From: Patescibacteria group bacterium
GTDB lineage: Bacteria; Patescibacteriota; Patescibacteriia; Veblenbacterales; UBA10138
DNA length: 64,000 nucleotides
Assembly: GCA_041648575.1 (NCBI GenBank)
Contig: JBAZOT010000003.1
Span: forward strand, 14,895-78,894
Direction of reading: 5' to 3'
In this document: piece by piece, positions 1 to 64,000 of the stretch
How positions within the stretch are numbered: position 1 is the stretch's first letter
Layout: every line of letters starts with the position of its first letter
Position numbers and translations under genes: made by a program
Notes under the pieces: model-generated
Told to the model about the DNA's origin: nothing
What the model saw: only the letters and a program-made list of their open reading frames with translations
Databases searched by the model: none

Positions 1-250
1 TGAATCCACTATCAATGACTCCAGCTAAAACTGTAATACCGTGCTTAGCAGCCAAGCCTGATTTATCCCAACATAAACCAACGAAACCCTCTGGAATGGC
101 TATAGCCACGCCGGTTCTAATTCCAGAGACATACTTACCTGCCGGAGCAATATAATCCTCCAAAGCAAACAAATCCAACGCAGCATCACCCGGTAAGGCA
201 TAGCTTGGCAATTTTGCGCGCGGATCAACTTTTTTTACTTGCAGTTGCAT
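1..250 (-). CDS. dut: dUTP diphosphatase (dUTPase), N-terminal part; the gene runs off the window edge
   Basis: Reverse-complement translation from ATG at 248-250 gives MQLQVKKVDPRAKLPSYALPGDAALDLF...IRTGVAIAIPEGFVGL...KSGLAAKHGITVLAGVIDSGF, i.e. dUTPase motifs 1-3 (SGLAxKHGI, GVIDSDY-like). Not in the ORF track because it is truncated. Confidence 0.8.
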   Translation of the reverse strand, partial: MQLQVKKVDPRAKLPSYALPGDAALDLFALEDYIAPAGKYVSGIRTGVAIAIPEGFVGLCWDKSGLAAKHGITVLAGVIDSGF

Positions 251-261
251 AAATATCATAT

Positions 262-1272
262 TTACTTATTAGTAATCTTTTCTTTATTAGCCAGATTAGC
301 CAGTTTTTCTTTAGCCCTAACAATACCAGCGGGACAACGATTACCCCAACCATCTAGAAATTTACCTTCTTTTAATACACATATCACTTCACAATTATTT
401 GGACAACCACCACATTCAATACTAACAGTTTTAAATTCAATATCCTGAACATTAAAACTAAAAAGTTTTTCAGATTGTGTATCACGAGCCAACATGGCCA
501 CTCCAATCGCTCCCATTAAATGACCAATTTCATCAACAATGATTTTATGACCTGTAATATTACCGAAAGACCTTACTACTCCAACATTTTTACTAACACC
601 ACCTTGAAAAACAACTGGCGGTTCAATATTTTTTCCTTTGCCAACATTATTTAAATAATTATAAACGATGGAATTACATAACCCAGCAATAATATCCTCT
701 TTAGAATAACCCATCTGCGCTTTATGAACCAAATCCGATTCAGCAAATACAGTACAACGGCCAGCAATTTTAGTTGGCGTATTGGATCTTAAAGCGTAAG
801 TACCAAACTCCTCCACGGGGATGTTTAAACGTCTAGCCTGTGAGGCTAAAAATGAACCGGTACCAGCTGCGCACAGTGTATTCATCGCATAATCAACCAC
901 TACTCCATTATCAATAATAATAAGTTTGCTGTCTTGTCCACCAATTTCAAAAATTGTTCTGACTTCAGGATGGAACGCTAAAGTGCCAATCGCATGAGCA
1001 GTAATCTCATTCTTAATTACAGTAGCCTCTAAAATTGTACCAATCAATTCACGAGCTGAACCAGTGGTACCTACGCCAACTATTGTAAGATTATTACCAT
1101 TAATTTGCTTCTTAACCTCTTTTAGTACCAGTCGAACTGCCCCAATCGGATCACCTTCGGTCCATAGATATGATTGAGCATAAATCCTATTATTATGATC
1201 GATCACTACAGCTTTAGTAGAAATCGAACCAATATCAAACCCTAAATATACTTTAATGGGCGCTGGTAGCAT
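262..1272 (-). CDS. BadF/BadG/BcrA/BcrD-type ATPase, (R)-2-hydroxyacyl-CoA dehydratase activator (HgdC)-like, with C-terminal Cys-rich extension
   Basis: N-terminal LGFDIGSISTKAVVID, GGQDSKLIIID, and MNTLCAAGTGSFL and AGRCTVFAESD supplying the two Cys that bridge the [4Fe-4S] cluster in HgdC. C-terminal IECGGCPNNCEVICV...RCPAG Cys cluster as in CoA-substrate-specific enzyme activases. Confidence 0.8.
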   Translation of the reverse strand: MLPAPIKVYLGFDIGSISTKAVVIDHNNRIYAQSYLWTEGDPIGAVRLVLKEVKKQINGNNLTIVGVGTTGSARELIGTILEATVIKNEITAHAIGTLAFHPEVRTIFEIGGQDSKLIIIDNGVVVDYAMNTLCAAGTGSFLASQARRLNIPVEEFGTYALRSNTPTKIAGRCTVFAESDLVHKAQMGYSKEDIIAGLCNSIVYNYLNNVGKGKNIEPPVVFQGGVSKNVGVVRSFGNITGHKIIVDEIGHLMGAIGVAMLARDTQSEKLFSFNVQDIEFKTVSIECGGCPNNCEVICVLKEGKFLDGWGNRCPAGIVRAKEKLANLANKEKITNK

Positions 1273-2371
1273 AATTGATTTTAGTGGTATTAGAATTTAA
1301 TTTATCTCTTTTCATAATCAACATATCATAAAAAGCCTCTAAACGTGTTTTAATTCCCGTCTCTGAAGTTTGGGCGTCAAAGCTAAAATAAATAATGGGC
1401 ACTTTATAATCCTTTGATAAACGGTAAAGTGCAGACATCGCATTAACCTCGGGCATACAACCAAAAGGCTTTAAATGAATAATGCCATCAAAACCCTGTT
1501 TAATCAACTTATGGGCTAACGCTACACTTTCTGTACCATGCGCACCTATATGATATTTTAAATATGGACTGGCTAATCTTAACAATTTAGTAATATGCGT
1601 GCCAAAAGAAAAGATATCATGAAGAATACTAGAAACGCTGCAAAAACGGTAAACTTCAATTCCCTTCTTAGCTAATTCCATTTCAATATTAAAATTTGAA
1701 AAAGGTTCCATTAAAACATATAATTCACCAACAATACCAACCCTTACTGGCTTGGTTGGTTTAACTACCTCAATTTCCTTAAATAATTCTTCATACTTTT
1801 TTCTTAATTGATTGATATCTTTTTTTGTACGCACACGCCCCAACTCGGATAAAAAAATTTTAAATAGCCGTTCATATTGACCTGGGTTTTTTTCAAAACC
1901 AATATTTTTTCTGATATAATCCTCTATTTCATCAATAACCTTAACTTTAAAATATGAAAGATAATATGTTTTAAAAAAACGCCAATATGTTAACTCTGAA
2001 TTATAGCTTCTAAAAATTTTAGCCAATGAAATGGGGTTGTAAGTATTAGTTAATTTAATCAGTGTGAATTTATATCCCATATTTTTTAAAATCGCTTCCT
2101 GTACTTCGCCGTAATAACCAAAGCGGCACCCACCACCAGCTTGAATAAGTAAATTAGCGCCACGCTCTAACACCTCAATGTAATTCCCTAAATTATATTT
2201 AAAAGGGACACAAACAGCCTCGGGGCTATATTTAAAACCAAGATCAACGGTCTTCCTGGTAATTGGCGGCGGCGGCACTAATTCTCCACCCAACATTTCT
2301 GCAAATGGTTTAATAGCTACATAATAATTTCCCATTAACGGGAAACTAATTTTTCTGTGTATTTGCTTCAT
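1253..2371 (-). CDS. HgdA/HgdB-family (2-hydroxyacyl-CoA dehydratase D-component / DUF2229-like) protein, subunit 1
   Basis: 372 aa, overlaps both neighbours by about 20 nt. Conserved Cys in ...AGGGCRFGYYGE and ...HLKPFGCMPEV, as in cluster-binding loops of HGD-D / BcrBC / activase-associated DUF2229 domains. Confidence 0.6.
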   Translation of the reverse strand: MKQIHRKISFPLMGNYYVAIKPFAEMLGGELVPPPPITRKTVDLGFKYSPEAVCVPFKYNLGNYIEVLERGANLLIQAGGGCRFGYYGEVQEAILKNMGYKFTLIKLTNTYNPISLAKIFRSYNSELTYWRFFKTYYLSYFKVKVIDEIEDYIRKNIGFEKNPGQYERLFKIFLSELGRVRTKKDINQLRKKYEELFKEIEVVKPTKPVRVGIVGELYVLMEPFSNFNIEMELAKKGIEVYRFCSVSSILHDIFSFGTHITKLLRLASPYLKYHIGAHGTESVALAHKLIKQGFDGIIHLKPFGCMPEVNAMSALYRLSKDYKVPIIYFSFDAQTSETGIKTRLEAFYDMLIMKRDKLNSNTTKINYATSAH

Positions 2372-3302
2372 ATTTCAATTTACTTGCCTTTATTTTTAAA
2401 ATATCAACAAAACTCTCCAAGCGTGTTTTTAATCCAGCTTCTGACTGCAGCTCATCTAAAGTTATTACCACAATCGGAATATCTTTTATTTTATTCTGAC
2501 AAAGATTAATAACTAAAGAATCGGGTCCGCAGGGAAAAGTCATTAAAAATATAATGCCATCAAGATGCGGACGGTAAAGTTCAATAGCACCTAAAAAGTA
2601 TTTATGATAAGTCCAATATAAATCACGAGATAAATTAGTTGCCAATTGACGCGCCTGATCTTCATCAACAATGTTAGAATAAACTAAATCAACACCTTGT
2701 GATTCTAAAAACTTAACAATTGGTACACCCAAAAACGCATCATGTGTAGTGTAGGGGTGTGAAACAATTAATACCAGTGGATTGCTATTATCCCTGTCTT
2801 TAAATTTATTTACCTGATCGTTTACTAATTTTTGGTGATGTTGCTTATATTTTTTCTTTGCCTGAATATAAGCCAAGGCACGAGTAAAGGGATTACTATT
2901 TAATTGTTTTGCCATTAAAAATAAACCTATGCTCTCCCCTTTAAACTTCCCAGCATCTATTGTATAAGTTAAAATATTGATTTTATCAAAGCTATTACGG
3001 ACAATATCAACTAAGGCCATAAACTTAGTACACAAAAATTCACCATGCCGTAACGAAACAATGCGTGGTATAAAAATATAATCAACCTTATCCTTTAAAT
3101 AATCTACATGGCCTAAAAAAATTTTTACTGACAAACAACTTTCATCAACTGCTATATTAATACCCCGAGCCATTATTTCCTTATTAGTCGGCGGACTAAC
3201 AACCAACTGGCAACCTAATCTACTAAAATACTCATGCCAAAAAACAGAATATTTATGATAAAGCAAGGCACGCGGCAAACCAATTTTCTTCATAACGAAC
3301 AT
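2346..3302 (-). CDS. HgdA/HgdB-family (DUF2229-like) protein, subunit 2
   Basis: 318 aa. ...IIFLMTFPCGPDSLV motif typical of HGD-D family. Translationally coupled to subunit 1. Confidence 0.6.
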   Translation of the reverse strand: MFVMKKIGLPRALLYHKYSVFWHEYFSRLGCQLVVSPPTNKEIMARGINIAVDESCLSVKIFLGHVDYLKDKVDYIFIPRIVSLRHGEFLCTKFMALVDIVRNSFDKINILTYTIDAGKFKGESIGLFLMAKQLNSNPFTRALAYIQAKKKYKQHHQKLVNDQVNKFKDRDNSNPLVLIVSHPYTTHDAFLGVPIVKFLESQGVDLVYSNIVDEDQARQLATNLSRDLYWTYHKYFLGAIELYRPHLDGIIFLMTFPCGPDSLVINLCQNKIKDIPIVVITLDELQSEAGLKTRLESFVDILKIKASKLKYEANTQKN

Positions 3303-3305
3303 GAT

Positions 3306-3878
3306 TTATTTAATATATCTACTAATAATCTTATTCTCAATTTGCTTATATAATTCTCCCAATGTATTTTCATTTATCAACTTAATACTAGCTTTCTTTC
3401 CCAAACGCTTAATATAAACCTCGGTTGGTAAATTTTCTTCGCGTTTAAATTGTTCAATGTTAAAATGCGCTTCGCCAACTTTTTCACTCCTGGCTTTAGC
3501 CCGCTTAAAACGTGTCGCTAAACTCGCAGTAACATAAACTAGTAAAAATCCAGGTATTTTGCTTAAAATCTCATATTCTCCAAGATGTCGTAAACCATCA
3601 ATCACAAATTTATTACCAGTTGTTCCTTCTAACCTAAATTTTAACACCTCGGCCAGTATTCCACCGCCAAATCGCTCACGTAATCCTCCCATCAAATTCA
3701 TCTCATTAACTCTGGTAATGGGTAAATGAAGCCTGTTTAAAATATCTACCACAATTTTAGAAAAACGAAAACTCTTAAACCGGTATCGTTTAACCAAATA
3801 TTTGCTAACCATTTCTTTACCGGAAAGTTTTTCTCCTACCAAAACTGATATTATTTTCTTGGTCTTAATTGTTTTCAT
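3306..3878 (-). CDS. P-loop nucleotide/nucleoside kinase-like protein with atypical Walker A (GEKLSGKE)
   Basis: 190 aa. VLVGEKLSGKE P-loop and VIDGLRHLGE like adenylate/dNMP kinase folds. Sits between dcd and the HgdAB-like genes. Confidence 0.45.
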   Translation of the reverse strand: MKTIKTKKIISVLVGEKLSGKEMVSKYLVKRYRFKSFRFSKIVVDILNRLHLPITRVNEMNLMGGLRERFGGGILAEVLKFRLEGTTGNKFVIDGLRHLGEYEILSKIPGFLLVYVTASLATRFKRAKARSEKVGEAHFNIEQFKREENLPTEVYIKRLGKKASIKLINENTLGELYKQIENKIISRYIK

Positions 3879-3897
3879 AAAATAAACCTAGATTACT

Positions 3898-4464
3898 CTA
3901 GGTTTTAAAATTCTCATAAATTTTACTAGCCTGTGGAACATCGGCACCATAATACTTGGAACGAAGCTCCTTGCTTCCATAAGGCCGTTCGCAAGGAGAA
4001 GACAGTGGCATAAAAGCAATCTGCGCTATAGCCATTTTGTAATATAGCTTTACTGGCAAGTTACCAATATTATGTAGTTCTAAAGTCGGCTTTAATGAAT
4101 TTCCTGGATCAATAAAACCGGCCGTAGCATGAATGATAATTCCAATCCTGCCCAAAGAAGATTTTCCTTCTAAACGCCCTACCATATCATTAGACAAAGT
4201 TATTCTTTCTATAGTAACACCAAGAGCAAATTCGCCTGGGTGTAGAACAAACGGTTGATCTTCTTTAATTTCTACTTTATCCATTAAATCTGGTGTCTTC
4301 TCTCTAACATCAATGCAAACATGACCGGTGTTTTTAAATATCAAAAATTGATTATCCAAATGCAAATCAACAGATGCCGGTTGAATAGATTCATCAAACA
4401 ATGGCTCAATTTTTATTCTACCTTCAGCTAATATTTTTTTAATATCTTTGTCTGATAAAATCAT
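3898..4464 (-). CDS. dcd: dCTP deaminase
   Basis: MILSDKDIKKILAEGRIKIEP...ASVDLHLDNQF...GRLEGKSSLGRIGIIIHATAGFIDPG: canonical Dcd motifs. Confidence 0.9.
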   Translation of the reverse strand: MILSDKDIKKILAEGRIKIEPLFDESIQPASVDLHLDNQFLIFKNTGHVCIDVREKTPDLMDKVEIKEDQPFVLHPGEFALGVTIERITLSNDMVGRLEGKSSLGRIGIIIHATAGFIDPGNSLKPTLELHNIGNLPVKLYYKMAIAQIAFMPLSSPCERPYGSKELRSKYYGADVPQASKIYENFKT

Positions 4465-4537
4465 ATAATTGGATAAATAATTTTCAATCTACGGCTCATA
4501 ATTTTTTACACTAACCACTGTATTAGTGATCTTTAAA

Positions 4538-5221
4538 CTAAATTACCAAGGGAATGGCTGGCCCCATAGAACAAGTCAATACAGCATTTTTAAGATAAGT
4601 ACCCTTAACGCCTGTAGGTTTAGCCTTGCGTATCGCCTGCAACAGATTTTCAGCGTTTTCCTGTAATTTTATTGCGTCAAATGACATTTTACCAATCATC
4701 TGATGCACATTACCAGATTCATCCACTTTAAAACTAATTTTACCAGAATTAAGTGCTTGCACAACTTTTCCCACATCTGGAGTAATAGTCTCGGTTTTAG
4801 GATTAGGCATTAAACCTTTTTGCCCCAGAATTTTAGCAATCGGTGCCATTTTCTTCATCATACCTGGTGTAGCAACCGCAACATCAAAATCACATTTCCC
4901 AGTGGTGGCTATTATTTTTATTAACTCGTCTCCACCCACAATCGTCGCTCCAGCTGCCTTAGCTTCTTTTTCATTAGCTTCTTCACAAAAAACCGCCACT
5001 TTTTTTAACTTACCTAAACCGTGTGGCAAAGTTGTGAAACCACGCACTTGTTGATTAGCTTGTTTAGTGTCAACTCCCAGTTTGAAATGAATTTCCACCG
5101 ATTGATCAAACTTAGTGGCTGGCATTTGTTTTAAAAGCTCTACTGCTTCTTTAATATTATAACGCTTGCCCGGCTCAATTTTAGAACGGGCAGCTGTATA
5201 TCGTTTACCTGATTTTGACAT
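4538..5221 (-). CDS. rplA: 50S ribosomal protein L1
   Basis: MSKSGKRYTAARSKIEPGKRYNIKEAVELLK...FDQSVEIHFKLGVDTKQANQQVRG: L1 signature. Confidence 0.95.
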   Translation of the reverse strand: MSKSGKRYTAARSKIEPGKRYNIKEAVELLKQMPATKFDQSVEIHFKLGVDTKQANQQVRGFTTLPHGLGKLKKVAVFCEEANEKEAKAAGATIVGGDELIKIIATTGKCDFDVAVATPGMMKKMAPIAKILGQKGLMPNPKTETITPDVGKVVQALNSGKISFKVDESGNVHQMIGKMSFDAIKLQENAENLLQAIRKAKPTGVKGTYLKNAVLTCSMGPAIPLVI

Positions 5222-5323
5222 AAATTTTTCCTTTCTTTACTCTCTCGTCCTGCCTATTGGCAGATACAAGATTAGTGGTTCAAACTCCCGATATTAATCA
5301 GGATCCCACCCATATTAATTAAA

Positions 5324-5752
5324 TTATCCTTCTACTGTTAAACCCATTTGCCTGGCAGTACCTTCAATAATTTTCATTGCGGCATTGATATCGTTGGCAT
5401 TTAAATCCGACATCTTTATCTTAGCAATTTCTTCAATTTGTTTCTTAGTAACTTTACCTACTTTCTCTTGCAAAGGCTTACCCGAACCCTTGGTAATACC
5501 AGCGGCTTTTTTAAGCAGCTCGGCTGCCGGCGGAGTTTTTAAAATAAAAGTATAACTGCGATCCTCAAAGACAGTTATTTCACAAGGAATAATATCATTA
5601 CCCTTGTCTTTGGTGGCGGCATTAAATTTAGTGCAGAATTCCTGCAAATTTAATCCATGTTGCCCCAAAGCTGGCCCCACCGGCGGCGCTGGAGTGGCTT
5701 TACCTGCTGATATTTGAAGTTTGATAACTGTTTTTACTTTTTTACCTGCCAT
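5324..5752 (-). CDS. rplK: 50S ribosomal protein L11
   Basis: [35 protein letters not shown]...: L11 signature. Confidence 0.95.
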
Positions 5753-5786
5753 ACAAAAATATAAAATTTAAAAATAAAATGCAAAA

Positions 5787-6332
5787 TTAGATCTTTTGAA
5801 TTTGTAAAAAATCCAACTCTACTGGCGTTTCCCGTCCAAACATTGAAACCAATACTTTTACTTTACCCCGACCTTCGTCTACCTCGGATACCTTACCGTC
5901 AAAATCCTTAAAAGGCCCATCACTAATTTTTACTGCCATACCAACAGTCACATCCATTTTATAAGTTGGCTCTTCAATGCCCATTCTTTTTTGCAACGCC
6001 TTCATTTCTTCTTCTGAAACTGGAGTTGGAGTGGTGCCGCTACCAATAAATCCAGTAACATTTGGGGTATTACGCACCACATACCATGAATCATCAGTCA
6101 CCATCATTTCCACTAATACGTATCCTGGAAAAATTTTCTCTTCAACCACTTTACGCTTGCCATTTTTAATGCGAATCTTTTTTTCAGTGGGAATTAAAAT
6201 ATTAAAAATCTTATCACCCATATCCATTGATTCAATACGCTGCTTTAAATTGCGGGTAACATTTTCCTCATAACCAGAATAGGTATGTAGGGCATACCAA
6301 CGTCTACCTTGTTGTATTATCTGTCGCGGCAT
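5787..6332 (-). CDS. nusG: transcription termination/antitermination factor NusG
   Basis: WYALHTYSGYEENV (NGN domain) and KOW motif GMAVKISDGPFKDFDGKV. The ATG at 6330-6332 (MPRQ...) is the likely start. The ORF track adds four residues from a TTG inside the upstream repeat element. Confidence 0.9.
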   Translation of the reverse strand: MPRQIIQQGRRWYALHTYSGYEENVTRNLKQRIESMDMGDKIFNILIPTEKKIRIKNGKRKVVEEKIFPGYVLVEMMVTDDSWYVVRNTPNVTGFIGSGTTPTPVSEEEMKALQKRMGIEEPTYKMDVTVGMAVKISDGPFKDFDGKVSEVDEGRGKVKVLVSMFGRETPVELDFLQIQKI

Positions 6333-6484
6333 ATCCAGTAACAATAACTTGACCTGCTAAAAATTAAGCGAGTCAAAAGTTTATTTAATAGTTAGATCGG
6401 TCTTGTTTAAAAAAGATAACATAGATTAATAGTATAGATAATTTCTATCAGCACGAGCTTAAGTCAAGTTTTGTTACTGGACAT
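6333..6484. repeat. Copy 1 of a ~140-bp TIR-bounded intergenic cassette (copy 2 at 51633-51777)
   Basis: Left end CCAGTAACAATAACTTGACCTGCTAAAAATTAAGCGAGTC, right end GAGCTTAAGTCAAGTTTTGTTACTGGACAT. The termini are inverted repeats of each other (CCAGTAACAAAACTTGAC). About 41 nt on the left and 30 nt on the right are near-identical to copy 2, and the middle is about 70% similar. Confidence 0.8.
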
Positions 6485-6487
6485 AAT

Positions 6488-6676
6488 TTATTTATATAAT
6501 AATTGCTGCAACCCTATATTAAAAATATAATCTAAGGCGCCTAAAAAAATAGCTACCCCCAAAGAAATACCAATCACCAACAAAGTATGTTGGGTAGTTT
6601 CTTTTTTGGTAGGCCAAACAACCCTTTTAAGTTCTTCAATTGATTGTTTAAAATAATTGGTTAATTTATTAGGCAT
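6488..6676 (-). CDS. secE: preprotein translocase subunit SecE
   Basis: 62 aa, single C-terminal TM helix LLVIGISLGVAIFLGALDYIF. Conserved position immediately upstream of nusG. Confidence 0.85.
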   Translation of the reverse strand: MPNKLTNYFKQSIEELKRVVWPTKKETTQHTLLVIGISLGVAIFLGALDYIFNIGLQQLLYK

Positions 6677-6726
6677 AACGATCTTAAAATCAATTATTCA
6701 TTAAAATAAAACCCAGTTTTTAAAGT

Positions 6727-6752
6727 CTTTTAAAAGGCCCCTTGCTGGGCCT
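6727..6752 (-). terminator. Putative rho-independent terminator upstream of secE
   Basis: On the minus strand GGCCCAGCAAGGGGCC followed by UUUUAAAAG. Modest U-tract. Confidence 0.4.
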
Positions 6753-6931
6753 CTATTAAAAAGAATAGCACGAAGTTAAAATGCTGGCAAGTGCCTAAAA
6801 CACTATTGAAAATTAATAAAAAGCCCTAAATACCGTAGTAGTTGGGAGATAGTGGTGAAGATTATTAAGAATTAATGTTTTGTAGAGAAGATGTGCAGAT
6901 GCACAAGGGGCGAGTTTTTTAGTAGGAGTTT

Positions 6932-6979
6932 GGGGATACAATTTAAACCTCTAAGTTATAAAGATTTAAATTGTATCCC
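6932..6979. other. Long perfect hairpin (16-bp stem GGGGATACAATTTAAA / TTTAAATTGTATCCC, 18-nt loop) inside a 570-nt non-coding block
   Basis: Read directly from the sequence. No CDS covers 6677-7247 apart from an implausible 61-aa ORF. Confidence 0.5.
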
Positions 6980-7223
6980 TGTCACCACGCTACCAACCTG
7001 CCTGTTTTTCCTCTTGTTAATCCTTCTCCACCACCATCTATCTTAATTTTACTCCTAAATTAACAATTTGTCAAATCAACCAAATTTGGATTGCGTATAA
7101 CGTATGCGGATATGAGAAGTTGCGAAGCAATTTGGGATGAGACTCTGCAAGAGCCGAGACTCATATCCGCTGTTAGGCGAGGGTGAGCGACCAACGGGAG
7201 CGAAAGTGCAACGCCCCCTTGAG

Positions 7224-7237
7224 TTCAAACCTGAGCC
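7224..7237. repeat. 14-bp inverted repeat, left copy (TTCAAACCTGAGCC), downstream of the SDR gene
   Basis: Exact reverse complement of 8032-8045 (GGCTCAGGTTTGAA). The pair brackets the SDR gene. Confidence 0.6.
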
Positions 7238-7247
7238 GTCCCTCAAT

Positions 7248-7982
7248 TTAGTTTTTAACATTCTTTTGCTTGATTACAATAATTTGTCCAGTAATATGAT
7301 CTGCCTCTTTTGAAGCTAAAAACAAAGTCAAGCTTGCGACATCTTCGGATTGAAGTGCGTTATCTGGTGTAGCATCATCTGGGAAAAATTTTTTGTACGC
7401 TTCAGTTGCTACATCAGAAGGCGAAATGCAATTAACTTGAATTTGATGATTTCTAAGTTCGTGAGAAAGTCCAACCGTTAAATCTTCAATCGCTTTTTTG
7501 GACACGAAATAAGGAAGCCAACCTTTTGCGCCACTCTCGAAAGTTCCTGAAATGTTGATGATTTTACTACCTTGTTTCATTAAGGAAACGAGTTCGTGTG
7601 ATAAAATGGTTGGCGCAGTTAAACCCACTGCGTAAGTATCCAAAATTTCATCGGTTGAATAATCAGCAAATTCAATCCCTGAAAACGCTTTGTCTTTAGA
7701 GTGCCAAATACCAGCAACATTGACGAGAATATCTATTTCGCCTTCTGACTCCTTGATATTTTGAGCAAACTTTTTTATCTCATCAACACTTCTTAAGTCA
7801 ACACAAAAAATTTTTCCTTCGCTACCTGCTTCTTTAACAAGCTCAAGTGTTTTTTCTAAACCATCTTTGGAGCGAGCCAAAAGCATAGTTTTCGCACCTT
7901 CCGAAGCGAGCTTGACGGATATAGCACGACCAATGCCAATACTTGCACCTGTGATGACGGCAATTTTGTTTTTTAGCTTCAT
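7248..7982 (-). CDS. short-chain dehydrogenase/reductase (SDR) family oxidoreductase
   Basis: N-terminal IAVITGASIGIGRAI Rossmann motif. Catalytic Y-x3-K region (LPYFVSKKAIEDL). Confidence 0.85.
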   Translation of the reverse strand: MKLKNKIAVITGASIGIGRAISVKLASEGAKTMLLARSKDGLEKTLELVKEAGSEGKIFCVDLRSVDEIKKFAQNIKESEGEIDILVNVAGIWHSKDKAFSGIEFADYSTDEILDTYAVGLTAPTILSHELVSLMKQGSKIINISGTFESGAKGWLPYFVSKKAIEDLTVGLSHELRNHQIQVNCISPSDVATEAYKKFFPDDATPDNALQSEDVASLTLFLASKEADHITGQIIVIKQKNVKN

Positions 7983-8031
7983 AAAATTATTGTAATCATT
8001 AAGGATTTATAAAACAATCGATAGCTTGATA

Positions 8032-8045
8032 GGCTCAGGTTTGAA
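8032..8045. repeat. 14-bp inverted repeat, right copy, upstream of the SDR gene
   Basis: GGCTCAGGTTTGAA is the reverse complement of 7224-7237. Confidence 0.6.
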
Positions 8046-8149
8046 TTTCGCCTAACTGGTTTATATGTGGAGTAAATGTTTAATATATGCATAAATTTGT
8101 ATGATATGTGGAATAAACTTACAAAATTATTAAATATCTAAATTCTTAA

Positions 8150-8310
8150 CCCACCTCCGCCCTGGCTGCAGGTAAATTTTCCAACCATTTTCTTATTCGC
8201 ACGAATAAGAAAGTAGTAATCCAGGGATAACCACTTAAATACCCAACTTCTTTACCCGCCTCCGCTAAAGCTTCTGGCTTCGCTCTAGCTTAGGCGGACA
8301 ACTCGGTGGG
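8150..8310. other. GC-rich structured non-coding element with competing helices (CCCACCTCCGCC...GGCGGAcaactcGGTGGG; CCGCCT...AGGCGG; CCCTGG...CCAGGG; hairpin TTCTTATTCGcaCGAATAAGAA)
   Basis: GC content far above local background. Long-range complementarity read from the sequence. Lies between the gyrB stop and the SDR start. Confidence 0.4.
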
Positions 8311-8318
8311 CAGGCATT

Positions 8319-10373
<2,055 letters not shown>

Positions 10374-12881
10374 TTAATGATCTCTAACTTCTGCGTTAAA
10401 TTTTTTAATTAATATTTGCTTAATCTTTTCTATTACCTTGTCCACTTCTTCTGATGTTAATGTCCTATCCGAGGCACGTAAAGTCACGGTAAAGGCGATA
10501 CTGTGTTTAGGGGCGTAAACATCAAATAGTTCAATTGATTCTAATAAATCCATATTCTCAATTTCTTTTTGAATTTGAGACCAAGTTACCCTTTCTGGCA
10601 AAATAATTGATAGATCTCTCGCAGCTTCGGGGTACTCTGGTGGCGGTTCCGATGGGCTGGTCGGCCCTATTTCCAACATATCAAGTGACAACTCAATTAC
10701 TGCAGTAAATTCAGGCAAATCTAACTCCCGTCGTAATTTTTCTTGCAATATCCCGATGTGCCCAACTGTCTCGTTATTAATAATAATATCGGCTGCCATA
10801 TTTTCATTAAACCAGTCATGCTTAATTTTTTGCACTTCCACTAACTTAAAATCATTTTCCAGTTCATGGCCGATCTGTACGAGAACCCCAACCATATCAC
10901 GGTAACACCGGAGGAGGTCATCTCGTTCGTCACGTTTATTTCTACCAAGAACTATACCCAAATGAAACGGCTGTTTGGGTAAATTGCCACCCCCAGGTCT
11001 TCGTAAATACTCCTTACCGGATTCCGCCACAAAGACCCGGCCAATTTCAAACATTTTAACATTTTTATGTTTCTGACTATTTAAACCGGCTTGCCCTAAA
11101 AAGTTGGGTAATAAAGTTGGTCGTAAATAAGGCTTGCCCTGATCTGTTGGGTTTTCTAATTCAATACTTAAATCGCTTGTTATATGTTTACCTCTAATAG
11201 TCAGCCCAAAGTTTTGTAAATCTTTTTCACCCACAAATGAATGACTTAAAGTCTCTGTAAACCCAGCACCAATCAAGCACTCACGAATTTTTTGCATTAA
11301 CAATTGCTTTTCATCGGCCAATGGTTTAGTAATGGTAAAACTCGGCAGACTCGGCGTAATTTTTCCATAACCATAAATCCGTGCTACTTCCTCCAACAAA
11401 TCTTCACGAATTGTTACGTCTCTAGTGGCCCGCCATGAAGGCACGGTTACTTGCCATTTGACCACGCTGTCATCGCGATCCGCCCTGATCGGAGTGGCGA
11501 TCTTATGAGATTGCTTCGATCCGCTCGCAATGACTTTTATTTTAAAACCCAAATTCTCCAATATATTTTTAATCTGGCTATATTTTATTTTCGTACCCAA
11601 ACGCTCATTAATCCAATCGGGATTTACATTAATTTCAACCGGTTTAAATTTTTTAGGATATTCATCAACTAGGTCGCTGGCAACTTTTACGCCTGTAATT
11701 ATTTGTTGCATTATAGCCACAAAGCGCTTAATGCCAATTTCTGCTAGTTCTGGATCCAAAGCTTTTTCAAAACGAACAGATGCTTCGCTGCGTAAACCAA
11801 GTTTGCTGGCTGTTTGTCTTATACTAATCGGATTAAAAGTCGCAGATTCTACCACCAAGTTAGTTGTGCTAGATGAAACCTCACTAAACTCGCCACCCAT
11901 TACGCCAGCCACAGCAATCGCACTTTTATCATCAGCAATAACCAACATCTCACTGGATAATTTTCTGGATTCTCCATCTAGTGTTTTTATTACCTCTCCG
12001 GAGTTTGCTGTTCTGACAACAATTTTTGGAGAAGATAATTTTTGTAGATCAAAAGTGTGCAGTGGTTGGCCAGTTTCCAACATTACATAATTAGCAGCGT
12101 CCACCACATTATTTATTGATCTCATACCCAGGGCTTCTAATCTATTCTTTAACCATGTTGGTGATGAGGTAATCTTAATTCCAGCCAGCACCACCCCCAT
12201 ATACCTGTGGCATAAATCAGAGTTTTTAATTTCAACTTTAAACCCATTAGAGCCTTTTGGCAAATCAGCCAATTCCGGTAGTTTTAATTTTGTATTCCAC
12301 AAAGCTGCTAACTCCCTAGCCACACCCAAATGACTCCACAAATCAGGTCGATGAGTAATTGATTTATTATCAACTTCAATAACCAAATCATCTTTACCTA
12401 AAGCTTTGGCTAATAGTGTTCCAGGTTTAGCATCCAAATACGATAAATCCATAATGCCGTGCTCTGGTTCGTTATCATCAACCAAACCTAATTCTGCGGC
12501 CGAACAAGCCATACCATTACTTTTAACTCCACGAATAGTAGCAGCTTCCAATGACGCAAATTCACCCTCTCCATGCCATTTGACCAACGCGCCAGGTTGA
12601 GCCAGCGCGACTTTCATTCCTTCTTTTAAATTAATTCCTCCGCATACTATTTCCACTGTTTTGCCACCAATATCAACTGTAGCTAACTTTAATTTATCAG
12701 CATTAAGATGTGTTGATACTTTTATAACTAAGCCTACCGTGACTTTATTCAACTTTTCTGCCTCGCTGGTAACTGATTCTACCTCCATAACTGACATAGT
12801 CAAAAGCTCGCCCAACTCGCGCGCACTGATCCGCTTGGGTTTAACTATTAACTCTGCTAATGTTTTGTAAGAAAGATGCAT
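10374..12881 (-). CDS. pheT: phenylalanine--tRNA ligase beta subunit
   Basis: 835 aa. N-terminal tRNA-binding domain (...HLNADKLKLATVDIGGKTVEIVCGGINL...), B3/4 and B5 domains. Confidence 0.95.
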   Translation of the reverse strand: MHLSYKTLAELIVKPKRISARELGELLTMSVMEVESVTSEAEKLNKVTVGLVIKVSTHLNADKLKLATVDIGGKTVEIVCGGINLKEGMKVALAQPGALVKWHGEGEFASLEAATIRGVKSNGMACSAAELGLVDDNEPEHGIMDLSYLDAKPGTLLAKALGKDDLVIEVDNKSITHRPDLWSHLGVARELAALWNTKLKLPELADLPKGSNGFKVEIKNSDLCHRYMGVVLAGIKITSSPTWLKNRLEALGMRSINNVVDAANYVMLETGQPLHTFDLQKLSSPKIVVRTANSGEVIKTLDGESRKLSSEMLVIADDKSAIAVAGVMGGEFSEVSSSTTNLVVESATFNPISIRQTASKLGLRSEASVRFEKALDPELAEIGIKRFVAIMQQIITGVKVASDLVDEYPKKFKPVEINVNPDWINERLGTKIKYSQIKNILENLGFKIKVIASGSKQSHKIATPIRADRDDSVVKWQVTVPSWRATRDVTIREDLLEEVARIYGYGKITPSLPSFTITKPLADEKQLLMQKIRECLIGAGFTETLSHSFVGEKDLQNFGLTIRGKHITSDLSIELENPTDQGKPYLRPTLLPNFLGQAGLNSQKHKNVKMFEIGRVFVAESGKEYLRRPGGGNLPKQPFHLGIVLGRNKRDERDDLLRCYRDMVGVLVQIGHELENDFKLVEVQKIKHDWFNENMAADIIINNETVGHIGILQEKLRRELDLPEFTAVIELSLDMLEIGPTSPSEPPPEYPEAARDLSIILPERVTWSQIQKEIENMDLLESIELFDVYAPKHSIAFTVTLRASDRTLTSEEVDKVIEKIKQILIKKFNAEVRDH

Positions 12882-12978
12882 GTAATTTCAAAATGTAAAA
12901 ATCAAAATGCAAAATGACAGATTAAACTTTAAAATTAATAAATAATTTTGATTTTTGATTTTTTAATTTTAAATTAAC

Positions 12979-13003
12979 TAAAATTGCTCTAAAAATCTTA
13001 AAT
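12979..13003. repeat. 25-bp direct repeat copy B (TAAAATTGCTCTAAAAATCTTAAAT), 24/25 identical to the pheS 3' end plus stop at 13900-13924
   Basis: Direct sequence comparison. Lies about 100 nt upstream of the pheT start, just downstream of the 13035-13880 gene. Confidence 0.7.
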
Positions 13004-13034
13004 TTACTGACAGAAGAAGAAATGATAAATAACC

Positions 13035-13880
13035 CTACTTAATATTTCTTGATGAAGCCTCGTGTAATCCAGTAGATAAATCGCCCTTTGGTTGACTTAG
13101 ACAAAACAATAACACATAATCTTGATCATTATTCTTTGAGGTGTAAGTATAATCTTGATCGGGACAACCTCCTTCCATCCATGGCTGAGGATTACTGGGT
13201 ATCTGCCCCATATACACGGTTTCAAGTTTAGCATCGCAGTGACTCATAAAACCTTTTGAACTTAAACACAACCCACCCACAGCCAACGGTGCGGTGACTT
13301 TTGGATAATAATTTAACTCATCAAAATAAAACTCTAGCACCGTTTGTATTTGCCTTACGTCTGACAATCGTTTACCATCTCGTGATTTTTCTAATTTAGA
13401 ACTACCTGCGGGTAATACGCCAAGTAGAATCACTGCGATAATTATGTAACTCACCACATTAAACAAAACAGTCAATAGTGCGGTTTGACGACGAGTAAAT
13501 CCAAGCTTAAACAACCTACTTTTTACTACCCAGTACTCAATAAAAACAGTCGCGGGGAATAAAAATATGATGAAATAGGCAACATCAGTACCATAACCGT
13601 TTATTGGTAAAATTCCACCAATTATAGAAGTAACAAGATTGGCGATTAAGGATACTAAAATACTTTGCTTCCACGAAATTTCTTTTTTAAAAATCCAGCG
13701 CGAGAAATAGTAAATAGCTAGTGTCTCTGAAATAAAAATTATTGGGTAAATATACCAAACCGGAAGTAATGTATAGATAATTGGGGCTGCTAAATCCGCG
13801 TGGGCTATACCAGGCATCAACAACATGATTCCAATAACAAACAAGAGTCTATTAATTTTTATAATTATAAGTCGATTCAT
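13035..13880 (-). CDS. polytopic membrane protein with C-terminal type IV pilin / pseudopilin-like globular domain
   Basis: About 160 aa N-terminal with 4-5 hydrophobic helices. Then KRLSDVRQIQTVLEFYFDELNYYP, the hallmark of pilin/pseudopilin alpha-beta domains, and a Cys-containing tail. Confidence 0.6.
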   Translation of the reverse strand: MNRLIIIKINRLLFVIGIMLLMPGIAHADLAAPIIYTLLPVWYIYPIIFISETLAIYYFSRWIFKKEISWKQSILVSLIANLVTSIIGGILPINGYGTDVAYFIIFLFPATVFIEYWVVKSRLFKLGFTRRQTALLTVLFNVVSYIIIAVILLGVLPAGSSKLEKSRDGKRLSDVRQIQTVLEFYFDELNYYPKVTAPLAVGGLCLSSKGFMSHCDAKLETVYMGQIPSNPQPWMEGGCPDQDYTYTSKNNDQDYVLLFCLSQPKGDLSTGLHEASSRNIK

Positions 13881-13898
13881 AATAGAGTAAATAAAAAA

Positions 13899-14921
13899 TT
13901 AAAATTGTTCTAAAAATCTTAAATCACCCGATAAAAATAGACGGATGTCATCAATCTGATATTTCATCATAACCAAACGAGACAGGCCTAAGCCAAAGGC
14001 AAAACCAGAAAATTTTTCAGGATTTACACCTCCAGCTTTTAATACGTTGGGATGCACTAAACCACAAGGCATCAATTCCACCCAACCAGATTGCTTACAA
14101 ACACTGCAACCTTTACCACCGCAAATAAAGCATTTTACATCCAGCTCAAATCCCGGCTCCACAAATGGAAAATAACCAGGTCGCAATCGAATCTCCACCT
14201 CTTTTTTAAATATTCCTTTTAACAACTCATTCATTACCCCGATCAAATGAGCTACGGTTATACCCTCTGCCACTACCAAACCTTCTAAGTGCCAAAAAGT
14301 ATTATCATGAGAAGCGTCAGTTGCTTCATAACGAAAGACTTTTCCCGGCACTACTGCGCGCAAAGGTGCGCCATATTTTTCCAGAGCCCTTACTTGCACG
14401 GACGAAGTATGAGTACGAAGCAACATCCTGTTGCCACTAATTGGCTTTTTTTCTTTAATATAAAAAGTGTCTTGAATATCTCGTGCTGGATGCCAGGAGG
14501 GAATATTTAAAGCCTCAAAATTATAATACTCGCTTTCCAATTCTGGTCCATCGAGTACCATAAAACCCATAGAGCGAAACAAATCTTCTAGTTCTTTTTG
14601 TACAATGGTTATGGGATGATAATGCCCGCGCGCGGGTTTAATACCAGGCAAAGTAACATCAAAAAATTCATCTAACTCTTTATTATTAGAAATATTTTTT
14701 TGCGTAAAAGCATTTTCTAAATCAACCTTCAACTCATTGGCTAACTTACCTAAACGTGGCCTCTGTTCTATACTAGATGCTTTAACCAATTGCATGACAG
14801 CGGCTAACTCTCCCTTACGGCCTAAATACTTAATCTGCCAATTTCGTAATTCGGCAGTCGAACGTAAAGATGACAATTCAGTCAGCGCTTGTTTTTTTAC
14901 ATTATTAATCTTATCAATCAT
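13899..14921 (-). CDS. pheS: phenylalanine--tRNA ligase alpha subunit
   Basis: 340 aa. Class II motifs ...FRYEATDASHDNTFWHLEGL..., GFAFGLGLSRLVMMKYQIDDIRLF. Confidence 0.95.
   Translation of the reverse strand: MIDKINNVKKQALTELSSLRSTAELRNWQIKYLGRKGELAAVMQLVKASSIEQRPRLGKLANELKVDLENAFTQKNISNNKELDEFFDVTLPGIKPARGHYHPITIVQKELEDLFRSMGFMVLDGPELESEYYNFEALNIPSWHPARDIQDTFYIKEKKPISGNRMLLRTHTSSVQVRALEKYGAPLRAVVPGKVFRYEATDASHDNTFWHLEGLVVAEGITVAHLIGVMNELLKGIFKKEVEIRLRPGYFPFVEPGFELDVKCFICGGKGCSVCKQSGWVELMPCGLVHPNVLKAGGVNPEKFSGFAFGLGLSRLVMMKYQIDDIRLFLSGDLRFLEQF
13900..13924. repeat. 25-bp direct repeat copy A (pheS codons ...LRFLEQF plus stop)
   Basis: TAAAATTGTTCTAAAAATCTTAAAT. See copy B. Confidence 0.7.
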
Positions 14922-14924
14922 AAA

Positions 14925-15320
14925 TCAATCTTGTTCAGGCGGAACCTGTCGCCGCATTGATAAAAAGAAAAATTCAATTATTGTTAAAGCCAAAATTAAA
15001 ATAACTAAATTCCACCATGTTAATAATTTTTGATCTTGAAGTAATAAGGCTAACACAATTACGATTCCTAAAGATATTCCTTGACGAAAAGATATAGAAA
15101 CTTGCCTAAACACCACTTCATCTTTGCGCAACCAATAGCGAATTGCAAACCCTATCAATGTGGTAGTGCCAATAATGGCAATAAACAAGGCCAGGTAAAA
15201 AAACACAAACCCCATTGTTCCAGCTGATTCTGGTGCTAAATAATTAATTACCAATAACCAAGCTGCCCAAGCACCACAGGTACTTAACAGCATTAAAAGA
15301 ATATACTGGCGTAATGTCAT
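14925..15320 (-). CDS. small integral membrane protein (4 predicted TM helices), unknown function
   Basis: Hydrophobic 131-aa ORF 3 nt upstream of pheS (operonic). Confidence 0.5.
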   Translation of the reverse strand: MTLRQYILLMLLSTCGAWAAWLLVINYLAPESAGTMGFVFFYLALFIAIIGTTTLIGFAIRYWLRKDEVVFRQVSISFRQGISLGIVIVLALLLQDQKLLTWWNLVILILALTIIEFFFLSMRRQVPPEQD

Positions 15321-15434
15321 GAAAATTATTAAAAATTAAAAAAGGGGTTTTATTTACCCATTTATTTTAGCATATTTTCAGCATTTCTACAAGTCTAAAA
15401 TGTTAATGAAATTATGCCAATTCTACTGCTAACA

Positions 15435-15725
15435 TTAGCCAAAAATTCTCAATCTTTTAACCTTTCCAGGAAACCGTGTTTCCAGGATTTTTAAAATCTC
15501 TTTTTCTGACAATTTTATCTCCTGCCCCAAGACCGAAGAAGAGACTTGAATATGTAAAGTATCATCCTTAAAAAATACGTTGCGAACAATATCTAAAGCA
15601 GAATTTCCCCAACGTTTTGATAAATAACTATTAAATTCTTCAACCATTTGGGCAATAATTGCTTGTTTTAACACCCCGTGATCCAACAACCGCGATGGTA
15701 AAATGCTTTTTAATGATTGGAACAT
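15435..15725 (-). CDS. DUF721 (DciA-like) family protein
   Basis: 96 aa. ...KRWGNSALDIV...LHIQVSSSVLGQEIKLSEKEILKIL...RLRIFG fits the DUF721 pattern. Confidence 0.5.
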   Translation of the reverse strand: MFQSLKSILPSRLLDHGVLKQAIIAQMVEEFNSYLSKRWGNSALDIVRNVFFKDDTLHIQVSSSVLGQEIKLSEKEILKILETRFPGKVKRLRIFG

Positions 15726-15727
15726 AG

Positions 15728-17170
15728 TTATTTAATTTTCTTAACTATACCTTTATTAGCGTCTACTTCCACCAAATCGCCATCTTTAAATAATAAAGTG
15801 GCATTATTAGTACCAACTATACAAGGAATCTTTAATTCCCTGGCAGTAATGGCAGCGTGACAAATCAAGCCGCCTTTATTAGTAACAATAGCCGCTGCTT
15901 TTCTCATAGCTGGTAATAAATCAGGACTAGTAGCTTGCGAAAGCAAAATATTACCGCGATTCATCTTTATCATATCTTTAGGTATTTGTATAATCTTTAC
16001 CACCCCTTTGACTTTTCCGGTATAAGCACATTGCCCCCTAGTTTCTTTGGATAAAGACTGTTCTTGTTGAATAATTAAGGAAGAAACATACTTTTTAGCT
16101 TGAGAATCAATCATCATCTGATTGCCTTGCTTATTAACTAAAAAACATGAAAAATGACGTCGTCTTTCTAACGCAGAAATATCTAGCTTCTTTTCCAGAA
16201 TAAACCCAGGCACCTCCCAAGGAAGAAGGAAAGTAAATATTTTCCAGTCATTCACACCTTGTTGTTTTGCAAGCAATCTCCACAGTGCCTCATATGAATA
16301 AAAGCTATGAGTCAAAAGGTCTTTACGTAAACCTTTCTGCCAAATTACGGTCTGGGCTAACTGAACCAGAAATCTCGCTCGATTAGTATAATTTAACTTA
16401 GCCATTAACTCCTGCTGTTGTTTTTTTATTTTATTAAGTTGCAGAGGTAAAGACAAATTAACATTTCCCCTACAGACAGTACCGAACTCTTTCTTAAATT
16501 CTTCAAATAAAATAACTGGACCTAAATATAAATAATCAAGCCAACAATAATTCCTATATAATTTTTTTAAAATTAAGGTGAGCCGATTTTTACTTAATGC
16601 TTTACGGCGGCTAGCTAATAAAGCTAACTTGTAATCTTTTTTTTGATGAAGACTTAATTTGGTAACTTGGCTCAATAATGTCCAATGTTTATTAAAATCC
16701 TTAGCAGAAGAGAATCCTCTCAATTCTTCCATGATTTTATTCGATAGATGATTTTTACCATCAATAATTAAACCGTTTACTATTACTCCACTCACTTGAT
16801 AGAGGTGTTGAAGATTACTAACTTTCATAAACTCCTTCGCTAAACTTGATCTGGATAATTTATCTAACGGTAAATTCCTAAACAACTTAGCGCTCTTAAA
16901 AAATTTATCAGCATAAAGGTTAATCTTATCGTATATCTTGGTACGCCATTTGTTATCATTTAACAAGCGATTAGCGGCAAAGTTGGCTGATTTATTAAAC
17001 TCTTGATCATCAAAAAAATAAGTGCACACACCTTTGTCCATCACTGCTATAACTTTGGTGATATAACTACCACCCCCTAATCGAGGAAAATCATGAACAA
17101 AGCCACGTCCATGGTACCCTAACAATAACCAATGGCCACTAAATATCCTGTCATAAATTAACAGAGCCAT
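15728..17170 (-). CDS. protein with C-terminal PEP-utilising-enzyme mobile (phosphohistidine swivel) domain; N-terminal about 380 aa unassigned
   Basis: C-terminal GGLICHAAITARELKIPCIVGTNNATLLFKDGDLVEVDANKG is the conserved His domain of PEP synthase / PPDK / rifampin phosphotransferase. Confidence 0.65.
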   Translation of the reverse strand: MALLIYDRIFSGHWLLLGYHGRGFVHDFPRLGGGSYITKVIAVMDKGVCTYFFDDQEFNKSANFAANRLLNDNKWRTKIYDKINLYADKFFKSAKLFRNLPLDKLSRSSLAKEFMKVSNLQHLYQVSGVIVNGLIIDGKNHLSNKIMEELRGFSSAKDFNKHWTLLSQVTKLSLHQKKDYKLALLASRRKALSKNRLTLILKKLYRNYCWLDYLYLGPVILFEEFKKEFGTVCRGNVNLSLPLQLNKIKKQQQELMAKLNYTNRARFLVQLAQTVIWQKGLRKDLLTHSFYSYEALWRLLAKQQGVNDWKIFTFLLPWEVPGFILEKKLDISALERRRHFSCFLVNKQGNQMMIDSQAKKYVSSLIIQQEQSLSKETRGQCAYTGKVKGVVKIIQIPKDMIKMNRGNILLSQATSPDLLPAMRKAAAIVTNKGGLICHAAITARELKIPCIVGTNNATLLFKDGDLVEVDANKGIVKKIK

Positions 17171-17175
17171 ATTAT

Positions 17176-17889
17176 TTAAATAATGCTAATAATATTAGTA
17201 TTTTCAGAGGAAGAAAGTAAACGGAAACCGCCTAATGGTTTGGGTCTTTTTGTTTGGGTAAATTCTTTCCTCATTAACTCTGCTATTTGTTCGTCTGTAA
17301 ATTTCTCATCCTGGTAGCTAATAGCCAAATCCAAAGTACGGGCAAAAAAGCCATGTGAAATGAATAGCGGCTGACGATTGGTATACTTATTTATTCTCCT
17401 TAAATATGTCAAAAAATTATTAGCTCTTTTATAAACATCAACAGGCCCCTCATCAATGATGTTGCCGTTTAAGAATGAATCGATGAATTTATTCCTCACC
17501 TCACTCATATCCTTAGCTTGTTCATAATATTCTGGAGTTATGTCGTCCATAGGAAATTTTACTTCTTTCAAATAATCGGAGGGGTGTACCTCTATATCAG
17601 CATCTACCAACCCTCTGACTAATTCAGCTGTCTGTCTACCTCGCAAAGCTGATGAACAAATAATGATATCAAAATCACCTTTCTTAATTTCTCCACTGCT
17701 TATCTTTTCTTGAATCAATTTAGTACTACTTTCTTTGTCTATGGGCGGATCCGTTTCTCCCCTCATAAATTTCACCAGTAACTCATAAGGAGGTTTTTCA
17801 CCTTTCTCAATATAAGTACTAATATCTAACACGTCGCCATGCCGTAAAAATAGTGATTCTAAATTCTCTCTACTAGACTTTGTGAACAT
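17176..17889 (-). CDS. histidine phosphatase (phosphoglycerate mutase-like) family protein
   Basis: LFLRHGDV (RHG catalytic motif) and SSALRGRQTAE. Confidence 0.6.
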   Translation of the reverse strand: MFTKSSRENLESLFLRHGDVLDISTYIEKGEKPPYELLVKFMRGETDPPIDKESSTKLIQEKISSGEIKKGDFDIIICSSALRGRQTAELVRGLVDADIEVHPSDYLKEVKFPMDDITPEYYEQAKDMSEVRNKFIDSFLNGNIIDEGPVDVYKRANNFLTYLRRINKYTNRQPLFISHGFFARTLDLAISYQDEKFTDEQIAELMRKEFTQTKRPKPLGGFRLLSSSENTNIISII

Positions 17890-17896
17890 ATATTTA

Positions 17897-20800
17897 TTAT
17901 ATCAAAAATTTATACTGACAATCGTGACCGCCGTCTTTGTGAATCTCACTAAAATTATCCTGCTTTATAGATTCTATTATTTGCTCAATAACTTCTAAAT
18001 AGCGCGCTTGTAAATCTTCTAATTCTTCAGCCGCGCCCAAAAACGGATCAGACCAAACATTTTTATTTAAATACCAATATTGGCAATTAACCACTTTCTC
18101 CTGAAGAAACTCCTGCGCTGCTAATTGATAAATTAATAACTGGTCCTTGTCCACTTTAGCTAAATTTTTTGGCGGATTTTCACCAGTTTTATAATCAATA
18201 ATATTTACACCACCGACAGTAACATCCATCCGATCTATTTTGCCGACAAATTTATAATCACCAAAACGTATTTTAAAAAACTGCTCAATATATTTCGGTT
18301 GGGGTGGGTTATTTTTAATGGCATCGTAAAAAGTCTTAATTTGCTCCAATCCCCGCTTTTTAAAATTCTCGCGCTCTTGTTTGCTTTCGTACCAATCATC
18401 CAACCACACCTCTTGATAAATATTTTCCAGCTCTTTAATAGTTGGTAATTGAATCTTGCCTTTAGTTTTGCTGCCGGCAGTAAACAATCCCAACTGTTCT
18501 GAAGACAGGCGGCTTTGCCAAAGTTTCATAAAATGCTCCAAGGCTTTGTGCATGCTAGAACCAAAGCTTAAATAAGCATTACCCGGGGTAGGAATTTTTA
18601 GTAAATAACGGTATTTAAATTCCAACGGACATTTTAAATAACTGGAAATCGAAGAAAAAGAAAAATGTTCTGGTATTGAATAACTAACTTTTCTAGTTTT
18701 TACGCTGGTTTCTTTTTTATCCAACATTGATTCATCTTTCACTGTTGATTTGTCATAAACATTTTTATCAGCTAACCCAAGCTCATAAAGAAATTGCGAC
18801 GGCTTCCTTTTTTGCTTGCCAAAATAATCTAAAGCATAAGTAAAATATAAGCTGCGTTTGGCTCGCGTCATAGCTACATAAAACAGCCGACGCTCTTCTT
18901 GTAAATGAACATCACCTTCGGGTAAAATTTCCTTAATTAATTCCGTAGGCAAAACAATGGCTTCACGCCGCTCTGTGGATGGAAATCGGCGATCCACTAA
19001 CTGCACAATAAATACATATTTAAATTCCAAACCCTTGGCCGAGTGCACAGTAATTACTTTTACCATTTCCGGACCTTCTTCCCAAGCTGGCGGCAACTCG
19101 CCCTCTTCTCCAGCTTCCAGCTCTAAGGCAAACAAATTTAAAAAATTATTTAAACTTTTGTCAGTATTATCCAATTCAAACTCCTGGGTTTTTTTGAAAA
19201 AAGCCGTTAAATAATTAGCTTGTTTAATAACTTCGTAATTATCTTGATTTTGCACTAGCCAATCGCTCACGCCAATATCGCGTATCACGCGCAAATATGT
19301 TTCACTGGCTGTTTTTTCGCGGGCAAAACTAGAATGTTTAGTAATAAAATTTAATAAATTTTCAACTATTTTTTGGCCCTCGGTTGATAAAGGAATAGTT
19401 TTGGACTGATTTATAGCTTCGTACAAAGACAATGCTTTGCGATTGGCAAAATAAAGCAAGCTAGACAGGTCACTATTAGGCAATTTGAACCAGGGTGTGG
19501 TTAAAATGCGGTATAGGGCTTGAGACTCGTGATAATTGTCTAACAGCTTAAAATAAGCCATTAAATCAAGAATAATGGCCTCCTGGTAAAGCCCACGGCT
19601 AGCTACATACTCAAAAGGTATGCTGGCCTTGCGCAAACCCTGCAAAAACGGTTCAGCCGAAGCATTAGCCCTAACTAAGATAGCAAAATCATCCCAAGTA
19701 GCTTCTGAATCTATCTTTTTTAATTCAACAATTTTATTTATTACTCCAAACGATTCCTGATGAAGATTACTATAAGTCAGCAGTTCAATATTACCTGACT
19801 CACAACTGACTGCTTTTAATTTCTTAGATAATTTTTTTGCGCCTTGGCTCAACTTTATTTCTAATCGGTAAGGATTGTTTTGTTGGATAAATTTATAAGA
19901 CAAATCCAGAATGTCTTGCGTGCTGCGATAATTGGTAATTAACAAAATTTCTTTGGCCTGCGGATAATCTTTTTTAAATTCCAAAATATTAGAAATGGAA
20001 GCACCGCGGAATTTAAAAATTGACTGATCGTCATCCCCTACTACCGTAACATTATTAGCTGGAGCTGCTAAAATTTTTATTAATTCGTATTGCGCATAAT
20101 TAGTATCTTGAAACTCATCAATTAAAATGTATTTGAATTGTTTCTGAAAATGTTTTAAAACCCCAAGCCTAGTACGAAAAAGTTTCAAGCAATAATTAAT
20201 TAAATCACCAAAATCCAAAGCATTGTTATCTAACAGCAATTTTTGATAAACATGATAAGCCCGCGCAACTTCTTGCAAGCGTACGCTTTCATTTTCGTCT
20301 TCATTAATAATCTCGCTTTCGGTTTTTTCCACATCCTTACTTTTTCTCGTACTCTTACTCTTACTAATTTTCAAGAACTCACTTTGACCAGTGTTAAGTC
20401 TTTGTGATTCAGCTAGTTTCAAATAATCCCCCGGATACACTTCTTCATCTTTTGCTCGGGAAAAATGCTTAATTAAAGCATGCACAAATTTAGTGGAATT
20501 ACCCAAAGGCCGATAATAATCCAAATCAAATTTATCTAAATTCTGTTTAACCAATAGCCACTGTTCAGTAGTATTTAACAATTTAAAATCTCCGGGTAAG
20601 CCAATGTCCAGGCCATAATCTTTTAACACGCGCTCGGCAAAGGAGTGGAAAGTAGAAACCCATAAATTTACATAACCTAAAGGAAGTAGCTTATCCACCC
20701 GCTCTTCCATTTCACCAGCTGCTTTATCAGTAAAAGTTAAAGCTAAAATCTCGTTCGGTTTAGCTTTTTTTTGCTCAATTAGCCAAGCAATCCGCCTGGT

Positions 20801-20929
20801 AATTACAGTAGTTTTGCCCGTGCCAGCGCCAGCCACTATAAGAAGCGGCCCATCGCCATGCGTCACCGCCACTTTTTGTTCGGGATTTAAATCTTTGAGC
20901 AAATCATTGGTTCCTAACTTTTTCACCAT
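17897..20929 (-). CDS. UvrD/PcrA-type SF1 helicase fused to C-terminal PD-(D/E)XK (Cas4/AddB-like, Cys-containing) nuclease domain
   Basis: Walker A VAGAGTGKTTV. UvrD motifs through ...VITVHSAKGLEFKYVFIV. C-terminal YLKCPLEFKYRY...IDRMDV...DYKTG...CQYKF nuclease signature. Confidence 0.85.
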   Translation of the reverse strand: MVKKLGTNDLLKDLNPEQKVAVTHGDGPLLIVAGAGTGKTTVITRRIAWLIEQKKAKPNEILALTFTDKAAGEMEERVDKLLPLGYVNLWVSTFHSFAERVLKDYGLDIGLPGDFKLLNTTEQWLLVKQNLDKFDLDYYRPLGNSTKFVHALIKHFSRAKDEEVYPGDYLKLAESQRLNTGQSEFLKISKSKSTRKSKDVEKTESEIINEDENESVRLQEVARAYHVYQKLLLDNNALDFGDLINYCLKLFRTRLGVLKHFQKQFKYILIDEFQDTNYAQYELIKILAAPANNVTVVGDDDQSIFKFRGASISNILEFKKDYPQAKEILLITNYRSTQDILDLSYKFIQQNNPYRLEIKLSQGAKKLSKKLKAVSCESGNIELLTYSNLHQESFGVINKIVELKKIDSEATWDDFAILVRANASAEPFLQGLRKASIPFEYVASRGLYQEAIILDLMAYFKLLDNYHESQALYRILTTPWFKLPNSDLSSLLYFANRKALSLYEAINQSKTIPLSTEGQKIVENLLNFITKHSSFAREKTASETYLRVIRDIGVSDWLVQNQDNYEVIKQANYLTAFFKKTQEFELDNTDKSLNNFLNLFALELEAGEEGELPPAWEEGPEMVKVITVHSAKGLEFKYVFIVQLVDRRFPSTERREAIVLPTELIKEILPEGDVHLQEERRLFYVAMTRAKRSLYFTYALDYFGKQKRKPSQFLYELGLADKNVYDKSTVKDESMLDKKETSVKTRKVSYSIPEHFSFSSISSYLKCPLEFKYRYLLKIPTPGNAYLSFGSSMHKALEHFMKLWQSRLSSEQLGLFTAGSKTKGKIQLPTIKELENIYQEVWLDDWYESKQERENFKKRGLEQIKTFYDAIKNNPPQPKYIEQFFKIRFGDYKFVGKIDRMDVTVGGVNIIDYKTGENPPKNLAKVDKDQLLIYQLAAQEFLQEKVVNCQYWYLNKNVWSDPFLGAAEELEDLQARYLEVIEQIIESIKQDNFSEIHKDGGHDCQYKFLI

Positions 20930-20948
20930 AACTTTAGTTTATCAATCA

Positions 20949-20977
20949 TTGACAAATTAGACTAGATGGTGTAAAAT
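20949..20977 (+). promoter_or_regulatory. sigma70-like promoter (TTGACA-17-TAAAAT) for the small membrane-protein gene
   Basis: Hexamers read directly. Implies the true start of the downstream ORF is the ATG at 21037, preceded by GAAAGGAAAA. Confidence 0.5.
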
Positions 20978-21036
20978 GTTTTTACAAAAAACAAAGTATT
21001 ATTTACAATATCTAAATATAGAAAGGAAAACTGCAA

Positions 21037-21263
21037 TGATAAATACATCTGGTTGCTCAATGGCCGTTATTGTTGGTATATGTCTAATACTTATGGCTGA
21101 TTTTATTGCACTTATGGGTGCGATCCCACAATATAACTCCATGATTATAATACTCGCGATTGTAATAATGGCAATGGGAATTTTGACACTTAGTATTTCC
21201 GCGTATTTTTGGTTAAATAGACTTGACCATAATCAGGGGGAAATATTGAAAAAATTAAAATAA
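21037..21263 (+). CDS. small membrane protein (2 TM), unknown function
   Basis: ORF track 20976-21263. The internal ATG at 21037 with an RBS is more likely. Hydrophobic. Confidence 0.45.
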
Positions 21264-21379
21264 CTAAATTAAACACAAACGATTTGACGCTGACAAAAAA
21301 AATTGCCGGCGTTTTTTATAAAATTTAAAAAGTGACCCATAATATTTATGAGCCACTTCATGTTAGATAAATCTCTGTT

Positions 21380-21904
21380 TTACATCTTTACAATATACTG
21401 ACGCCGTTTGCTACCACTGAAAACATGTAATATTGGAATAACTTCCAATAATTCTCCTTGCTGTGGTGGAAATTTTTTTTCACTATAAGATGAAAACAAG
21501 GCTTTGGTCACAAAATATGCTTCGCGTAGCATTAATAATAACTTATCAACACTAATATCTTTAACTCTAGCCCAAGCGCAAGGGTAATGAACTCCAAGAA
21601 CAATTGTATGAATATCCTTCATTATTGCGCCATCTACTAATTGCTTTAATAAAGCAACGCGCAACGGATTATCAAGTTCATCAATACCTAGAACCGCAGC
21701 ACCACCATGATGAGAAAAAATATGAATTCGTTTGTTAAATTGATGATGGTGTGTTATCCAATCATGTGAATGATCACCGTCAGAACAGATAATAAGTTCA
21801 ATTCCGTCTGCACGAGTTAAACTTGAGGAATCAACATCAAGTAGCAGACCGGCTTTTCGCCAAGATGCAATACGTTGAATATCTTCTTTATTAATATCTA
21901 CCAT
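21380..21904 (-). CDS. hypothetical His/Cys-rich protein (possible metal-dependent hydrolase or beta-carbonic-anhydrase-like)
   Basis: ICSDGDHSHDWITHHH, SHHGG, VLGVHYPCAW clusters. No confident family assignment. Confidence 0.4.
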   Translation of the reverse strand: MVDINKEDIQRIASWRKAGLLLDVDSSSLTRADGIELIICSDGDHSHDWITHHHQFNKRIHIFSHHGGAAVLGIDELDNPLRVALLKQLVDGAIMKDIHTIVLGVHYPCAWARVKDISVDKLLLMLREAYFVTKALFSSYSEKKFPPQQGELLEVIPILHVFSGSKRRQYIVKM

Positions 21905-22022
21905 ATTTTTTTCCTTTGATTAATTTATTTATAAAGAACAACATTTTTTAATACTTTATAATATATTAGTAATCAAAAAATGTCAAGAGTAAAAATATTT
22001 AACTGATTATAAATTCTATTTA

Positions 22023-22472
22023 TTATTCTTCAATTCTTGGCCCCAGTGGCTTACGGTCGCGTCTTTTGCGAACTACCTTAAGCCGAGCTAATTCTTTTTC
22101 CAACTTAGCTGCCAAAGCTGTGTAATCAACTGCCTCAACCTGTTTTTTCTCCATTAAATCCTTGGCTCTTTGTCGCGCTTCTTCTGCTCTAATTTCATCA
22201 ATTTCTTCTGCTCGTTCTGCTGTATCTGCCAGCACCACGACTTTACCAGGTCTAACCTCAATAAATCCACCAGAAACTGCCATAGAAATTTCTTCATTGC
22301 CAATCTTTACTCTGACTTCTCCAGGAACTAATGAAGATACCAAAGGAAGATGATTTGGCAAAACAGTAATCTCGCCCATTTTAGTCGGCAGAGTAATTGA
22401 TTCCACATTTGGCGCGTCAAACACCACGCGTTCGGGGGTGGCTATTTGAAAATGAAGATTTTTTTCAGACAT
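22023..22472 (-). CDS. atpC: F0F1 ATP synthase subunit epsilon
   Basis: HFQIATPERVVFDAPNVESITLPTKMGEITVLPNHLPLVSSL. Confidence 0.9.
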   Translation of the reverse strand: MSEKNLHFQIATPERVVFDAPNVESITLPTKMGEITVLPNHLPLVSSLVPGEVRVKIGNEEISMAVSGGFIEVRPGKVVVLADTAERAEEIDEIRAEEARQRAKDLMEKKQVEAVDYTALAAKLEKELARLKVVRKRRDRKPLGPRIEE

Positions 22473-22492
22473 AAATTTTAAACACTTAGAAT

Positions 22493-23899
<1,407 letters not shown>

Positions 23900-24022
23900 T
23901 TAATAGTTGATAGTTATTAGTAATAAATTTAAGCTATTGACAGATTAATAAGTTTATATTAAGGTTAGATAAAATTCAAGATAAATAATTAATTAAAATT
24001 GTAAATTTCTAAGGAGTAAAAA

Positions 24023-24220
24023 ATGATTATCTATATCTACGACATATTAACCCCTGATGACCTAACCATCACTGAACTTAGAGAATTAATGAATCATTAT
24101 GGCCAAAAAGGAATTAAAGTCAAAGTGCTACACATAGAAAAAATTCGGGGGGGAATTGTACAAAATTGCGGTAATATTATTTTACAAACAACACAAGAAG
24201 TGGCTACCATCCAAAAATAA
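24023..24220 (+). CDS. small hypothetical protein (65 aa) encoded antisense inside the atp operon gap
   Basis: Strong RBS TAAGGAGTAAAAA before ATG. Weak hairpin plus T-tract downstream (24258-24300). Confidence 0.4.
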   Translation: MIIYIYDILTPDDLTITELRELMNHYGQKGIKVKVLHIEKIRGGIVQNCGNIILQTTQEVATIQK

Positions 24221-24324
24221 AATACTCCTGTCAAATATCAATTTATTCGTTTCTTCAACTCCAGCGATGAATACATCAACGGAGTTTTTTATTTTCTTAA
24301 AATTACAGTTTTTATTTTTTCTGG

Positions 24325-24385
24325 ATTCCCCCACTACGCGGGGCAAGCCGCTGGAGTTTATCCCCGCGTAGGCGGGGACGGGAAT
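24325..24385. repeat. GC-rich imperfect palindrome; one arm resembles a type I-E CRISPR repeat (CCCCGC-CTAC-GCGGGG-ATAAAC, minus-strand reading)
   Basis: Arms ATTCCCCCACTACGCGGGG and CCCCGCGTAGGCGGGGACGGGAAT separated by 18 nt. No spacer-repeat periodicity, so not an array. Confidence 0.5.
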
Positions 24386-24427
24386 GACGTTTTTAAATCT
24401 TACTCTATACTCTTACTCTTACTTAAT

Positions 24428-25369
24428 TCATCCTTCCACCGCTACACGGCCGCCAGTGATATCTGCTAATTCCGTGGTAATTGAAGCTTGGCGCGCCTGG
24501 TTATAAGTTAGGGTTAATGAGGAAACCATATCGTCCGCTGCGTCAGAGGCATTGCGCATAGCCAACATTCTGGCTGAATGCTCCGAAGCATCAGATTCTA
24601 AAAGAGCTTGGTAAATTTGCACCTCAAGCAACCTGGGGAGCAAATCTTCCAGTACCTGATCTGGTGTTGGTTCAAATAAATATTCGTAATTATATAAATA
24701 CGACGGCTGGTACTTTTCTGACTGATTTGGTTTATCTTGATCCGGTATGCGCGCTTGACCTAAATCAGCATCTGCTTCAATTTCTATTGGCAGTAATTGT
24801 TTAATACGTGGTTTTTGTGCCATGGGAGAAATAAAATCCGTATATGCCATTACCACGCGATCATAATAACCACGCAAATAATCATCAATTAATAATTTGG
24901 CAATCGGAGTTACCTCGTCAATTCTGGTGGTAATGTCAGCTTTGGTAAACTCTGCCATGATAGTATGACCATGTCTAAACATAATGTCGCGACCACGCTT
25001 TCCTACAGCCACTAAATCAGCCTCTAGCTCAACCTGCTGACTGCGATGGCGTTCAATATATAAATTTGCTCTATTAGCCAACTGATGATTAAATCCACCG
25101 CATAATCCACGATTAGATGTAACTATCACCAACCCAATATGTTTGGTGGTTTCTCGACGATGCAATAACGGGTGGTGGGCAGGATCGGTGCGCCTAACTA
25201 GCTCCTGCAGCATTTCCCAGCCCAAATTAGCATAAGTACGCGTAGCTAAAACATTGGCTACTGCTTTTCTCATTTTAGCAGCCGACACCATTTCCATTGC
25301 TCGAGTTATTTGATTGGTGTTTTTTATGGAGCGTATTCGCCTTTTTATTTCGCGAGTAGCCTGGGGCAT
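24428..25369 (-). CDS. atpG: F0F1 ATP synthase subunit gamma
   Basis: REIKRRIRSIKNTNQITRAMEMVSAAKMRKA. Confidence 0.95.
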   Translation of the reverse strand: MPQATREIKRRIRSIKNTNQITRAMEMVSAAKMRKAVANVLATRTYANLGWEMLQELVRRTDPAHHPLLHRRETTKHIGLVIVTSNRGLCGGFNHQLANRANLYIERHRSQQVELEADLVAVGKRGRDIMFRHGHTIMAEFTKADITTRIDEVTPIAKLLIDDYLRGYYDRVVMAYTDFISPMAQKPRIKQLLPIEIEADADLGQARIPDQDKPNQSEKYQPSYLYNYEYLFEPTPDQVLEDLLPRLLEVQIYQALLESDASEHSARMLAMRNASDAADDMVSSLTLTYNQARQASITTELADITGGRVAVEG

Positions 25370-25404
25370 ATTAAAAATTTAAAATTTAAAAATCAAAATG
25401 AAAA

Positions 25405-26907
25405 CTAAACTATCATTTTTTTAACCTCTTCAACTGCTGTCTTAATTGCTTGTTCAATTTCTGGAGTTAATTCTTTTTTATCAGCAATCTGTTTTAATAC
25501 CGGCTGTCCTTTTAGATAATGATGGAATTTCTTTTCAAAATCAGAAATTTTCTCGACTGCTACATCATCCAGTAAACCATTAACTACCGAGTACAATATG
25601 GCGATTTGATTTGTAACGGACAAAGGTTCATACTGGCCTTGTTTTAAAATTTCAGTAATACGCTTACCTCGCTCTAATTGTTTCTTAGTTGTTTCGTCTA
25701 AATCAGAACCAAACTGGGCAAAAGCGGCGAGCTCTCTGTATTGGGCCACATCCAAACGCAATTTTCCAGCAACTTTTTTCATCGCCTTAACCTGTGCTTT
25801 TGAGCCAACGCGCGATACTGATAACCCCACATTAACTGCTGGCCTAATACCCTGATAAAATAAATCGCTTTCTAAATAGATCTGACCATCGGTAATGGAA
25901 ATAACATTAGTGGGAATATAAGCTGATACGTCGCCAGCTTGCGTTTCAATAATCGGCAAAGCTGTTAAACTTCCACCGCCATAATCTTTGTTGAGCTTAG
26001 CGGAACGTTCCAGTAACCGGGAATGTAAATAAAAAATATCTCCCGGATATGCCTCACGTCCTGGTGGCCTCCTTAGTAATAAAGAAATCTGCCTGTAGGC
26101 CACTGCATGTTTGGATAAATCATCATAAATCAACAACACATCTTTACCTTTATCCATAAAATATTCTCCCATTGCACATCCGGAGTATGGCGCTAAAAAC
26201 GTTAACGCCGCCGGATCCGAAGCACCAGCTACCACCACAGTGGTATAATCCATGGCGCCGAATTCCTGTAACTTGGCAACAATTTTTGCCACTTTTGATT
26301 CTTTTTGTCCAATGGCAACATAAACACAAAATACCTCCTGACCTTTTTGATTAATAATCGTATCAACCGCCAAAGCAGTTTTACCGGTTTGCCGGTCACC
26401 AATAATAAGCTCGCGCTGCCCGCGACCAATGGGAATCATTGAATCAATTGCTTTAATACCGGTTTGCAACGGGGTGTCGACTGATTGCCTAGTAATAACA
26501 CGTGGAGCAATTTTTTCTACTGGATAAAAAGTTTCAGCTTTAACTGGGCCTTTACCATCTAGTGGTTCGCCCAAGGGATCAACTACGCGACCGACAATTC
26601 CCTTGCCAGTAGGAACAGATAATATACGGCCAGTGGTTTTTACTGTGTCTCCTTGTTTAATCTCCACATAGTCCCCTAAAATCATGACTCCGACCATTGC
26701 TTCTTCTAAATTTAAAGCCACACCAAAAATTCCTTTGGGAAATTCAACCATTTCGCCTGATTGTACCGTCGCTAAACCAGAAATTTTAGCAATACCATCG
26801 CCTACCTCCACTACTGTACCGATTTTTTCGCCTGTTACCTTTCCTTCAAAATCAGCTAATTTGCTGGTTAATGATTTTAATAAACTTTCTTTGGTAATTT
26901 CAGTCAT
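25405..26907 (-). CDS. atpA: F0F1 ATP synthase subunit alpha
   Basis: GDRQTGKTA Walker A. Alpha-subunit signature. Confidence 0.97.
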
Positions 26908-26931
26908 ATAAGCTATTTAAAAAATTAATTT

Positions 26932-27327
26932 CTAATTTGTTAATTGATAATATAATTTGTCCAGCTTTCCTTTAACGCTAAAATCGAACCGTTCGCCATC
27001 TATAACTACCACTACTCCACCCAGCAAATGTGGCTTAACCTGCCATTCAACAGTAAATTCTCCCGGAACAGATTTTTTCAAGCTACTTACTAAGCCTTTT
27101 TGCTCTTGAGTATTAAGCTCCCTGCCGGTGGTAATTAATATTTGATGTTCCTGAGTTAAAGAATGCCAAACATCGTTAACCTCCTGAACAATTCTCTTGC
27201 GCCAAACAAAATGCTTGTTTTTTAGAACTTGTTGCCATAAACAGTCAATAATTTTATCTTTATTTGCTGGCTGCCGCAAGACATCGGAGATTAATTGTTT
27301 AGCGTAATAGCGAGGACTTATTTTCAT
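26932..27327 (-). CDS. atpH: F0F1 ATP synthase subunit delta (OSCP), short form
   Basis: Position between atpF and atpA. 131 aa with delta-like C-terminal region. Confidence 0.7.
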   Translation of the reverse strand: MKISPRYYAKQLISDVLRQPANKDKIIDCLWQQVLKNKHFVWRKRIVQEVNDVWHSLTQEHQILITTGRELNTQEQKGLVSSLKKSVPGEFTVEWQVKPHLLGGVVVVIDGERFDFSVKGKLDKLYYQLTN

Positions 27328-27329
27328 AA

Positions 27330-27845
27330 TTATTTTTTGTGATTACGATTAGTTATTTCTTGCATTGCTTCATCAATCACTTTTTTGTCTAAAGTAGGAG
27401 TTGTTACTTTACCTAAAACTTTAGCCACTGCTTGGACCACTAAACTAGAGGCCTGCTTTTTAACTTCATTTAACATCTCTTCTTTCTCCACTATAAATTT
27501 TTGACGTGTCTCCTGAACCACTCGTTCTGCTTCGGTACGTACTTTTTGCAACGTTTCCTGACGCTGGACTTCGCTTCTGGCTTCACCCTGGCGCTGAATT
27601 TCTTCCGACTGTTTTCTAGCCTCAGTTAAAACCTCTTCTCGAGTTATGGTTAATTGCTTCATTTCTTGTTCAATCCGTTTGGCGTCGGCTAGACTTTTTT
27701 CTATTTCCTTGGTCCGACTGTCCATAGTTTTCATTAATGGTTTAAGTGCAAATTTCCACAATACTCCTATTACAATACCGAAATTGATTAATTGGGCAAT
27801 CATTAATTTCCAATCAACGTGAAATGTATTTATAAAATCTTCCAT
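27330..27845 (-). CDS. atpF: F0F1 ATP synthase subunit b
   Basis: N-terminal TM helix then long charged coiled coil. Confidence 0.85.
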   Translation of the reverse strand: MEDFINTFHVDWKLMIAQLINFGIVIGVLWKFALKPLMKTMDSRTKEIEKSLADAKRIEQEMKQLTITREEVLTEARKQSEEIQRQGEARSEVQRQETLQKVRTEAERVVQETRQKFIVEKEEMLNEVKKQASSLVVQAVAKVLGKVTTPTLDKKVIDEAMQEITNRNHKK

Positions 27846-27916
27846 AAATATTAATTAAAAATAATCATTTTTCGGCAGAAGGCTTGCGTTTTTCAAACCT
27901 TCTGAATGAAAAACAA

Positions 27917-28174
<258 letters not shown>

Positions 28175-28223
28175 TTATTATTTAACGTCACCAGCAAATA
28201 CTCAGTTAATTAATAAATGCAAA

Positions 28224-29153
28224 TTAATGTTCCTCTGCTGTCGAAGCAACAGAAAAATAAACTAAAGTTAGCATGGCAAAAATCAACGCCTGAACAACAC
28301 CCACTATTACTTCTAAAAACATGAAGGGTATAGGCAAGACAAAAGCAAAAATTACGGCAATTGATGCTAATAATACTTCACCTGCAAAAATATTACCAAA
28401 TAATCGAAAAGATAGTGAAGCGACTTTGGCCGCTTCTCCAATAATTTCAATCAAACCAACAAAAAATTTTACTGGACTGATAAAAATTACTGCCGGCTCT
28501 TTAATTATTTTCTTTGGTATATTTATTAATTCCTTAATGTTAATAAACTTATTAAAATATTTCCAAATGCCTACTGAAATAACGCCAAAAAGATTTGAAC
28601 CAATCACCGCCATCACTGCCAAAACAAAAGTAGTGTTGAAATCTGCGGTAGCGCCACGTAACAATGGAACAAAAACTTGGTGTCCGCTCTCAACCTCTAT
28701 AAAACCAACCGACCCAACTCCTGGTAACAATCCTAACCAATTATTCAATAGAATAAAAATAAAAATCACAAAAACAAAGGGAAAAATTTTAAGAGATTTT
28801 TTTCGATCACCGGTAACTTGGTCAGCCAACCCTAATGACCCTTCAATAATAGTTTCCAACGCAGTTTGCAACCGCGAGGGAATTCTGGTTATTCTTTTGC
28901 TAATTACCATAGCAAATAAAACCAAAATCACCACTACCAACCAAGAATTAATTAATGAATTAGTAACTGTAAAATTGCCAATGTGAAAAATCGGTTCTGA
29001 ATACAAAGTAACTTCGTGAGTTACCTGCTGTTCTATATTTTCTTCATTAATCAAGGTAGTTTCATTATTAACTGGTAATTGAAGATTATTGGTTTCTTCT
29101 GCTAACATCATTAGTGGTCTTTCTTTGACGCGCTTCTTTGTCTGCTTCCGCAA
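28224..29153 (-). CDS. atpB: F0F1 ATP synthase subunit a
   Basis: Polytopic. C-terminal ...SLSFRLFGNIFAGEVLL with the essential Arg. The true start is probably internal (MMLAEE...). Confidence 0.9.
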   Translation of the reverse strand: MRKQTKKRVKERPLMMLAEETNNLQLPVNNETTLINEENIEQQVTHEVTLYSEPIFHIGNFTVTNSLINSWLVVVILVLFAMVISKRITRIPSRLQTALETIIEGSLGLADQVTGDRKKSLKIFPFVFVIFIFILLNNWLGLLPGVGSVGFIEVESGHQVFVPLLRGATADFNTTFVLAVMAVIGSNLFGVISVGIWKYFNKFINIKELINIPKKIIKEPAVIFISPVKFFVGLIEIIGEAAKVASLSFRLFGNIFAGEVLLASIAVIFAFVLPIPFMFLEVIVGVVQALIFAMLTLVYFSVASTAEEH

Positions 29154-29367
29154 TATATCTGGAAGCGATGCGAGTTATAGACAAGGTAGCAACAACAATT
29201 CCTAAACTTAATAAAATTAAAGTATACAGAGGTTCGCTATTATATATTTTATCCAAAATCCTGCCGCCATAAAGCGCCGCGATTATAGGCACCACAATTA
29301 ACCCAGTTACTTCCGAAAAAAGCGCCAGGGCTTGGTGCCACCACTGGTTATTTTTTTGCTCAATCAT
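29086..29367 (-). CDS. AtpI/AtpZ-like small membrane protein preceding atpB
   Basis: 93 aa, two TM helices, position 5' of atpB. Confidence 0.55.
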   Translation of the reverse strand: MIEQKNNQWWHQALALFSEVTGLIVVPIIAALYGGRILDKIYNSEPLYTLILLSLGIVVATLSITRIASRYIAEADKEARQRKTTNDVSRRNQ

Positions 29368-29602
29368 AGCTTTATTTTACCCCTAGACGCTCCTTTTGGA
29401 CAGCGCAATCTAAAGCATTGATTATTAACTCGCTCGGACTAAATAAACTTATGATGATAAATAAAAAGGGCAGTGGTAAAACCTCAAGCGAGTATTATAA
29501 CCATTTTTTATGATTACGTCAATGGTTAATAAATTTTTTGGCTAAAATTAGATAAAAAACAAATATAACTCTAATTTTTAAGAGTTTTTTATCTATTATA
29601 AT

Positions 29603-30649
29603 TTATTCATCCTCGTTCTTCGGCTTATCTAAAACTAATGGTTCAATCTCGGCCGCCGTTCCAGAAATTCTTAGCACATCCTTATCTATCTTCCCCAATT
29701 CTTTATAAGCAATATTGTAAGTACTAACAGTTGTTCCTAAATGCCCACCCAACTTTTTCATATACTCTTCGTAACTGGCAATATGTCTCCCTAACGCTTC
29801 TACGTTTTTTCTAATCTCTTTAGCCGATTCTTCTATTTGTAAAGCTTTCAAACCCTGCAGCACAGTTTGTAAATATGCCAAAAAAGAAGTTGGCGAAACT
29901 ATAATCACATGTTTTTCTTTAAACGCATACTCAATTAAATCACGGGTATTAACTTTTACCGCGCCAACCTGTGTCACTAACAAATCATAATAAATTGCCT
30001 CATGCGGAATAAACATAAAAGCAAACTCCATGGTTTTTTCAGCTGGTTTTACGTATTTTGAAGTTTCATCAATTCGCGCCTTTAAATCAGCTTTAAAGGT
30101 TTTTTCTAACCGCTCGCGTTCTACTGGATCTCTTTCTTCAGCTAAACGATTATAATTTTCCAGAGAAAACTTAGAATCAATGGGAATAATTTTGTCTTTT
30201 ACAAAAACTACTGCGTCTACAATCGTACCGTCTTTAAATTCATATTGCATCTGGTAACTGCCAGTTGGTAAAACATTTTTTAATAAAGTCTCTAAATAAT
30301 ATTCACCCAATATTCCCCGCTGCTTTGGATTTTTCAAAATATCTTGTAAACTTTGCAGCTGATCAGCAAAATTAACCACCTGCTTGTTGGTTTCATCCAG
30401 CTTAGTCAGACGCTCGGTTACATCCCGTATTATTTTAGCTGACTCCCCAAACTGCTGTTGCATAGCCTTGGTTGATTCGCCCAATTTATTATCCAAAGTT
30501 CTGGTAATCTCATTTAGCTGGTTTTGGAGCATTAATAAACTATTTGCATCGGGTGCTGAACCAGTAGAAATGCGCGATTTCAATAATAAAAACAAGACGA
30601 CAAACCCTACTAGCACGACAATTAAAAGTATAATAAATTCTATACTCAT
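29603..30649 (-). CDS. rmuC: DNA recombination protein RmuC family
   Basis: N-terminal TM, coiled coil, C-terminal ...EFAFMFIPHEAIYYDLL... RmuC nuclease-like core. Confidence 0.75.
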   Translation of the reverse strand: MSIEFIILLIVVLVGFVVLFLLLKSRISTGSAPDANSLLMLQNQLNEITRTLDNKLGESTKAMQQQFGESAKIIRDVTERLTKLDETNKQVVNFADQLQSLQDILKNPKQRGILGEYYLETLLKNVLPTGSYQMQYEFKDGTIVDAVVFVKDKIIPIDSKFSLENYNRLAEERDPVERERLEKTFKADLKARIDETSKYVKPAEKTMEFAFMFIPHEAIYYDLLVTQVGAVKVNTRDLIEYAFKEKHVIIVSPTSFLAYLQTVLQGLKALQIEESAKEIRKNVEALGRHIASYEEYMKKLGGHLGTTVSTYNIAYKELGKIDKDVLRISGTAAEIEPLVLDKPKNEDE

Positions 30650-30777
30650 AGAATTATTATAACAGAACTTCGTTCTTTTGCCAGGATCTTATTTACTATA
30701 AAAATTGTGTTATACTTAAAGTAAATCTAACAAAAAGTGCCATTTTACAAATCAATACCCCTGAAAGGAGTAACGCC

Positions 30778-31488
30778 ATGACTAAAGCTCTGACTTTTAA
30801 TCGTACTACTTTTCCCCTTCTTTACCGTCGCTATTTAAGTATTGCTTTAACTATAGCAATCTTTGTACATCTTGCGGTAATTGCTGTTTATTATATTGTC
30901 TCGTCATTTACCGTTGAAGAGTCAATAGTAATGGTCAGACTAACAAAATATATCGACCTACCACCTCCACCATCAATAGATCAGGCTAATAATCCACCAA
31001 TAGTTAACTTTAATATACAAGCAACAATTGGAAAAGGGATACCCGTCCCTGTGCTTGACGCAGAAGTCAATCCCGATCAAACCATTGCTTCACAAACAGA
31101 ACTATCACAGCAAGCTAACGCCACCAGTAATATTTTAAATACTCAATCAAATGTAGAATTTATTCTTGACCAAAAAATTAATATTGAAGACGAGGAACCT
31201 CCTGATTTTGTGCCAGTAGAGAAACAACCTGTGCCTGTTAAGACTCAACAACCAGCATATCCTGAAATTGCCAGACGAGCTGGTGTGGAAGGAACTGTTT
31301 GGGTAAAAATTCTTATAGATAAAGAAGGTAAAGCTAAGAAAGCGGTAATTATTAAAAGCGATGCAGAGATATTTAATGAAGCGGCAATTCAGGCTGCACT
31401 GCAATGGGTGTTTACGCCCGCTATGATGAATAATGGTCCAGTTCAAGTATGGGCCGCTGTTCCTTTTCGTTTTAAATTAAATAAATAA
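30778..31488 (+). CDS. TonB C-terminal-domain protein (energy transducer TonB-like), N-terminal TM anchor
   Basis: Proline-rich linker. C-terminal ...PAYPEIARRAGVEGTVWVKILIDKEGKAKKAVIIKSDAEIFNEAAIQAALQWVFTPAMMNNGPV. Confidence 0.8.
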   Translation: MTKALTFNRTTFPLLYRRYLSIALTIAIFVHLAVIAVYYIVSSFTVEESIVMVRLTKYIDLPPPPSIDQANNPPIVNFNIQATIGKGIPVPVLDAEVNPDQTIASQTELSQQANATSNILNTQSNVEFILDQKINIEDEEPPDFVPVEKQPVPVKTQQPAYPEIARRAGVEGTVWVKILIDKEGKAKKAVIIKSDAEIFNEAAIQAALQWVFTPAMMNNGPVQVWAAVPFRFKLNK

Positions 31489-31526
31489 AAAAACTGCTTT
31501 GACAACATCAACTCAATAAACAAAAC

Positions 31527-31560
31527 AATCCCGTGTATTCCATCACGGGATTTTAATTTA
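31527..31560 (+). terminator. rho-independent terminator of the TonB-like gene
   Basis: AATCCCGTG-tattccat-CACGGGATT followed by TTTAATTT. Confidence 0.8.
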
Positions 31561-31591
31561 CCAAATAAATGTAATAATCCGAGTCGACAAC

Positions 31592-31629
31592 TAGTCATTT
31601 TTATGTCTGGCCAGACATAAAAATGACTA
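31592..31629. repeat. Perfect 38-bp palindrome (a): TAGTCATTTTTATGTCTGG|CCAGACATAAAAATGACTA
   Basis: Perfect dyad, read directly. Shares the outer arms CAACTAGTCATTT...AAATGACTA with palindrome (b) at 32712-32749. Confidence 0.85.
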
Positions 31630-31776
31630 TCCCAATTTAAAGGGGAAATGGAGAAAATTTTTGGAATAAAATACATTCGAACCGCCACGCGATTTTAAAT
31701 ACCAAAAAAGGGCCACAAAACCAACTAAAACTATTATGATTAAAAATATAAATTCCGTATTCATAACACCATTCTA

Positions 31777-31815
31777 GCAAAAAAGAAAGGGTCTGGAAAT
31801 ACAATCCCAGACCCC
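31777..31815 (-). terminator. rho-independent terminator of the Cys-rich secreted-protein gene
   Basis: Minus strand: GGGTCTGG-gattgtattt-CCAGACCC followed by TTTCTTTTTTG. Confidence 0.75.
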
Positions 31816-31843
31816 ATGAAACTACTATCTAATGGCCTTAGTG

Positions 31844-32566
31844 CTAAAACGATTGAAATGATCGGACAATCTTATCCACCCAGCTAGCCCTACGCATTAA
31901 CTCGTTAGCTATCTGCGGTGCTTGACCCTCCATTACCTTCGCCTCCTCAATCAGTATATTCCTCATCTCAACATTGGTGAGACCAGAAACATCATACCAA
32001 GCCAACGCGGTATCCAGATAAGAAATATTACCTGGTTCCATGTATCGTTCTCCAGTAACAACACTACGCATACCGTCGCTATAGAAACTGAGATACAAAT
32101 TACCAACCATCACCGCCGAGCGCGAAGCTGATACCGTATCACCGCACTTGATGTATAAGTGATAAGCATACTCTGGAAAACTCTTTCTCCCATAACCATC
32201 ATCACAATGTGGTATCCCATAGTATGTTAAGTCTGCTAGGAGTAAGCCCCACCCCTGACGTCTCTTGAACCAGTATGGATCATCACAGGAACTATCACAT
32301 ATCTGATAAATCCTTCTCACTGTGTTTACAAACTCCCAACCACAATAAAATGGGTCATCGGTCCCTGAATAACCCCCTACATCAGTCCATGAATAATTAT
32401 CTGGGTTATATCTCATACCCTCCACAATCTTATACTCGACCAGATTCTTGACCAAAGTGCGATAAGACTGTTCAGGGGACTCTTGCTTTTCCTTGGCAGG
32501 TAAAGTGTTATTTATGACTAAACCAGCCACAGCCAAAAAGATAATGATTGTAAAGTACTTTTTCAT
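31844..32566 (-). CDS. secreted Cys-rich hypothetical protein (signal peptide, 7 Cys)
   Basis: MKKYFTIIIFLAVAGLVINNTLPA signal. Cys in FYCGW, CDSSCDD, PHCDDG, IKCGD. Monocistronic, with its own promoter and terminator. Confidence 0.6.
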   Translation of the reverse strand: MKKYFTIIIFLAVAGLVINNTLPAKEKQESPEQSYRTLVKNLVEYKIVEGMRYNPDNYSWTDVGGYSGTDDPFYCGWEFVNTVRRIYQICDSSCDDPYWFKRRQGWGLLLADLTYYGIPHCDDGYGRKSFPEYAYHLYIKCGDTVSASRSAVMVGNLYLSFYSDGMRSVVTGERYMEPGNISYLDTALAWYDVSGLTNVEMRNILIEEAKVMEGQAPQIANELMRRASWVDKIVRSFQSF

Positions 32567-32651
32567 ATAACACCTGTTTATTTTTGTTTAATAAATTCCC
32601 CATTATTTGGGACTTTTTTAAAGATCTTTACTGTTTTTACAATAACAATAC

Positions 32652-32680
32652 ATAATACGGCAAACTACTTTATTTGTCAA
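32652..32680 (-). promoter_or_regulatory. sigma70-like promoter TTGACA-17-TATTAT for the Cys-rich protein gene
   Basis: Minus-strand hexamers read directly, about 85 nt upstream of the start. Palindrome (b) lies about 35 nt further upstream. Confidence 0.55.
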
Positions 32681-32711
32681 TATCCATACTAAACTAGATT
32701 AAATCACCAAC

Positions 32712-32749
32712 TAGTCATTTACCCTTTCGCGCGAAAGGGTAAATGACTA
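32712..32749. repeat. Perfect 38-bp palindrome (b): TAGTCATTTACCCTTTCGC|GCGAAAGGGTAAATGACTA
   Basis: Perfect dyad. Inner core ACCCTTTCGCGCGAAAGGGT. Half-copy at 33082-33100 in front of the ArsR gene. Confidence 0.85.
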
Positions 32750-32777
32750 AAGAAATAATTTATGCATAAACAGTTAA

Positions 32778-33056
32778 TTAGCTAGTCTGACGGACTTGCT
32801 TAAGAAGCTGCTGCAACAAACTACTTAACCCCTCATCTAAACTATATAGACCTACGTATCCAAATTGCCTGCGTTCTAAAAACCCCACTTGCCGCAATAG
32901 CACTAAGTGTTTAGAGGTGGACTTAAATGATAGATGAATCGCCGTCGCAACGTCACCTACTGTCCGCTCTTTACCATCGGACAACAACCTTAGTATCTCC
33001 AGCCGCTTTCTCGCACCCAGCGCCCGGTAAACCTTTTCTAACTCTCGTAGACGCAT
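32778..33056 (-). CDS. ArsR/SmtB-family winged-helix transcriptional regulator
   Basis: ...YRALGARKRLEILRLLSDGKERTVGDVATAIHLSFKSTSKHLVLLRQVGFLE...: ArsR HTH signature. Confidence 0.8.
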   Translation of the reverse strand: MRLRELEKVYRALGARKRLEILRLLSDGKERTVGDVATAIHLSFKSTSKHLVLLRQVGFLERRQFGYVGLYSLDEGLSSLLQQLLKQVRQTS

Positions 33057-33081
33057 GTTGGTAGTATATCATATTTACTGA

Positions 33082-33100
33082 TTCGCGCGAAAGGGTAAAT
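33082..33100. promoter_or_regulatory. Half-site TTCGCGCGAAAGGGTAAAT of palindrome (b) overlapping the ArsR promoter region (likely autoregulatory operator)
   Basis: 19/19 identical to the right arm of 32712-32749. Lies 25-45 nt upstream of the arsR-like ATG next to a TATACT -10-like hexamer. Confidence 0.55.
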
Positions 33101-33120
33101 AATCATATAAACCAACACAT

Positions 33121-33960
33121 TTACAAACTAAATAAATTTCTCGCATTTTGAGTTGTAACCCTAGCCAGCTCGTCTAAACTTATATTTTTCAATTCAGCTA
33201 TTTTCTTTGCCACCTCCACTATATACGCCGGCTCGTTGCGGGTGCCCCGATAAGCTTGGGGGGCCAGATACGGCGCGTCTGTTTCTACCATTATCCTATC
33301 AATTGGAGTTTCTTTTACTACTTTTAACAATCCCGGACTGGCATTTTTAAAAGTAATAATTCCGGTAAACGATAATAAAAATCCTAAATCTAAAAATTGT
33401 TTAGCTTGCTCTTGGGTACCTAAAAAACAATGAGCCACGCCCTTTTTTGATAATCTACCTTTGTCTAATTCTTGTTTTAAAATCATCAACAAATCATCAT
33501 AAGCTTCACGGCAATGAATAATAACAGGTAAATTAAGTTCGTCGGCTAAAGTAATATGCTGCCTAAACAATTCTTGTTGCTTTGTTTTAACTTCTGTCTT
33601 ATCAACGCCATCTGGAAAACGATAATAATCCAATCCACACTCCCCTATGGCTACCACTTTACTACCAGAACCACGTGCTAAAGCAGAATATCTTGATGGA
33701 TTAAAAACCTCGGCCCGAGTTTTAAAATAAATTTCTTCCTCATCCACTTCTTGCTCAAATAAATGAATGGGATGAAGCCCAATCGCGGCATATAAATTAT
33801 CATGTTCCTGTGCTAATTTTACTGCCCGCTCCGATGTGTCCCATTGACTGCCAAGATTAATAATACAAGTCACACCAGCACGATGAGCTCGTTTAATTAC
33901 CTCATCAGTATCATTCTTAAACGCATTAAAATTCAAATGGCAGTGAGTATCAATCAACAT
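33121..33960 (-). CDS. tatD: TatD-family metal-dependent deoxyribonuclease
   Basis: MLIDTHCHLNF start. TatD motifs. Confidence 0.9.
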   Translation of the reverse strand: MLIDTHCHLNFNAFKNDTDEVIKRAHRAGVTCIINLGSQWDTSERAVKLAQEHDNLYAAIGLHPIHLFEQEVDEEEIYFKTRAEVFNPSRYSALARGSGSKVVAIGECGLDYYRFPDGVDKTEVKTKQQELFRQHITLADELNLPVIIHCREAYDDLLMILKQELDKGRLSKKGVAHCFLGTQEQAKQFLDLGFLLSFTGIITFKNASPGLLKVVKETPIDRIMVETDAPYLAPQAYRGTRNEPAYIVEVAKKIAELKNISLDELARVTTQNARNLFSL

Positions 33961-33963
33961 TTA

Positions 33964-34497
33964 TTAAATAGACAAATTAACATTAGGAATGTATGGTTGT
34001 ATTTTTTCGAGAACTTCCGGTAATAATGGGATTAAAACTCCGGCAAACATAATTAAATCTTGGGCAATATCAGAATTAGCTATAGCTTGAGTAATTGATA
34101 ATGGCAAGTCAACTGATCCGGAAAAATATAAAACTAAGCCCAAGGTTAAACCACCCTCTACCAACCCCAGCACCGCACCACCTAAATGATTAATAGTTTT
34201 TAAAAATGGAATAAAGCTGACAAAACGAAAAGTACGATCCAAAATATAAAAACCAAAACCAACCAAGCGATTAATCACTATAAATAATATAAGAAAAATT
34301 ATAATTTTAATCCATCCTGAATCATAACCAATCCAATTGACAACTAAATCAAAAATTGGCAGATAAAGTCGTCCAGCAATAAACGCACCAGCAATTGTCC
34401 CCACTAAAGCTCCGAGTGTATGAATAAAACCAAACCAAAATCCAAACCAAACAAAACCAAACAAAATAAGAAGTAAAAATGCATCAAAAATTCCCAT
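33964..34497 (-). CDS. CvpA-family membrane protein
   Basis: MGIFDAFLLLILFGFVWFGFWFGFIHTLGALVG... typical CvpA N-terminus, 4 TM. Confidence 0.7.
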   Translation of the reverse strand: MGIFDAFLLLILFGFVWFGFWFGFIHTLGALVGTIAGAFIAGRLYLPIFDLVVNWIGYDSGWIKIIIFLILFIVINRLVGFGFYILDRTFRFVSFIPFLKTINHLGGAVLGLVEGGLTLGLVLYFSGSVDLPLSITQAIANSDIAQDLIMFAGVLIPLLPEVLEKIQPYIPNVNLSI

Positions 34498-34508
34498 AAA
34501 TGTTATTA

Positions 34509-35948
34509 TTAGTTAGTTAATCGCGGAAATAATGGCTCCGCTTTAGTAATTTTATCAGCAAATAGCGCCCGTTGAATAGTCTTGGCAGTTTCGGGCATAA
34601 AGGGTAATAACAATTCGGCTACCAATTGTAATTTTGCAACACTTTCTCCTAAAAATATTTTAACTTCATCAATTTTACCCGCTTTAAAAAGTAGCCATGG
34701 CTTGTGGTTGTCAATTGATTGATCAATTTCCCTACTTAAACCAAAAATATAATTAAGCGCCCCATTAAAATTTAGTGAATTAATATAATCATCTATACTA
34801 CCCCTAACCGGTGAAGATTTTTTTATACCATACTGTTCCACCATATTAGTAACTCGAGAAAAAGTATTGCCCAGACCATTAGCCAAATTGCTATCGTAAC
34901 GCTCTCGAAAACGAGCTAAAGAAATATCGCTATCATTTGCAAAAGATAATTGCGATAAAATAAGATACCTAGTGGCATCAAGGCCAAATTGCTTAATCAA
35001 ATCAGCAGGATCAATAACATTGCCTAAAGATTTGGACATCTTCTGGCCATCAACAGTAAAAAAACCATGTGCGGCCACTACTTTGGGTAAATCTAATCCA
35101 GCTGCCAATAAAAAAGCTTCCCAAATAACTGCATGAAACCATAAAATATCTTTTCCTAATAAATGAACCTGAGCAGGCCAAAAACCTTTTGCTTTCTGGA
35201 TAAATTGAGTTGCCGAATAATAATTAACTAGAGCATCTATCCATACATAAACCGTTTGTGTTTTGTCCCAGGGTATTGGTACACCCCAACTTACTTCGGA
35301 TCGTGAAATTGAAACATCATCTAATCCTTTTTTTAATTTTCCTACTATTTCATTTTTTCGTTCTTCAGGAACAATCTGGTATTTACCTTGGTTTATGGCA
35401 TTAAGTAACTCTTCTCTAAAAGCCGATAGTTTGAAAAAATAATTTTTTTCCTTTTGCTTAACTGGTTTATCTTTGGGATGTAATGGACATACATTGTTAA
35501 TCAAATCATCAATCTGTAAAAATTTCTCACAACCGATACAATAAAGCCCTTCATATTCCCCATCATAAATAAATCCGCGATCATAAATTTTCTGCAATAA
35601 TTCCTGCACTATTTGTTGGTGTTCCGGTTGAGAGGTACGAATAAAATCATCATGAGACAACCCGAGGATTTTCCAAGCCTGTTTAAAAGTTTGGGAAATT
35701 TTATCTGTAAATTCTTCAGGTGTTAAACCAGCAGCCTCGGCCGCCTGTTGAACCTTGGCGCCATGCTCATCAGTTCCAGTTAAAAAAAATACTTCATCCC
35801 CCCTATCTCGATGCCAACGCGCTAAAACGTCAGCACATAAAGTGGTATAAGCATGCCCCAGGTGTGGTTTATCATTCACATAATAAATAGGAGTGGTGAT
35901 ATAATATTTACTCATATTTTTATTTACCTTCTGTATTAACAATAACAA
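34509..35948 (-). CDS. metG: methionine--tRNA ligase (short form)
   Basis: HLGHAYTT (HIGH) and KMSKSLGN motifs. The real start is probably MSKYYITTPIYYVN. Confidence 0.95.
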   Translation of the reverse strand: MLLLIQKVNKNMSKYYITTPIYYVNDKPHLGHAYTTLCADVLARWHRDRGDEVFFLTGTDEHGAKVQQAAEAAGLTPEEFTDKISQTFKQAWKILGLSHDDFIRTSQPEHQQIVQELLQKIYDRGFIYDGEYEGLYCIGCEKFLQIDDLINNVCPLHPKDKPVKQKEKNYFFKLSAFREELLNAINQGKYQIVPEERKNEIVGKLKKGLDDVSISRSEVSWGVPIPWDKTQTVYVWIDALVNYYSATQFIQKAKGFWPAQVHLLGKDILWFHAVIWEAFLLAAGLDLPKVVAAHGFFTVDGQKMSKSLGNVIDPADLIKQFGLDATRYLILSQLSFANDSDISLARFRERYDSNLANGLGNTFSRVTNMVEQYGIKKSSPVRGSIDDYINSLNFNGALNYIFGLSREIDQSIDNHKPWLLFKAGKIDEVKIFLGESVAKLQLVAELLLPFMPETAKTIQRALFADKITKAEPLFPRLTN

Positions 35949-36594
35949 CGAATTCGCCCTTGGTCGAGCTGGCCTGCAGTTGTTTTAAAATTTCCGTCGC
36001 AGTTCCACGATAAATAGTCTCAAATTTTTTTGTTAATTCCCGCGCCACAATTAAGCTTCGGGCGGGTATAATTTCGGATAATACTTCAAGCGTTTTAACT
36101 ATCCGATAAGTTGATTCATAAAAAATAACTGGCGAAGAACTAGCAGCTACTCGTTTAAAAAAAGTTTGCCGGCCTTTTTTGTGAGGCGGCCAACCAAAAA
36201 AATAAAATTCCTGTAAATTTATACCAGCAATGGAAATGGCACAAGTTAAAGCCGATACCCCAGGTATAGGCACAATAGTAATTCCCTGTTTAACCGCTTG
36301 TTCAACCAATTTACCACCCGGATCAGCCAACCCTGGCGTACCAGCATCTGTAACATAAGCGAATACGCTGCCCTTTATTAATTTATTAACAAATACATCT
36401 AACTCCGCTTGTTTTGAGTGTTGATGTAAACTAAATAACTGTTTATGAATATCAAAACGCTCGAGTAATTTACTGGTTACTCTTTTATCTTCACAAATTA
36501 TTGCATCAACCTGTTTTAAAACATCCCTAGCCCTAAAAGTCAGGTCAGCTAAATTACCAATAGGTGTTGCTACGACATACAAAACTCCAGCCAT
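35920..36594 (-). CDS. rsmI: 16S rRNA (cytidine1402-2'-O)-methyltransferase
   Basis: LYVVATPIGNLADLTFRARDVLKQVDAIICEDKRVTSKLL tetrapyrrole-methylase fold. RsmI signature. Confidence 0.85.
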   Translation of the reverse strand: MAGVLYVVATPIGNLADLTFRARDVLKQVDAIICEDKRVTSKLLERFDIHKQLFSLHQHSKQAELDVFVNKLIKGSVFAYVTDAGTPGLADPGGKLVEQAVKQGITIVPIPGVSALTCAISIAGINLQEFYFFGWPPHKKGRQTFFKRVAASSSPVIFYESTYRIVKTLEVLSEIIPARSLIVARELTKKFETIYRGTATEILKQLQASSTKGEFVVIVNTEGK

Positions 36595-36603
36595 GATATT
36601 AAC

Positions 36604-37686
36604 TTAAGGTATTTTATCAGAAGTTGTCTCCTCGGTTTCCAATTTTTGATCACTAGTTTGCCAACCTTCAAAAAAATCAGAAACAAATACCGCAATAGCA
36701 GTGGCTAAAGGAATAGACAAAATCGCGCCCATAATTCCACCTAATTTTACGCCAACCAATATCACTACTATTGATATTATTGGGTTTAAACCAACCGCTT
36801 TCCTCATAATAGTCGGCACAATAATATTGTTCTCTAATTGCTGCACTACTACATAAAGAACAACAATTAATAAACCTTGAATTGGTGAAATAGTAAAAGC
36901 AAGAAAAACAGCTGGTATGGCTCCAATTATTGGACCGACAAAGGGAATAATTTCTGTTAAACCAGCCCACAACGCCAACACTAAGGCATATTCCATACCA
37001 AATAATTTTAGACCAATATAAGTCAACGCTCCAATAATTAACATTAATAACAATTGCGCCCGAAACCACAAACCCAGCTTGATATTTATCCTGCTCATCA
37101 ACTGCATAATGTATGGCTGATACTTAGCTGGTGTAATGGACCGTAAAAATCGTTTAAGACCGTTTTCTTGCACAATCAAATAAAAACTAATTACTAAAAT
37201 TACCACCAACTGAATCAATCCGCCAAAAATAGAAGTGACAGTAGAAAAAATTGAGTTAGCAGTACTGGCCAGTGTTGCGCCGATATTTTCTAAAAATGAT
37301 CTGATGGTTGCGGCCGACTCTATATCACTAGAATGTTGTATGGCTGATAGTCCACTAACTGCTTTAATATAATAATTGGGCAAAGCAGAAGCCAACTGCT
37401 GTATTTGCTGAACCAGTGGCGGTATTAATAAAAAAACTACCAATGAAATTATTAAAAAAATTGCCAAATAAATAGCAATCAATGATACGGCACGAGGTAT
37501 TCGATGTCGTTGTAATGAATCTACCCAAGGCCCCAAGGCAGCCGCTACCACAACTGATACAAATAACAGCCCTAAAATATCCAGGATCATATATAACAAA
37601 TAGATTAACAGAATAACTAAGGCCACTTTTACTATGGAGCCAATAGAAATGGTTAATGATGAAGTGTTAGATAATGGTCTTTGCAT
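36604..37686 (-). CDS. AI-2E family (PerM-like) transporter
   Basis: 8 TM. ...IPFVGPIIGAIPAVFLAF... AI-2E signature. Confidence 0.75.
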   Translation of the reverse strand: MQRPLSNTSSLTISIGSIVKVALVILLIYLLYMILDILGLLFVSVVVAAALGPWVDSLQRHRIPRAVSLIAIYLAIFLIISLVVFLLIPPLVQQIQQLASALPNYYIKAVSGLSAIQHSSDIESAATIRSFLENIGATLASTANSIFSTVTSIFGGLIQLVVILVISFYLIVQENGLKRFLRSITPAKYQPYIMQLMSRINIKLGLWFRAQLLLMLIIGALTYIGLKLFGMEYALVLALWAGLTEIIPFVGPIIGAIPAVFLAFTISPIQGLLIVVLYVVVQQLENNIIVPTIMRKAVGLNPIISIVVILVGVKLGGIMGAILSIPLATAIAVFVSDFFEGWQTSDQKLETEETTSDKIP

Positions 37687-37701
37687 AAGTGTTTAATTAA
37701 A

Positions 37702-38970
37702 TTATTTTAACCAAGAAACAAATTTTTTAGCCTCTTTAAAAGGCCCAATCATAGCTAAAGTATAACATTTGGGATCAATAATTGCACGCGCCACCCGCTG
37801 TAAATCTAATGCAGTGATTTTTTGAATCCTATTGATTAATTCAGCTGGCAGCTCTAATTTATGCTCCAGTAGTATTTGTCTACCTATCAATTCAGCCACA
37901 CTAGCCGAATCTTCCAATGAGAGTAATAATTTTCCTTTAACAAAATCCTTGGCCTTGGTTATTTCTGTTAATGGAATTTTTTCTATTCGCAGTCGCTCTA
38001 ATTCTTGACGGATTAAAGTTACAGCCCTGGATAACCTGTCTTTATCCAACCCAGCTTGAATAGCCAAAACACCAATACCTTCATAGGCAGATAATGATGC
38101 TCTTATAAAATAACACAAACCTTCTTGCTCTCTTAATCGAGAAAATAAACGCGAACTCATGTTGCCGCCTAGAATCACTGCTAATAATTCAGCAATTAAA
38201 ATGTCGGGGTGACGTAATGATAAAGCCGGTAATCCTAATGATAGCTGTATTTGTTTGGTATCTTTGTATTTTACAACTACCTTTGGCTGCCTAATCTTAA
38301 TAATTTGTTTGCCAAATTTTGGTTTTATACCAACACCAGTATTTTTTCCAAAATATTTATTTATCAACTGAAGTGCCTGTGAATTACTTTTTCCCGATAC
38401 AACTAGTAGCATATTTGAGGGGTGATAATATTTTTTCAAATAATCATGAACCGCTGGCTTGGTTAAAGACCGTACTGATTCTCGCGAACCGCTTATTAAT
38501 CGTCCCAAGGTTTGGCCTTTAAACATTTCGCCCTCAAGTAAATCTTCTACATACAATATTGGATTGTCTTCATACATATTTATTTCCTGAACAATAACTT
38601 CTTTTTCTCGCGCCATTTCTTGTTTATCTATCAATGGCTGCCAAACCAATTCCGATAACACTTTAAGTATAGTTTCAAAATGTTCAGCCGCTGCTTTAAT
38701 ATATAAACCTGTAACCTCTTTACCGGTATAAGCATTAAAATCTGCCCCTAAACCATCAATTAAATGAGTAAGCTCTTTTGAGGTTGGCCAGGTTTTAGTA
38801 CCTTTAAAAACCATGTGCTCTAAAAAATGTGAGACACCTGCTTGATTATTTTTTTCTAGACGCGATCCGGTATGTACCAAAACCAAAACCGTCACCGCTT
38901 CGGTTGAACCAAGATCAGCGATGACTACTGGCAGCTTATTTGCCAAACTATAACGTTTTTTTATTTTCAT
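37702..38970 (-). CDS. M16-family (insulinase/pitrilysin) zinc peptidase
   Basis: Inverted zinc motif HFLEHMVFKGT. Confidence 0.85.
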   Translation of the reverse strand: MKIKKRYSLANKLPVVIADLGSTEAVTVLVLVHTGSRLEKNNQAGVSHFLEHMVFKGTKTWPTSKELTHLIDGLGADFNAYTGKEVTGLYIKAAAEHFETILKVLSELVWQPLIDKQEMAREKEVIVQEINMYEDNPILYVEDLLEGEMFKGQTLGRLISGSRESVRSLTKPAVHDYLKKYYHPSNMLLVVSGKSNSQALQLINKYFGKNTGVGIKPKFGKQIIKIRQPKVVVKYKDTKQIQLSLGLPALSLRHPDILIAELLAVILGGNMSSRLFSRLREQEGLCYFIRASLSAYEGIGVLAIQAGLDKDRLSRAVTLIRQELERLRIEKIPLTEITKAKDFVKGKLLLSLEDSASVAELIGRQILLEHKLELPAELINRIQKITALDLQRVARAIIDPKCYTLAMIGPFKEAKKFVSWLK

Positions 38971-40392
38971 TTAAATAAAAGAATATTTTTCATTAAAGTA
39001 GCCTAACAGGTCGCTAATTACCACCCGCTCCTGCTTCATGGTGTCGCGATCGCGTACCGTTACTTTATTGTCGGTTAAACTTTCAAAGTCAACCGTGACA
39101 CAATAAGGCGTACCAATTTCATCTTGCCGGCGATAACGACGCCCGATAGAGGATATTTCATCGTAATCAACCATAAAACTAGAGGATAAAACCTGCCAGA
39201 TTGATTGAGCAACTTTACTAAGTTCTGGTTTTTTGGAAAGTGGTAAAACTGCAGCCTTATAAGGCGCTAAGTCTTTATGAAGTTTAAGTACTACTTCGGT
39301 CTCTTTGGTAGATTCAGTAGTAGTAGTACGCCCGCCCTCAATTTCAGTATAAGCGTCAACTAAAAACGCTAAAGTTGCCCGATCAGCCCCACCCGAAGTT
39401 TCAATTACCCAAGGAGTATATTTCTCACCTGTTTCTGTATTATGATATTTTAATTCCTTGCCGGAAAATTTCTCATGTCGTGAAAGGTCCCAATCGCCCC
39501 GATTATGAACTCCTTCTAATTCCTTAAATTCCGCATCGCCAGCAAAAGGAAATCTATAATCAATATCTACAGCGCGTTTGGCATAATGAGCTAACTCATC
39601 CTTTTTGTGTTCTCGAATATTAAGGTGCTCTGATTTAATGCCATAAGCCTTATACCACTCTTGTCTTTGTTTTAACCAATACTCAAACCACTTATCAGCG
39701 TCTTTAGAATTTATAAACCACTGCATTTCCATTTGTTCAAACTCCCGCGTACGAAAGATAAAATTTCCTGGCGTGATTTCATTGCGAAAAGCCTTGCCAA
39801 TTTGAGCAATACCAAAAGGAATTTTCTGTCGCGTGGTATTAACCACGCTATCATAATCAACATAAATACCCTGAGCTGTTTCTGGCCGCAAATAAAGCTG
39901 CGCTGCATCTCCCTCCACTGGACCCATAAAAGTCTTGAACATTAAATTAAAATCGCGTTTACCAGTTAATTCTCCATTGCATTCAGGACATTTTAATTCA
40001 CTAACGTCGCGTGGTATTTCTTTATCCCATTTAGGATAAAGGCTACGGAAATCTTCTAATAAATGATCAGCGCGAAACCTTTTTTTACATGATTTACAAT
40101 CCACCAGTGGGTCGGTAAAACTTTGAATATGACCCGATGCCTCCCAAACCTTGGGGTGCATTAAAATTGCTGAATCTAACCCCACAATATCCTGATGTTG
40201 TTGCACCATCGTTTTCCACCAAGCTTTTTTAATATTGTTTTTCAGCTCCACCCCCAGCGGCCCGTAATCATAACAAGAATTAAGCCCGCCATAAATTTCT
40301 GATGAAGGAAAAATAAATCCCCGCCTTTTTGCGAGGCTGACAATTTTCTCCATTTTATCTTGAACTGAAGATGTTTTATTGACTTTAACCAT
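38971..40392 (-). CDS. glyQS: glycine--tRNA ligase (alpha2 type)
   Basis: ...IYGGLNSCYDYGPLGVELKNNIKKAWW... class II GlyRS. Anticodon-binding C-terminus. Confidence 0.95.
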   Translation of the reverse strand: MVKVNKTSSVQDKMEKIVSLAKRRGFIFPSSEIYGGLNSCYDYGPLGVELKNNIKKAWWKTMVQQHQDIVGLDSAILMHPKVWEASGHIQSFTDPLVDCKSCKKRFRADHLLEDFRSLYPKWDKEIPRDVSELKCPECNGELTGKRDFNLMFKTFMGPVEGDAAQLYLRPETAQGIYVDYDSVVNTTRQKIPFGIAQIGKAFRNEITPGNFIFRTREFEQMEMQWFINSKDADKWFEYWLKQRQEWYKAYGIKSEHLNIREHKKDELAHYAKRAVDIDYRFPFAGDAEFKELEGVHNRGDWDLSRHEKFSGKELKYHNTETGEKYTPWVIETSGGADRATLAFLVDAYTEIEGGRTTTTESTKETEVVLKLHKDLAPYKAAVLPLSKKPELSKVAQSIWQVLSSSFMVDYDEISSIGRRYRRQDEIGTPYCVTVDFESLTDNKVTVRDRDTMKQERVVISDLLGYFNEKYSFI

Positions 40393-40476
40393 AGTGTCTT
40401 TACTTTAATAAATTTTATGGTTTTTGGCAAATAAAAAACTCTTTAACAATATATGACAATTGCCCATTATCTATTA

Positions 40477-41445
40477 TTACTCAATTAACTTCTTAAACTT
40501 TTCCACCATTGGCACTTGTTCTGCTTCTACTCCATAAGATTGTGCTAAATAATATGCTGTCCAGTCTGCTAACAATAACGAGGAAAATACCTTTTGTAAG
40601 TGTGAATCACCTTGTAATTTAATTATTTTAACAGGAAACTTTCTATCTTTATATAACTTTTCTAATACTTCCATTCTGGTTTGAATACGTTCATTATCAT
40701 CATCATCTAGTAAAAAAATAAAAAAATACTTTTTGGATAAAGCACGTGTAGAGCCAACCGCATCAAAACCCGTCATCTCATTATGATTCATTTCCGGCAA
40801 AATATTATAAAAAGCAGGAATTTTTCCTGTCTCATTTAATTTTATTTTCCAGCTATAAGCAATTATTTGATTACGAAATGAACTGTAAATAACTGGCACA
40901 TATTCATGGAGTGTTTGTGCCAATTCTTTTCCTACTGGTTCCAACGCTTCGGGATTAAGCAAACGCAACAATGAATTGGATTGTTTAATTAACTGATCTT
41001 CACCCATTGCTTTCAATATCGCTCGGTAATTAAAACCTAATGCCATGCGCGGTTGAATGCCGGTGTTGGGAATGATAATTCTAGGAACTTTGTATTCCTC
41101 AGCTAATTCATGCAACTTGCCATTAATAGATATTGCCAAACGCTGGTATTTTAATTGTCCAGCGCAATTAAAACCGTCCAACGGCTCTTCCGTATTTCCA
41201 GAGTAAGATACAAATATAGTTAGGGTTTTTGACTGTTTATTTTTAGGAATAAAAGGCAACCCGTAATCAGGATGGGTGACGAGTGGTAATTCGGGATTTA
41301 AGGACTTTACTAAATTAGCAGCCAACAGTGACCCCCCAATACCACAGGCCACAAAATTGTTAAAATTTTTGGTATTACAAACAGGATCTATTCGCGGATT
41401 AAACAAAAACTGTTTGGGAAAATTTAAAATAGCTTCGCGCATCAT
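40477..41445 (-). CDS. SIS-domain bifunctional phosphoglucose/phosphomannose isomerase-like protein
   Basis: ACGIGGSLLAANL and VSYSGNTEE SIS motifs. Confidence 0.6.
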   Translation of the reverse strand: MMREAILNFPKQFLFNPRIDPVCNTKNFNNFVACGIGGSLLAANLVKSLNPELPLVTHPDYGLPFIPKNKQSKTLTIFVSYSGNTEEPLDGFNCAGQLKYQRLAISINGKLHELAEEYKVPRIIIPNTGIQPRMALGFNYRAILKAMGEDQLIKQSNSLLRLLNPEALEPVGKELAQTLHEYVPVIYSSFRNQIIAYSWKIKLNETGKIPAFYNILPEMNHNEMTGFDAVGSTRALSKKYFFIFLLDDDDNERIQTRMEVLEKLYKDRKFPVKIIKLQGDSHLQKVFSSLLLADWTAYYLAQSYGVEAEQVPMVEKFKKLIE

Positions 41446-41449
41446 AAAT

Positions 41450-42358
41450 TTATGAATTAAAAATATTATAAAAATAATGATATTGGTCTGCGATGCTATC
41501 TATTGCTTGCTGGTCAGTAAGTTTATTATTCAAATATTGCTTTAATGATTCTAAAAAAATAGTACGACCAATGGCAAAACCAATAACGCCAGTGATCCCC
41601 TTACCAGCCATTAGCCACCTTTCCATATTTTGCGGATTTTCTCCCCTACCTAAAATAATTAAATTAACATTATCCCGTCCACCAGCTTTAATTTGTTTAA
41701 TCGTTGTTTGATAATGATCTGATTTAGTCATGCCCTCAATTTTCCAAACATCTGGCTCTACTCCAGCAGTTTGTAATTCAGCTATCATTTTTACTACCAA
41801 AGAAGGGCGAATTTCTTGATCATATTTATTAATATCACCAGCTTGTGCTAATTGTTCCGCTGTTGCCGGCACTAAAGTTTCAATTAAAAATTTATAACCG
41901 CTCTTATGGCACCAATCACTAAACTCTTTTAATTTTTTTTGCTGCCGCAAATTTGATTCTTGATCACCCCGCGGATTGTAGCGAATTAAAGCTTTAATAA
42001 AAGTTGGCTGATATTTTTCTATATGTTGATCAAATTCCTTACCGTATTCTAGAGTAAATTCTGTTTGTCCACTTTTTTCTACTGACAAACAAACTAAATA
42101 ACCAGCGTGCTTAGCTTCGTGTAATATTTTATCGCAAAACTGTTCATCTACCAAAATCGCAGCTCGTTCTTTCGGCACTAAATTACTTTCTATCGCTTTA
42201 ACAAAACCCTGATAAATTAGATGTTTTAAATCACAAATCTTATGTGAATCTTCATTACCTAACTCACCACTAATATGCAGTAAATCACGAATAAACGAAG
42301 ACCGATGGTCAAAAGCCAAGATAAACAAGGGTTTAGTATAACCTAAATTTGCTACCAT
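41450..42358 (-). CDS. DUF2090 / class-I-aldolase-like TIM-barrel protein
   Basis: ILAFDHRSSF N-terminal motif typical of DUF2090 (IolC C-terminal-like aldolase domain). Confidence 0.45.
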   Translation of the reverse strand: MVANLGYTKPLFILAFDHRSSFIRDLLHISGELGNEDSHKICDLKHLIYQGFVKAIESNLVPKERAAILVDEQFCDKILHEAKHAGYLVCLSVEKSGQTEFTLEYGKEFDQHIEKYQPTFIKALIRYNPRGDQESNLRQQKKLKEFSDWCHKSGYKFLIETLVPATAEQLAQAGDINKYDQEIRPSLVVKMIAELQTAGVEPDVWKIEGMTKSDHYQTTIKQIKAGGRDNVNLIILGRGENPQNMERWLMAGKGITGVIGFAIGRTIFLESLKQYLNNKLTDQQAIDSIADQYHYFYNIFNS

Positions 42359-42411
42359 AGTTAAAGTTTACCAAGTTTTACTGATAAATTAAACCCGCCG
42401 TTACCTTGTAT

Positions 42412-43095
42412 CTATTGTTCTTTAAATTCATCCAAGCAAGTTTCCAAATCTGGGGTTTTGGTCCAACCACATTGGTTATCTTCCTGGCGCTCGCAAACCG
42501 CCCGAGTATAACACACGTATTCGGGTTTAAAGTCGCAAGTCGTAATAACTTCTTCATCAGCGCAAATCTGTTTACTACAACCAGTTATAATACACGGTTT
42601 GGTGAGTAGTTGATTATCTTCACCAAATAATACCGGGATATTAATTTGTGCGTCGTACTCTGGTAAACCAGAAGGATTGTCTTTTTGTAAAACCAAAACC
42701 CCAGCATCGCTAGATGGTTTGGTAAAAGTTAAACTGGCAACAAATGGCACAAAATTTTCTGTCATCCAATCACTTTGCGCTTGGGCAATACCTTGGGCTA
42801 ATATATTTCCTTGGTCATCTAAAAGTCTAATCGGAAACGATGCTTCAAAAAACCAGGTTCCGCGCGCCTCTCCAGTAACTTGTAACGGACTGGCTACTAA
42901 CTGCTGCTTCTGCGGTTTAACAACTTTAATTAAATTCTCAACTTCTTGATCAACATCAACTGGACTATTGTTAACTATAGGCGAATTATTATTTAAGTTA
43001 TCACTGGTCTCAAACTGCTGCCAAATTATAAATCCCATCCAACCCAAAGCTAAAATGATTACCAGACTGATTATTATTCTTATAATTTTAGTCAT
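42412..43095 (-). CDS. membrane-anchored Gmad2 immunoglobulin-like-domain protein with C-terminal Cys-rich module (8 Cys)
   Basis: N-terminal TM. ...PLQVTGEARGTWFFEASFPIRLLDDQGNILAQG... Gmad2-like. C-terminal CIITGCSKQICADEE...CDFKPEYVCYTRAVCERQEDNQCGW. Confidence 0.6.
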   Translation of the reverse strand: MTKIIRIIISLVIILALGWMGFIIWQQFETSDNLNNNSPIVNNSPVDVDQEVENLIKVVKPQKQQLVASPLQVTGEARGTWFFEASFPIRLLDDQGNILAQGIAQAQSDWMTENFVPFVASLTFTKPSSDAGVLVLQKDNPSGLPEYDAQINIPVLFGEDNQLLTKPCIITGCSKQICADEEVITTCDFKPEYVCYTRAVCERQEDNQCGWTKTPDLETCLDEFKEQ

Positions 43096-43103
43096 AGATT
43101 TTG

Positions 43104-43592
43104 TTATGGTTGTAAAATATCTTCAGTACGTCCGTCAATAGAAATTATAACTTGTTTAAGTTCTGGAAATTGTTGCAGAGTGCTAATAATTTGCTGACGA
43201 ATATTGGTCACTCGGCAAGAACCGCCGACTTGATACTCTAACTGTTGATTAAAATCAACGCGTACTACACACTGTTCAATGATAAAATTTTGAATAACTA
43301 CTCCTTGATTAATACTAGTAAAATAACCTTGTTCTTTCTCGTCATCGGTTGGACCAATTAGTAGACTTTCCAGGACTACTTGCTCTTTATTAATAATGGA
43401 TACCTGCCTTAAAACTGGAAAAACCTTAGTACAGTCTAGTGCTTGTGGATCAAGCTTGCTATTGCCAAAAAATAATTCCACTGTATTCATTTGCTCTAGT
43501 GGCGCTTTGGCTTCTTGAATAGTTAATATAAAAAATATTAATGCTATGATTAAAAACAGTACAATAATCAACAATACATAACGGCGGGTCAT
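43104..43592 (-). CDS. GerMN-domain protein (membrane-anchored)
   Basis: ...LESLLIGPTDDEKEQGYFTSI...VRVDFNQQ...IISTLQQFPELKQVIISIDG GerMN pattern. Confidence 0.65.
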   Translation of the reverse strand: MTRRYVLLIIVLFLIIALIFFILTIQEAKAPLEQMNTVELFFGNSKLDPQALDCTKVFPVLRQVSIINKEQVVLESLLIGPTDDEKEQGYFTSINQGVVIQNFIIEQCVVRVDFNQQLEYQVGGSCRVTNIRQQIISTLQQFPELKQVIISIDGRTEDILQP

Positions 43593-43598
43593 AAAATA

Positions 43599-44177
43599 TT
43601 AATTGATTTCTAATAATTCAATTTCAAAAATAAGTGTGGCTTTGGCGGGTATCGCTCCATTGCCCACGCCTTGATCACCATAAGCAAGGTTAGAGGGAAT
43701 AATCAATTTGCGCTGTTCGCCTGGCTTCATTCCCACTAATCCCTGATCCCAACCCTTAATAACTTGCCCCTCGCCAAGGGAAAACACAAATGGTTCACCA
43801 CGATCCCGACTGGAATCAAATTTTGTACCATTGGTAAGCCAACCGGTATAGTGGACTGCTAGCTCGTCGCCTGTTACTGCTTCGCGCCCCTGGCCTGGTT
43901 TAATTATTTCAATTAACAAATTATCTGACTGACTAGTAGCAGTATTAGTTGGTAAATTTGTTCCTGTATTTCCAGATGATTCTTCGGTTGTTTTTAAACT
44001 ATCCCTAAATTCAATGGCCTGCTCATTGTTATTATTAATAATTTCCATATCATTATTCTTAAAAAAAATAAAATAAATTCCAATCAAAACTGCTAAACCA
44101 ACTAAAGTGCCAATAATTATGCCAATTGTCTGACTGGTATAAGTACGCTCACTTCTATTAGATAAATCTAGATACAT
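43599..44177 (-). CDS. FKBP-type peptidyl-prolyl cis-trans isomerase, TM-anchored
   Basis: ...[59 protein letters not shown]...LIFEIELL. Confidence 0.9.
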
Positions 44178-44201
44178 AAGATGAAACTATTTTAATATTT
44201 A

Positions 44202-44816
44202 CTACTTTACATTCTGGTTATTAAATCGCCGATTAATGATTTCTATTTGTTGCTTTAATAAATTATCATCAGTTACCAGTTTTATTTTCTCTTGTTTAAG
44301 AGCAGGTGGTAATTTATCAAATTTCTCTACTATATTTTTGATGGTAACTAACTGTTCGTGATTATAACTCTGCTCATTAATTTTACTTTGCTTGTTAATA
44401 TAAGGCCAGATTTCCTCTAATGCTTCGTGTTCAGCAATAATTCTAGTTAAGGTTTTCTCCCGACTAGTGGCTAATTGGTAATGTTTTTGATCATACCATG
44501 ATACGCTAATGCCTTGCTTATATAACAACTCTCCCAGTTGAACTAAATAAGAGGCTACATTATGACTTTCTTTTAAATCATGCGAACGCTGTTGGTCTTG
44601 ATCATCTAGTAAAATGCTAAATTCCCATTCTAATTGATGTAACATACTAGTGCATAAACCCTCCATAACTGCATGATACTGCGATTTTTCAAATTTTTCA
44701 GTAATATTATTTTCAAAATCACCCAAACGATCAATGATTTTTTCATCAAAATTAGATAATTGTTCTGTAACTAATTCTGGATTTTTTTCACTGGTGGTTA
44801 ATGTCTCGCGAAACAT
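44202..44816 (-). CDS. hypothetical protein (204 aa, no recognisable domain)
   Basis: Intact ORF tightly packed between the clp-like and FKBP genes. Confidence 0.45.
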   Translation of the reverse strand: MFRETLTTSEKNPELVTEQLSNFDEKIIDRLGDFENNITEKFEKSQYHAVMEGLCTSMLHQLEWEFSILLDDQDQQRSHDLKESHNVASYLVQLGELLYKQGISVSWYDQKHYQLATSREKTLTRIIAEHEALEEIWPYINKQSKINEQSYNHEQLVTIKNIVEKFDKLPPALKQEKIKLVTDDNLLKQQIEIINRRFNNQNVK

Positions 44817-44819
44817 AAA

Positions 44820-47393
44820 TTATAATTTACTGGCTTTTTCTACCCTCACCACGCTCCCCGGCTCTAGCACTACCACATCTCTACGGGTCAATTTACCAGT
44901 TAATAAATAATTTGCCAAAGCATTATCAACTTTATCTTGAATTACCCGTTGCAAAGGTCGTGCTCCGTATAATGGATCAAATCCTTCGCGTGCTAATTCT
45001 TCAATTGCCGTTGCTGAAGCTTGCAAAGTTATTCCTTTGGTTAATAAATTTCGCGCCAATTTATCTAGCAATAATTTAGTTATAGCAATTACGTTTTGAA
45101 AATCTAACGGTTTAAAAACTACCACGCCATCAAATCTATTAATCAATTCCGGTCTAAAATACTGTTTTAATTCATTTTGTAATAAGTATTGATGAATTTG
45201 TATAATGGTCTTGCCTTGACGCATGCTGTCCTGAATAAATTGCGTGCCAGCATTAGAAGTGGCAATGATAATCGTGTTAGTGAAATCAACAGTTCGTCCA
45301 GTTGAATCAGTTAACCGACCGTCATCGAATAACTGTAAAAAGACATTTAAAATATCAGGATGAGACTTTTCAAATTCATCAAGTAAAATTAAAGCGTAGG
45401 GAGCTTGCCTTACTGCTTCGGTTAAGTAACCAGCTTCCCGACCCATCCCTGGCGGCGCGCCTATTAGTCGATAAATGCTCTCGGCAGTTTGATATTCTGA
45501 CATATCCAAACGAATCATCTTGTTTTCGCCGCCAAAATATTCAGCTGCCACGGTTTTTGCTAATTCTGTTTTACCAACACCTGTCGGGCCTAAAAATAAA
45601 AAAGTGGCAATTGGCCGTGATGCTGTCCGTAACTCAACGCGTGCCCGCCTTAAAGCTGCTGCCACCAACCGCACAGCTTCGTCTTGGCCAATAATGCGCT
45701 GATGTAAAATATCCTCCAAATTAAGCAACCTTTCGCCCTCGGCCTTGCTGATTTTGGTAACTGGCACATTTACTTTTCCCGACACCAGTTGAGCAATATC
45801 TTCAGCGGTAATAGTTGTATTCTCTTTATTTTTTTGCCTGACAAATACTGCAGCTTCTTCACAAATCTTAATGGCTTTCTCTGGTAAAAAACGATCAGGA
45901 ATAAAACGCCGTGATAAATCCACCGCTTGTGCTAAGGCCCCATAAGAAAAATAAACTTTATGCTGATATTCAAGCTGCCCCACTGTTGCCTCTAAAATTT
46001 GTATGGCCACATCGTTTGTTGGCTCTTCTATTTTTACTTTTTCCAAAGCATTACCCAAAGAAGTACGATCCAAATAACTGCGCTGGTCGCTGGGGGTAGT
46101 AGACGCTAAAGTAATAATCCCTGACTTACCAATAAAATTGGCGATCATTTCTGACACATCTAAATTTTCCTTGCCACCAGTACTTTGACCCACTAAATTA
46201 TGAATGTCATCAATATATAAAATAATATTGCTAGCTCGCGATATCTCATTCATGATTTGCAGTAACTTATGTTCAACTTCATTAGCATTGTTAGCGCCGC
46301 CAACTAATGCGGGTACTGATAACTGAATCAATTTTTTGTCTTTCATTGTCTCTGGTACTTCTTCGGCCACCATAGCTTGGGCAATACCCTCGACAATTGC
46401 TGTTTTACCGACGCCCGATTCACCAACTAAAACCACGCTGGAATGACCACCTTCAATAATGCGGAAAATTTCCTGAATTTCCTTATCGCGTCCAATACAA
46501 GGCTTCAGATATCCATGAGCTGCCAAATAGGTTAATTCATGACTAATTTGATCTAATAAAGGCGTAGCTACGGCTAAATAGGCTCGATCTAAAGCATGGC
46601 GCGGGCGCCAGGCTGCTTTTCGCGCACGACGCGATACTTCTTGCCGTAAACGGCGCCTAACAGCAAACCAAATAGTAATATTTTCTATCATCACTGGTTC
46701 AATAGCCAACTCATCTAAAACTTCCCGCGCTAAAGATTCATTTTTAGCTATGGCTAAAAGCATTTCTCCAACTTCAACTTGCTGACTTCGCTGGACTAAA
46801 GCCAATTCAGTCGCCTTAACAAAAATTCCTTGCACTGAATTGCTTAATTGTGGATTAGTACCAGTGGTTACTTTAGTCAACGCGTTTGATAAAGTATTAA
46901 ATAACTTATCTGGATCAACACCTAATCTGGAAAAAACCGCTTGTCCACTTCTGGTTTTTAAAGAGGCAGCCAATAAATGAATTTCCTTAATTTCATTATG
47001 CGAAAATTTATGGGCATATCGAAACGCCTCTTCCAGTAACTGCCAAACTTCGGGTGACAAATAATTCTCAACTTTAATAGCTTGATCTTTAGCGTCAATT
47101 AAAATTTTATGAGCAGTCCGTTCCTGTTCTAAGCGATAAAAAGTATAACCAAAAAAGAAAACTGCCAACCAAAATAATCGATGTAGCTCGGCTGGCGGCA
47201 TAATTGACTCCCACCAAAATCCTCCTTGTTCAATAAATAAAAATAATCGCCAGAAATAAAATACCAAAAAAATTATCGCTAACAACAATGAACAACCACC
47301 CACTAAGCGATACATTAACTGGCGAAATTTGCGCGCCAATAACGACGGTAAAGTTGGTTTTATTGTCCAGGCAATGACCGACATTTTAAACAA
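44820..47393 (-). CDS. ClpB/ClpC-family double-AAA+ ATPase with an extra hydrophobic N-terminal region (about 100 aa, 2-3 predicted TM) and no ClpP-docking loop
   Basis: Clp-N repeats (...IKEIHLLAASL..., ...VEVGEMLLAIAKN...). D1 Walker A GESGVGKTA, D2 GPTGVGKTE. No [ILV]G[FL] loop seen after the D2 sensor. N-terminus ...LLLAIIFLVFYFWRLFLFI... and LFWLAVFFFGYTFY hydrophobic. Confidence 0.85.
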   Translation of the reverse strand: MFKMSVIAWTIKPTLPSLLARKFRQLMYRLVGGCSLLLAIIFLVFYFWRLFLFIEQGGFWWESIMPPAELHRLFWLAVFFFGYTFYRLEQERTAHKILIDAKDQAIKVENYLSPEVWQLLEEAFRYAHKFSHNEIKEIHLLAASLKTRSGQAVFSRLGVDPDKLFNTLSNALTKVTTGTNPQLSNSVQGIFVKATELALVQRSQQVEVGEMLLAIAKNESLAREVLDELAIEPVMIENITIWFAVRRRLRQEVSRRARKAAWRPRHALDRAYLAVATPLLDQISHELTYLAAHGYLKPCIGRDKEIQEIFRIIEGGHSSVVLVGESGVGKTAIVEGIAQAMVAEEVPETMKDKKLIQLSVPALVGGANNANEVEHKLLQIMNEISRASNIILYIDDIHNLVGQSTGGKENLDVSEMIANFIGKSGIITLASTTPSDQRSYLDRTSLGNALEKVKIEEPTNDVAIQILEATVGQLEYQHKVYFSYGALAQAVDLSRRFIPDRFLPEKAIKICEEAAVFVRQKNKENTTITAEDIAQLVSGKVNVPVTKISKAEGERLLNLEDILHQRIIGQDEAVRLVAAALRRARVELRTASRPIATFLFLGPTGVGKTELAKTVAAEYFGGENKMIRLDMSEYQTAESIYRLIGAPPGMGREAGYLTEAVRQAPYALILLDEFEKSHPDILNVFLQLFDDGRLTDSTGRTVDFTNTIIIATSNAGTQFIQDSMRQGKTIIQIHQYLLQNELKQYFRPELINRFDGVVVFKPLDFQNVIAITKLLLDKLARNLLTKGITLQASATAIEELAREGFDPLYGARPLQRVIQDKVDNALANYLLTGKLTRRDVVVLEPGSVVRVEKASKL

Positions 47394-47736
47394 AAATTAA
47401 AATTAATGACACTGGTAACAATGCCAGCCAAATTAAAAAAATCGCCGTGTACCACAACACCCAAAAAACCAAACGAATAAATTTATAGATCACCAAAACC
47501 GTGCGCATCAATAAACTAATGGCGCGCCCCGAAATGGTGTAATCGCCATACATTGGCTTAAAAAAGTATTTTAAAAATAACCCCAGAGCCAACCGTTCCC
47601 AGGTATTATGAAGACTTTCTAAGCAATACTGGCCAACCATTTTTAACCCACCAGTATACCACCACCAAGGGAACCGCCACAGGTCGCCAATAACATTTAA
47701 AGCTAATTTACTAACTTCTTCCCGCGCATATGTCAT
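47386..47736 (-). CDS. small membrane protein (116 aa), overlaps the clp-like start by 8 nt
   Basis: C-terminal ...LVFWVLWYTAIFLIWLALLPVSLILIFV. Could be a separate gene or a frameshifted N-terminal extension of the clp-like gene. Confidence 0.4.
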   Translation of the reverse strand: MTYAREEVSKLALNVIGDLWRFPWWWYTGGLKMVGQYCLESLHNTWERLALGLFLKYFFKPMYGDYTISGRAISLLMRTVLVIYKFIRLVFWVLWYTAIFLIWLALLPVSLILIFV

Positions 47737-47789
47737 ACGCTTATATTATACTTTATTTTATGCAGGGAGAAAAGAAAATATCTTTGCTT

Positions 47790-48920
47790 CTATAACTTAC
47801 CTTTTTTAATAGCTAAACGAATAATCTTCATCAATTCCAAATAAAAATGCAGATTGTGAATAGTGGCCAGGCGCAAGGCCAGGGTTTCTTGGATATCAAA
47901 CAAATGTCTTAAATAAGCGCGGGTGGTTTTTAATTGGGCGCAGGTAAAACACAAACAACCTTGCTCCAAAATAGAAAAATCTTTTTTATAAACCGCGCTT
48001 TTAATATTTATTGCTTCATAAAACTTTTTACCGCTGGCTAGTAATTTTACTTTATCCTGCTGGCCTGATTTTAACCACAGATAAATTCGTCCATGCCGCG
48101 CCTCTCGAGTCGGAATTACACAATCAAAACAATCCACTCCTCGCTTTACCGCCTCCACAATATTTTCTGGATACCCCACGCCCATTAAATAATGTAATTT
48201 ATCCTGCGGCAATAACGGAACAGTATAATCTAAAACTTGGTACATTTGTTTTGGTTCTTCGCCAACAGCTAATCCACCAATAGCATAACCATCAAAGGGT
48301 AATTGTTTTAATTCTCCGCAACTTTGCTGACGCAAATCTTTAAAAACTGAACCTTGAGCAATTCCAAACAATGCCTGACCCGGTTTTTTAATTTTTGGCC
48401 AATACTTTATTGCTTGCTTAGCCCATGATGAAGTTCGCTCTACTGCCGCACCTGCTTCTTGCTTAGTACAAGGATAACCAACACATTCATCTAACACCAT
48501 TACTATATCTGATCCTAATTCAACTTGTATGGCTAAAGCTAATTTAGGAGTTAAAAAATATTTATTACCATTTTCCGGTACTCTAAATTCCACTCCATCT
48601 GGTTTTACTTTACGTACCTTACTTAAACTAAAAACTTGAAACCCGCCTGAATCAGTTAAAACTGGACCTGACCAACCCATAAATTTATGCAAACCACCGG
48701 CCTGGCGAATAACCTCACGTCCAGGCTTTAGCCATAAATGATAGGTGTTAGACAAAATAATTTGGGCACCCAGCGCCTTAATATCTGCCACAGACAAACT
48801 CTTTACTGCCCCACGGGTAGCAATTGGTAAAAAAAACGGCGTTTCGATTTTACCGTGCCGAGTTTTAAAAACCCCAACCCGGGCTTGACTTTTAGGTGAC
48901 TTTTGTTCTAAAGTAAACAC
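47790..48920 (-). CDS. tgt: queuine tRNA-ribosyltransferase
   Basis: ...RHGKIETPFFLPIATRGAVK...ILSNTYHLWLKPG... C-terminal Zn-binding CxCxxC...H. Confidence 0.95.
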   Translation of the reverse strand: MFTLEQKSPKSQARVGVFKTRHGKIETPFFLPIATRGAVKSLSVADIKALGAQIILSNTYHLWLKPGREVIRQAGGLHKFMGWSGPVLTDSGGFQVFSLSKVRKVKPDGVEFRVPENGNKYFLTPKLALAIQVELGSDIVMVLDECVGYPCTKQEAGAAVERTSSWAKQAIKYWPKIKKPGQALFGIAQGSVFKDLRQQSCGELKQLPFDGYAIGGLAVGEEPKQMYQVLDYTVPLLPQDKLHYLMGVGYPENIVEAVKRGVDCFDCVIPTREARHGRIYLWLKSGQQDKVKLLASGKKFYEAINIKSAVYKKDFSILEQGCLCFTCAQLKTTRAYLRHLFDIQETLALRLATIHNLHFYLELMKIIRLAIKKGKL

Positions 48921-48974
48921 AATTAAAAAATATCACAAATCAAATCAAATTAAAAATAAAAGGAGGGTAATGTC

Positions 48975-49721
48975 TTGTTCCTTAATAAAATGTTAATAAA
49001 GGCAGAGATTATAGCCTCTGTGATAATAAGGGTAAAAGATATAACAATAGATTATATTATTGATCCATTTGTTCCGATTCAAACAAATCGCCGTAAAATC
49101 AGAAACGCCTTAGTTTCTTTTGCAAAATATCTATCACGTCCGCTATCGGAAAAAGTTGACTTGTGGATTGAGCAAGATATAATCTCAACCGCTAATATTA
49201 TCTCCCTAAGCAGGGCACTAATGGCTGGCCCGCTATTCTTAATATTTACCCATTTTGACTTGGGTATTACCTACCAAATGGGACCCTTGATATGGGCTTT
49301 CGTTTCTGACTATATAGATGGAGTTTTAGCTAGAAAAATGTCTCAGGTGACTGATTTAGGCGCTGGATTAGATGCGGCTTGCGACAAAATATTTGCCTTT
49401 TTTGTTGCAATATCTTATTTAGATCAACTTTTTTACTCGCCGTTCAACGCCGTGGCGTTTATAATATTAGATGGATTCCTGCTAACTTTAGGTATTATGT
49501 TGTATTTAGCCAGAAAAAAAGGACATTATCAAGGTAAGGCCGAAGTTAGAGCTAATTGGTTAGGTAAAATTAAATTCAACCTTCAAGCTGGAGCATGTTT
49601 CTGTTGGATGAATTACTGGACAACAGAGGGCCACTACTTTTTACTTGGCGCCAATTTGTTTGCACTTGGTAGCCTGATACGGCACCTTTCTCCTAAAATA
49701 AAAAATAATGAGACCGGATAA
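48975..49721 (+). CDS. CDP-alcohol phosphatidyltransferase family protein
   Basis: DYIDGVLARKMSQVTDLGAGLDAACDK matches D-G-x2-A-R-x8-G-x3-D-x3-D. The true start may be an internal Met. Confidence 0.8.
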   Translation: MFLNKMLIKAEIIASVIIRVKDITIDYIIDPFVPIQTNRRKIRNALVSFAKYLSRPLSEKVDLWIEQDIISTANIISLSRALMAGPLFLIFTHFDLGITYQMGPLIWAFVSDYIDGVLARKMSQVTDLGAGLDAACDKIFAFFVAISYLDQLFYSPFNAVAFIILDGFLLTLGIMLYLARKKGHYQGKAEVRANWLGKIKFNLQAGACFCWMNYWTTEGHYFLLGANLFALGSLIRHLSPKIKNNETG

Positions 49722-49742
49722 GCAACTTCTGGTCTTTTTTTA
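49709..49742. terminator. Probable bidirectional terminator between convergent genes
   Basis: AGACC-ggataagcaacttc-GGTCT followed by TTTTTTT. A-rich on the other side. Confidence 0.5.
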
Positions 49743-51632
49743 TCTAACAACCACTCCTTTGCCTTGCGCGCCTAAATCATTATCCAGTTCTGTGGTAACT
49801 AATTTATCTGTAGCAATTAAATCTGCACCGCTATAAGCATCCCGAGCTGTGGCAGTGGTGGTTTTTACCAACACTAAAATTTTATCCGCATCTTGCTCTG
49901 CCGGTGTAATAGCTACTTCAAAAGACGCTTCTGGTTTATCAAATTTAAACCCTACGCCCGCAGGCAGACGATTTAATTCCCAACGCACTTCGCGAGTATT
50001 GGGATTATATGTTAATGGCTGGCCATGCGATACTGTCGTTTGTCCGGTCCAGGTTACATCTTGGGGTAAAGTAGTAGTAACTTCAACGTTGCTAGCCTCA
50101 TTAATAGTATTGGCTAATCTCCAAAAAATATTATAAGTGGTAGTGTTGCCTACTCGCGGCGGCAACTGTCCCGAGCCAATTTTTATCAACTGATCTGTGT
50201 AATACCTACCTTCTGTTTGAACTAATAATTGTGTATTAATCTTGGTAATTATAATATTTGATTCAGTAGTAACCGGCTGTAATTTACCACCAATCAATTG
50301 CTCGGCACTCGCCTTAACGCTGGTATTAAAACTATAAGGCGACATATTGTTAGGAGCAACACTTACAACTTTCAAGCGAAAATTAATACTGCCTTTGGTA
50401 CCAGGAGCAACTCTAGCTAAACTGGGCAACTCATTTTTTGTCCAAACCACTGCGTTTTCTGTCTCTTTAACATTAGTTGGCGTATCTGTTTGCCAAGAGG
50501 TCCAATCTAATAACTCGGAATTTAATTTGGTCTCTAACACTAAATTAGTTAAAGCAATTTCCCCTTCATTAGCATAACGCAATTCAAAATCAATTTGTTC
50601 CCCCCAATCAGCATAGCTTTTTAAAACTACCTGATTCGCAGTTAATGACAATGTTAAATGAGACTCAATTAACGTTACAGATATTTTCTTTTCTTCTTGA
50701 ATAGTAAAAGTATTATCGTCATTAATCACACCAATGGCTACAGAAAAATCCTGAATACCAGCACTAGCTGAAGTGGTAAACCTGCCGGTAAATTCCAGCT
50801 CGCCAACACTTTTGGCAGATAGGTCATCCAATTTCCATAAATTTATTTCGCCAATTACTGATTCTAATTTTGGAAGATCCAATTCGAAGCCGCTGGGGCT
50901 AATGAATTTTAATGCTAAATTCGGCAACGCCGCAGTAGAAGTATTATTATACTTAATTTTTAATGCCAAATCTTGATCAAAAGGTAATTGTGCAGGAGCT
51001 TCTAAATCTATGGTTACTACCGAAGCAATTAATTCTGTGGAAAAAACTGTCGTCTTGGCAAACTGTGCTTTAAAATTTTCCGGCTCATATGTAAAAACCG
51101 CGGCCATTTCCTTAATCTCGCCAACCTCACCAACCATTTGCCCGGTTATTACCAACTCTCCACTACCTTTGGCGTCAACTTGACCTAAGAGAAATCTAGT
51201 CTTGGCTTCATCATCAGCTGGTTTACTGGTTTCAGTTACGACAAAACCAGTCGGATAGCGAAAATTAACTTCCAAAAAATTTAAACCAACTCCCTGATCA
51301 TTATTCCAAGACAAAGTATAATTAATCATTTGCCCCGATGGCGCACTGACTGGACCAGATAATTTCACCTTAACCGCTTCTTCGCCAAATTTTGTATTCT
51401 GACCACTAAAAAAAACAAACCAAATGCCACCGACAATAATTACCACTAATAAAGTGGTCGTTAACCATAACCAACCACGCTGACGTGAAGCTTTTTTTCT
51501 TAGCACGCGAAAATCTTCAGGTGGATCTTGGCGATACATGCGCGCCAATTCACGCTCGGCAACTTCTGCAGTTAAAGGTGTTTTTTTTGATTTTGATAAA
51601 GTATCAAGAGGTGGCCTAGAAATATTAGACAT
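49740..51632 (-). CDS. large membrane-anchored extracytoplasmic protein (about 630 aa; cytoplasmic N-terminus, one TM, beta-rich ectodomain), unknown function
   Basis: ...RQRGWLWLTTTLLVVIIVGGIWFVFF TM. Long Thr/Ser/Val-rich ectodomain. The likely start is ATG at 51630-51632 (MSNISRPP...). Confidence 0.6.
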   Translation of the reverse strand: MSNISRPPLDTLSKSKKTPLTAEVAERELARMYRQDPPEDFRVLRKKASRQRGWLWLTTTLLVVIIVGGIWFVFFSGQNTKFGEEAVKVKLSGPVSAPSGQMINYTLSWNNDQGVGLNFLEVNFRYPTGFVVTETSKPADDEAKTRFLLGQVDAKGSGELVITGQMVGEVGEIKEMAAVFTYEPENFKAQFAKTTVFSTELIASVVTIDLEAPAQLPFDQDLALKIKYNNTSTAALPNLALKFISPSGFELDLPKLESVIGEINLWKLDDLSAKSVGELEFTGRFTTSASAGIQDFSVAIGVINDDNTFTIQEEKKISVTLIESHLTLSLTANQVVLKSYADWGEQIDFELRYANEGEIALTNLVLETKLNSELLDWTSWQTDTPTNVKETENAVVWTKNELPSLARVAPGTKGSINFRLKVVSVAPNNMSPYSFNTSVKASAEQLIGGKLQPVTTESNIIITKINTQLLVQTEGRYYTDQLIKIGSGQLPPRVGNTTTYNIFWRLANTINEASNVEVTTTLPQDVTWTGQTTVSHGQPLTYNPNTREVRWELNRLPAGVGFKFDKPEASFEVAITPAEQDADKILVLVKTTTATARDAYSGADLIATDKLVTTELDNDLGAQGKGVVVR

Positions 51633-51777
51633 ACCCAGTAACAAAAACTTGACCTGCTAAAAATTAAGCGAGTCGAGATAATTAATAATAAAAGTTGGTT
51701 GGTTTATAAAAGCTGACATAAATTGATAATATAGATGATTTTTACCAGAGCTTAAGTCAAGTTTTGTTACTAGGCAT
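51633..51777. repeat. Copy 2 of the ~140-bp TIR-bounded intergenic cassette
   Basis: ACCCAGTAACAAAAACTTGACCTGCTAAAAATTAAGCGAGTC ... GAGCTTAAGTCAAGTTTTGTTACTAGGCAT. See copy 1 at 6333-6484. Confidence 0.8.
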
Positions 51778-51779
51778 AT

Positions 51780-52529
51780 TTATAGAATACTACGTAAAAG
51801 TTTTAATGTATAGAGTTGTCGTCCTGCCTGTCCTTGGACATAATCAACCAAAAATCCTAAAAGTTCAGCTGGTAATTGACGATTATACGGTGGTTCCGCT
51901 CGTGTCGCTAGGGTGTGTAAATAACTTAAAGCGTCATCAGTTAATAAAAACAAACCACTGCTATCGATGATACAATTTTTATGATAAAAACCATGTTCTC
52001 TAAAACTAAACACCACGGGCGCTGCTAATTCACCTTGGCATTTTGGACACCTAGTAACTTGAATTGCTAGACCAGTAATTTTTAATATTTTATAAATAAA
52101 TCTGCCCAGATATGTTCTGGCTCGCTCACGCCAAGCCGGCTCATCTTTGGGAATATCTTTTAATTGGCTTAAATAATACCTTAGCGATTTTAATAATTCC
52201 GGTTCAGGCGCGCCTAAAGAAGTTAGCACATCAGTTATTTCCAAAAACGAAGTGCCTAAAATGGCGGTATTTAAATGATAAGGTGTTTTTAAAAAAATTC
52301 TTTTAAGTTCCGCGCCTGCTAATTTATCATATTTTTTCCCCGGTGCCACCTGTACCTGAACTTCACCAAAAATCACCAAATGTGGAGCTAATTTAGATAA
52401 AATTTTTCGCGAACTAGTAGCTACCGCCTCAACCTTACCCCGTCGCTCTGTAAAAATAGTATAAAGCCGATCATTTTGCCTATGACTTCTAGCGCGTAAA
52501 ACAATACCGGTAGTGGTATAAGTAGACAT
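51780..52529 (-). CDS. recO: DNA repair protein RecO
   Basis: N-terminal OB fold (...TGIVLRARSHRQNDRLYTIFTERRGKVEAVA...). C-terminal zinc motif CPKCQGE...HKNC. Confidence 0.75.
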   Translation of the reverse strand: MSTYTTTGIVLRARSHRQNDRLYTIFTERRGKVEAVATSSRKILSKLAPHLVIFGEVQVQVAPGKKYDKLAGAELKRIFLKTPYHLNTAILGTSFLEITDVLTSLGAPEPELLKSLRYYLSQLKDIPKDEPAWRERARTYLGRFIYKILKITGLAIQVTRCPKCQGELAAPVVFSFREHGFYHKNCIIDSSGLFLLTDDALSYLHTLATRAEPPYNRQLPAELLGFLVDYVQGQAGRQLYTLKLLRSIL

Positions 52530-52539
52530 GTTTAAAAAG

Positions 52540-53022
52540 CTATTTTTTTTCTTCTCTTTCCTTTAATATTTCTTTAAGAGTGGCTAAAAGTAATTGTTCC
52601 CGATTAACCTGCTCTAATAGAGAAAACTCATAATTAGCTTTATCAGCTATATTTCTCCTCCGACCATGTTCTAGATCTTTTATTTCTTTTTTTATAAATT
52701 CATTAGAAGCGTTAATATATCTACCTTTAATATTTTTAATAAAGTTATCCCATTCTAATCTGATATTATCAATTTGTTTAGTAGTCGGCTCTAACCTTGT
52801 AGATCCATCTTCGGAAAATACTAATTTGGCGCCATCAGCTAATAATTCTTTGGTTTCTATTTCTTGTTCGATCACTATTTGTTCTTCGTCGGTGAATCCC
52901 TTACCTATTCCTTTTTCTTTAACGACCTCATCTCTTAATTCTTTCCAACTCCTTTTCTTATCTTTTGAAGTGTTTTGGACCAATTCTGGCGCCGGCGACA
53001 TTTCTCTTGAATTCATAAACAT
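52540..53022 (-). CDS. hypothetical charged protein (160 aa)
   Basis: Intact ORF abutting the ileS stop. No domain recognised. Confidence 0.4.
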   Translation of the reverse strand: MFMNSREMSPAPELVQNTSKDKKRSWKELRDEVVKEKGIGKGFTDEEQIVIEQEIETKELLADGAKLVFSEDGSTRLEPTTKQIDNIRLEWDNFIKNIKGRYINASNEFIKKEIKDLEHGRRRNIADKANYEFSLLEQVNREQLLLATLKEILKEREEKK

Positions 53023-55983
53023 TCAATTAATTATTAAATTTATTGTTATAATTACACCATCGATTTCTATTTTTTCTGGCAAAGTCTCTTTAGTATAATC
53101 AATTTTAGATGCAATAGTACTTTTAATAACTTGTTTTTCGTTGGATTGCAGAGCTTTAACAATATTATCTGGTGCTGATACTTTTAGATTAACTTTATCT
53201 TTCACAGTTAATTTTTTCTCTTTTCTTAAAGCGTTTACTTGCCTAATAAATTCACGCACCAAGCCCATATCCTTTAGTTCTTCGTCTAATTTTATGTCCA
53301 ATTCGCAAGACAAACTATCGTCTTTGATAGTGGTCACTTCTAAAACATTAACCTCTTCTGCTAAAATCTTTTTTAAATCATCAGTCAAATCTAAACCAGT
53401 AACTTTTAATAACCGTAGTGGCTGTCGCACTTTAATTTTACTTTCTGCTCGCTTTGCCAAAGCCAGTTCTACTGCTTGCCTTAAGTTAGACATATTAGAC
53501 AATAAGATATTCTGATCCTTAGATAAATCATTGCTCGTAGGCCAATTATCTAAATGAACAGATTCTTGTCCACCCTGAAGGCGCCGATACAATTCTTCTG
53601 CTATAAAAGGTGTAAATGGAGCAAGTAAAATTGCCAGCTTATAAAGCACAAATCCCAAAGTGGAGCGGGCTAAATTTTTATCTTCACCGTCTTCTTTAAA
53701 CCGCTCTCGACTGCGCCTGACATACCAAGTTGATAATTCAGTAATAAATTCAGTAATTTTTCTACCCGCTTCAGTAATCTCATATTTTTCTAAATGTTCA
53801 GTTATTTCATTAATTAATTTTTGTAACAAAGCTAAAATCCACTGGTCTAATATATTTGGTGATTTAGATACCGCCGTTGGCACCGGATCATCTTGTTTAT
53901 ACAATTCATAAAATGTTAAAACATTCATTAAAATTAATAAAGTCCGCTTAACCACTTCTTCAACTGCTTGGGGGTCAAAATTCTTTGGCTCGCCAGGCTG
54001 ATTAGCAGTATAAAAATGGAAACGCAGGGCATCAGCTCCATATTTAGCAAAAATTTCCCAAGGATCAACAATATTGCCTTTAGATTTAGACATTTTTTGC
54101 CCGTGTTTATCATTTATATGCCCCAAGCAAATCACATTTTTATAAGGTGGAATTTCTTTAATCGCTCCTGATTTTTTAAGTAAAGTAGCCACAGCTAAAA
54201 GCGTATAAAACCAACCGCGGGTTTGATCAATGGCCTCTGATATAAAATCAGCCGGATAACTATTTGCTATTTGCTCCGAGCTTCCAGTTAAGTATGGGTA
54301 TCCCCATTGAGCAAAAGGCATACTCCCTGAATCAAACCAGCAATCAGCCACTTCTGGCACACGCTTCATTGTTCCGCCACACTTACAAGACCAGGTTATT
54401 TCATCAATAAATGGGCGATGAATATCAAATTCATGATTCATTATTCTTGATTCATGATTCGATGCTAATTTTGCAAGCTCTTCCAAACTGCCAACGCACA
54501 TTATTTCCTTACACTTATCACACACCCAGATTGGTAATGGCGTTCCCCAATAGCGCTCCCGAGAAATAGCCCAATCTTTAGCACCATCTAACCACTCGCC
54601 AAATCGCCCATGTTTGATATGCTCCGGATACCAATTTATTTTCTCATTAGCAGCTTTCATTTCCTCGCGAAGCTCTGACATTTTTATAAACCACGACGGC
54701 TTAGCATAATAAAGCAGTGGCGTGGAACAACGCCAACAAAACGGATAATCATGAGTATACATTTCTTGCTTAAACAAAAGCTCACGTTTTTTTAAATCCT
54801 CAACTATTCCTGCTTCCACTTCTTTATCCTTAACAAATTTGCCAGCCCATTGGACTACGTCTTTAGTAAAATGACCGTCTTCACTAACCGTATGATATTT
54901 AGGTAAACCAACTTGTGTCCCCAAATCAAAATCATCTTCGCCATACATCACTGCCGCATGCACTACACCACTACCTTCGGTCGTGGTAACAAAATCAGCT
55001 GCGTACACGCGGTAGGATTTGTCGTTCTGAAGGGGTTTGATGTCAAATAATGGTTCATATTCAAGGCCAACTAGGTCTTTTCCTTTGAAAACTTCTTCCA
55101 CTTCCAAAGCGCAACCCATAAAAATCCTGCCTCCAAGAGCCGACTCCGAACTCTTTTCAAAAATATCTTTTGCTAAAATAAGGTAGCCACTCCCATGCTC
55201 GTTCGGAATAGAATCAACGAACTCCGCTTCGGGAAGAATTCGTGCCTTCACGTATTCAATGTTTTTCCCAACTGCCAACGCTACATTTCCAGGCAAGGTC
55301 CAAGGAGTAGTCGTCCAAGACAAAATATAAGTATCATTATCAATTTTGATTTTTGCCTGCCCCGGCTTCACTTTAAACTTAATGTACACCGACGGTTCGG
55401 TAATACTTTTATAACCCAATGCTACTTCGTGACTAGAAAGCGCGGTTTCACAGCGCGGACAGTGGGGCAAAACTTTATAATCTTTATACAATAAACCGGA
55501 CTCGTAAACTTTTTTCAAAATCCACCACAAACTTTCAATATAATAATTTTCATAAGTTACATAGGGGTGTTCCAAATCCAACCAATAACCCATGCGCTCG
55601 GTTAATTTTTCCCAATCAGCTTTGTATTTCCACACATCCTCGCGACAATGAGCATTAAATTTAGCCACGCCGTATTTTTCAATATCTGGCTTGCCTTGGA
55701 ATTTTAATTCTTTTTCCACTTGTAATTCCACTGGCAAACCTTGAGTATCCCACCCGGCTTTACGCTCCACTTGGAACCCGCGCATAGTTTTATAACGTGG
55801 GATTAAATCCTTAAAAGCCCGCGCTAACACATGATGCAAACCGGGCTTGCCGTTAGCCGTGGGCGGGCCTTCAAAAAAAACAAAGCGTCCTTGAGGTGCT
55901 TCTTTCTCCAGTGATTTTTGAAAAATATTATTCTTTTTCCAAAAATCAAGAATCTTTTGTTCCAGCTCGGGAAATTTAATCAT
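53023..55983 (-). CDS. ileS: isoleucine--tRNA ligase
   Basis: PPTANGKPGLHHV (HIGH region), KMSKSKGN, CP1 editing domain, C-terminal Zn Cys. Confidence 0.97.
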   Translation of the reverse strand: MIKFPELEQKILDFWKKNNIFQKSLEKEAPQGRFVFFEGPPTANGKPGLHHVLARAFKDLIPRYKTMRGFQVERKAGWDTQGLPVELQVEKELKFQGKPDIEKYGVAKFNAHCREDVWKYKADWEKLTERMGYWLDLEHPYVTYENYYIESLWWILKKVYESGLLYKDYKVLPHCPRCETALSSHEVALGYKSITEPSVYIKFKVKPGQAKIKIDNDTYILSWTTTPWTLPGNVALAVGKNIEYVKARILPEAEFVDSIPNEHGSGYLILAKDIFEKSSESALGGRIFMGCALEVEEVFKGKDLVGLEYEPLFDIKPLQNDKSYRVYAADFVTTTEGSGVVHAAVMYGEDDFDLGTQVGLPKYHTVSEDGHFTKDVVQWAGKFVKDKEVEAGIVEDLKKRELLFKQEMYTHDYPFCWRCSTPLLYYAKPSWFIKMSELREEMKAANEKINWYPEHIKHGRFGEWLDGAKDWAISRERYWGTPLPIWVCDKCKEIMCVGSLEELAKLASNHESRIMNHEFDIHRPFIDEITWSCKCGGTMKRVPEVADCWFDSGSMPFAQWGYPYLTGSSEQIANSYPADFISEAIDQTRGWFYTLLAVATLLKKSGAIKEIPPYKNVICLGHINDKHGQKMSKSKGNIVDPWEIFAKYGADALRFHFYTANQPGEPKNFDPQAVEEVVKRTLLILMNVLTFYELYKQDDPVPTAVSKSPNILDQWILALLQKLINEITEHLEKYEITEAGRKITEFITELSTWYVRRSRERFKEDGEDKNLARSTLGFVLYKLAILLAPFTPFIAEELYRRLQGGQESVHLDNWPTSNDLSKDQNILLSNMSNLRQAVELALAKRAESKIKVRQPLRLLKVTGLDLTDDLKKILAEEVNVLEVTTIKDDSLSCELDIKLDEELKDMGLVREFIRQVNALRKEKKLTVKDKVNLKVSAPDNIVKALQSNEKQVIKSTIASKIDYTKETLPEKIEIDGVIITINLIIN

Positions 55984-56071
55984 AATGTTTTTATTATAGT
56001 AAAAATATTACCAAAAAACAAGGCTCGAGGTTTAAAAAATATTAGCTATTGGCTACAAGCTATTAGCCAAT

Positions 56072-57787
56072 TTACATCCTTTCCACTGTTTCTATACCTA
56101 AAATTGCCAAACCTTGCTTTAAAATCAGCGCTGATTTTTGCACCAGGTCTAAGCGCAAAAAACGCAACGGTCCGCTGGCTTTTAATACTGGCGACTCATG
56201 ATAATAAAAATTCACCGTATTAGCTAACTCATAAAGATAATTGGCCAGCAGGTGCGGAAAATTTTCTTGTGCCGAACGGGTTAAGGCGTCCTGATATTGC
56301 ACTAACTTTCTTAATAACTGCAAATCGTTATCTTCCAAATAATGAGAATCAAATTTAATCGTAGTTATTTTTCCAGCTTTAGCTAAAATACTTTTTAAAC
56401 GAACATAAGTATATTGTAAATACGGCCCGCTGTTACCGGAAAACGATAACATTTTATTCCAATTAAAGACAATATCGGTTAAACGATTTTGTGATAGATC
56501 ATTATATTTAATAGCGCCAACGCCAATTGCTTCAGCCGCCGTGGTTTTTTCCACTGGTGATAATTTGGGATTTTTCTTTTGTACTACTCGCCAAGCCAAA
56601 TCCACTGACTTGTTAAATAATTCTTCCAATTTAACAATTTTTCCTTCGCGTGTAGCCATTTTTTTACCATCTTCGCCAAAAATAAAACCAAACTTAATAT
56701 GCTGTGGCTTCGTTTTGCCAGCATATCTTGCTAATTCTGCCGTAGCAAATAATTGATCAAAATATAAAGATTGTTCGCTTCCCACCACATAAAGCATTAA
56801 CCAAGGTTTATATTTACTAACCCGTGATCGTAAAGCGGACAAATCGCGAGTTGAATAAAGAGAAGCGCCGTCGGATTTTTGTACTAGCATGGCAGGCAAC
56901 TTTTCATTGTCAAAAATTACCACAATGGAACCATCTGGATTCTTAGTAACAATTTTTTGCTTAATTAAATCTTTAAGTACACCAATTAAGGCTTTTTGGT
57001 ATAAACTTTCACTTTCAAAGTGATCGAATTTTATTCCCAACCGTTGATATAACTTATTAAACTCCTTGAGTGAAAAAGTTTTAAACAGACGCCAAATGGA
57101 CTGCAGTTTAGGATTGCCATCTTCTAATTTTCTAAAAGCAATTTGGGCTTCTTTTTCTAATTCCGGATGTTTGGTAACTTGCTCATGAAAATAAACATAA
57201 ACCCGTAACATTTCATTAATAGGATTTTTTTTCAAATTAACCTTACTACCCCATTTTTGATAAGCCACCAATAATTTACCAAATTGTGTACCCCAATCAC
57301 CCAAATAATTCAAGCTAACCACTTTGGCTCCCAACGCTTTATAAATATTAACCAGAGCCTGACCAATAATAGTCGAACGCAAATGACCAATATGCATTGG
57401 CTTGGCAATATTGGGTGATGAATATTCAATCACAATTTTTTTACCACGATATAATGGAAAAACTGCTGTTTTGCTTTGATTTATTAATTCGTGATATAAC
57501 GCTTCTGATGACAAGAAAAAATTAACAAAACCTGGGCCAGCCGGTTCAACTTTGGCAAAATGCTGACGAATAAATTTACTTTGCACTAACTCACCCACCA
57601 GAGTATCGGTAATTTGACTGGTGGGAACACCCCAACGCGCGGCTACTTTAAGCGCCACATTAGTAGTGAAGTCCCCTTGCCACAATTCCTTAGGTGCGGT
57701 TATTTCTACATCTTCAGCTGCCAATTGCCAGTGCGCCTTAACTACTTTGCCAATTTCTTGTTGTAACTTTTTTATTAACATAAGCAA
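56072..57787 (-). CDS. argS: arginine--tRNA ligase
   Basis: SSPNIAKPMHIGHLRSTIIG (HIGH). ArgRS N-terminal add-1 and DALR anticodon-binding domain. Confidence 0.95.
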   Translation of the reverse strand: MLMLIKKLQQEIGKVVKAHWQLAAEDVEITAPKELWQGDFTTNVALKVAARWGVPTSQITDTLVGELVQSKFIRQHFAKVEPAGPGFVNFFLSSEALYHELINQSKTAVFPLYRGKKIVIEYSSPNIAKPMHIGHLRSTIIGQALVNIYKALGAKVVSLNYLGDWGTQFGKLLVAYQKWGSKVNLKKNPINEMLRVYVYFHEQVTKHPELEKEAQIAFRKLEDGNPKLQSIWRLFKTFSLKEFNKLYQRLGIKFDHFESESLYQKALIGVLKDLIKQKIVTKNPDGSIVVIFDNEKLPAMLVQKSDGASLYSTRDLSALRSRVSKYKPWLMLYVVGSEQSLYFDQLFATAELARYAGKTKPQHIKFGFIFGEDGKKMATREGKIVKLEELFNKSVDLAWRVVQKKNPKLSPVEKTTAAEAIGVGAIKYNDLSQNRLTDIVFNWNKMLSFSGNSGPYLQYTYVRLKSILAKAGKITTIKFDSHYLEDNDLQLLRKLVQYQDALTRSAQENFPHLLANYLYELANTVNFYYHESPVLKASGPLRFLRLDLVQKSALILKQGLAILGIETVERM

Positions 57788-57834
57788 CTTTATTATAGCA
57801 GAAATTTTAGTTTATCACTTCATAATGATAAATT

Positions 57835-57872
57835 TTCAAAATAAAAACCCTAGTCTATTTCAAAACTAGGGT
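57835..57872 (-). terminator. rho-independent terminator downstream of the 254-aa gene
   Basis: Minus strand: CCCTAGT-tttgaaatag-ACTAGGG followed by TTTTTATTTTG. Confidence 0.7.
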
Positions 57873-57913
57873 AATTTATACATTTCTATTGATTTAACAC
57901 CTAATTGATCCTT

Positions 57914-58678
57914 TTAAATCCTTTTGCGTTTTTCCATCACAGAAAGTGTTAAATATACATTAACAAGCCCCCTCATTCTATTATTGGGAGATCCATCTTT
58001 ACCAAGCACTGCATCAGTTATAGAATCACAACCACATCCATAATCTTTTTTATACTGGTCATGAATATACTTTTCTAACACGGGAATAGCTAAAAATTCC
58101 TCAGTAAAAATAAAGTGCTCGTCTTGCTCCGCCAAAATCATTGGTAAAATAATACGCTGATGAATTTGAGAAACCTCTGGTAAGTTGGCTAAAATTGCTG
58201 CTTCATATGTAGTTAATCTACTCTCGTTGATACTACGATTACGACTGACAGCATAATACACGATGTACAAAAAATCTTTTAAATGCTTTTTGTCCTGCTC
58301 CCGATGAGAAATATTCTCATTGCTTGAAAAAAAATTTAAAATATTAAGTACAAATTTACCAATATTTGGATTTTTGTCCTGTGCCAAAAGGCTAAAGTCA
58401 AGACAAGCGCAAAGAACCGAACGTGCCTTTTCCGCTACACTATCGTTATAACAATTCAATTGACTACCTTTATAACTCCTGCCGGGTGACATATCAGCGA
58501 ACTCTATAAGCAAGTTAAAAGCCTGTTCCACCTCAATATATGACTTTTTTACGCCAAAGTACTGACCCACCGCATGGAGCAACCCGATCGCCTCATCTGT
58601 ATTTGTCAAGTTGGGGTTATACAACTTCTCTTCAATTTCTTTGAATGAAGTGGTTGGTGTAAAATCTCGTTGTATCAT
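57914..58678 (-). CDS. hypothetical protein (254 aa)
   Basis: Intact ORF with RBS AGGAG 9 nt upstream. No recognisable family. Confidence 0.5.
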   Translation of the reverse strand: MIQRDFTPTTSFKEIEEKLYNPNLTNTDEAIGLLHAVGQYFGVKKSYIEVEQAFNLLIEFADMSPGRSYKGSQLNCYNDSVAEKARSVLCACLDFSLLAQDKNPNIGKFVLNILNFFSSNENISHREQDKKHLKDFLYIVYYAVSRNRSINESRLTTYEAAILANLPEVSQIHQRIILPMILAEQDEHFIFTEEFLAIPVLEKYIHDQYKKDYGCGCDSITDAVLGKDGSPNNRMRGLVNVYLTLSVMEKRKRI

Positions 58679-58799
58679 TGTTAAAACTCCTATATTATTT
58701 TTGTATTTCGCCCGCCTATTTTAGGCCGGCTTGGTTAGTTATTTTTCTCAGGCTTAACCCGAGTATATTACCTTAATACTTTGAGTATTTTAAGTCAAA

Positions 58800-59001
58800 T
58801 TCTTATTGCCTCGCTAGGGCGTTTGATTTAAATATTGCCACCATAGCGAGGGTAAGGTAACGGCGTGGAACCGGAGCGAGCGAAATGGTAGCCGCGTGTT
58901 GTGTCCTTGCGGCATAGCGGCTACCGTGAGCTACGGTAACGCCGTCTTGCCCGAAGCTCTAGGTGGCGCTTTTTCCCACCACTTTTTTTAAAAAAGTGGT
59001 G
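58800..59001. other. GC-rich highly structured non-coding block (nested helices CCTCGCTA/TAGCGAGG, ACGGCGT/ACGCCGT, GGTAGCCGC/GCGGCTACC, GGTGG/CCACC) ending in palindrome CACCAC-T7-A6-GTGGTG
   Basis: Read directly. Lies between the rplT terminator and the 254-aa gene start. Candidate small RNA or 5' leader. Confidence 0.4.
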
Positions 59002-59017
59002 AAAGACAATTTTTTAA

Positions 59018-59051
59018 TAAAAAATCAAAAAACCCCGAACTTAATCGGGGC
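59018..59051 (-). terminator. rho-independent terminator of the infC-rpmI-rplT operon
   Basis: Minus strand: CCCCGA-ttaagt-TCGGGG followed by TTTTTTGATTTTTT. Confidence 0.85.
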
Positions 59052-59073
59052 TTGATAAAAAATTTACAGACTA

Positions 59074-59427
59074 TTAAGTTTTGGGTTTAACCATTTCTAC
59101 CACTTTGGAAAAAATAATAGGATGTTCAGCAGCTAATTCAGATAATACTTTTCGGTTCAAAGTAACTTTGGCTTTTTTTAATAAATTAATAAATTGACTA
59201 TAGGTTAACCCATGCTCCCTAACCGCGGCATTTAATCTAATAGTCCAAAGTTTGCGGAACTCCCGCTTACGGTTGCGGCGATCACGATAAGCATAAACAC
59301 CAGCTTTACGAGACGCCACTTTAGCTAGTTTAATCTTACTCTTGCGACCCCAACGGTAACCTTTGGTCCGTTTTAAAATATTTCTTACTCTTTTAGCGTG
59401 CATTACGCCGCGTTTTACTCTAGACAT
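59074..59427 (-). CDS. rplT: 50S ribosomal protein L20
   Basis: MSRVKRGVMHAKRVRNILKRTKGYRWGRKSK. Confidence 0.95.
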   Translation of the reverse strand: MSRVKRGVMHAKRVRNILKRTKGYRWGRKSKIKLAKVASRKAGVYAYRDRRNRKREFRKLWTIRLNAAVREHGLTYSQFINLLKKAKVTLNRKVLSELAAEHPIIFSKVVEMVKPKT

Positions 59428-59475
59428 AAATTTATAAATCCTAAATTCTAATCCGCCGGTAGGCGGCTAAATTAA

Positions 59476-59673
59476 TTAACTTCCAGGAATTAATTTTCTC
59501 AACGCCCTAACATTAACATCAGCAATAGTTGAATCGCGTCGTTTCGCCATGCTGGTTTTTCCTGACTCTCTAGCATTAAAATGATCCTGACCAGCAGTTC
59601 GTTTTAAAAATTTACCACGAGCGGAAATTTTAAATCGCTTGCTAGATGCTTTATGTGTCTTCTTTTTTGGCAT
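59476..59673 (-). CDS. rpmI: 50S ribosomal protein L35
   Basis: MPKKKTHKASSKRFKISARGK. Confidence 0.9.
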   Translation of the reverse strand: MPKKKTHKASSKRFKISARGKFLKRTAGQDHFNARESGKTSMAKRRDSTIADVNVRALRKLIPGS

Positions 59674-59758
59674 AATTATAAATAAAGGGATAAAACAAAA
59701 GCCTTAAAACAGGCTTGCTATATGGCTGATATATTTATACAGTATTTTCAAAAAATAT

Positions 59759-60274
59759 TCAAGTTTTACGCGTAATTTGCATGGACAACCGCCCTCCCTG
59801 CCTAGAAAACGCCGCCTGTACTACTATATTGTCGCCTAATGAAGATATAAAATTATTAAACACCTGCTGGGCTAAATCGCCTCGTGCTTTTTCCCTACCC
59901 CTTAAAATCATTTCCAATTTTATCTGATTTCCTTCTATTAAAAATTTTTCTGCCTGCTTTTTTCTTATTTCCAAATCATGCTTACCAATGTTTAAAGTTA
60001 ATCTTAAACCTTTAACCTCAATTTTCTTAAGTTTCGCTTTTTGCTGCTTTTCCAATTTTTGCTGCTTATACTGAAACTGACCAAAATCCATTATTTTACA
60101 AATTGATGGCCGAACCGTAGGGTTTACTTCTACCAAATCCAAACCAGCCTCTTGCGCCAGCTGTAAGGCAGTATAAGTTGCTACCACGCCCCTGGGCTTG
60201 CCAGTTTCATCTATTAACTGAACCTCGGGTAGACGTATATATTGATTAACTCGATAACGAAATTTATTACTCAA
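59759..60274 (-). CDS. infC: translation initiation factor IF-3 (apparent TTG start)
   Basis: ...VQLIDETGKPRGVVATYTALQLAQEAGLDLVEVNP... The only in-frame start between the GIY-YIG stop and the IF3 N-domain is TTG at 60272-60274, consistent with the non-canonical infC starts known elsewhere. Confidence 0.9.
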   Translation of the reverse strand: MSNKFRYRVNQYIRLPEVQLIDETGKPRGVVATYTALQLAQEAGLDLVEVNPTVRPSICKIMDFGQFQYKQQKLEKQQKAKLKKIEVKGLRLTLNIGKHDLEIRKKQAEKFLIEGNQIKLEMILRGREKARGDLAQQVFNNFISSLGDNIVVQAAFSRQGGRLSMQITRKT

Positions 60275-60292
60275 GTCTTTTTGATTAAATAG

Positions 60293-60550
60293 TTAAATTA
60301 GACTTAATGTTTCTCTTAATATTAGATGTAAAGATTTTTTCCCAGGATTAGTTTTAAAATATTTCTCGCGCCTTAGGGCGTCACCCTTAGCTAAAAAACC
60401 TTCATAAAAAATTAATTTACACGGGCGTCTATTCTTGGTAGCGGGTGCCCCTCCTGCGTTATGTGTTTTAACTCTGTCCTTTAAATTCGAAGTAAAACCA
60501 ATATAAAACTTTTTATCTTTCAAACTATATAATAGGTAAACGTAATACAT
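60293..60550 (-). CDS. GIY-YIG nuclease-superfamily small protein (UPF0213-like)
   Basis: MYYVYLLYSLKDKKFYIGFTSNLKDRVKTHNAGG... The ORF track's upstream TTG extension is unlikely. The ATG at 60548-60550 is preferred. Confidence 0.75.
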   Translation of the reverse strand: MYYVYLLYSLKDKKFYIGFTSNLKDRVKTHNAGGAPATKNRRPCKLIFYEGFLAKGDALRREKYFKTNPGKKSLHLILRETLSLI

Positions 60551-60593
60551 TTGTCTACTGCCCTTAAAGTACGCGCTTCGCTTGACTTTAGGG

Positions 60594-60708
60594 CATGAAG
60601 TATATGCTAGCAAATTAATACGCCATGAAGTTGTATAAAGAAGTAAATACTTCTTGGCTCGCCATGAAGTTATGCGAATAAAATGAGCATATACTTCATG
60701 GTGGAGAT
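60594..60708. promoter_or_regulatory. Cluster of CATGAAGT iterons (3 direct, 1 inverted) between the tmRNA 3' end and the GIY-YIG/infC operon
   Basis: GCATGAAGTA at 60595, CGCCATGAAGTT at 60633 and 60661, ACTTCATGGTGG at 60693-60704, overlapping the tmRNA CCA end. Confidence 0.4.
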
Positions 60709-61081
60709 GGCGGGAATTACACCCGCGTCTAAGACAATTAACTTTACCCTTCTACAAACTTAGTCTGATTAATTTTGACAGAAGTCAAATCAGACCAAAG
60801 CCCCTGTCAATCTGTCCTAAGTAATGTCGGCCTAAGCACTAGAACAATACTTAAACCCTGCTCGATAAATGACGCTCTATAAGACTATCGAGATCGTCTA
60901 ATAGAACGGCCTCTGCTTAAATTAAGCAAAAGCTGGTGCTAGTGTCAAAGTGCTAAAAGCAGCTTTGGCGCGAGCTACAAATGATTTGGCATTTGTGAAG
61001 TGTGATGCTTTTATTACGCAGACACATCAACTGCGGTCTGCCAGACAAAGATCACTGCCTTATCGATTGTTAAACATCCCC
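60700..61081 (-). ncRNA. ssrA: tmRNA (SsrA), about 382 nt
   Basis: Minus strand 5'-GGGGAUGUUUAAC... and 3'-...GACGCGGGUGUAAUUCCCGCCAUCUCCACCA. 7-bp acceptor stem with G3.U wobble (AlaRS identity). T-arm GCGGG/UGUAAUU/CCCGC. Encoded CCA. Plausible tag ORF GCC AAA UCA ... GCU UUU GCU UAA (AKSFVARAKAAFSTLTLAPAFA*). Adjacent to smpB. Confidence 0.85.
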
Positions 61082-61167
61082 CAAAGTCAAGCAAGAGTCT
61101 TGGATAAGTGTAAAAAAACTAACCTCTTTTCTCTATCTCTTACTCTTTACTCATCGTTGGCGAAAGT

Positions 61168-61614
61168 TTAATATTTTAACGAGCGTCTAATTTCTCTATT
61201 AACTTCTCTTTTTTTAATAGCTACTCTTTTATCATATTTATTCTTGCCCACAGCCACAGCAATCTCTACCTTTACCATACCGTGAGTAGTATACACTGAA
61301 ATTGGAACAATTGTCAAGCCTTTAACCCTGCCTTTACCTAATAAATAAGAAAGTTCTTTTTGATGCAAAAGTAATTTGCGATCACGCTTTGGCTCGTAAT
61401 TTTTTTGCACACCTCGGGCTGGTGCATAAGGCGCAATATGAGCGCCCACCAACCATAATTCACCCTGTTTGGGAATAACATAACTGCCTTGCAAATTAAT
61501 GCTACCGCGTTTAGCAGATTTCACTTCTGCGCCCTGCAATACCAAACCAGCTTCAAATTTCTCCTGAATATTGAAGTTAAATAGAGCTTTTTTATTGTCA
61601 GCTAAATGAGGCAT
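61168..61614 (-). CDS. smpB: SsrA-binding protein SmpB
   Basis: ...NKKALFNFNIQEKFEAGLVLQGAEVKS...GELWLVGAHIAPY...RDRKLLLHQKEL. Confidence 0.95.
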   Translation of the reverse strand: MPHLADNKKALFNFNIQEKFEAGLVLQGAEVKSAKRGSINLQGSYVIPKQGELWLVGAHIAPYAPARGVQKNYEPKRDRKLLLHQKELSYLLGKGRVKGLTIVPISVYTTHGMVKVEIAVAVGKNKYDKRVAIKKREVNREIRRSLKY

Positions 61615-61634
61615 AGATTAATAATAACTTTTTA

Positions 61635-61677
61635 ATAAAAAAATGGCCATCCCGTAAAAATTACTAGGAGATGGCCT
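61635..61677 (-). terminator. rho-independent terminator of the 107-aa membrane-protein gene
   Basis: Minus strand: GGCCATCTCC-...-GGGATGGCC followed by ATTTTTTTATT. Confidence 0.7.
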
Positions 61678-61687
61678 TCTAACTTGT

Positions 61688-62011
61688 TTATTCTTTTTCT
61701 TCGCGTTCGCACCGTTCAATGAATCTTCGGATTCGTTCCGAACCGCTATATGCATCATTACTAAATAATATGACACCAATGCCCACGTGTCTAACATCAA
61801 TGGCAGTGGCGGTTATTATCTTAGTAACAACCAGAAGGCCACGAAGATAAATTCTTCGCATCCTAGGTATCAACCAGGTGAAAGGAATAATAATGCAAAC
61901 AACATCAAATGGTGTTGGTAAATTAATGAAACGAGTAGCTGCCACTAATAATAAAATTGAAGAAATGACAGCAACTAGCACGAGGATAAAACGTACAATT
62001 TTATGCGACAT
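61688..62011 (-). CDS. small membrane protein (107 aa), unknown function
   Basis: Two hydrophobic helices. Own terminator. Divergent from the 62363 gene. Confidence 0.5.
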   Translation of the reverse strand: MSHKIVRFILVLVAVISSILLLVAATRFINLPTPFDVVCIIIPFTWLIPRMRRIYLRGLLVVTKIITATAIDVRHVGIGVILFSNDAYSGSERIRRFIERCEREEKE

Positions 62012-62113
62012 TATATGTCCCTTTAATTAAGTTGAACATTTATTTTTTTATTTTTTATTTAAAAGTACAGCTATTTATACTATATCAAATCCCTAATTTT
62101 GTCAATGGTAATT

Positions 62114-62156
62114 ATCCACAAGCTGGCCTTGACAAATTCTGTGGATATGCTATCAT
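62114..62156 (+). promoter_or_regulatory. sigma70-like promoter (TTGACA-16-TATCAT) embedded in inverted repeat ATCCACA...TGTGGAT (candidate operator)
   Basis: -35 at 62129-62134, -10 at 62151-62156. The 7-bp IR arms at 62114-62120 and 62140-62146 flank the -35. Confidence 0.5.
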
Positions 62157-62362
62157 ATAATGTTTTGAAGGTTTTGATTGAATTTTGACAATTGAAAAGC
62201 TCGGTAGTAAAGTCTTGCCTGTGCACGGACAAGGTAACCCCTTTATTATCGGGCCCAATTAGGTGCTAATAATTACTAAAACCAAAAACCCGTTTTTGTG
62301 TTGTCAGTCTTGTGGGTTACAAGATTGAAACAAACAAAAACATATAGGAAGGAAATATTCCT

Positions 62363-63250
62363 ATGGAAAAAAATAACATAAATAACGCAGTAGTTGATGA
62401 GGCGTTGAATGATACAGCGCCGATAACAACTGTGGAACCGGAATCAACGTCGCCTACTCCGGATCCGACACTAGCAATAGATGATCGACCAGAGCCAGAT
62501 CTTGCTCCAACAGGAGACGATCAATCGTGGTTCCAAAAAAATATTCTTTTAATCGGCCTGATTGTCGGGGTCGTGTTGGTGGCACTCATACTATTTGCGT
62601 TTAAGTCATGTGGCGGAGACGATAAGGGCACAAAAAAAACGACAAAGATCGTTGACTCAACAGCCGTAGCTGATTCAACTGCGAGGGCTAAAGCCGACTC
62701 GCTCGTGAAGGCTAAAGAACTCGGCTATCAAAATCTTATTGATTCACTAAATAAGATGCAGCCAATGAATCTATTGGACGTTATTTCTCAACTCGACGTT
62801 CAAGGAAAAATCTGGAAAAGCCAGGTTAAGGCAGTACAAACAGTGACTGGTAATCTTCACCAGAAAGCGCTGGCACTCGACGGCCAATCTAGAGTTGGAG
62901 TATGGGGTCAAATTACCCAAATGTCATCAACACTACCCAGTGTTTCCACTATTCCCGAGATCCTCAACACTATCTCAGCAGATGTTGTTGAGATAAAAAA
63001 GGACATAAAGGAACATCGGAAAGGTGCTCGTGCCTCTCATAATCAAGCGGTTGCCCAGCGCAATGAAATCCAGAACCAACTAGACGATCTGGATACTCAA
63101 ATAACTATGGCTCGTGGTGCACTTACTACTGCCAAAGAAGAGCTCAAAAAAGCTCTTCAATCTGGTGAGCAATCAAAAATTGATAACCAGATGATAAATC
63201 TCCAGCTTCGTCTTGAAGCTCTGGAAAGATTACAGAAAATACATAAGTAA
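62363..63250 (+). CDS. membrane-anchored coiled-coil protein (295 aa); locally GC-rich coding sequence
   Basis: RBS GGAAGG. Pro/Asp/Thr-rich N-terminus, one TM (ILLIGLIVGVVLVALILFAF), then long predicted coiled coil. GC about 48% against about 36% background. Confidence 0.65.
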   Translation: MEKNNINNAVVDEALNDTAPITTVEPESTSPTPDPTLAIDDRPEPDLAPTGDDQSWFQKNILLIGLIVGVVLVALILFAFKSCGGDDKGTKKTTKIVDSTAVADSTARAKADSLVKAKELGYQNLIDSLNKMQPMNLLDVISQLDVQGKIWKSQVKAVQTVTGNLHQKALALDGQSRVGVWGQITQMSSTLPSVSTIPEILNTISADVVEIKKDIKEHRKGARASHNQAVAQRNEIQNQLDDLDTQITMARGALTTAKEELKKALQSGEQSKIDNQMINLQLRLEALERLQKIHK

Positions 63251-63274
63251 CCATCAATAAACATTGAGGTTACG

Positions 63275-63310
63275 AAGGAGTTATCAACGCATAACTCCTT
63301 TTTTATTTTT
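63275..63310 (+). terminator. rho-independent terminator of the 62363-63250 gene
   Basis: AAGGAGTTAT-caacgc-ATAACTCCTT followed by TTTTATTTTT. Confidence 0.85.
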
Positions 63311-63317
63311 AAGCCTT

Positions 63318-63400
63318 AGTGTTTGCCGTCATTGCGATTGTCACCCTACGGGTGATCTCCCGAAGGGACGACTTCGTCACGTTGTTCCTCGCAATGACAA
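63318..63400. other. GC-rich multi-hairpin element closed by 10-bp stem GTCATTGCGA/TCGCAATGAC, followed by 21-nt direct repeat TTCCTC(G/A)CAATGAC(C)AAAAAA x2
   Basis: Inner hairpins TCACCC-tac-GGGTGA, TCCC-gaa-GGGA, GACG-act-CGTC, read directly. Convergent intergenic region. Confidence 0.45.
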
Positions 63401-63450
63401 AAAAATGGTTGTTCCTCACAATGACCAAAAAACGACCAAACGCGTAGGTC

Positions 63451-63969
63451 CTATTTATTTAATATCTGCTCGGCTTTACCGATTAAGTTCTGAGCTTGAA
63501 ATTGCTTTTCTATCAACTCCGCTTTTCCAATCAATGCTTGAGCATTGGTTTTGCTTACCACCAACTTTTCCAAATTCTCGCCAATAGTACCAGAAAGCTT
63601 GCCTTGAGATAATTTATGCCCCAAAGTAGTATCTAATTCTTGGTACAATTTATCAATCATCGCTTGCTGTTCCCCGCCGTAACTGCCCTTAAAACTCGCT
63701 AATGCTGTTTTGGTATCAAGCGACAATACTTTATTTACTAAATTATGATCTTGAGCAGCAGGAATTATTTCAAATCTGCTTTTTAATATTCTCACATAAT
63801 CAGCCAGCTCGGTTTGCGCGTTTTTAGCCAGCTCATAAGTATGTGTCACAGTTTCAGCATCAAATTTATTTTTATCAATAAATTCCACTGCTAAATTTTT
63901 ATTAGTAGCAGGCGACAATAACTTGGTCTGTAATTTTACACCGTCAGTGACGCGATTATGCTTTACCAT
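63451..63969 (-). CDS. hypothetical protein (172 aa), Lys/Glu-rich
   Basis: Intact ORF. No domain recognised. Confidence 0.45.
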   Translation of the reverse strand: MVKHNRVTDGVKLQTKLLSPATNKNLAVEFIDKNKFDAETVTHTYELAKNAQTELADYVRILKSRFEIIPAAQDHNLVNKVLSLDTKTALASFKGSYGGEQQAMIDKLYQELDTTLGHKLSQGKLSGTIGENLEKLVVSKTNAQALIGKAELIEKQFQAQNLIGKAEQILNK

Positions 63970-64000
63970 CTCGTCTACATAATTATAATCAACTTCTTTC

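What the first reader, a model, noticed from the sequence alone, without database searches (positions are those of the whole stretch)
6333..6484. About 140-bp cassette with 20-bp terminal inverted repeats present twice, each copy exactly filling a stop-to-start intergenic gap
6333-6484 (secE stop to nusG start) and 51633-51777 (recO stop to start of the 630-aa surface-protein gene) share conserved ends CCAGTAACAA(T/A)AACTTGACCTGCTAAAAATTAAGCGAGTC and GAGCTTAAGTCAAGTTTTGTTACT(G/A)G(A/G)CAT, with an about 70%-similar core. The two termini are inverted repeats of each other, so the transcript could fold into a long stem that pairs the region just 5' of the start codon. In the gene orientation each copy carries TTGACT and a conserved ATCTATA(C/T)TAT (a -10-like TATACT/TATATT). 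That looks like a portable promoter / 5'-UTR module or a MITE that targets start codons. Both copies abut the upstream stop codon within 2-3 nt and the downstream ATG directly.
Basis: seen in the sequence. Interest (0 to 1): 0.75.

Follow-up and report, generated by a model that had tools for sequence, protein, structure and literature searches.

The report
Mobile hairpin element parked at start codons
The two look-alike 140-150 bp cassettes are copies of a small, previously undescribed mobile DNA element (a MITE-like palindromic insert) of a narrow group of Patescibacteria (CPR bacteria) that, in every copy found, sits in one orientation directly against the start codon of a gene, often an essential one.

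Summary
Window 6334-6481 (secE|nusG) and 51634-51774 (recO|630-aa gene) are two copies of one element. The arms are 92-95% identical, the core 65%, and the 19-20 bp terminal inverted repeats fold into a long stem (z about -6).

It is an insertion, not a conserved spacer. Five related contigs have an empty secE|nusG junction (3-13 nt, single TATG). One relative has the recO copy and two have an empty site. Ten further copies (12 in all, two subfamilies) lie at other junctions in relatives: infA|rpmJ (hit twice independently), rplQ|rplM, rpoA|rplQ, rpmI|rplT, argS|ileS and upstream of argS. Each of those sites is empty in the window's own genome where that site was available.

Most copies are flanked by a 3-4 nt direct repeat TAT(G/A). 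All share the host gene's orientation and end at its ATG. No transposase is in the window, and there is no match in Rfam, phages or plasmids.

The -10-like box instead sits 8 nt before an internal ATG. That ATG opens a 13-30 codon mini-ORF in 11 of 12 copies, ending in or beside the 3' arm.

Best reading: a new non-autonomous transposable-element family, tolerated or selected only at start codons. How the downstream gene is still expressed is inferred, not shown.

The parts
6334..6481 (-). Element copy A (148 bp), inserted between secE and nusG
   Evidence: nhmmer E = 1e-43. The same junction is empty (3-13 nt) in L006-L010.
6482..6485 (-). 5' copy of the flanking direct repeat TATG. It creates a spurious ATG and a 6-codon ORF, MSSNKT*, running into the 5' arm.
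   Evidence: Sequence. Empty sites in relatives carry a single TATG.
6330..6333 (-). 3' copy of the direct repeat TATG. Its ATG (6332..6330) is the nusG start codon.
   Evidence: NusG homologues start at MPRQ.
6455..6481 (-). Conserved 5' arm block of copy A. The terminal inverted repeat is 6463-6481; it is followed by TTAAGCTC.
   Evidence: (D14).
6334..6374 (-). Conserved 3' arm block of copy A. The terminal inverted repeat is 6334-6353. It also holds the subterminal local hairpin TTGACTCGC-N10-GCAGGTCAA.
   Evidence: (D8).
6381..6422 (-). Internal mini-ORF of copy A (ATG at 6422..6420). In this copy it is cut short at codon 14 by TAA. The -10-like TATACT lies at 6436..6431, 8 nt upstream.
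51634..51774 (-). Element copy B (141 bp), inserted between recO and the 630-aa gene
   Evidence: The same copy occurs in independent assemblies L015 and L016. An orthologous copy B2 is in L017. The site is empty in L018 and L024.
51775..51778 (-). 5' copy of the direct repeat TATG (opens MPSNKT*)
51630..51633 (-). 3' copy of the direct repeat TATG. Its ATG (51632..51630) is the start codon of the 630-aa gene.
51748..51774 (-). Conserved 5' arm block of copy B
   Evidence: (D14).
51634..51674 (-). Conserved 3' arm block of copy B (terminal inverted repeat plus subterminal hairpin)
   Evidence: (D8).
51657..51719 (-). Internal mini-ORF of copy B, MSAFINQPTFIINYLDSLNF* (ATG at 51719..51717). The -10-like TATATT lies at 51733..51728, 8 nt upstream. 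The stop ends 24 nt before the host ATG.

Best explanation
The two cassettes are copies of a non-autonomous, MITE-like transposable element family. It is about 140-155 bp long, with 19-20 bp terminal inverted repeats and an AT-rich core. So far it has been found only in a narrow clade of Patescibacteria.

Shown:
- The element is gained and lost at precise points among close relatives.
- Most copies are flanked by a 3-4 nt direct repeat, TAT(G/A).
- The arms are far better conserved than the core.
- No transposase lies in the window.
- All copies lie in the orientation of the host gene, with the 3' end directly against its ATG.

Inferred mechanism of spread: a transposase supplied in trans, not yet identified, makes a 3-4 nt staggered cut at TAT(R). 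In this genome T-ATG is the start context of about 70% of genes, so many usable non-coding targets are start codons. The duplication regenerates an intact TATG for the gene.

Inferred mechanism of persistence, in one orientation only:
- In the transcript the two arms pair, so the 150-nt insert is looped out. The upstream stop codon or the promoter-proximal 5' end is brought back next to the start codon.
- An internal ATG sits in the unpaired AT-rich core, in type 1 copies 8 nt after a -10-like box.
- It opens a short ORF that reads through the 3' arm and stops 0-31 nt before the host ATG, or overlaps it (48 nt in copy A, where the ORF is cut short).
- Ribosomes translating this ORF, or the upstream gene, would melt the stem and hand over to the host start codon by termination-reinitiation. 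This organism largely lacks Shine-Dalgarno sites.
- Alternatively, or in addition, the mini-ORF is the fused N- and C-terminal remnant of the parent insertion sequence's transposase gene.
For: Repeat and structure.

Organism: a Patescibacteria relative. The best NusG hits are 93% identical. The source contig is ERZ27249422 k141_75984.

Empty orthologous sites:
- secE|nusG in L006-L010.
- recO|X in L018 and L024.
- infA|rpmJ, rplQ|rplM and rpoA|rplQ in the window's own genome, L019, and in L021.
- rpmI|rplT, argS|ileS and upstream of argS in the window genome.

Further copies:
- L001 5116-5271 and 2133-2277.
- L011 136-281.
- L017 9775-9928.
- L018 4065-4218, about 7005-7150, and the truncated 5088-5202.
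- L025 6865-7014 and 4314-4457.
- L027 5989-6140.
- Several recur in independent assemblies: L015/L016, L022/L023, L025/L026.

Flanking repeats: TATG/TATG in A, B, B2 and G. TATA/TATA in D. CATG/TATG in I. TAT/TAT in E, F and J.

Conservation: arms 85-96% identical versus core 24-76%.

No partner or known family:
- No transposase domain among 40 window ORFs scanned, nor in the precomputed Pfam table for 41.8-62.5 kb.
- No Rfam family and no phage or plasmid match.

Genome context: 90% coding, few Shine-Dalgarno motifs, T at -1 in 41 of 57 genes, TATAAT 6-10 nt before many ATGs.

Start-codon excess: of non-coding TATG sites in the window, 46 are at starts and 46 elsewhere. For TAT(G/A) the figures are 46 versus 152. 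Nine to ten of nine to ten independent insertions at starts is therefore more than the target motif explains (about 1e-3 to 1e-7).

Mini-ORF:
- One internal ATG at a conserved position in 11 of 12 copies.
- Its frame is open for 13-30 codons, while the other two frames from the same point are open for 0-14.
- The orthologous pair I/K keeps a 30-codon frame without indel at 31% nucleotide divergence, and its TGA overlaps the rplQ ATG.
Against: - No autonomous partner with matching terminal repeats was found, so transposition itself is inferred from insertion polymorphism.
- The flanking repeat is not uniform: 4 nt, 3 nt, one mismatched pair (C) and none in K.
- Uniform orientation is unusual for DDE-type MITEs. 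It needs selection or a strand-specific mechanism.
- The family is rare. There was one true hit among 185,579 species-representative genomes with a 19-specified-base pattern and one in JGI metagenomes.
- The mini-ORF peptide is not conserved: 19 nonsynonymous versus 2 synonymous codon changes between I and K, with changes fewest at codon position 3. By simulation the frame survives that divergence 22% of the time by chance.
- Copy A has an in-frame stop, C has lost the stop, and E has no ATG.
- The -10-like box is convincing only in subfamily 1.
- There are no expression data of any kind.
Confidence: 0.78

Rival explanations
1. The element is primarily a functional, possibly domesticated, expression cassette rather than selfish DNA. 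It would be a portable promoter and/or structured 5' leader that supplies transcription or translation signals to whatever gene it precedes.
For: - Strict position at start codons and uniform orientation.
- A -10-like TATA(C/T)T lies 8 nt before an internal ATG in subfamily 1. This mimics the genome's own TATAAT-6 to 10 nt-ATG arrangement.
- The mini-ORF ends next to the host ATG.
- The orthologous copies B/B2 and I/K have been retained over considerable divergence.
Against: - The proposed TTGACT/-10 pair has 21-30 nt spacing, and no promoter is shared by A and B.
- Subfamily 2 lacks a good -10.
- The same essential genes work without the element in sister genomes (empty sites), so it is not required.
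- Copies decay. G has degraded arms, H is truncated, E has no ATG.
Confidence: 0.25
2. The element is moved by a single-strand HUH/Y1 transposase (IS200/IS605-like or REPIN/RAYT-like) rather than a DDE enzyme. It would insert 3' of a TAT(G) target in one strand orientation, so the apparent duplication would be target plus a matching element end.
For: - Uniform orientation in a genome where nearly all genes are co-oriented.
- Target-specific insertion.
- A conserved subterminal hairpin next to the 3' end.
- A Y1_Tnp fragment exists in a relative (L024).
- The flank patterns of E, F, J and C fit either model.
Against: - Long, near-perfect terminal inverted repeats are not a feature of IS200/IS605 ends, and no matching hairpin exists at the 5' end.
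- D has TATA on both sides and A, B and G have TATG on both sides, as expected for a true duplication.
- No Y1 gene is in the window.
- The contig with the Y1 fragment has no element copy.
Confidence: 0.12
3. The internal mini-ORF encodes a functional small protein (for example a type I toxin-like or leader peptide), and the element is a small mobile gene.
For: The ATG and an open frame are kept in 11 of 12 copies, and the ATG frame is always the longest of the three frames from that point.
Against: - Peptides differ almost completely between subfamilies.
- The I/K pair shows 19 nonsynonymous versus 2 synonymous codon changes. D versus H shows 6 versus 0 (read from the sequences).
- The only conserved residues are encoded by the structurally constrained 3' arm.
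- Copy A carries an in-frame stop.
Confidence: 0.05
4. The similarity is a chance or segmental duplication, or a vertically inherited conserved spacer, with no mobility.
For: Only two copies occur in the 64-kb window.
Against: - 0.07 arm matches are expected by chance.
- Ten further copies lie at other loci in four other genomes, and precise empty sites exist in relatives.
Confidence: 0.01

Closest known systems
Correia repeat-enclosed elements (CREE) of Neisseria
   Same: Both are about 100-155 bp non-autonomous elements with about 26 bp terminal inverted repeats, co-transcribed with neighbouring genes. The arms form a long RNA stem. In Neisseria that stem is cut or bound by RNase III, and the elements can create promoters and change expression of the adjacent gene (PMC2649163; review PMC10969869).
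   Different: - No sequence relation is evident.
- The host phylum is different.
- The duplication here is TAT(G/A) of 3-4 nt rather than TA. The TA figure is from my own knowledge.
- CREE are not confined to start codons or to one orientation.
- Promoter creation and RNase III cleavage are untested here.
ERIC/IRU and other enterobacterial small mobile sequences that carry ORFs
   Same: Both are roughly 127-bp palindromic intergenic or intra-operon elements whose orientation affects mRNA fate. Some carry short ORFs (Delihas 2007, as cited in PMC10969869; PMC2229807; PMC3184786).
   Different: ERICs lie mostly 3' of genes or between genes, without a fixed register to the start codon. No relay role for their ORFs has been proposed.
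Rickettsia palindromic elements (RPE)
   Same: Both are about 150-bp palindromic elements that spread in a reduced, compact genome and carry an open frame. Insertion is tolerated at sites that look lethal (PMC10969869).
   Different: RPEs are inserted in frame inside coding sequences and become part of the protein. The present element is never inside an ORF. It stays just outside, at position -1 of the start codon.
REPIN/REP elements mobilised by RAYT (Y1) transposases
   Same: Both have two inverted arms forming a long hairpin, occur in many copies and are non-autonomous. A strand or orientation bias is expected for them.
   Different: The arms here are not themselves palindromic REPs. No RAYT gene was found in the window. 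Direct repeats flank the element.
Generic insertion-sequence layout: promoter in the left end, transposase stop codon in or near the right inverted repeat (Mahillon and Chandler 1998, my own knowledge)
   Same: The -10-like box, the ATG about 60 nt from the 5' end and the stop codon inside or next to the 3' repeat are what an in-frame internal deletion of such an insertion sequence would leave.
   Different: No parent insertion sequence was found. The frame is kept open in diverged subfamilies, which a dead remnant need not do.

Membership tests
MITE (miniature inverted-repeat transposable element) | Small size (50-800 bp) with terminal inverted repeats of at least 10-15 bp (definition as in PMC11602168) | tested here: met
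   Copies are 141-155 bp with 19-20 bp terminal repeats. 90-95% of cells are paired across 10 copies.
MITE (miniature inverted-repeat transposable element) | Target-site duplication of 2-10 bp | tested here: met
   TATG/TATG in A, B, B2 and G. TATA/TATA in D. CATG/TATG in I. TAT/TAT in E, F and J. Degenerate in C and absent in K. Empty sites carry one copy. The length (3 versus 4 nt) is not settled.
MITE (miniature inverted-repeat transposable element) | No transposase gene inside the element; depends on one in trans | tested here: met
   The longest internal ORF is 13-30 codons. No transposase domain was found among the window ORFs.
MITE (miniature inverted-repeat transposable element) | Multiple dispersed copies with presence/absence polymorphism between related genomes | tested here: met
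   12 copies at 9-10 sites in 5 genomes. Every site available for comparison is empty in at least one relative.
MITE (miniature inverted-repeat transposable element) | A related autonomous insertion sequence with the same terminal repeats | not testable with these tools
   None was seen in about 300 kb of fetched loci (nhmmer). Collection scans were exhausted. No ISfinder-type library was available.
Correia element (CREE) | TA dinucleotide duplication and the Neisseria 26-bp repeat consensus | tested here: not met
   The flanking repeat is TAT(G/A). The host is a Patescibacteria relative. The consensus was compared from memory only.
REP/REPIN-RAYT | Each arm is itself an imperfect palindrome (REP), with a linked Y1 (RAYT) transposase in the genome | tested here: not met
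   The arms show no self-complementarity beyond 3 bp (sequence). No Y1_Tnp is in the window. Only 64 kb plus 8.5 kb of this genome were seen, so absence of RAYT genome-wide is not shown.
IS200/IS605-derived palindrome-associated elements | No duplication; insertion 3' of a fixed tetra- or pentanucleotide; subterminal hairpins at both ends instead of terminal inverted repeats | tested here: inconclusive
   The target-like TAT(G) and the 3' subterminal hairpin fit. The long terminal repeats, the matched 4-nt repeats (D: TATA/TATA) and the lack of a 5' hairpin do not fit.
Rickettsia palindromic elements | In-frame insertion within protein-coding genes | tested here: not met
   All copies are outside ORFs, ending at -1 of the start codon.
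Any Rfam RNA family | Covariance-model match | tested here: not met
   At gathering threshold only tmRNA matched in the window. With E up to 5 there was only noise over both copies.
   Spacing is 25 nt (A), 21 nt (B) and about 30 nt (C). The scan finds no promoter shared by A and B.

The most novel reading that the evidence does not exclude
The element is a mobile 'start-codon cassette' adapted to a genome that initiates translation without Shine-Dalgarno sites and often on leaderless or very short-leader mRNAs.

It would insert at the T-ATG of a gene, regenerate the start codon by its duplication and loop itself out as a hairpin. It would also carry its own native-style start (a -10-like box, a short spacer, TATG) and a sequence-indifferent mini-ORF. 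Translation of that mini-ORF would melt the 3' arm and deliver ribosomes to the host start codon by termination-reinitiation.

That would be a transposon whose survival strategy is to rebuild the translation start it interrupts. It would also be a natural probe of how CPR ribosomes find start codons.
Probability: 0.22. Interest if true: 0.8.

Novelty: new variant of a known kind. Interest (0 to 1): 0.55.

Why it matters
- It shows that mobile DNA is active even in ultra-compact CPR genomes (90% coding here). The full-text searches found no paper describing MITEs in this group.
- Genes such as nusG, rplQ, rplM, rpmJ, rplT, argS and ileS tolerate a 150-nt hairpin wedged between their start codon and whatever lay upstream. 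This constrains models of translation initiation and coupling in Shine-Dalgarno-poor bacteria, and makes them testable with a natural insert.
- The strict register (3' end at -1 of the ATG, one orientation) is not a described property of bacterial MITE families. The 2024 review never mentions start codons.
- Practical consequences:
  - Gene callers can pick a false in-frame TTG inside the 3' repeat (one search gives 185 aa instead of 181 for NusG; one search gives 634 instead of 630).
  - The duplicated ATG creates spurious micro-ORFs.
  - The insertion polymorphisms are ready-made strain markers for these uncultured organisms.

Tried and rejected
- Genome-collection scan with GTAACAANAACTTGACCTGC. 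It gave 5 hits. Four (L002-L005) match only the pattern itself (nhmmer positions 123-147) and are chance. One (L001) is real and lies in a MAG mislabelled Gammaproteobacteria.
- Metagenome scan with a two-anchor subfamily-1 pattern: nothing. A broader pattern gave one real hit (L011) and three chance hits (L012-L014). Two viral-collection scans gave nothing.
- Rfam at gathering and at permissive E-values: nothing. blastn against plasmids and phages: nothing.
- Sigma-70 promoter made of TTGACT plus TATA(C/T)T: rejected on spacing.
- Outward promoter in the 3' arm: TATTGT ends 8 nt before the ATG in A but is TTTTGT in B. TGATATACT in subfamily 2 ends only 4 nt before the ATG. Not consistent, so dropped.
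- Intrinsic terminator: no U-tract follows the stem.
- TA (Tc1/IS630-type) duplication: it fits D but leaves unmatched TG at the 5' end of A, B and G. Rejected in favour of a 3-4 nt TAT(R).
- Functional peptide: rejected on substitution pattern.
- Literature searches for MITEs in CPR/Patescibacteria, for MITEs at start codons and for leaderless translation in Parcubacteria returned nothing relevant.
- Identifying the GC-rich stretch 5' of truncated copy H through Rfam failed.
Full report
**1. The observation**

All genes around both sites are on the minus strand.

Copy A, in gene orientation:
- secE ends with TAA at 6490..6488, followed by AT.
- TATG follows at 6485..6482.
- The 148-bp element runs 6481..6334.
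- TATG follows at 6333..6330. Its ATG is the nusG start.

Copy B, in gene orientation:
- recO ends with TAA at 51782..51780, followed by A.
- TATG follows at 51778..51775.
- The 141-bp element runs 51774..51634.
- TATG follows at 51633..51630. Its ATG starts the 630-aa gene.

The two copies are identical over 29 and 24 nt stretches in the arms. Identity is 92% and 95% over the arm blocks and 65% in the core. The arm pattern is found nowhere else in the window and is expected 0.07 times by chance. The ends are 19-20 bp inverted repeats with one bulged base, and the outermost base covaries between copies. As RNA the elements fold with z about -6.

**2. What organism and what kind of genome**

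- The NusG, RecO and RpoA searches place the window in Patescibacteria, near sequences labelled Kerfeldbacteria or Uhrbacteria.
- RecO is 100% identical to a protein on a 101-kb contig, ERZ27249422 k141_75984. It also occurs in a Logan assembly of SRR8449827.
- The window is 90% coding with many 0-10 nt gene junctions.
- Few genes have a Shine-Dalgarno motif.
- 41 of 57 genes have T at -1, giving TATG.
- Many genes have TATAAT only 6-10 nt before the ATG, that is, leaderless or very short-leader mRNAs. The leaderless reading is an inference from sequence.

**3. It is an insertion**

The secE|nusG junction of five related contigs has no element. The gaps are 3-13 nt, each with a single TATG at the start. 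Examples are TAAACTATGCCC in L009, TAATTTATGCCG in L007 and ...CAAGTATGCCG in L006. Removing the element and one TATG from the window gives TAAATTATGCCG, the same architecture.

The recO junction is occupied in L017 (GCA_043806155.1, RecO 90% identical; copy B2, TATG on both sides). It is empty in L018 (TAGTTATATGGCT) and in L024.

**4. The family**

An HMM of the copies, run with nhmmer over everything fetched (about 300 kb), found further copies. I name the genomes as follows:

| Label | Genome | Loci |
|---|---|---|
| W | the window's genome | window, L015, L016, L019, L020 |
| X | GCA_043806155.1 | L017, L021 |
| Y | GCA_964530635.1 | L001, L006, L018, L022 (L023 carries the same D copy) |
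| V | GCA_043823825.1 | L009, L025, with Logan counterparts L010, L026 |
| Z | Ga0172379 metagenome contig | L011 |
| T | SRR22388232 assembly | L024, L027 |

Copies found outside the window:

| Copy | Genome | Locus and position | Junction | Note |
|---|---|---|---|---|
| B2 | X | L017 9775-9928 | recO/630-aa gene homologue | orthologous to B |
| C | Y | L001 5116-5271 | infA/rpmJ | subfamily 1 |
| D | Y | L001 2133-2277 | rplQ/rplM | TATA on both sides |
| F | Y | L018 4065-4218 | rpmI/rplT | 38 nt after the stop |
| G | Y | L018 about 7005-7150 | argS/ileS | inserted between ileS's TATAAT box and its ATG |
| H | Y | L018 5088-5202 | upstream of argS | 5'-truncated |
| I | V | L025 6865-7014 | rpoA/rplQ | |
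| J | V | L025 4314-4457 | infA/rpmJ | subfamily 2 |
| E | Z | L011 136-281 | 90 nt after the previous gene, at the argS ATG | |
| K | T | L027 5989-6140 | rpoA/rplQ | orthologous to I |

There are two subfamilies:
- Type 1 (A, B, B2, C) has the arm CCAGTAACAAAACTTGAC.
- Type 2 (D-K) has the arm CCCAGTAATACAACTTC.

The infA|rpmJ junction was hit independently by both types in different genomes.

The window's own genome is empty at the C/J, D and I/K sites (L019: TAATATTTATGAAA, TAATATGGCC, TAATTAATATATGAGA). It is also empty at the F, G and E/H sites.

Copies recur in independent assemblies (L015/L016, L022/L023, L025/L026), so they are not assembly artefacts.

Arms are conserved at 85-96% within subfamilies while cores fall to 24-76%.

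No transposase domain is present in the window. There is no match in Rfam, phages or plasmids.

These are the defining properties of a non-autonomous MITE-like element. The mobilising enzyme is unknown.

**5. The start-codon rule**

Every copy has its 3' end 0-2 nt from the host ATG, and every copy is oriented like the host gene. This is 12 of 12 copies, at 9-10 independent insertions.

Proximity to the upstream stop codon is not general. It follows from insertion into junctions that were only 1-7 nt long (A, B, C, D, I, J).

The target motif explains part of the rule:
- Of the non-coding TATG sites in the window, 46 are start codons and 46 are not.
- For TAT(G/A) the split is 46 to 152.
- On that null, 9-10 of 9-10 has a probability of about 1e-3 to 1e-7.
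- Uniform orientation has a probability of about 1e-3.

Either integration reads more than TAT(R), or only this position and orientation survives selection. I cannot separate the two.

**6. Anatomy shared by the copies**

- **(a) Terminal stem.** It has 13 column-matched pairs and is 90-95% paired across 10 copies. Compensatory changes occur, for example column 29/162 with CG x4, GC x4 and UA x1.
- **(b) Local hairpin just inside the 3' arm.** It is GCUCGC-N10-GCGAGC in type 2 and UUGACUCGC-N10-GCAGGUCAA in type 1. It is 79% paired, with A-U to G-C exchanges. It is present in the minimum-energy folds of D, I and F together with the terminal stem.
- **(c) AT-rich core with one ATG.** The ATG is at a conserved position in 11 of 12 copies. 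In type 1 it follows a -10-like TATA(C/T)T by 8 nt (12 nt in B2). The ATG frame stays open for 13-30 codons, while the other two frames from the same point close after 0-14.

The mini-ORF stops as follows:

| Copies | Where the mini-ORF ends relative to the host ATG |
|---|---|
| D, G, H, J | 10-12 nt before, at a TGA inside the 3' repeat |
| B, B2 | 24 nt before |
| F | 31 nt before |
| I, K | overlapping, as ATGA |
| C | overlapping (the stop is lost and the frame runs 8 nt past the ATG) |
| A | interrupted at codon 14, leaving 48 nt |
| E | no ATG |

The peptides are not conserved. I and K differ at 29 of 93 nt without any indel, with 19 nonsynonymous and 2 synonymous codon changes. A simulation keeps the frame open in 22% of trials. 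If anything is selected, it is the act of translation and not the product. The evidence for that is suggestive only.

The same layout (start about 60 nt from the left end, stop in the right repeat) is also what an in-frame deletion of a typical insertion sequence would leave. That comparison rests on my own knowledge of insertion-sequence organisation.

**7. How it most likely works**

Shown: precise gain and loss, short direct repeats, conserved inverted arms, absence of a transposase, and fixed register and orientation.

Inferred:
- A transposase acting in trans makes a 3-4 nt staggered cut at TAT(R). The duplication restores T-ATG for the gene.
- The transcript's arms pair, so the insert is looped out. 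The upstream stop codon, or the 5' end made by a TATAAT box as at ileS in copy G, lies again beside the start codon.
- Ribosomes finishing the upstream gene, or translating the mini-ORF from the unpaired core, unwind the 3' arm and reinitiate at the host ATG.
- RNase III-type cleavage of the stem, as documented for Correia elements (PMC2649163, PMC10969869), would be an alternative way to recreate a short leader.

None of these expression steps can be tested with sequence alone.

**8. Rivals**

- A domesticated promoter or leader cassette is possible but not needed, because sister genomes express the same genes without it. The proposed -35/-10 pair fails on spacing.
- A Y1/HUH single-strand mechanism would explain the orientation bias. 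It fits the long terminal repeats and the matched 4-nt repeats poorly.
- A functional peptide is disfavoured.
- Chance or vertical conservation is refuted.

**9. Comparison with known families and novelty**

The element works like Correia, ERIC or RPE-type palindromic MITEs. It meets the MITE definition (size, terminal repeats, duplication, no transposase, polymorphic copies; PMC11602168) except that no parent element is known.

It is not a member of the Correia, REP/REPIN or RPE families. Their defining features were tested and not met.

Full-text searches found no description of MITEs in CPR bacteria. The 2024 MITE review does not mention start codons at all.

I rate it a new family with an unusual, well-supported positional rule, that is, a new variant of a known kind. 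Interest is moderate. It would rise considerably if the relay or looping-out mechanism were shown.

Noticed in passing
window 60699-61081 (-), and the whole window: ARAGORN reports no tRNA and no tmRNA in the 64 kb, yet Rfam finds a full-length tmRNA (97.5 bits) at 60699-61081. Directly 3' of it, at 60594-60608 and 60686-60700, is a perfect 15-nt inverted repeat enclosing 77 nt. A GIY-YIG ORF (85 aa) lies next to it. This could be another small insert at the tmRNA 3' end.
   Followed up: no
window 6677-7247 and 7983-8318: These are unusually long non-coding gaps (about 570 and 336 nt) for this genome, upstream of secE and between an SDR gene and gyrB. A 21-bp hairpin lies at 6933-6979. The Rfam scan with E up to 5 covered only 6300-7300 and found nothing there. 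No tRNA-Trp was found where many bacteria have one.
   Followed up: partly
window 32567-33120 (-): A small ArsR/HTH-like ORF (about 95 aa; my reading of the sequence, not scanned against Pfam) is bracketed by two copies of the palindrome ATTTACCCTTTCGCGCGAAAGGGTAAAT (33073-33111 imperfect, 32712-32749 perfect). A related perfect 38-nt palindrome beginning TAGTCATTT lies at 31592-31629. These are probably operator and/or bidirectional terminator sites.
   Followed up: partly
whole window: Translation and transcription signals are atypical. There are few Shine-Dalgarno motifs, T at -1 in 41 of 57 genes, and TATAAT (often TGnTATAAT) only 6-10 nt upstream of many ATGs. This suggests widespread leaderless or very short-leader mRNAs.
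   Followed up: partly
window 6333-6344 and 51633-51644 (-): The 3' inverted repeat contains an in-frame TTG 12 nt upstream of the true ATG (TTG TTA CTG GAT/GGT ATG). Mechanical ORF calling therefore extends NusG and the 630-aa protein by four residues (MLLD/MLLG).
   Followed up: yes
L024 1-1127 and 15800-16300: This is a more distant relative (RecO 78% identical). It carries a bAvd plus reverse-transcriptase pair (DGR-like) and a 78-aa Y1_Tnp (IS200-like) fragment preceded by a GC-rich, palindrome-rich stretch. There is no copy of the element on this 20-kb locus.
   Followed up: no
L018 about 5030-5085: A GC-rich palindrome, GGGCATACCCATATGCTTGGCATATGGGTAGCC, sits immediately 5' of the truncated copy H, inside a 600-nt non-coding gap between rplT and argS. 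There is no Rfam match. It may be an unrecognised RNA gene that replaced the element's 5' half.
   Followed up: partly
L001 / L006 / L018 / L022 (GCA_964530635.1): This MAG is titled 'uncultured Gammaproteobacteria bacterium'. Its NusG (93%), RecO (89%) and RpoA (83% to L019) are closest to the window's Patescibacteria genome. The public label looks wrong.
   Followed up: partly
window 49740-51632 (-): The 630-aa gene downstream of copy B has only faint Pfam hints (CLIPPER, DUF7619) and an N-terminal transmembrane-like segment. Its orthologue is kept next to recO in all relatives examined. Its function is unknown.
   Followed up: no

Follow-up and report, generated by a model that had tools for sequence, protein, structure and literature searches.

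A probable integron-type gene cassette with a closing stem between gyrB and secE of a CPR bacterium

Integron cassettes carry attC sites, imperfect palindromes of about 57–141 nt with an L''/L' stem and a variable loop, which fold in single-stranded form. The IntI-specific domain of the integrase reads the extrahelical bases of attC and is held to be essential. Xer systems in which the recombinase has an adjacent site include XerS/difSL and XerH/difH, and the CTX phage integrates at dif through a single-stranded hairpin. In archaea, attC-bounded arrays, mostly CALINs, which are clusters of attC sites with no integrase, are found in uncultivated lineages including DPANN; the IntIs described there have the IntI-specific domain, as detection requires, and the coverage of that study did not extend to CPR bacteria (Ghaly et al. 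2022, PMC9668308). IntegronFinder 2.0 calls a CALIN from two sites upward, and singletons can be true sites (PMC9024848).

We analysed a 64-kb stretch of DNA from a CPR bacterium, here called the window, in which a gene for a short-chain dehydrogenase/reductase (SDR) is surrounded by a 14-bp inverted repeat. We identify the SDR gene as a mobile gene cassette of integron type that has entered the interval between gyrB and secE, with the inverted repeat as the closing stem of the cassette's recombination hairpin. It is very probable that the promoter-less SDR gene and an 84-nt attC-like hairpin together make up a single cassette of this type, with its closing stem, at an attI-like site behind gyrB. 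As in integron cassettes, a promoter-less ORF is combined with an imperfect palindrome bearing RYYYAAC and GTTRRRY, and the boundaries fall at GTT. The arrays of relatives are also integron-like, with one orientation, a shuffled order, varied first cassettes at one attI and a divergent recombinase gene, and their cargo (GNAT, RidA, HIT, methyltransferases and unknown small proteins) is typical of integrons. Cassettes are apparently shared across domains, as in the archaeal integrons, but the recombinase of this attC family would fail the domain filter applied there (PMC9668308). The window itself, with a single attC and no integrase, resembles many reported CALIN or singleton cases under the IntegronFinder definitions (PMC9024848).

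Other features set the family apart from integrons. The L helix is near-perfect over 11–12 bp and shows no clear extrahelical bases, only the spacer is asymmetric (1–2 nt vs 4–5 nt), and an optional 45-nt GC-rich module may precede R'', unlike in canonical attC sites. The associated recombinase lacks the IntI-specific domain, and a covariance model of the family's sites, R1, barely scores canonical attC. Cassette-specific complementarity 14–50 nt past the R box is absent by inspection from the dfrA1 and aadA1 cassettes of a class 1 integron; as far as this comparison with one classical integron goes, the closing stem appears to be a feature unseen there. The family shares with Xer systems a short Xer-like tyrosine recombinase encoded beside a presumed core site, and with Xer-exploiting elements substrates that are probably folded single-stranded hairpins, while the integron-type R''/R' boxes and the multi-cassette arrays are unlike Xer systems.

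Anatomy and mobility of the SDR cassette

All features are given in window coordinates and lie on the minus strand unless stated otherwise. The upstream housekeeping neighbour is gyrB (8319–10364; ORF list, Pfam and the relative L094), and the insertion starts directly past its stop codon. The downstream housekeeping neighbour is secE (6488–6676; ORF list and Pfam). An earlier note on the window had proposed comparing this interval in related genomes. The comparison gives an empty locus in L094 (GyrB 83% identical), where gyrB and secE are separated by 110 nt with no insert, and the same attI-like element with a different gene behind it in the closer relative L093 (GyrB 91%; element 82% identical over 91 nt). 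The non-coding stretches beside the SDR gene have the lengths given in that note, 571 nt toward secE and 336 nt toward gyrB. The 1.5 kb between gyrB and secE should be annotated as an insertion rather than as a native regulatory RNA.

Directly behind gyrB lies an extra segment of 190 nt (8130–8318), which is absent in both L093 and L094. Direct repeats and comparison with these relatives show that the 3' end of gyrB is present in it twice, in degenerate form (8265–8235 and 8160–8130), with 105 nt between the copies. The attI-like insertion site follows (8057–8129), recognised from its sharing with L093 and from its core. It carries direct repeats (T/C)TCCACATAT at 8113–8104 and 8072–8063, and the core ATATAAACCA abuts the crossover G. 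This core resembles the attI adjoining recombinase genes in L047 and L112–L125; the copy in the window follows gyrB instead.

The cassette extends from 8055 to 7101. It begins after the G of the R' core box GTTAGGC (8050–8056), with the boundary between G(8056) and TT(8055), exactly where copies diverge from their differing upstream neighbours. This box is the perfect complement of R'' GCCTAAC. The cargo is the SDR coding sequence (7248–7982; ORF list; Pfam adh_short, E 2e-38), and the cassette finishes with the 84-nt attC-like hairpin (7095–7178), identified by covariance model R1 and by DNA folding, with its 3' boundary after G(7101), before TT. Reading along the minus strand, the hairpin consists of R'' GCCTAAC (7178–7172), L'' GCGGATATGAG (7170–7160), L' CTCATATCCGC (7116–7106) followed by the spacer ATAC, and R' GTTATAC (7101–7095), in which the fifth base, T, deviates slightly from RRR. 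Integron-type core boxes (R'' RYYYAAC, R' GTTRRRY) are therefore present at both ends of an 84-nt imperfect palindrome whose L stem is 11 bp long. The spacer stays asymmetric across the attC family, 1 nt vs 4 nt, and the L stem has no obvious bulged bases. The optional GC-rich 45-nt module CTCAAGGGGGCGTTGCACTTTCGCTCCCGTTGGTCGCTCACCCTC (7179–7223) lies between the 3' arm of the closing stem and R'' and becomes a side hairpin in the folded junction.

DNA folding of 7095–7178 gives z −3.5 for the top strand and −3.4 for the bottom strand, and the earlier description of the surroundings of the SDR gene as structured non-coding DNA is true for 7095–7240, the attC hairpin (DNA fold z −3.5). A naive AAC-stem-GTT pattern gave about as many matches in shuffled as in real sequence, and the covariance model was used instead. 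R1 was built from five sites of L004, L005 and L014, with the window site left out of training, and its sole match in the 64-kb window is 7095–7178 on the minus strand (48.1 bits, E 1.1e-9). Canonical class 1 attC sites reach only E of about 1–3 with R1, given which the window's site belongs at best to a distant attC subfamily. A scan of viral contigs with the attC loop motif produced 16 chance matches, and R1 confirmed 0 of these.

Two further segments separate the cassette from secE. The first (6796–7100) has no ORF, is absent from L094 and has no match in any fetched locus. It contains a promoter-like TTGACA-17-TAAAAT (7074–7046) and a 21-bp hairpin (6933–6979), and may represent a decayed cassette lacking an ORF, from which secE would regain a promoter. 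The second (6677–6795) is the ancestral gyrB–secE spacer, with the hairpin GGCCCAGCAAGGGGCC and a T run followed by the secE leader, aligned by eye with L094 8031–8141.

The earlier note had suggested that the SDR gene is the cargo of a small inserted cassette, and this is borne out both by the empty site in L094 and by the presence of the same cassette (76–92% amino acid identity) in unrelated neighbourhoods of other genomes. It lies behind the attC of another cassette in L004, behind unrelated sequence in L005, after fusA and a small ORF in L013 (a Peregrinibacteria MAG) and after tRNA-Ala in L014. In all four and in the window, divergence sets in at the GTT box every time. The four bases following GTT vary among copies of the SDR cassette (AGGC, AAGC, ATAC), and the exact crossover position is therefore only approximate.

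The closing stem in the window and across the attC family

The 14-mer TTCAAACCTGAGCC is found at 7224–7237 on the plus strand and its exact reverse complement at 8032–8045. The SDR gene lies between them, with the arms 10 nt past its stop codon and 50 nt before its ATG, and no third match occurs in the 64-kb window when up to two mismatches are allowed. The inverted repeat is thus present as first described, with both arms located and no other matches in the window. The same note had named an outcome that would speak against its reading, namely that the 14-mer is a common tRNA-like motif with many copies. This failed to materialise. The window has two copies only. ARAGORN detects not a single tRNA in it, Rfam lists no RNA gene for the interval and, even with E up to 10, gives no credible match within 6300–8400, and on these searches a tRNA-like motif or RNA gene in the SDR flanks was rejected. 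The only match above the Rfam gathering threshold in the window is a tmRNA at 60699–61081.

In the cassette, the 5' arm (8032–8045) starts at +5 after R', and the 3' arm (7224–7237) lies before the GC-rich module. A second stem segment pairs TGATTACAATAATTT directly upstream of the ATG (7984–7998) with 7271–7285 within the last SDR codons. It is collinear with the outer stem, from which it is separated by an internal loop of 33 x 33 nt. When the ends are joined as in a circular cassette, the junction folds into a single continuous hairpin consisting of the arms, the R box TCGCCTAAC/GTTAGGCGA and the L box. The DNA free energy of this circular junction is −43 kcal/mol, compared to about −30 kcal/mol in the integrated context.

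Pairing between cassette ends is a property of the family. We compared the first 70 nt after R' with the last 90 nt before R'' in 23 cassettes; the complementarity of cognate ends is 30.8 vs 15.5 (sd 3.7) for non-cognate ends, and 17 of the 23 lie above the non-cognate 95th percentile. Of 22 cassettes, 16 have a 5' arm that begins at +5 after R'. Between the end of the 3' arm and R'' there are 4 nt in 7 cassettes and about 44–56 nt in most of the others, where the arm lies behind the GC-rich module; this module is found in about half of the family's cassettes.

The arms also covary. The pair TTCAAACC/GGTTTGAA of the window is replaced by TTCAAGCC/GGCTTGAA in L004, L013 and L014 and by ..GCCCGAGCC/GGCTCGGGC.. 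in SDR clade B (about 35% amino acid identity), and SDR clade C (32%) has a different, perfect 16-bp pair, TTCAAAAACCCGCCTT/AAGGCGGGTTTTTGAA. Conserved arms with covariation occur in loci of different organisms, at least 12 in all. Compensatory changes preserve the pairing across SDR clades of 32–36% protein identity, and this retention between distant clades calls for long-term selection on the outer pairing. Among 81 non-Watson–Crick positions in 20 cassette stems there are 11 G.T, 15 A.C and 55 other mismatches, the random expectation. There is no wobble excess in these stems, and the G.T and A.C counts also have no strand asymmetry. The pairing thus appears DNA-like rather than RNA-like.

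Excision and circularisation would make both arms neighbours of the R box and would lengthen the attC hairpin by 14 bp, with a further 15 bp of stem extension past the internal loop. The closing stem probably acts on single-stranded DNA, steadying the folded site of the free cassette, and in the integrated state it may bring both of the cassette's crossover points close to each other. In either way it would help a recombinase provided in trans to capture and excise the cassette, and the likely candidate for this recombinase is the Xer-like enzyme of 270 aa whose gene is divergent from such arrays in relatives. We infer the DNA-level role of the stem from its anatomy, and also infer the strand used and the identity of the recombinase. 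The junction expected for a circular cassette is ...CCGCATACG joined to TTAGGCGAAATTC, also written ...CTCATATCCGCATACG joined to TTAGGCGAAATTCAAACC, and the junction expected for the empty site is ...AAACCAG joined to TTATACGC, also written ...CACATATAAACCAG joined to TTATACGCAATCC.

Alternative explanations of the inverted repeat

The stem could act in the mRNA, where pairing of the 5' UTR with the 3' UTR would circularise the transcript and could protect it from exonucleases or tune translation of a cassette gene with no promoter. Both arms do lie within the UTRs of the transcribed strand, these helices are part of the mRNA-strand fold of 7200–8070, whose stability exceeds that of shuffled sequences (z −3.7), the second stem spans the translation-initiation region and pairs with the last codons, and the decayed stem of L002 retains several G.U-compatible pairs. 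An mRNA role is nevertheless unlikely, considering that the 20 cassette stems have no wobble excess, that perfect Watson–Crick blocks reach 31 nt, which is unusual in conserved RNA helices, and that the stem takes its register from the recombination boxes (at +5 from R' and 4 nt ahead of R'') and not from start or stop codons. Somewhat less likely still is that the repeats are functionless products of template switching in a single-stranded hairpin, where one arm would serve as the template for the other (quasi-palindrome correction) and perfect complementary patches would arise, also within the coding region. In agreement with such a process, perfect inverted repeats of 12–16 nt are enriched within the coding regions of cassettes as well. 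The mean z of the longest interior repeat is 3.8 in 21 cassettes, compared to 0.43 in 23 window genes and 0.47 in 42 genes from cassette-bearing contigs (Mann–Whitney p 3e-6 and 5e-7). The interior repeats are nested and collinear in several cassettes, and the inner repeats of the SDR gene are lost in L008 and partly broken in L013. Template switching does not explain why compensatory changes keep the outer stem between SDR clades of 32–36% identity or why its register is fixed relative to the R boxes. It could generate the inner repeats with the outer stem still functional, and the two are compatible. A separate candidate, that the SDR gene is a decayed long palindrome or a duplicated and inverted gene, was rejected; the global alignment of the two halves reaches only z of about 3.8, and a few exact blocks drive the score.

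An exact 14-bp inverted pair around a single gene, as in IS elements, MITEs and invertible switches, could also mark a transposon or MITE as its terminal inverted repeats, or serve as invertase sites that flip the SDR gene, and the earlier note had considered a small inserted or invertible cassette. The evidence makes this very improbable, and the repeats do not mark the ends. Homology and context junctions run past both arms to the GTT boxes, with 10 nt more homology beyond the 5' arm, up to the GTTRRRY box at 8056–8050, and about 125 nt more beyond the 3' arm, through the attC-like hairpin to the GTTRRRY box at 7101–7095. No target-site duplication is seen, and the 14-mer occurs at no other place in the window. 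Nor does inversion find support, as the window encodes no transposase, invertase or tyrosine recombinase and the arms have a single orientation relative to the gene and the attC in all of about 15 loci. A chance match in AT-rich DNA is a further alternative. Dinucleotide-shuffled windows contain 2.55 ± 1.5 exact inverted pairs of at least 14 nt within 1.2 kb. The claim that such a pair is unlikely by chance therefore does not hold for a single pair. It does hold for the arrangement, as the real window has 11 such pairs and four of them (7224/8045, 7271/7998, 7382/7817 and 7414/7748) are nested inside one 822-nt interval, where about 0.03 are expected. Chance has a negligible probability here and is refuted by the excess of cognate over non-cognate pairing across the family, by the conservation of the arms across the 12 or more loci of different organisms and by the compensatory changes between clades. 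The reading preferred here remains a recombination hairpin closed by the stem.

Arrays, recombinase and exchange of cassettes

The window has a single attC and no array, and the site upstream of the cassette is not an attC. Neither Pfam nor tblastn detects a tyrosine recombinase encoded in the 64 kb. One attC with no recombinase within this distance fits the description of a CALIN or single-attC element. In relatives, R1 identifies arrays of 3–10 sites between single ORFs (L004, L060, L063, L065), and the counts are 5 in L004, 6 in L063, at least 10 in L060 and 4 in L113. Three independent contexts (L047, L112–L121 and L122–L127) have a recombinase gene in divergent orientation to attC arrays, and within one population three different first cassettes are found at one attI (L112, L113 and L114–118). 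An integrase near the large arrays of L014 and L060 was not found.

The array-adjacent recombinase is a Xer-like protein of 270 aa in which 25 + 11 residues of the IntI-specific domain are missing. It reaches 220 bits on the integron integrase model TIGR02249, where the cut-off is 265, and passes the cut-off of NF040815 (XerA-type). Because this enzyme has no IntI-specific domain and falls below the TIGR02249 cut-off, strict membership among the integrons fails on the IntI feature. The recombinase may correspond to the 'Cand' Xer-related group (Smyshlyaev et al. 2021).

A broader interpretation is that CPR bacteria and, judging by record labels, DPANN archaea have in common a separate class of integrons with a compact 270-aa Xer-like integrase, closing stems and cassettes that fold into rods, in which the SDR cassette of the window is a singleton mobilised in trans. 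We put this forward tentatively, as a proposition whose chances fall a little short of even. An integrase of this kind would escape current finders for want of the IntI-specific domain, so that its arrays are reported as integrase-less, and the closing stem together with nested repeats in the coding region would fold the single-stranded cassette into a rod that juxtaposes the crossover sites. If this is true, it would provide a route for single-gene exchange among streamlined CPR and DPANN genomes, apparently across domains. The current definition of integron integrases would also come into question, as textbook cassette turnover would occur beside a recombinase with no IntI domain, and the attC sites seem to differ in step with the recombinase, in that their L helix is near-perfect and their basal stem is extended. 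Many attC clusters of metagenome-assembled genomes described as integrase-less might then own an unrecognised integrase, and a design rule is predicted in which the pairing of cassette ends controls folding and excision.

Some SDR genes lie in other settings. In L002 (GCA_054040455.1), genes for SDR, RidA and GNAT are separated by three 170-nt direct repeats, which have no fold (z +1.3) and no R1 match, and end in an attI-like core, ..GGATAATAACTA followed by GTTGTGC; they could be a site of another type. In L008/L009 the SDR gene has 76% nucleotide identity, a shortened stem and no R1 attC; the SDR genes of L002 and L008 both have decayed arms and lack an R1-type attC. Cassettes of SDR clade B are 81–91% identical at the protein level among records labelled Paceibacterota, Pacearchaeota and Nanoarchaeia. 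P0017, an SDR with 68% identity, is encoded by a tightly packed native gene with no cassette features, in an archaeal-type contig of 1.08 Mb, which hints at a possible origin of the SDR cargo.

The 14-bp repeat and the secE-gyrB insertion

As reported in the earlier note, the window carries TTCAAACCTGAGCC at 7224-7237 and the same 14 nt, exactly reverse-complemented, at 8032-8045; a search of the window allowing up to two mismatches found no further copies. Between them lies an SDR gene (7248..7982, reverse strand, 244 aa, Pfam adh_short), with secE (6488..6676) as neighbor on one side and gyrB (8319..10364) on the other. The note judged such a pair improbable by chance. This does not hold for a single pair: dinucleotide shuffles of the window already contain 2.55 ± 1.5 exact inverted repeats of such length within 1.2 kb, so one of them is unremarkable alone. 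The clustering is another matter: the real window contains 11 such repeats, four of them nested in the SDR gene region. We found no tRNA or Rfam family accounting for the SDR flanks, and no sign that the 14-mer derives from a frequent tRNA-like motif.

The window is part of a 101-kb contig from a Patescibacteria (CPR) genome. In the related locus L094, whose GyrB is 83% identical to that of the window, the gene order is pheS-pheT-gyrB-secE-nusG-rplK-rplA-dcd and the gyrB-secE spacer is 110 nt, with no insert. Window positions 6677-6795, the final ~115 nt ahead of secE, match this spacer, so the ~1.5 kb at 6796-8318 is inserted. SDR genes 76-92% identical to that of the window sit in very different neighborhoods in other loci. 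Nucleotide homology to the window extends from ~8057-8061 to 7220 or 7150, passing beyond both repeat arms, and two loci, L004 and L005, carry an identical SDR unit preceded by different sequences that diverge exactly at GTTAAGC. The SDR gene thus remains, in kind, the cargo of an inserted cassette, as the note had proposed; the suggestion that the cassette is invertible is unsupported, and the repeats are not its ends.

The rest of the insertion has features of its own. At 8130-8318, between the true gyrB stop and an attI-like element, lie two degenerate additional gyrB 3' ends, 105 nt apart (GCGGAGGCGGGTAAAGAAGTTGGGTATTTAA, 8265..8235; GGCGGAGGTGGGTTAAGAATTTAGATATTTAA, 8160..8130). A single gyrB end directly precedes the attI-like element in L093, the locus of the closest relative (GyrB 91% identical). 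The 8130-8318 segment looks like two small insertions, each regenerating the gyrB end. Downstream of the cassette, an ORF-less inserted segment (6796-7100) begins with TTATAC and contains a 21-bp hairpin (6933-6979) and a near-consensus promoter-like site, TTGACA-17-TAAAAT (7074..7046, reverse strand). None of the fetched loci matches this segment, which could be a degenerate ORF-less cassette giving secE-nusG a promoter, or a small RNA.

Cassette anatomy and putative recombination sites

The groundwater contig L004 contains four single genes in the same orientation, each followed by an imperfect palindrome of ~100-145 nt. The palindromes start with RYYYAAC (AGCTAAC, GCCTAAC, GTATAAC), form an 11-12-bp stem around a variable loop bearing a conserved motif, and end in ...AAAC-GTTRRRY. 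This layout, in L004 and L005, is the anatomy of integron cassettes with their attC sites. A covariance model of attC-like sites (R1), built from five such palindromes, none of them from the window, has a single hit in the window's 64 kb, at 7095-7178 on the reverse strand (48.1 bits, E 1.1e-9), with R'' GCCTAAC, L'' GCGGATATGAG, L' CTCATATCCGC, ATAC and R' GTTATAC. The cassette has a 5' box of its own, GTTAGGC (8056..8050), which complements R'' exactly. Taken together, these boxes delimit a predicted cassette of 955 nt, 8055->7101. R1 also picks up arrays outside the window, in CPR contigs and contigs with DPANN labels (six sites in L063, at least ten in L060 and three in L065).

There is no attC upstream of 8056. 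Instead the junction is preceded by an element of ~70 nt that carries the direct repeat (T/C)TCCACATAT twice and ends in ...ATATAAACCA|GTT. The same element directly follows gyrB in L093, with a different gene beyond the junction. With different first cassettes in the window and L093, the element seemingly behaves as an attI site. Neither Pfam annotation nor tblastn detects a recombinase gene adjoining it or elsewhere in the 64-kb window.

A proposed closing stem within the cassette

The 14-bp repeat is best read as a closing stem lying inside a cassette of integron type. In the window the 5' arm begins 4 nt past the 5' box (GTTAGGC-GAAA-arm), and the 3' arm comes after the stop codon, with a GC-rich module of 45 nt between it and R''. 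This arrangement recurs in 23 cassettes of the R1-type attC family, in which we compared the first 70 nt after R' with the last 90 nt before R''. The mean local complementarity score is 30.8 for cognate ends and 15.5 (sd 3.7) for non-cognate ends, and 17 of the 23 cassettes exceed the non-cognate 95th percentile. Of 22 cassettes, 16 have a 5' arm beginning at +5. The 3' arm stops 4 nt short of R'' in seven cassettes and ~44-56 nt short of it in most others, where the GC-rich module is present. Arms are 14-50 nt long across the family, and some reach the final codons of the gene. The window has a second stem segment of 15 bp, collinear with the first, formed by 7984-7998 and 7271-7285. With the two cassette ends joined, as in an excised circle, the junction folds as one continuous hairpin comprising the arms, the R box (TCGCCTAAC/GTTAGGCGA) and the L box, with a DNA free energy of ~-43 kcal/mol, compared to ~-30 kcal/mol in the integrated context. 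Joining of the cassette ends in an excised circle would let the arms prolong the attC hairpin.

The GC-rich module (..CTCAAGGGGACGCTGCGCTTTCGCTCC..CTCACCCTC; 7179-7223 in the window, with equivalents in L005, L014, L047, L050, L060 and L063) separates the 3' arm from R'' in roughly half of the cassettes, regardless of cargo. One stretch of the module, GCTCCCGTTGGTCGC, recurs unchanged as a loop motif of another attC (L004:1-61).

Selection acts on the pairing, which is maintained where sequence changes. In SDR clade A, the window type, an A-T pair in the window is G-C in L004, L013 and L014 (TTCAAACC/GGTTTGAA vs TTCAAGCC/GGCTTGAA). Clade B cassettes, ~35% identical in protein, have arms ..GCCCGAGCC/GGCTCGGGC.. 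with a T-A to C-G exchange, and in clade C (32%) the arms form another pair, perfect over 16 bp, with only the TTCAA/TTGAA end in common. A role of the stem in the mRNA would accord with the fold of the mRNA strand of the SDR region (z -3.7), but the stems are blocks of perfect Watson-Crick pairs, and among non-paired stem positions G.T (11) and A.C (15), against 55 others, do not exceed chance expectation. This absence of a wobble excess fits DNA better than RNA pairing.

Complementarity also extends into the cassette bodies. End-trimmed bodies of 21 cassettes contain longer exact inverted repeats than their shuffles (mean z 3.8), compared to 0.43 for 23 window housekeeping genes (p 3e-6) and 0.47 for 42 non-cassette genes of cassette-bearing contigs (p 5e-7). 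The enriched repeats are exact, long-range and 12-16 nt long, in bodies that are mostly coding sequence (cassettes of L004, L005, L060, L063, L065 and window 7179-8049). In several cassettes they are nested and collinear, including the SDR cassette of the window (7382-7396/7803-7817 and 7414-7427/7735-7748). This could reflect selection on single-stranded cassettes to fold into rods, or templated mutation within hairpins.

Unlike window-type cassettes, the dfrA1 and aadA1 cassettes of a class 1 integron show, by inspection, no complementarity past the R box, and their attC sites score only E ~1-3 with R1. From this comparison with two cassettes of one class 1 integron, a closing stem would seem to be characteristic of the present attC subfamily.

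A candidate integrase and the spread of SDR cassettes

An IntI1 query from a class 1 integron (L111, fetched as control) identified a 270-aa tyrosine recombinase in L047 (421-1233), divergent from an SDR clade B cassette 120 nt away. It scores above the cut-off of the NCBIfam model NF040815 ("site-specific tyrosine recombinase/integron integrase", XerA type; 232 vs 220 bits) and below that of TIGR02249 (integron integrase; 220 vs 265 bits). Aligned to IntI1 it is 36% identical and has every catalytic residue, and lacks a counterpart of 25 + 11 residues of the IntI1-specific domain. Homologues are abundant in CPR, and the gene is divergent from attC arrays in three independent contexts: L047, L112-L121 and L122-L127 (e.g. 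L114:6001-6813). In the latter two a conserved ~115-nt site, ending in ...CGTATAAAAACGA|GTT, follows the recombinase gene divergently, and after this site come variable genes whose R1-type attC sites are on the other strand. One population has three different first cassettes at the same junction point, two of which also occur in the L060 array. These arrays seem to show integron behavior with a non-canonical integrase, and the Xer-like enzyme is a candidate for this integrase in CPR. Ghaly et al. (PMC9668308) called integrases only where an IntI-specific domain was present. Strict integron family membership fails on the integrase; as far as can be read from sequence, the element would work as an integron. 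Xer-related recombinases of candidate phyla form the "Cand" group of Smyshlyaev et al. (PMC8138268), with an assumed Xer role. Among the papers that we searched, none describes CPR integrons or an integrase of this kind.

Records with clade B cassettes carry the labels Paceibacterota, Pacearchaeota and Nanoarchaeia, among others. The clade B proteins are 81-91% identical between archaeal (Pacearchaeota/Nanoarchaeia) and bacterial (Paceibacterota) records (L037, L022, L050, L047, L060, L065), with arms and GC-rich module in common, pointing to a recent transfer of cassettes between domains, or to mis-binning. The contigs of L014, L047 and L065, titled Gammaproteobacteria or Pseudomonadales, are AT-rich with CPR-like cassettes, and look mis-binned or mislabelled.

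Other SDR copies depart from this pattern. At L014:10001-10488, by a tRNA-Ala, an SDR cassette has a ~245-nt internal deletion between short direct repeats (TTGAATTT / TTGCATTT) and retains both arms and attC; this cassette is decaying. In L002:5152-6900 (GCA_054040455.1), where the SDR arms are decayed, three 170-nt direct repeats separate RidA, SDR and GNAT genes. These repeats neither fold nor match the attC model, contain promoter-like hexamers and end in an attI-like core, GGATAATAACTA|GTTGTGC; they may represent cassette junctions of another type. A 1.08-Mb contig of archaeal type, with TBP, Rpb4 and thermosome, carries a 68% identical SDR (L128:10001-10735) tightly packed between NUDIX and tRNA synthetase genes, with spacers of 26 and 13 nt and no cassette features, possibly a native source of the cassette cargo.

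Elsewhere in the window, two perfect palindromes (31592-31629 and 32712-32749) have outer arms CTAGTCATTT...AAATGACTAG in common. One sits after an HTH_5 (ArsR-type) gene, and a 19-nt half-copy of the second (33082-33100) lies in the promoter region of that gene. The palindromes probably serve a small regulon as operators or terminators. A tmRNA gene (60699-61081, reverse strand; Rfam RF00023, 97.5 bits) adjoins smpB.

Follow-up and report, generated by a model that had tools for sequence, protein, structure and literature searches.

What is a gene for a membrane protein with a pilin-like domain doing between pheS and pheT, and why is it bracketed by two copies of the 3' end of pheS? We addressed this question for a locus in a 64,000-nt stretch of a Patescibacteria genome assembly, hereafter referred to as the window. 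Patescibacteria are ultra-small bacteria in which pilin-like proteins of the cell surface are thought to serve in host attachment and DNA uptake.

The pheS-pheT locus and its 28-nt direct repeat

All genes at this locus lie on the minus strand, and both synthetase genes are intact: pheS (13899-14921) encodes the 340-aa PheRS alpha subunit (Pfam PF01409, 9.6e-92, and PF02912) and pheT (10374-12881) encodes the 835-aa PheRS beta subunit with five Pfam domains. gyrB, identified by Pfam, follows pheT, and the other neighbours are dciA and a gene for a 131-aa membrane protein of unknown family (14925-15320). Alignment of pheT with its relatives also revealed an in-frame GC-rich palindromic insertion at about 11465-11535. 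The 846-bp gene that had been noticed between pheS and pheT was confirmed at 13035-13880 from the sequence and the list of open reading frames; this gene, ORF281 (281 aa), is the single ORF of an 893-bp insert, in which it is flanked by 18 and 31 nt. The 18 nt that separate the pheS stop from the ORF281 start (13881-13898) contain no terminator-like site, so that ORF281 is probably co-transcribed with pheS. The 31 nt following the ORF281 stop (13004-13034) are unique in the window and mark the right-hand edge of the inserted DNA.

The repeat was observed as originally described: the 25-mer TAAAATTGTTCTAAAAATCTTAAAT at the end of pheS (13900-13924) reappears at 12979-13003 with one mismatch (24/25). 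The block of high identity extends to 28 nt with 26 identical positions (13897-13924 versus 12976-13003), and the two copies are spaced by 921 nt. The upstream, functional copy contains the eight codons with which pheS ends (DLRFLEQF), its TAA stop and the next 2 nt, and the downstream, non-coding copy reads ..NLRFLEQF* in the pheS frame. The two differences between the copies are GAA/GAG, which is synonymous, and TAA/TAG, both of which are stops. The concern that the 25-mer might be a common genome-wide motif was not borne out, as only these two sites were detected on both strands of the 64-kb window even when up to three mismatches were allowed, no third copy was seen in the window, and none of 100 dinucleotide shuffles gave two matches. 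A repeat finder extended the repeat to 45 nt (78%), but this extension was not significant (in-register p 0.03-0.08; local alignment p 0.59). We accordingly dropped an argument from synonymous differences further upstream (LLLSVN in the downstream copy versus LFLSGD in pheS), because the similarity past 28 nt is not significant.

The arrangement is documented in three contigs from independent assemblies, and the repeat of 28 nt is far below the k of 141 implied by the contig name k141_75984; an assembly artefact is therefore unlikely. The suggestion that the duplication might be a functional terminator or attenuator was not supported either. The 25-mer is part of a coding sequence and has no hairpin, and in the repeat and the spacer we found no Rfam match at E ≤ 1 and no terminator-like site on the gene strand; the spacer folds no better than shuffled sequences (z −0.61). 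The AT-rich spacer between the downstream copy and pheT (12882-12975) includes a leader-like motif, which recurs upstream of other genes, and an imperfect 44-nt inverted repeat with arms at 12882-12925 and 12935-12978.

Empty sites and an unstable junction in relatives

A PheS scan of species-representative genomes and metagenomes gave 160 loci, and closer relatives, with PheS identities of 76-80%, came from a protein search with contig look-ups; the metagenome scan contained no PheS relative above 68% identity and the protein database contained relatives of up to 80%. No relative of ORF281 was found at pheS-pheT or anywhere else in the more than 160 related loci fetched, and the closest relatives (PheS 72-80% identical) all lack it. 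In L002 and L165/L166 the two genes overlap, the stop codon of pheS sharing bases with the start of pheT (TAATG). In L168, pheS ends with GAG CAG TTT TAG, followed by a 71-nt AT-rich spacer and pheT. L001, which is the sister lineage as judged by DciA (74%) and the 131-aa membrane protein encoded upstream of pheS (90%), has pheS ending in TAG and then an AT-rich stretch, although its contig ends 76 nt past the stop and the full junction is not seen.

The downstream 25-mer of the window occupies the position of the native pheS end in L168 and L001, and the downstream copy carries GAG and TAG as in L168. The pheS end of L001 together with its next 25 nt is 90% identical over 50 nt to window positions 13003-12954, that is, to the downstream copy and the sequence following it. 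The first 25 nt of the L001 spacer match the sequence after the downstream copy at 21 of 25 positions, and of the 128,000 positions of the window only 3 match this spacer 25-mer at 21/25 or better, 2 of them here. The window spacer also aligns with the spacer and pheT start of L168; other short AT-rich window spacers score nearly as well against L168, and this similarity is partly that of a shared AT-rich motif class. Since pheS in the relatives either abuts pheT or precedes a similar AT-rich spacer, we interpret the downstream 28-mer as the original terminus of pheS, a relic of the ancestral junction that would still be joined to the native spacer and pheT. ORF281 and the fresh pheS terminus would then be the derived state, and a lineage-specific insertion is well supported by these comparisons. 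The empty sites of the relatives support the original prediction that an insertion or recombination delivered the gene and left a junction duplication.

The premise of that prediction, that pheS and pheT are normally adjacent, is half true in Patescibacteria. Among the 147 loci with both genes, the two genes abut in 58, are separated by 36-150 nt in 16 and by more than 150 nt in 73. The gaps contain at least 17 unrelated ORF families, including thioredoxin-like lipoproteins, PQ-loop proteins, a Y1-transposase-like protein and a bAvd-like protein. L162 and L163, which represent one species that is polymorphic exactly at the pheS stop, share 99.5% identity as far as this codon and continue differently beyond it. 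Significant direct repeats near both ends of the gap were found in 3 of 64 distinct insert-bearing loci, namely the window locus, L011 and L004. In L011, a 141-aa ORF is bracketed by a duplication that begins with the pheS stop codon and reaches codon 6 of pheT (42 + 34 identical nt). L004 has a 27-nt direct repeat in the gap, whose two copies lie upstream of a 65-aa ORF and of pheT, respectively. In L167, moreover, the start of pheT is left as a 32-nt relic (MYLSYKTLEE), which is followed by an insert of about 180 nt and then by the functional pheT. In L011 and L167 the repeats are duplicated junction sequence bracketing an insert, and the duplication lengths at this junction vary (27, 28, 32 and more than 80 nt), as do their positions. 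Judged from these loci, the pheS-pheT junction in Patescibacteria is a recombination hot spot that is often disrupted. A literature search on pheS-pheT insertions or pilin islands of Patescibacteria returned nothing relevant.

The protein encoded by the inserted gene

No full-length homologue of ORF281 was found among 5.8 billion proteins, the whole protein has no Pfam match, and no paralogue that could have been its source was found in the window. GC and GC3 of the gene are the same as those of its neighbours, so that composition gives no signature of a foreign origin. Residues 1 to ~155 form a five-helix membrane domain, which is common only to two standalone proteins, P0034 and P0272. The genes of these two proteins lie in unrelated contexts, and we thus rejected a donor in which this domain family adjoins pheS.

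The type IV pilin/GspG-like head comprises residues ~160-281 and has four Cys. An exhaustive HMMER search with residues ~140-281 found 2033 relatives, many of which are 150-160-aa proteins with prepilin N_methyl and T2SS-G domains, and the profile of the head family matched geopilin, GspG and PilA in the PDB (1e-15 to 1e-8). The AF2 model of ORF281 had pLDDT values of 91-98 for residues 160-281, and its top Foldseek neighbours were PulG (1t92, probability 0.94) and GspG (3g20), although the E-values were weak (0.08-0.2). Like the type IV pilins and GspG (PF07963 and PF08334), the C-terminal half of ORF281 has the head fold of a long alpha1-C helix on an antiparallel beta-sheet. It also keeps residues that are near-invariant in the GspG/pilin family, including R167, D168, R171, D174, L182, E183, Y192 and P193.

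Unlike these proteins, ORF281 has the five-helix membrane domain in place of a class III signal peptide. It gave no match to the N_methyl models of Pfam or NCBIfam (PF07963 / TIGR02532) and lacks the prepilin GFxxxE, a cleavage/methylation motif (G|F(T/S)LxE) carried by the canonical homologues P0008 and P0022. In the alignment, the helix equivalent to the prepilin N-helix comes after four other membrane helices and reads KLGFTRRQTALL, without Glu5. ORF281 is an orphan fusion of a rare five-helix membrane domain with a type IV pilin/GspG-like head. Because a prepilin-type signal is absent, it is predicted not to undergo the processing of a true prepilin and to be a fixed membrane protein, probably not a pilus subunit. 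The four cysteines of the head suggest an extracytoplasmic location, and this reading would place a disulphide-containing pilin-fold head outside the cell with the polytopic N-domain as the anchor. Most likely, ORF281 is a lineage-specific accessory protein of the surface or of adhesion. A pilin head on a polytopic anchor widens the known variety of pilin-derived proteins.

Possible routes of insertion

How did ORF281 arrive? It was probably inserted at the extreme 3' end of pheS by host recombination with junctions staggered by 28 nt. The insertion itself is well supported; the molecular route we infer from a single instance of the ORF281 insert. The ancestral order would have been pheS, AT-rich spacer and pheT, and the insertion apparently took place after the split from the closest sampled relatives. 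Incoming DNA joined with a 28-nt stagger would leave the last 25 nt of pheS, the stop and 2 more nt on both sides of the 893-bp insert; the upstream copy would complete pheS, and the downstream copy would remain as a non-coding relic on the native spacer and pheT. Host recombination or repair may have acted on imported or ectopic DNA, with illegitimate recombination, short-homology recombination and template switching as candidate routes. Selection would pass only products in which both essential synthetase genes are whole, and this demand for intact pheS and pheT would explain why it is gene ends that are duplicated. In each of the analogous cases both synthetase genes are complete despite the differing duplications, which fits staggered host recombination followed by selection.

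We do not think that an integrase or transposase encoded by an element was involved. Neither was found in the insert or beside it (ORF list and Pfam; ORF281 is the sole ORF between the repeats), no integrase was seen in the window region examined, and no terminal inverted repeats pair the insert ends. The variable lengths and positions of the duplications also argue against a recombinase with a fixed core or a transposase. Of the two kinds of duplication originally proposed, a junction duplication is thus supported and a classical target-site duplication is not, as no element-encoded machinery was found.

Recombination with diverged DNA has occurred at this locus, because pheS in the window is a mosaic. 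Its product is 73% identical to that of L001 and 80% identical to those of the L168/L169/L162 cluster, and this affinity is incongruent with that of the flanking genes. From about nt 60 to 720 pheS resembles the cluster, whereas its last ~130 nt resemble L001/L002; informative sites were 19:5 in favour of the cluster over nt 1-900 and 1:6, that is, L001/L002-like, at the 3' end. Homology-facilitated illegitimate recombination and illegitimate insertion during natural transformation have been described in Acinetobacter and Streptococcus pneumoniae. The window locus is similar in that a gene was gained beside a conserved anchor, presumably through the host, with arbitrary junctions, leftovers of the recipient gene and no element enzymes, and in that pheS is mosaic. 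It differs in that the ~130 nt of pheS beside the insert look native (L001/L002 type) and there is no demonstrable donor anchor. We therefore rejected a single event of this kind that would have brought in both a foreign pheS and ORF281: the pheS 3' end beside the insert is of the native type (6:1 sites), and the mosaic pheS and the insertion are not tied to one event.

Integration by an integrase classically leaves a direct repeat over the 3' end of a conserved gene, and one can imagine ORF281 as the cargo or remnant of a site-specific element. An attP mimicking the pheS 3' end would have recombined with an attB in pheS, the 28-mers would be attL and attR, and the integrase and the rest of the element would have been deleted later, or the cassette mobilised in trans. 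As in islands and prophages inserted in the 3' ends of tRNA or protein genes, the direct repeat overlaps the end and stop of a housekeeping gene (28 nt, 26/28), the upstream copy regenerates an intact pheS, and an accessory cargo lies between. The pheS end is also conserved at the DNA level in the group (median identity 20/25 over 148 pheS genes) and would make a good att site. Unlike such islands, however, the insert is an 893-bp cargo of one ORF with no recombinase gene and no other element genes. A second copy of the pheS end was found in none of the other loci among 161, and a search of viral, plasmid and related loci gave no attP-like copy; the pheS-end 27-mer was absent from viral contigs, and no homologue of ORF281 was found in phages, plasmids or viral contigs. 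Moreover, the analogous duplications in the neighbouring lineages (L011, L167 and L004) differ in position and length. On this balance, integration by a site-specific element seems unlikely to us.

It is also conceivable that the downstream copy was kept because it functions, with the pheS end and the start of the spacer serving as a promoter or leader for pheT (TTTAGA, 16 nt, TAAAAT). A candidate promoter-like site runs from 12993 to 12966 on the minus strand with its −35 element within the relic; comparable TTTAGA-N16-WAAAAT arrangements were seen by eye where the native pheS ends in L001 and L168, and conservation is higher in the relic (26/28) than in the sequence preceding it. On the other hand, a scan found 10 promoter-like sites against 10.6 expected by chance, and many relatives have overlapping pheS and pheT with no such spacer. 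A promoter would furthermore account for the retention of the copy and not for its origin, and we regard this explanation as doubtful. We hold similarly little confidence in a broader speculation, in which the conserved ends of pheS and pheT would act as landing pads without integrases. Recombination between repeats of duplicated junction sequence would release the single-gene cassettes that they flank as circles, and after DNA uptake these would re-integrate in other lineages by short-homology recombination (about 25-100 nt) at the pheS and pheT termini, which are conserved in DNA sequence, amounting to a host-driven exchange of cassettes in an essential operon.

We consider it very unlikely that ORF281 is ancestral at this position and was lost in the relatives. 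Direct repeats can mediate precise deletion, and L169 and L162/L164, whose PheS is 79-80% identical, have ORFs with signal peptides directly after pheS. These ORFs, however, show no detectable homology to ORF281 (the best pairwise comparison gave E 0.018 over 23 aa). Nowhere we searched did ORF281 have a full-length homologue, and the relatives are in several different states, which would need many independent losses. Least probable of all is a target-site duplication of the transposon type, or an artefact of assembly: a direct repeat flanking an insert formally equals a target-site duplication, but 28 nt far exceeds, to our knowledge, those of IS elements and transposons, and we found no transposase domain and no inverted repeats at the insert ends, while the three assemblies speak against an artefact. 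Casposons, with target-site duplications of 14-15 bp, and Cas1-Cas2, which duplicates a whole CRISPR repeat, also produce inserts flanked by target duplications of tens of bases; unlike in those systems, the insert showed neither Cas1 nor a casposase, and the length varies among the analogous events.

Insertion by staggered host recombination thus remains our preferred reading, and the event is of a known, ordinary kind at a junction that is often disrupted in Patescibacteria. It provides a small, well-documented case in which a streamlined, uncultivated bacterium has gained a gene for a probable surface protein within an essential operon while the flanking genes remained undamaged. The wider pattern is more useful: unrelated genes repeatedly invade pheS-pheT, strain-level polymorphism is seen at the pheS stop, and relic duplications of variable length occur in several lineages. 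The pheS-pheT junction may therefore serve as a concrete locus for studying integrase-independent gene gain and recombination in Patescibacteria.

Mosaic ancestry of pheS and variation at the pheS-pheT junction

The window's pheS (13899-14921, minus strand) is a phylogenetic mosaic, with breakpoints at approximately 14860-14921 and 13968-14199. The pheS core groups with the L168/L169/L162 cluster, relatives whose PheS is ~80% identical to that of the window. A different grouping, with L001 (a sister lineage by DciA and the membrane protein) and L002 (in which pheS and pheT overlap), is shared by the gene's final ~130 nt, the flanking dciA and the gene for a 131-aa membrane protein (14925-15320) that lies upstream of pheS.

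Among the related loci, the L162 (position 6847), L163 (position 1576) and L164 contigs encode an identical PheS protein (DNA 99.5-100%) and part ways precisely at the pheS stop codon, beyond which lies either a signal-peptide ORF, in two variants, or pheT directly; this indicates that the junction is polymorphic at the strain level. In Komeilibacteria RIFCSPLOWO2_01_FULL_45_10 (L011:7018-7667, with an identical sequence in L106), a 141-aa ORF lies between direct copies of the junction, which is duplicated whole from the pheS stop to pheT codon 6, and the ORF ends at a TGA within the second copy.

A palindromic insertion and a possible deletion in pheT

The window's pheT carries an in-frame insertion of ~21 codons (~11465-11535; VIASGSKQSHKIATPIRADRDDSVV) that is lacking from PheT of relatives. 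The DNA encoding it is a GC-rich palindromic element (GTCATTGCGAGCGGATC...GATCGCGATGAC), and similar palindromes were seen in the pheS-pheT spacers of four related loci (L001, L004, L005 and L167). Separately, ~270 codons of pheT are missing from GCA_964349095.1 but present in a 99.6%-identical contig (L165:7268-7367 versus L166:7268-8075), a difference due either to genuine loss of sequence or to an assembly error.

Other repeats and an Rfam tmRNA match in the window

Rfam detected a tmRNA at 60699-61081 on the minus strand (97.5 bits), although ARAGORN returned no tRNA or tmRNA across the whole window. A ~155-nt element without an Rfam match occurs twice, at 6330-6488 and 51630-51781, one copy upstream of nusG and the other upstream of a DUF11 surface-protein gene adjoining recO. 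The copies are 82% identical overall and 91-96% at the ends, are bordered by 19-nt inverted repeats (CCAGTAACAAAACTTGAC / GTCAAGTTATTGTTACTGG), which take in the ATG of the downstream gene.

Two copies of the palindrome ATTTACCCTTTCGCGCGAAAGGGTAAAT (32717-32755 and 33073-33111) sit on either side of a 92-aa ArsR-family HTH gene (32778-33056) and may be an operator or terminator pair. The AT-rich motif AAAATTTAAAAATCAAAATG, which recurs directly ahead of minus-strand start codons (25373-25404, 5755-5789 and 12882-12913), is probably a leader or promoter motif typical of the lineage.

Follow-up and report, generated by a model that had tools for sequence, protein, structure and literature searches.

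Organization of the locus

The analyzed sequence, here called the window, is a 64-kb stretch of DNA from a Patescibacteria MAG. A gene for a small ArsR/SmtB-family protein (arsR) lies in it between a TatD gene and a lineage-specific near-ORFan gene and is flanked by two palindromic sites, (c) and (b); a further palindrome, (a), lies on the far side of the near-ORFan, next to a remnant of an RmuC gene (Table 1).

Table 1. Features of the arsR locus and the gyrB-proximal site, in window coordinates
Feature	Position	Strand	Remarks
Fourth, diverged (b)-type copy	8187-8214		Orphan; ATTTTCTTATTCGCACGAATAAGAAAGT, ~105 nt past the gyrB stop codon
RmuC gene, intact	29603-30649	-	Ancestral downstream neighbor of arsR
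TonB_C-domain gene	30778-31488	+	Opposite strand; in the inserted segment between RmuC remnant and intact RmuC
Intrinsic terminator, TonB_C gene	31527-31552	+
Palindrome (a)	31592-31629		Perfect 38-bp dyad of a second family, TAGTCATTTTTMTGTC-N6-GACAKAAAAATGACTA
RmuC remnant	31627-31800	-	Decayed second copy of the RmuC 5' part (promoter, first ~45 codons); ends against (a)
Intrinsic terminator, near-ORFan	31788-31815	-	Canonical; GC stem and T-run
Near-ORFan	31844-32566	-	Lineage-specific; N-terminal signal/anchor; predicted all-alpha helical repeat; an insertion separating arsR from the former RmuC start
Near-ORFan promoter, sigma-70-like	32652-32680	-	TTGACA-17-TATTAT, 11/12 matches
Palindrome (b)	32712-32749		Perfect 38-bp dyad; inner 28-30 bp (32716-32745) are the conserved Patescibacteria motif CATTTACCCTTTCGCGCGAAAGGGTAAATG
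arsR	32778-33056	-	ArsR/SmtB-family winged helix, 92 aa; no Cys, no alpha5 ligands
Predicted -10 box of arsR	33063-33068	-	TATACT, read from the sequence; 4 nt after (c), 6 nt before ATG
Site (c)	33073-33100		Imperfect 28-bp copy; ATTTACCCTTTCGCGCGAATCAGTAAAT on the arsR sense strand; proposed autoregulatory operator
TatD gene	33121-33960	-	Conserved upstream neighbor; stop codon 20 nt from (c)

The perfect 38-bp dyads that an earlier note had described at (a) and (b) are real: each is identical to its own reverse complement, and the two have CAAC and TAGTCATTT as common left-hand sequence and AAATGACTA as common right-hand sequence, around 20-bp cores that are unlike. Zero-spacer palindromes with arms of at least 19 bp are expected 7e-7 times in the 64-kb window and the longest arm in 20 shuffles measured 7-11 bp compared with the 19 observed, so that (a) and (b), the sole such palindromes in the window, did not arise by chance. 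The exact 9-mer arm was found at four window positions, all within (a) or (b), and its matches with one mismatch were at chance level (35 versus 29.6 expected). The TAGTC/GACTA portions of (b) are lineage-specific extensions of the dyad, whose center lies ~85 bp upstream of the predicted start of the near-ORFan.

What had been taken for a half-copy of the (b) core at 33082-33100 is actually a complete, imperfect 28-bp copy, site (c), in which 25 of 28 positions equal the inner 28 bp of (b). Site (c) spans the -35/spacer region of arsR. Its gene-proximal half, CGAATCAGTAAAT, is common to the homologous loci L005, L006, L010, and L114, L007 carries the symmetric CGAAAGGGTAAAT in its place, and all five show the same geometry of -10 box and site. 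A -10 box so close to the ATG predicts a leaderless message, and the arsR mRNA is probably of this kind. Nothing like the diverged gyrB-proximal copy appeared in 100 shuffles; (b)-type copies number three per 64 kb in the window, and the genome scan, an 876-kb contig included, gave ~4 pattern matches per MAG.

Between (b) and the intact RmuC gene, the interval has gained DNA. The TTGACA-17-TATTAT promoter of the near-ORFan was confirmed, and its product, previously called a Cys-rich secreted protein, has just 5 Cys in 240 aa, none of them conserved in three remote homologs. Those three weak homologs were the only relatives among 1.8 billion representatives. Neither Pfam nor NCBIfam gave a match to the protein, and its AF2 model, an all-alpha repeat (pLDDT 72), had no significant match in the PDB. 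The RmuC remnant retains ~70% DNA identity to 30560-30700, with homology resuming in AAATTGGG immediately before (a). The TonB_C gene is missing from the corresponding interval in L007, L010, and L110, and L110 retains a TatD-site-...-site-...-RmuC order with other genes between the sites. Searches for other arrangements of the locus with identical RmuC and TonB proteins returned the same arrangement only. On this comparative evidence, the near-ORFan is an insertion into the ancestral ArsR-RmuC junction and not a conserved regulon partner. Palindromes (a) and (b) both border DNA that was inserted recently; they do not make up a metal-sensing regulon, and nothing in the data points to metal sensing.

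Palindrome (a) belongs to a separate conserved family with a 16-6-16 layout and relatives in other metagenomes; those in L060, L062 (two sites), and L068 carry another 6-bp center and one compensatory arm change. With a core unrelated to that of (b), it is not supported as a second operator of the same ArsR protein. A search for a cognate regulator found no second ArsR-like ORF in the window. A TrmB-like gene precedes an (a)-type site in L062 and L069, but no matching site lies in that gene's promoter, and a TrmB homolog is absent from the window; this candidate was rejected. Rfam returned only tmRNA for the window, and its sole match in (a)-type loci, a sub-threshold mir-153 hairpin, was considered spurious.

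The flanked regulator is a cysteine-free ArsR-type protein

The protein encoded between (c) and (b) is a winged helix-turn-helix protein of the HTH_5/ArsR type (Pfam PF01022, E 7e-8, above cutoff), and its best sequence match among solved structures in the PDB is CzrA (E 6e-7). Against the NCBIfam metalloregulator model HTH_metalloreg (NF033788), it scored 52 bits, under the cutoff of 55. It contains no Cys and two His, both in or near the recognition helix; an alpha3/alpha3N Cys site and an alpha5 Asp/His site are absent, and the alpha5 His positions of CzrA align with Gly and Leu. The recognition helix LSFKSTSKHL is near-invariant across homologs, even at ~40% overall identity. No metal efflux or detoxification gene was found next to arsR, the neighbors being TatD, RmuC, FolD, integrase, MurC, and others. 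The CzrA family binds 12-2-12 dyads over its own promoters, and the ArsR/SmtB family also has non-metal members such as NolR, HlyU, and SdpR. We infer from these features a small non-metal ArsR/SmtB autorepressor with (c) and (b) as its paired operators.

The motif accompanies arsR across Patescibacteria

Comparison of 17 loci with ArsR homologs (38-87% identity) yielded the conserved motif YATTTACC-NN-TTCG-NN-CGAA-NN-GGTAAATR, which has the 12-2-12 / 13-2-13 geometry of an ArsR/SmtB operator. The motif accompanies arsR in all 17 loci and lies on both sides in 14. It stands upstream of arsR, beside the -10 box, in 15 of the 17 and past the stop codon in 16, whichever gene comes next (RmuC, integrase, SerRS, SDH protease, DUF11, or others), whereas the intergenic DNA around the copies is not conserved among these loci. 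The 28-mer of (b) also follows the arsR stop codon in L005-L012. In all six near-clade loci, as well as L119 and L120, 4-6 nt separate the end of the upstream copy from a TAnAnT -10 box, with 6-7 nt from -10 box to ATG in the near clade; in other loci, the copy is farther from the -10 box or degenerate.

The TTCG-NN-CGAA core is invariant in the protein-retrieved loci, a sampling unbiased as to the site, in parallel with the near-invariant recognition helix. The genome scan pattern held TTTAC, TTCG, GCGAA, and GTAAA fixed, so the conservation of these bases in L075-L121 is partly by construction. Dyad symmetry has been kept: 165 cells were altered on both sides compared with 99 +/- 8 in shuffles, and the observed covariation of dyad columns was matched in 0 of 500 shuffles. 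Paired columns reach past the 28-bp core, the variable flanks lengthening the dyad, and sites are perfect and extended to 38-44 bp. The motif ranges from Saccharibacteria to Kerfeldbacteria. Core-pattern matches outside Patescibacteria (Bacteroidota, Roseovarius, and others) were discarded as chance because they were intragenic, had 3-4 dyad mismatches, and were not extended. A link to phages was ruled out by searches of viral collections, in which the arm pattern gave 35 matches, none with a palindromic core or CAAC flank, and the core pattern gave none. Literature searches on the motif, or on CPR with ArsR or palindromes, found nothing relevant.

Further copies, a few per genome, lie mostly just after unrelated housekeeping genes. 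With the arsR promoter copies left out, 12 motif-bearing junctions were convergent and 3 divergent; for pure orphan copies, the counts were 8 and 3, which is not significant. The genes beside orphan sites (L27, L20, MreB, UvrA, KhpA, lumazine synthase, gyrB) share no functional theme, and the glycosyltransferases and hydrolases that also adjoin such sites supply none. L110 and KM4336-41 hold several sites with no arsR within the 8-kb pieces. This absence speaks against an operator reading, as does the location of orphan copies mainly at gene 3' ends, which is unusual for operators. It also counts against that reading that perfect sites of 28-40 bp would hardly emerge de novo at many loci, a point in favor of their spread as mobile DNA.

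One pair of loci bears on rearrangement. Across 3 kb on the right of the site center, the strain-level contigs L126 and L127, which come from groundwater samples, agree at 99.9%; to the left, they are 25% identical, and their left half-sites differ, one following MurC and the other a histidine kinase. This switch of identity at the center suggests that the sites also mark rearrangement breakpoints, with a strain-level one at this junction that could stem from site-specific or illegitimate recombination, an assembly chimera at the repeat being possible in principle. The likeness to a mobile or recombination element drawn in the earlier note is partly upheld, since copies border segments that vary and a site center coincides with one strain-level breakpoint.

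A proposed operator with secondary rearrangement

With a probability of roughly 0.6, the (b)/(c) motif is the operator of the Cys-free ArsR protein that it flanks and serves autorepression, its copies being secondarily rearrangement hotspots and (a) belonging to another family. The comparative evidence supports the earlier proposal that an ArsR-family repressor regulates itself through a palindromic operator in its own promoter. We propose that the protein binds the motif as a dimer and that the upstream copy, which overlaps the promoter just before the -10 box, would block RNA polymerase in classical autorepression. The downstream copy would be part of the arsR module and not of the next gene's promoter. 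It probably serves as a second binding site, through looping or as a roadblock/insulator and aided by its strong hairpin potential, which is the least certain step of the proposal.

Long near-identical dyads would be expected to have their arms kept symmetric and extended outward and to be preferred points of breaking and joining in rearrangement. The likely cause of arm symmetry and outward extension is template switching during replication at quasipalindromes, a process reported to homogenize and expand inverted-repeat arms (PMC13100816, PMC8604942, PMC7202029). In the window, an ancestral TatD-arsR-RmuC interval would have gained the near-ORFan and the TonB_C gene, with (b) bordering one side of the near-ORFan insert and (a) placed exactly at the end of the truncated RmuC 5' remnant. 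The 13 nt common to (a) and (b) would then reflect a local copying or recombination event rather than a common operator.

The proposed regulator resembles ArsR/SmtB autorepressors with 12-2-12 operators, such as S. aureus CzrA/czrO and Synechococcus SmtB/smtO-P, in its small winged-helix dimer fold and in a 28-30 bp dyad over its own promoter whose most conserved bases adjoin a 2-bp center. It differs from the metal-responsive systems in lacking Cys, an alpha3N/alpha5 site, and a neighboring gene for metal efflux or detoxification. Also unlike those autorepressors, it has a second copy past the stop codon (16 of 17 loci) and extra copies at housekeeping-gene 3' ends, and its sites are perfect dyads that extend to 38-44 bp. 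CIRCE is a widely conserved perfect inverted repeat that acts as the HrcA operator and as an mRNA hairpin; the present motif is similar as a long conserved palindrome with one conserved repressor across deep lineages and plausible DNA and RNA roles. However, CIRCE lies in promoters and 5' UTRs of chaperone operons, whereas the copies found here outside promoters adjoin the 3' ends of unrelated genes and coincide with rearrangement junctions.

Patescibacteria (CPR) encode very few transcription factors, and a binding site is known for almost none of them. The conserved ArsR-type protein and its ~30-bp motif provide a testable pair, with an arsR promoter architecture defined well enough for tests in cultivated Saccharibacteria. 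Sites at the borders of variable gene content may additionally give these reduced genomes a handle for acquiring genes.

Alternative explanations

An unlikely alternative is that the palindromes are primarily att/dif-like sites with 11-bp arms and a 6-bp center, on which one Xer-like tyrosine recombinase acts alone. Exchangeable modules would lie between such sites, with arsR as the most widespread resident or the regulator of the system and not the cause of the sites. Both families can be parsed as 11-6-11 with the center most variable, although the same sequence also fits a 12-2-12 operator. The module of arsR and two sites occurs in at least five unrelated contexts, and the window protein is nearer to copies in FolD/integrase contexts (81-87%) than to copies from TatD/RmuC loci (75-80%), although the latter share its context. 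Different cargo lies between the sites in the L110 TatD-RmuC interval, site-gene-site-gene-site arrays occur in L007 and L109, and the putative L126/L127 breakpoint falls inside the site center, where the sequence upstream of TTCG matches at only ~50% between the two left half-sites. Next to a site, a tyrosine recombinase gene was seen in two independent contexts only: it ends 35-144 nt away in L006/L114/L122 and, independently, in L099.

Against recombination sites, conservation is strongest in TTCG..CGAA, right beside the dyad axis as in ArsR/SmtB operators, and the upstream copy has a conserved promoter geometry. A tblastn search with three locus-derived tyrosine recombinases found no recombinase gene in the 64-kb window, neither excised circles nor empty sites were seen, and asymmetric bases at the centers leave flanking sites in a mixture of relative orientations. 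Diverged genomes retain sites at orthologous positions after uvrA and TatD, which suggests a function in place. The closest parallel is the Acinetobacter dif modules, in which genes are bracketed by 28-bp XerC/XerD pdif sites (PMC6449649, PMC13141974). Features that would be shared are a 28-bp layout that can be read as 11-6-11, bracketed single-gene modules, site-module-site arrays, the same module in different contexts, and a putative breakpoint at the site center. The sites described here differ in having one arm type without distinct XerC and XerD arms, a chromosomal location in a different phylum, mixed orientations, one copy with fixed promoter geometry, and a recombinase whose role is hypothetical. 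In its broadest and similarly doubtful form, this alternative has phylum-wide chromosomal palindromic att-like sites bracketing exchangeable single-gene modules as a counterpart, with one arm type, of the Acinetobacter dif modules, the Cys-free ArsR-like protein as resident site-binding regulator, and the near-ORFan and TonB_C genes as cargo; if true, such sites would explain the acquisition of lineage-specific surface genes by tiny genomes.

Integron attC sites likewise form hairpins at cassette borders and combine conserved and variable parts. They are, however, imperfect, with extrahelical bases and conserved outer parts, whereas here the inner parts are conserved. The window lacks IntI, attI, and Pc, and the genes have their own promoters, unlike promoterless integron cassettes. 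An integron identity was rejected, as no integrase was found in the window by tblastn and the near-ORFan has its own strong promoter.

A role at the RNA level, as bidirectional intrinsic terminators or 3'-end mRNA-stabilizing hairpins conserved through common descent, appears improbable. In its favor, folding predicts highly stable hairpins (-22.4 and -27.4 kcal/mol, z -6 to -9), either strand is suited to fold given the perfect Watson-Crick symmetry, and most copies lie 4-85 nt past a stop codon, often between convergent genes; (b) is also the sole hairpin from the arsR stop codon to the next promoter. Nevertheless, the polarity is wrong for terminators in both families, with a T-run 5' and an A-run 3' of the GC core, and what comes after the stems is an A-run or mixed sequence in place of a U-tract. 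On the latter ground, an intrinsic-terminator identity was rejected, and a terminator scan called 31527-31552 and 31788-31815 and not the palindromes. Palindrome (a) lies between two genes that already carry canonical terminators of their own, a copy located at a divergent promoter (L005, L006, L114, L122) cannot act as a terminator, the promoter copy (c) forms a weak hairpin (-7.8 kcal/mol), and terminators need no 28 invariant bases across a phylum.

Still less probable is a REP/MITE-like selfish element, spread by a transposase and incidentally associated with arsR. Near-identical long sites at many loci imply copying. The extragenic position near 3' ends and a single-copy gene between two copies recall REP-RAYT-REP units (REPtrons), and the KM4336-41 site lies within a dispersed repeat of at least 110 bp. 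However, the motif is far from the genome-wide abundance of REP elements, with ~4 copies per genome versus tens to hundreds for REP/RAYT, and the flanked gene encodes a 92-aa winged-helix protein with no catalytic domain and not a Y1 (HUH) transposase; a REP/RAYT identity was rejected on these two grounds. Moreover, the dyads are perfect, no conserved GTAG-type head or target-site duplication is present, and the association with arsR holds across 17 diverged loci.

Finally, the metal- or redox-sensing ArsR regulon of the earlier note, in which the repressor would control its own gene and a secreted Cys-rich effector through shared palindromes, is largely refuted and hardly credible: the ArsR-family fold and a palindrome upstream of a strong promoter fit it, but the regulator has no Cys or alpha5 ligands and scores below the metalloregulator cutoff, the effector is a near-ORFan absent from all relatives with five non-conserved Cys, the palindrome after arsR is older than the insertion and occurs whatever gene follows, and the core of (a) is unrelated. 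An attractive but unsupported reading is thereby corrected.

Palindromes and assembly breaks

In an independent Logan assembly (SRR8449827), contigs end exactly 30 nt inside each of (a) and (b), as follows from the behavior of a k=31 graph at a perfect palindrome. The palindromes therefore account for the fragmentation of short-read assemblies at these loci in these organisms.

Palindromes around the ArsR-like gene

The window is part of a 101-kb contig from a Patescibacteria MAG. Nearly all genes of the window are carried by the minus strand. In that direction, the order around the palindromes is MetRS, CvpA, TatD, the ArsR-type gene, a 240-aa protein without family, a decayed duplicate of the RmuC start, a TonB_C gene (opposite strand), intact RmuC and the ATP synthase operon. 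A sequence check bore out the earlier note in that palindromes (a) and (b) are both perfect 38-bp dyads whose different 20-bp cores lie between a common left part, CAAC plus TAGTCATTT, and a common right part, AAATGACTA. For the window's composition, zero-spacer palindromes whose arms reach at least 19 bp have an expected count of 7e-7, and the longest arms in 20 shuffles of the window were 7-11 bp. A scan of the 64-kb window found no further palindromes of this kind, and the exact 9-mer arm occurs only at these four positions. Both palindromes are supported by an independent Logan assembly (SRR8449827), in which contigs L002, L004 and L130/L132 end exactly 30 nt into (a) and (b), as a k=31 graph must stop at a perfect palindrome. 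Several contigs with ArsR homologues from elsewhere likewise end at a site (L005, L008); such dyads systematically break up short-read assemblies. The supposed half-copy near the arsR promoter turned out to be a whole imperfect copy, (c), with 25 of 28 matches to the inner 28 bp of (b).

Coordinates of the palindromes and associated features in the window and in comparison contigs
Feature	Sequence	Position	Strand	Remark
Fourth, diverged copy, ATTTTCTTATTCGCACGAATAAGAAAGT	window	8187-8214		~105 nt past gyrB
Imperfect AT-rich inverted repeat	window	12882-12978		between two genes; 44-nt arms, 75% complementary
Palindrome (a)	window	31592-31629		
Decayed duplicate of RmuC promoter and first ~45 codons	window	31627-31800	-	~70% DNA identity to intact gene start
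240-aa near-ORFan	window	31844-32566	-	
Palindrome (b)	window	32712-32749		
ArsR-like gene	window	32778-33056	-	92 aa
Predicted -10 box of arsR, TATACT	window	33063-33068		
Imperfect copy (c)	window	33073-33100		
tmRNA gene	window	60699-61081	-	sole Rfam match in window; no ARAGORN call
Perfect zero-loop palindromes, 30-40 bp, of unrelated sequence	L081; L109; L111; L106	802-841; 2750-2789; 6061-6092; 7626-7655		Patescibacteria, intergenic
GC-rich, structured-looking non-coding element	L060; L069	256-420; 1475-1640		beside (a)-type palindromes; no Rfam match
Downstream arsR site split by 21-nt insertion	L126; L127	~7680-7740; ~5500-5560		ATTTACCCTT[gcctgcctgcggtaggcctgg]CGCGCGAAAGG
ArsR homologue annotated as 112 aa	L122	8001-8339		ORF continues through downstream palindrome (site at 8308)
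Dispersed repeat, ≥110 bp, holding a (b)-type site	L100; L111; L117	~6300-6450; ~5200-5350; ~4370-4520		MAG KM4336-41

A conserved regulator with paired sites

About 20 homologues of the ArsR-like protein are detectable, and 17 loci with ArsR homologues were read. Loci L005-L012 and L122-L128 were retrieved via the protein, a sampling unbiased as to the site, while a DNA-pattern scan gave L082-L121. The same palindrome accompanies the arsR gene in all 17, a copy being found upstream in 15, 5-60 nt past the stop codon in 16 and at both places in 14; the other intergenic DNA around arsR is not conserved. The site consensus is C-Y-A-TTTACC-NN-TTCG-NN-CGAA-NN-GGTAAA-T-R-G. In the six loci of the near clade, as well as L119 and L120, a TAnAnT -10 box stands 4-6 nt past the end of the upstream copy. 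The upstream copy is degenerate or farther from the -10 box in L109, L112, L115 and L102, and none was found in L097 or L121. Since the -10 box stands only 6-7 nt from the ATG in the near clade, a leaderless mRNA is predicted there. The 112-aa annotation in L122 is probably a frameshift or annotation artefact.

LSFKSTSKHL, the recognition helix, hardly varies even among homologues at about 40% identity, and the invariant part of the site in protein-anchored loci is TTCG-NN-CGAA, adjoining the dyad axis. The closest solved relative is CzrA, whose family characteristically binds 12-2-12 dyads across its own promoters. On the basis of co-occurrence, promoter geometry, conservation of helix and core and kinship with CzrA, we read (c) as a candidate autoregulatory operator and (b) as a second, conserved putative site of the arsR module; we infer from sequence that the ArsR-like protein quite likely binds the predicted sites.

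We favor, with a probability of roughly 0.6, a non-metal ArsR/SmtB autorepressor whose gene would be flanked by its paired operators (c) and (b). In this same reading, the unusually long, symmetric and dispersed sites would double as rearrangement hot spots, and (a) would be an unrelated second palindrome bordering a later insertion. This conserved pairing of regulator and motif appears to have no description in the literature searched.

The metal-sensing regulon that the earlier note had proposed does not fit this protein, which has no cysteine, lacks the alpha5 ligands in the CzrA alignment and scores under the NCBIfam cutoff for a metalloregulator. Its supposed partner, the 240-aa protein, was called Cys-rich; it has five cysteines, none conserved, and is a near-ORFan with three weak homologues in 1.8 billion representatives. 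The arrangement TatD-site-arsR-site-RmuC is ancestral (L007-L012), and the downstream site therefore predates this gene, which argues against a regulon partnership. The center of (b) lies ~85 bp upstream of the near-ORFan's predicted start site, and the gene's promoter was identified. Its AF2 model is an all-alpha repeat (pLDDT 72) with no significant PDB match, and the sequence has a Sel1/TPR-like periodicity (A..G..Y...A..WY..AG). The protein may be of a helical-repeat type, either secreted or anchored.

Motif copies beyond arsR

With one genome taken per species, a search for the pattern TTTACNNNTTCGNGCGAANNNGTAAA returned 47 loci, of which 38 are intergenic, all in Patescibacteria of many classes or in MAGs resembling them. 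The other nine (Bacteroidota and others) lie within genes with 3-4 dyad mismatches and were rejected as chance matches. There are about four copies per genome. Most orphan copies, those away from arsR, follow unrelated housekeeping genes, at 4-85 nt from the stop codon (L27, L20, MreB, UvrA in two genomes, KhpA, lumazine synthase and, in the window, gyrB). With arsR promoter copies left out, junctions of convergent genes hold 12 copies and those of divergent genes 3; for pure orphans the counts are 8 and 3. In KM4336-41, L100 and L111 have ~400 bp more in common in addition to the dispersed repeat, which suggests that a bigger unit is copied there.

In each half-site two positions vary, and they do so symmetrically (CT/AG, TA/TA, AA/TT, GA/TC, CA/TG), and variable flanks extend the dyad up to 44 bp. 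Changes on both sides numbered 165 cells, compared to 99 +/- 8 in shuffles, and none of 500 shuffles matched the observed covariation. One such extension is formed by the TAGTC/GACTA arms of (b), and kindred versions (TTAGCCA, TTTAGTCA) occur in L110, L007 and L075. Template switching in replication at quasipalindromes yields both dyad perfection and outward growth (PMC13100816, PMC8604942, PMC7202029). Patescibacteria genomes may share a general tendency to carry long perfect dyads.

Alternative readings: recombination sites or terminators

The palindromes could instead be recombination sites resembling dif modules (PMC6449649), and several facts keep this reading alive without proving it. 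Contigs L126 and L127 encode an identical 89-aa ArsR homologue and agree at 99.9% over 3 kb rightward of the upstream-site center but at 25% leftward, with a different left half-site in each, one following MurC and the other a histidine kinase. The unit of arsR and two sites occurs in at least five contexts, including TatD/RmuC, FolD/integrase, MurC/MurB and kinase/MurB, and the window's ArsR is nearer to the FolD-context copies than to the TatD-context ones. L110 keeps the order MetRS-CvpA-TatD-site-...-site-...-RmuC with two hypothetical genes in place of arsR, L007 and L109 carry site-gene-site-gene-site arrays, and the end of a tyrosine recombinase gene adjoins a site in two independent contexts. 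The 64-kb window holds no tyrosine recombinase gene. However, illegitimate or short-homology recombination at hairpins should give a similar picture, and the single L126/L127 breakpoint might stem from chimeric assembly. Diverged genomes keep the sites that follow TatD and uvrA at orthologous places, and an operator fits the conservation pattern and promoter geometry better. A Patescibacteria-wide cassette system with these dyads as att-like sites is unlikely.

Intrinsic terminators would suit the very stable predicted hairpins (-22.4 and -27.4 kcal/mol), but the polarity is inverted (T-run 5' and A-run 3' of the GC core), a terminator scan skips the palindromes yet calls canonical terminators for the two genes beside (a), copies at divergent promoters (L005, L006, L114, L122) cannot terminate anything, and at promoter copy (c) the hairpin is weak (-7.8 kcal/mol).

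Palindrome (a) and the RmuC remnant

A metagenome scan requiring the (a) arms and a 20-nt gap gave 27 loci, four of them real relatives; these represent three distinct contigs, since L069 corresponds to part of L062, reverse-complemented. L060 and L062/L069 carry TAGTCATTTTTATGTC-CAGCTG-GACATAAAAATGACTA, stretched to 42-46 bp by variable flanks, and L068, whose arms differ by a compensatory change, carries TAGTCATTTTTCTGTC-TAACTA-GACAGAAAAATGACTA. Palindrome (a) is thus a member of a separate 16-6-16 family with a core unrelated to that of (b); the arms, which the search pattern demanded, may be less universal in the family than these sequences show. A TrmB-like gene separates the GC-rich element shared by two contigs from the palindrome in one of L060 and L069, not in the other.

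L062 has a second (a)-type copy 1.1 kb off; the two copies bracket a 1.1-kb insert and lie within a direct duplication of ~200 bp, which takes in the 3' end of a tig-like gene. In the window, the RmuC remnant includes a 45-aa ORF (MNTEFIFLIIIVLVGFVALFWYLKSR...FKLG*) and ends exactly at (a). It aligns poorly beyond about codon 28, and RmuC homology returns in a short run, AAATTGGG, directly before (a). Both cases look like an insertion with duplication of an adjacent gene end, a palindrome marking the junction. Palindromes (a) and (b) have 13 nt in common, CAACTAGTCATTT, which are found in this genome only, and the identity is too long for chance, implying a local copying or recombination event. 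RmuC reportedly limits inversions at short inverted repeats in E. coli; it is curious, then, that RmuC ancestrally lay between two of these palindromes.
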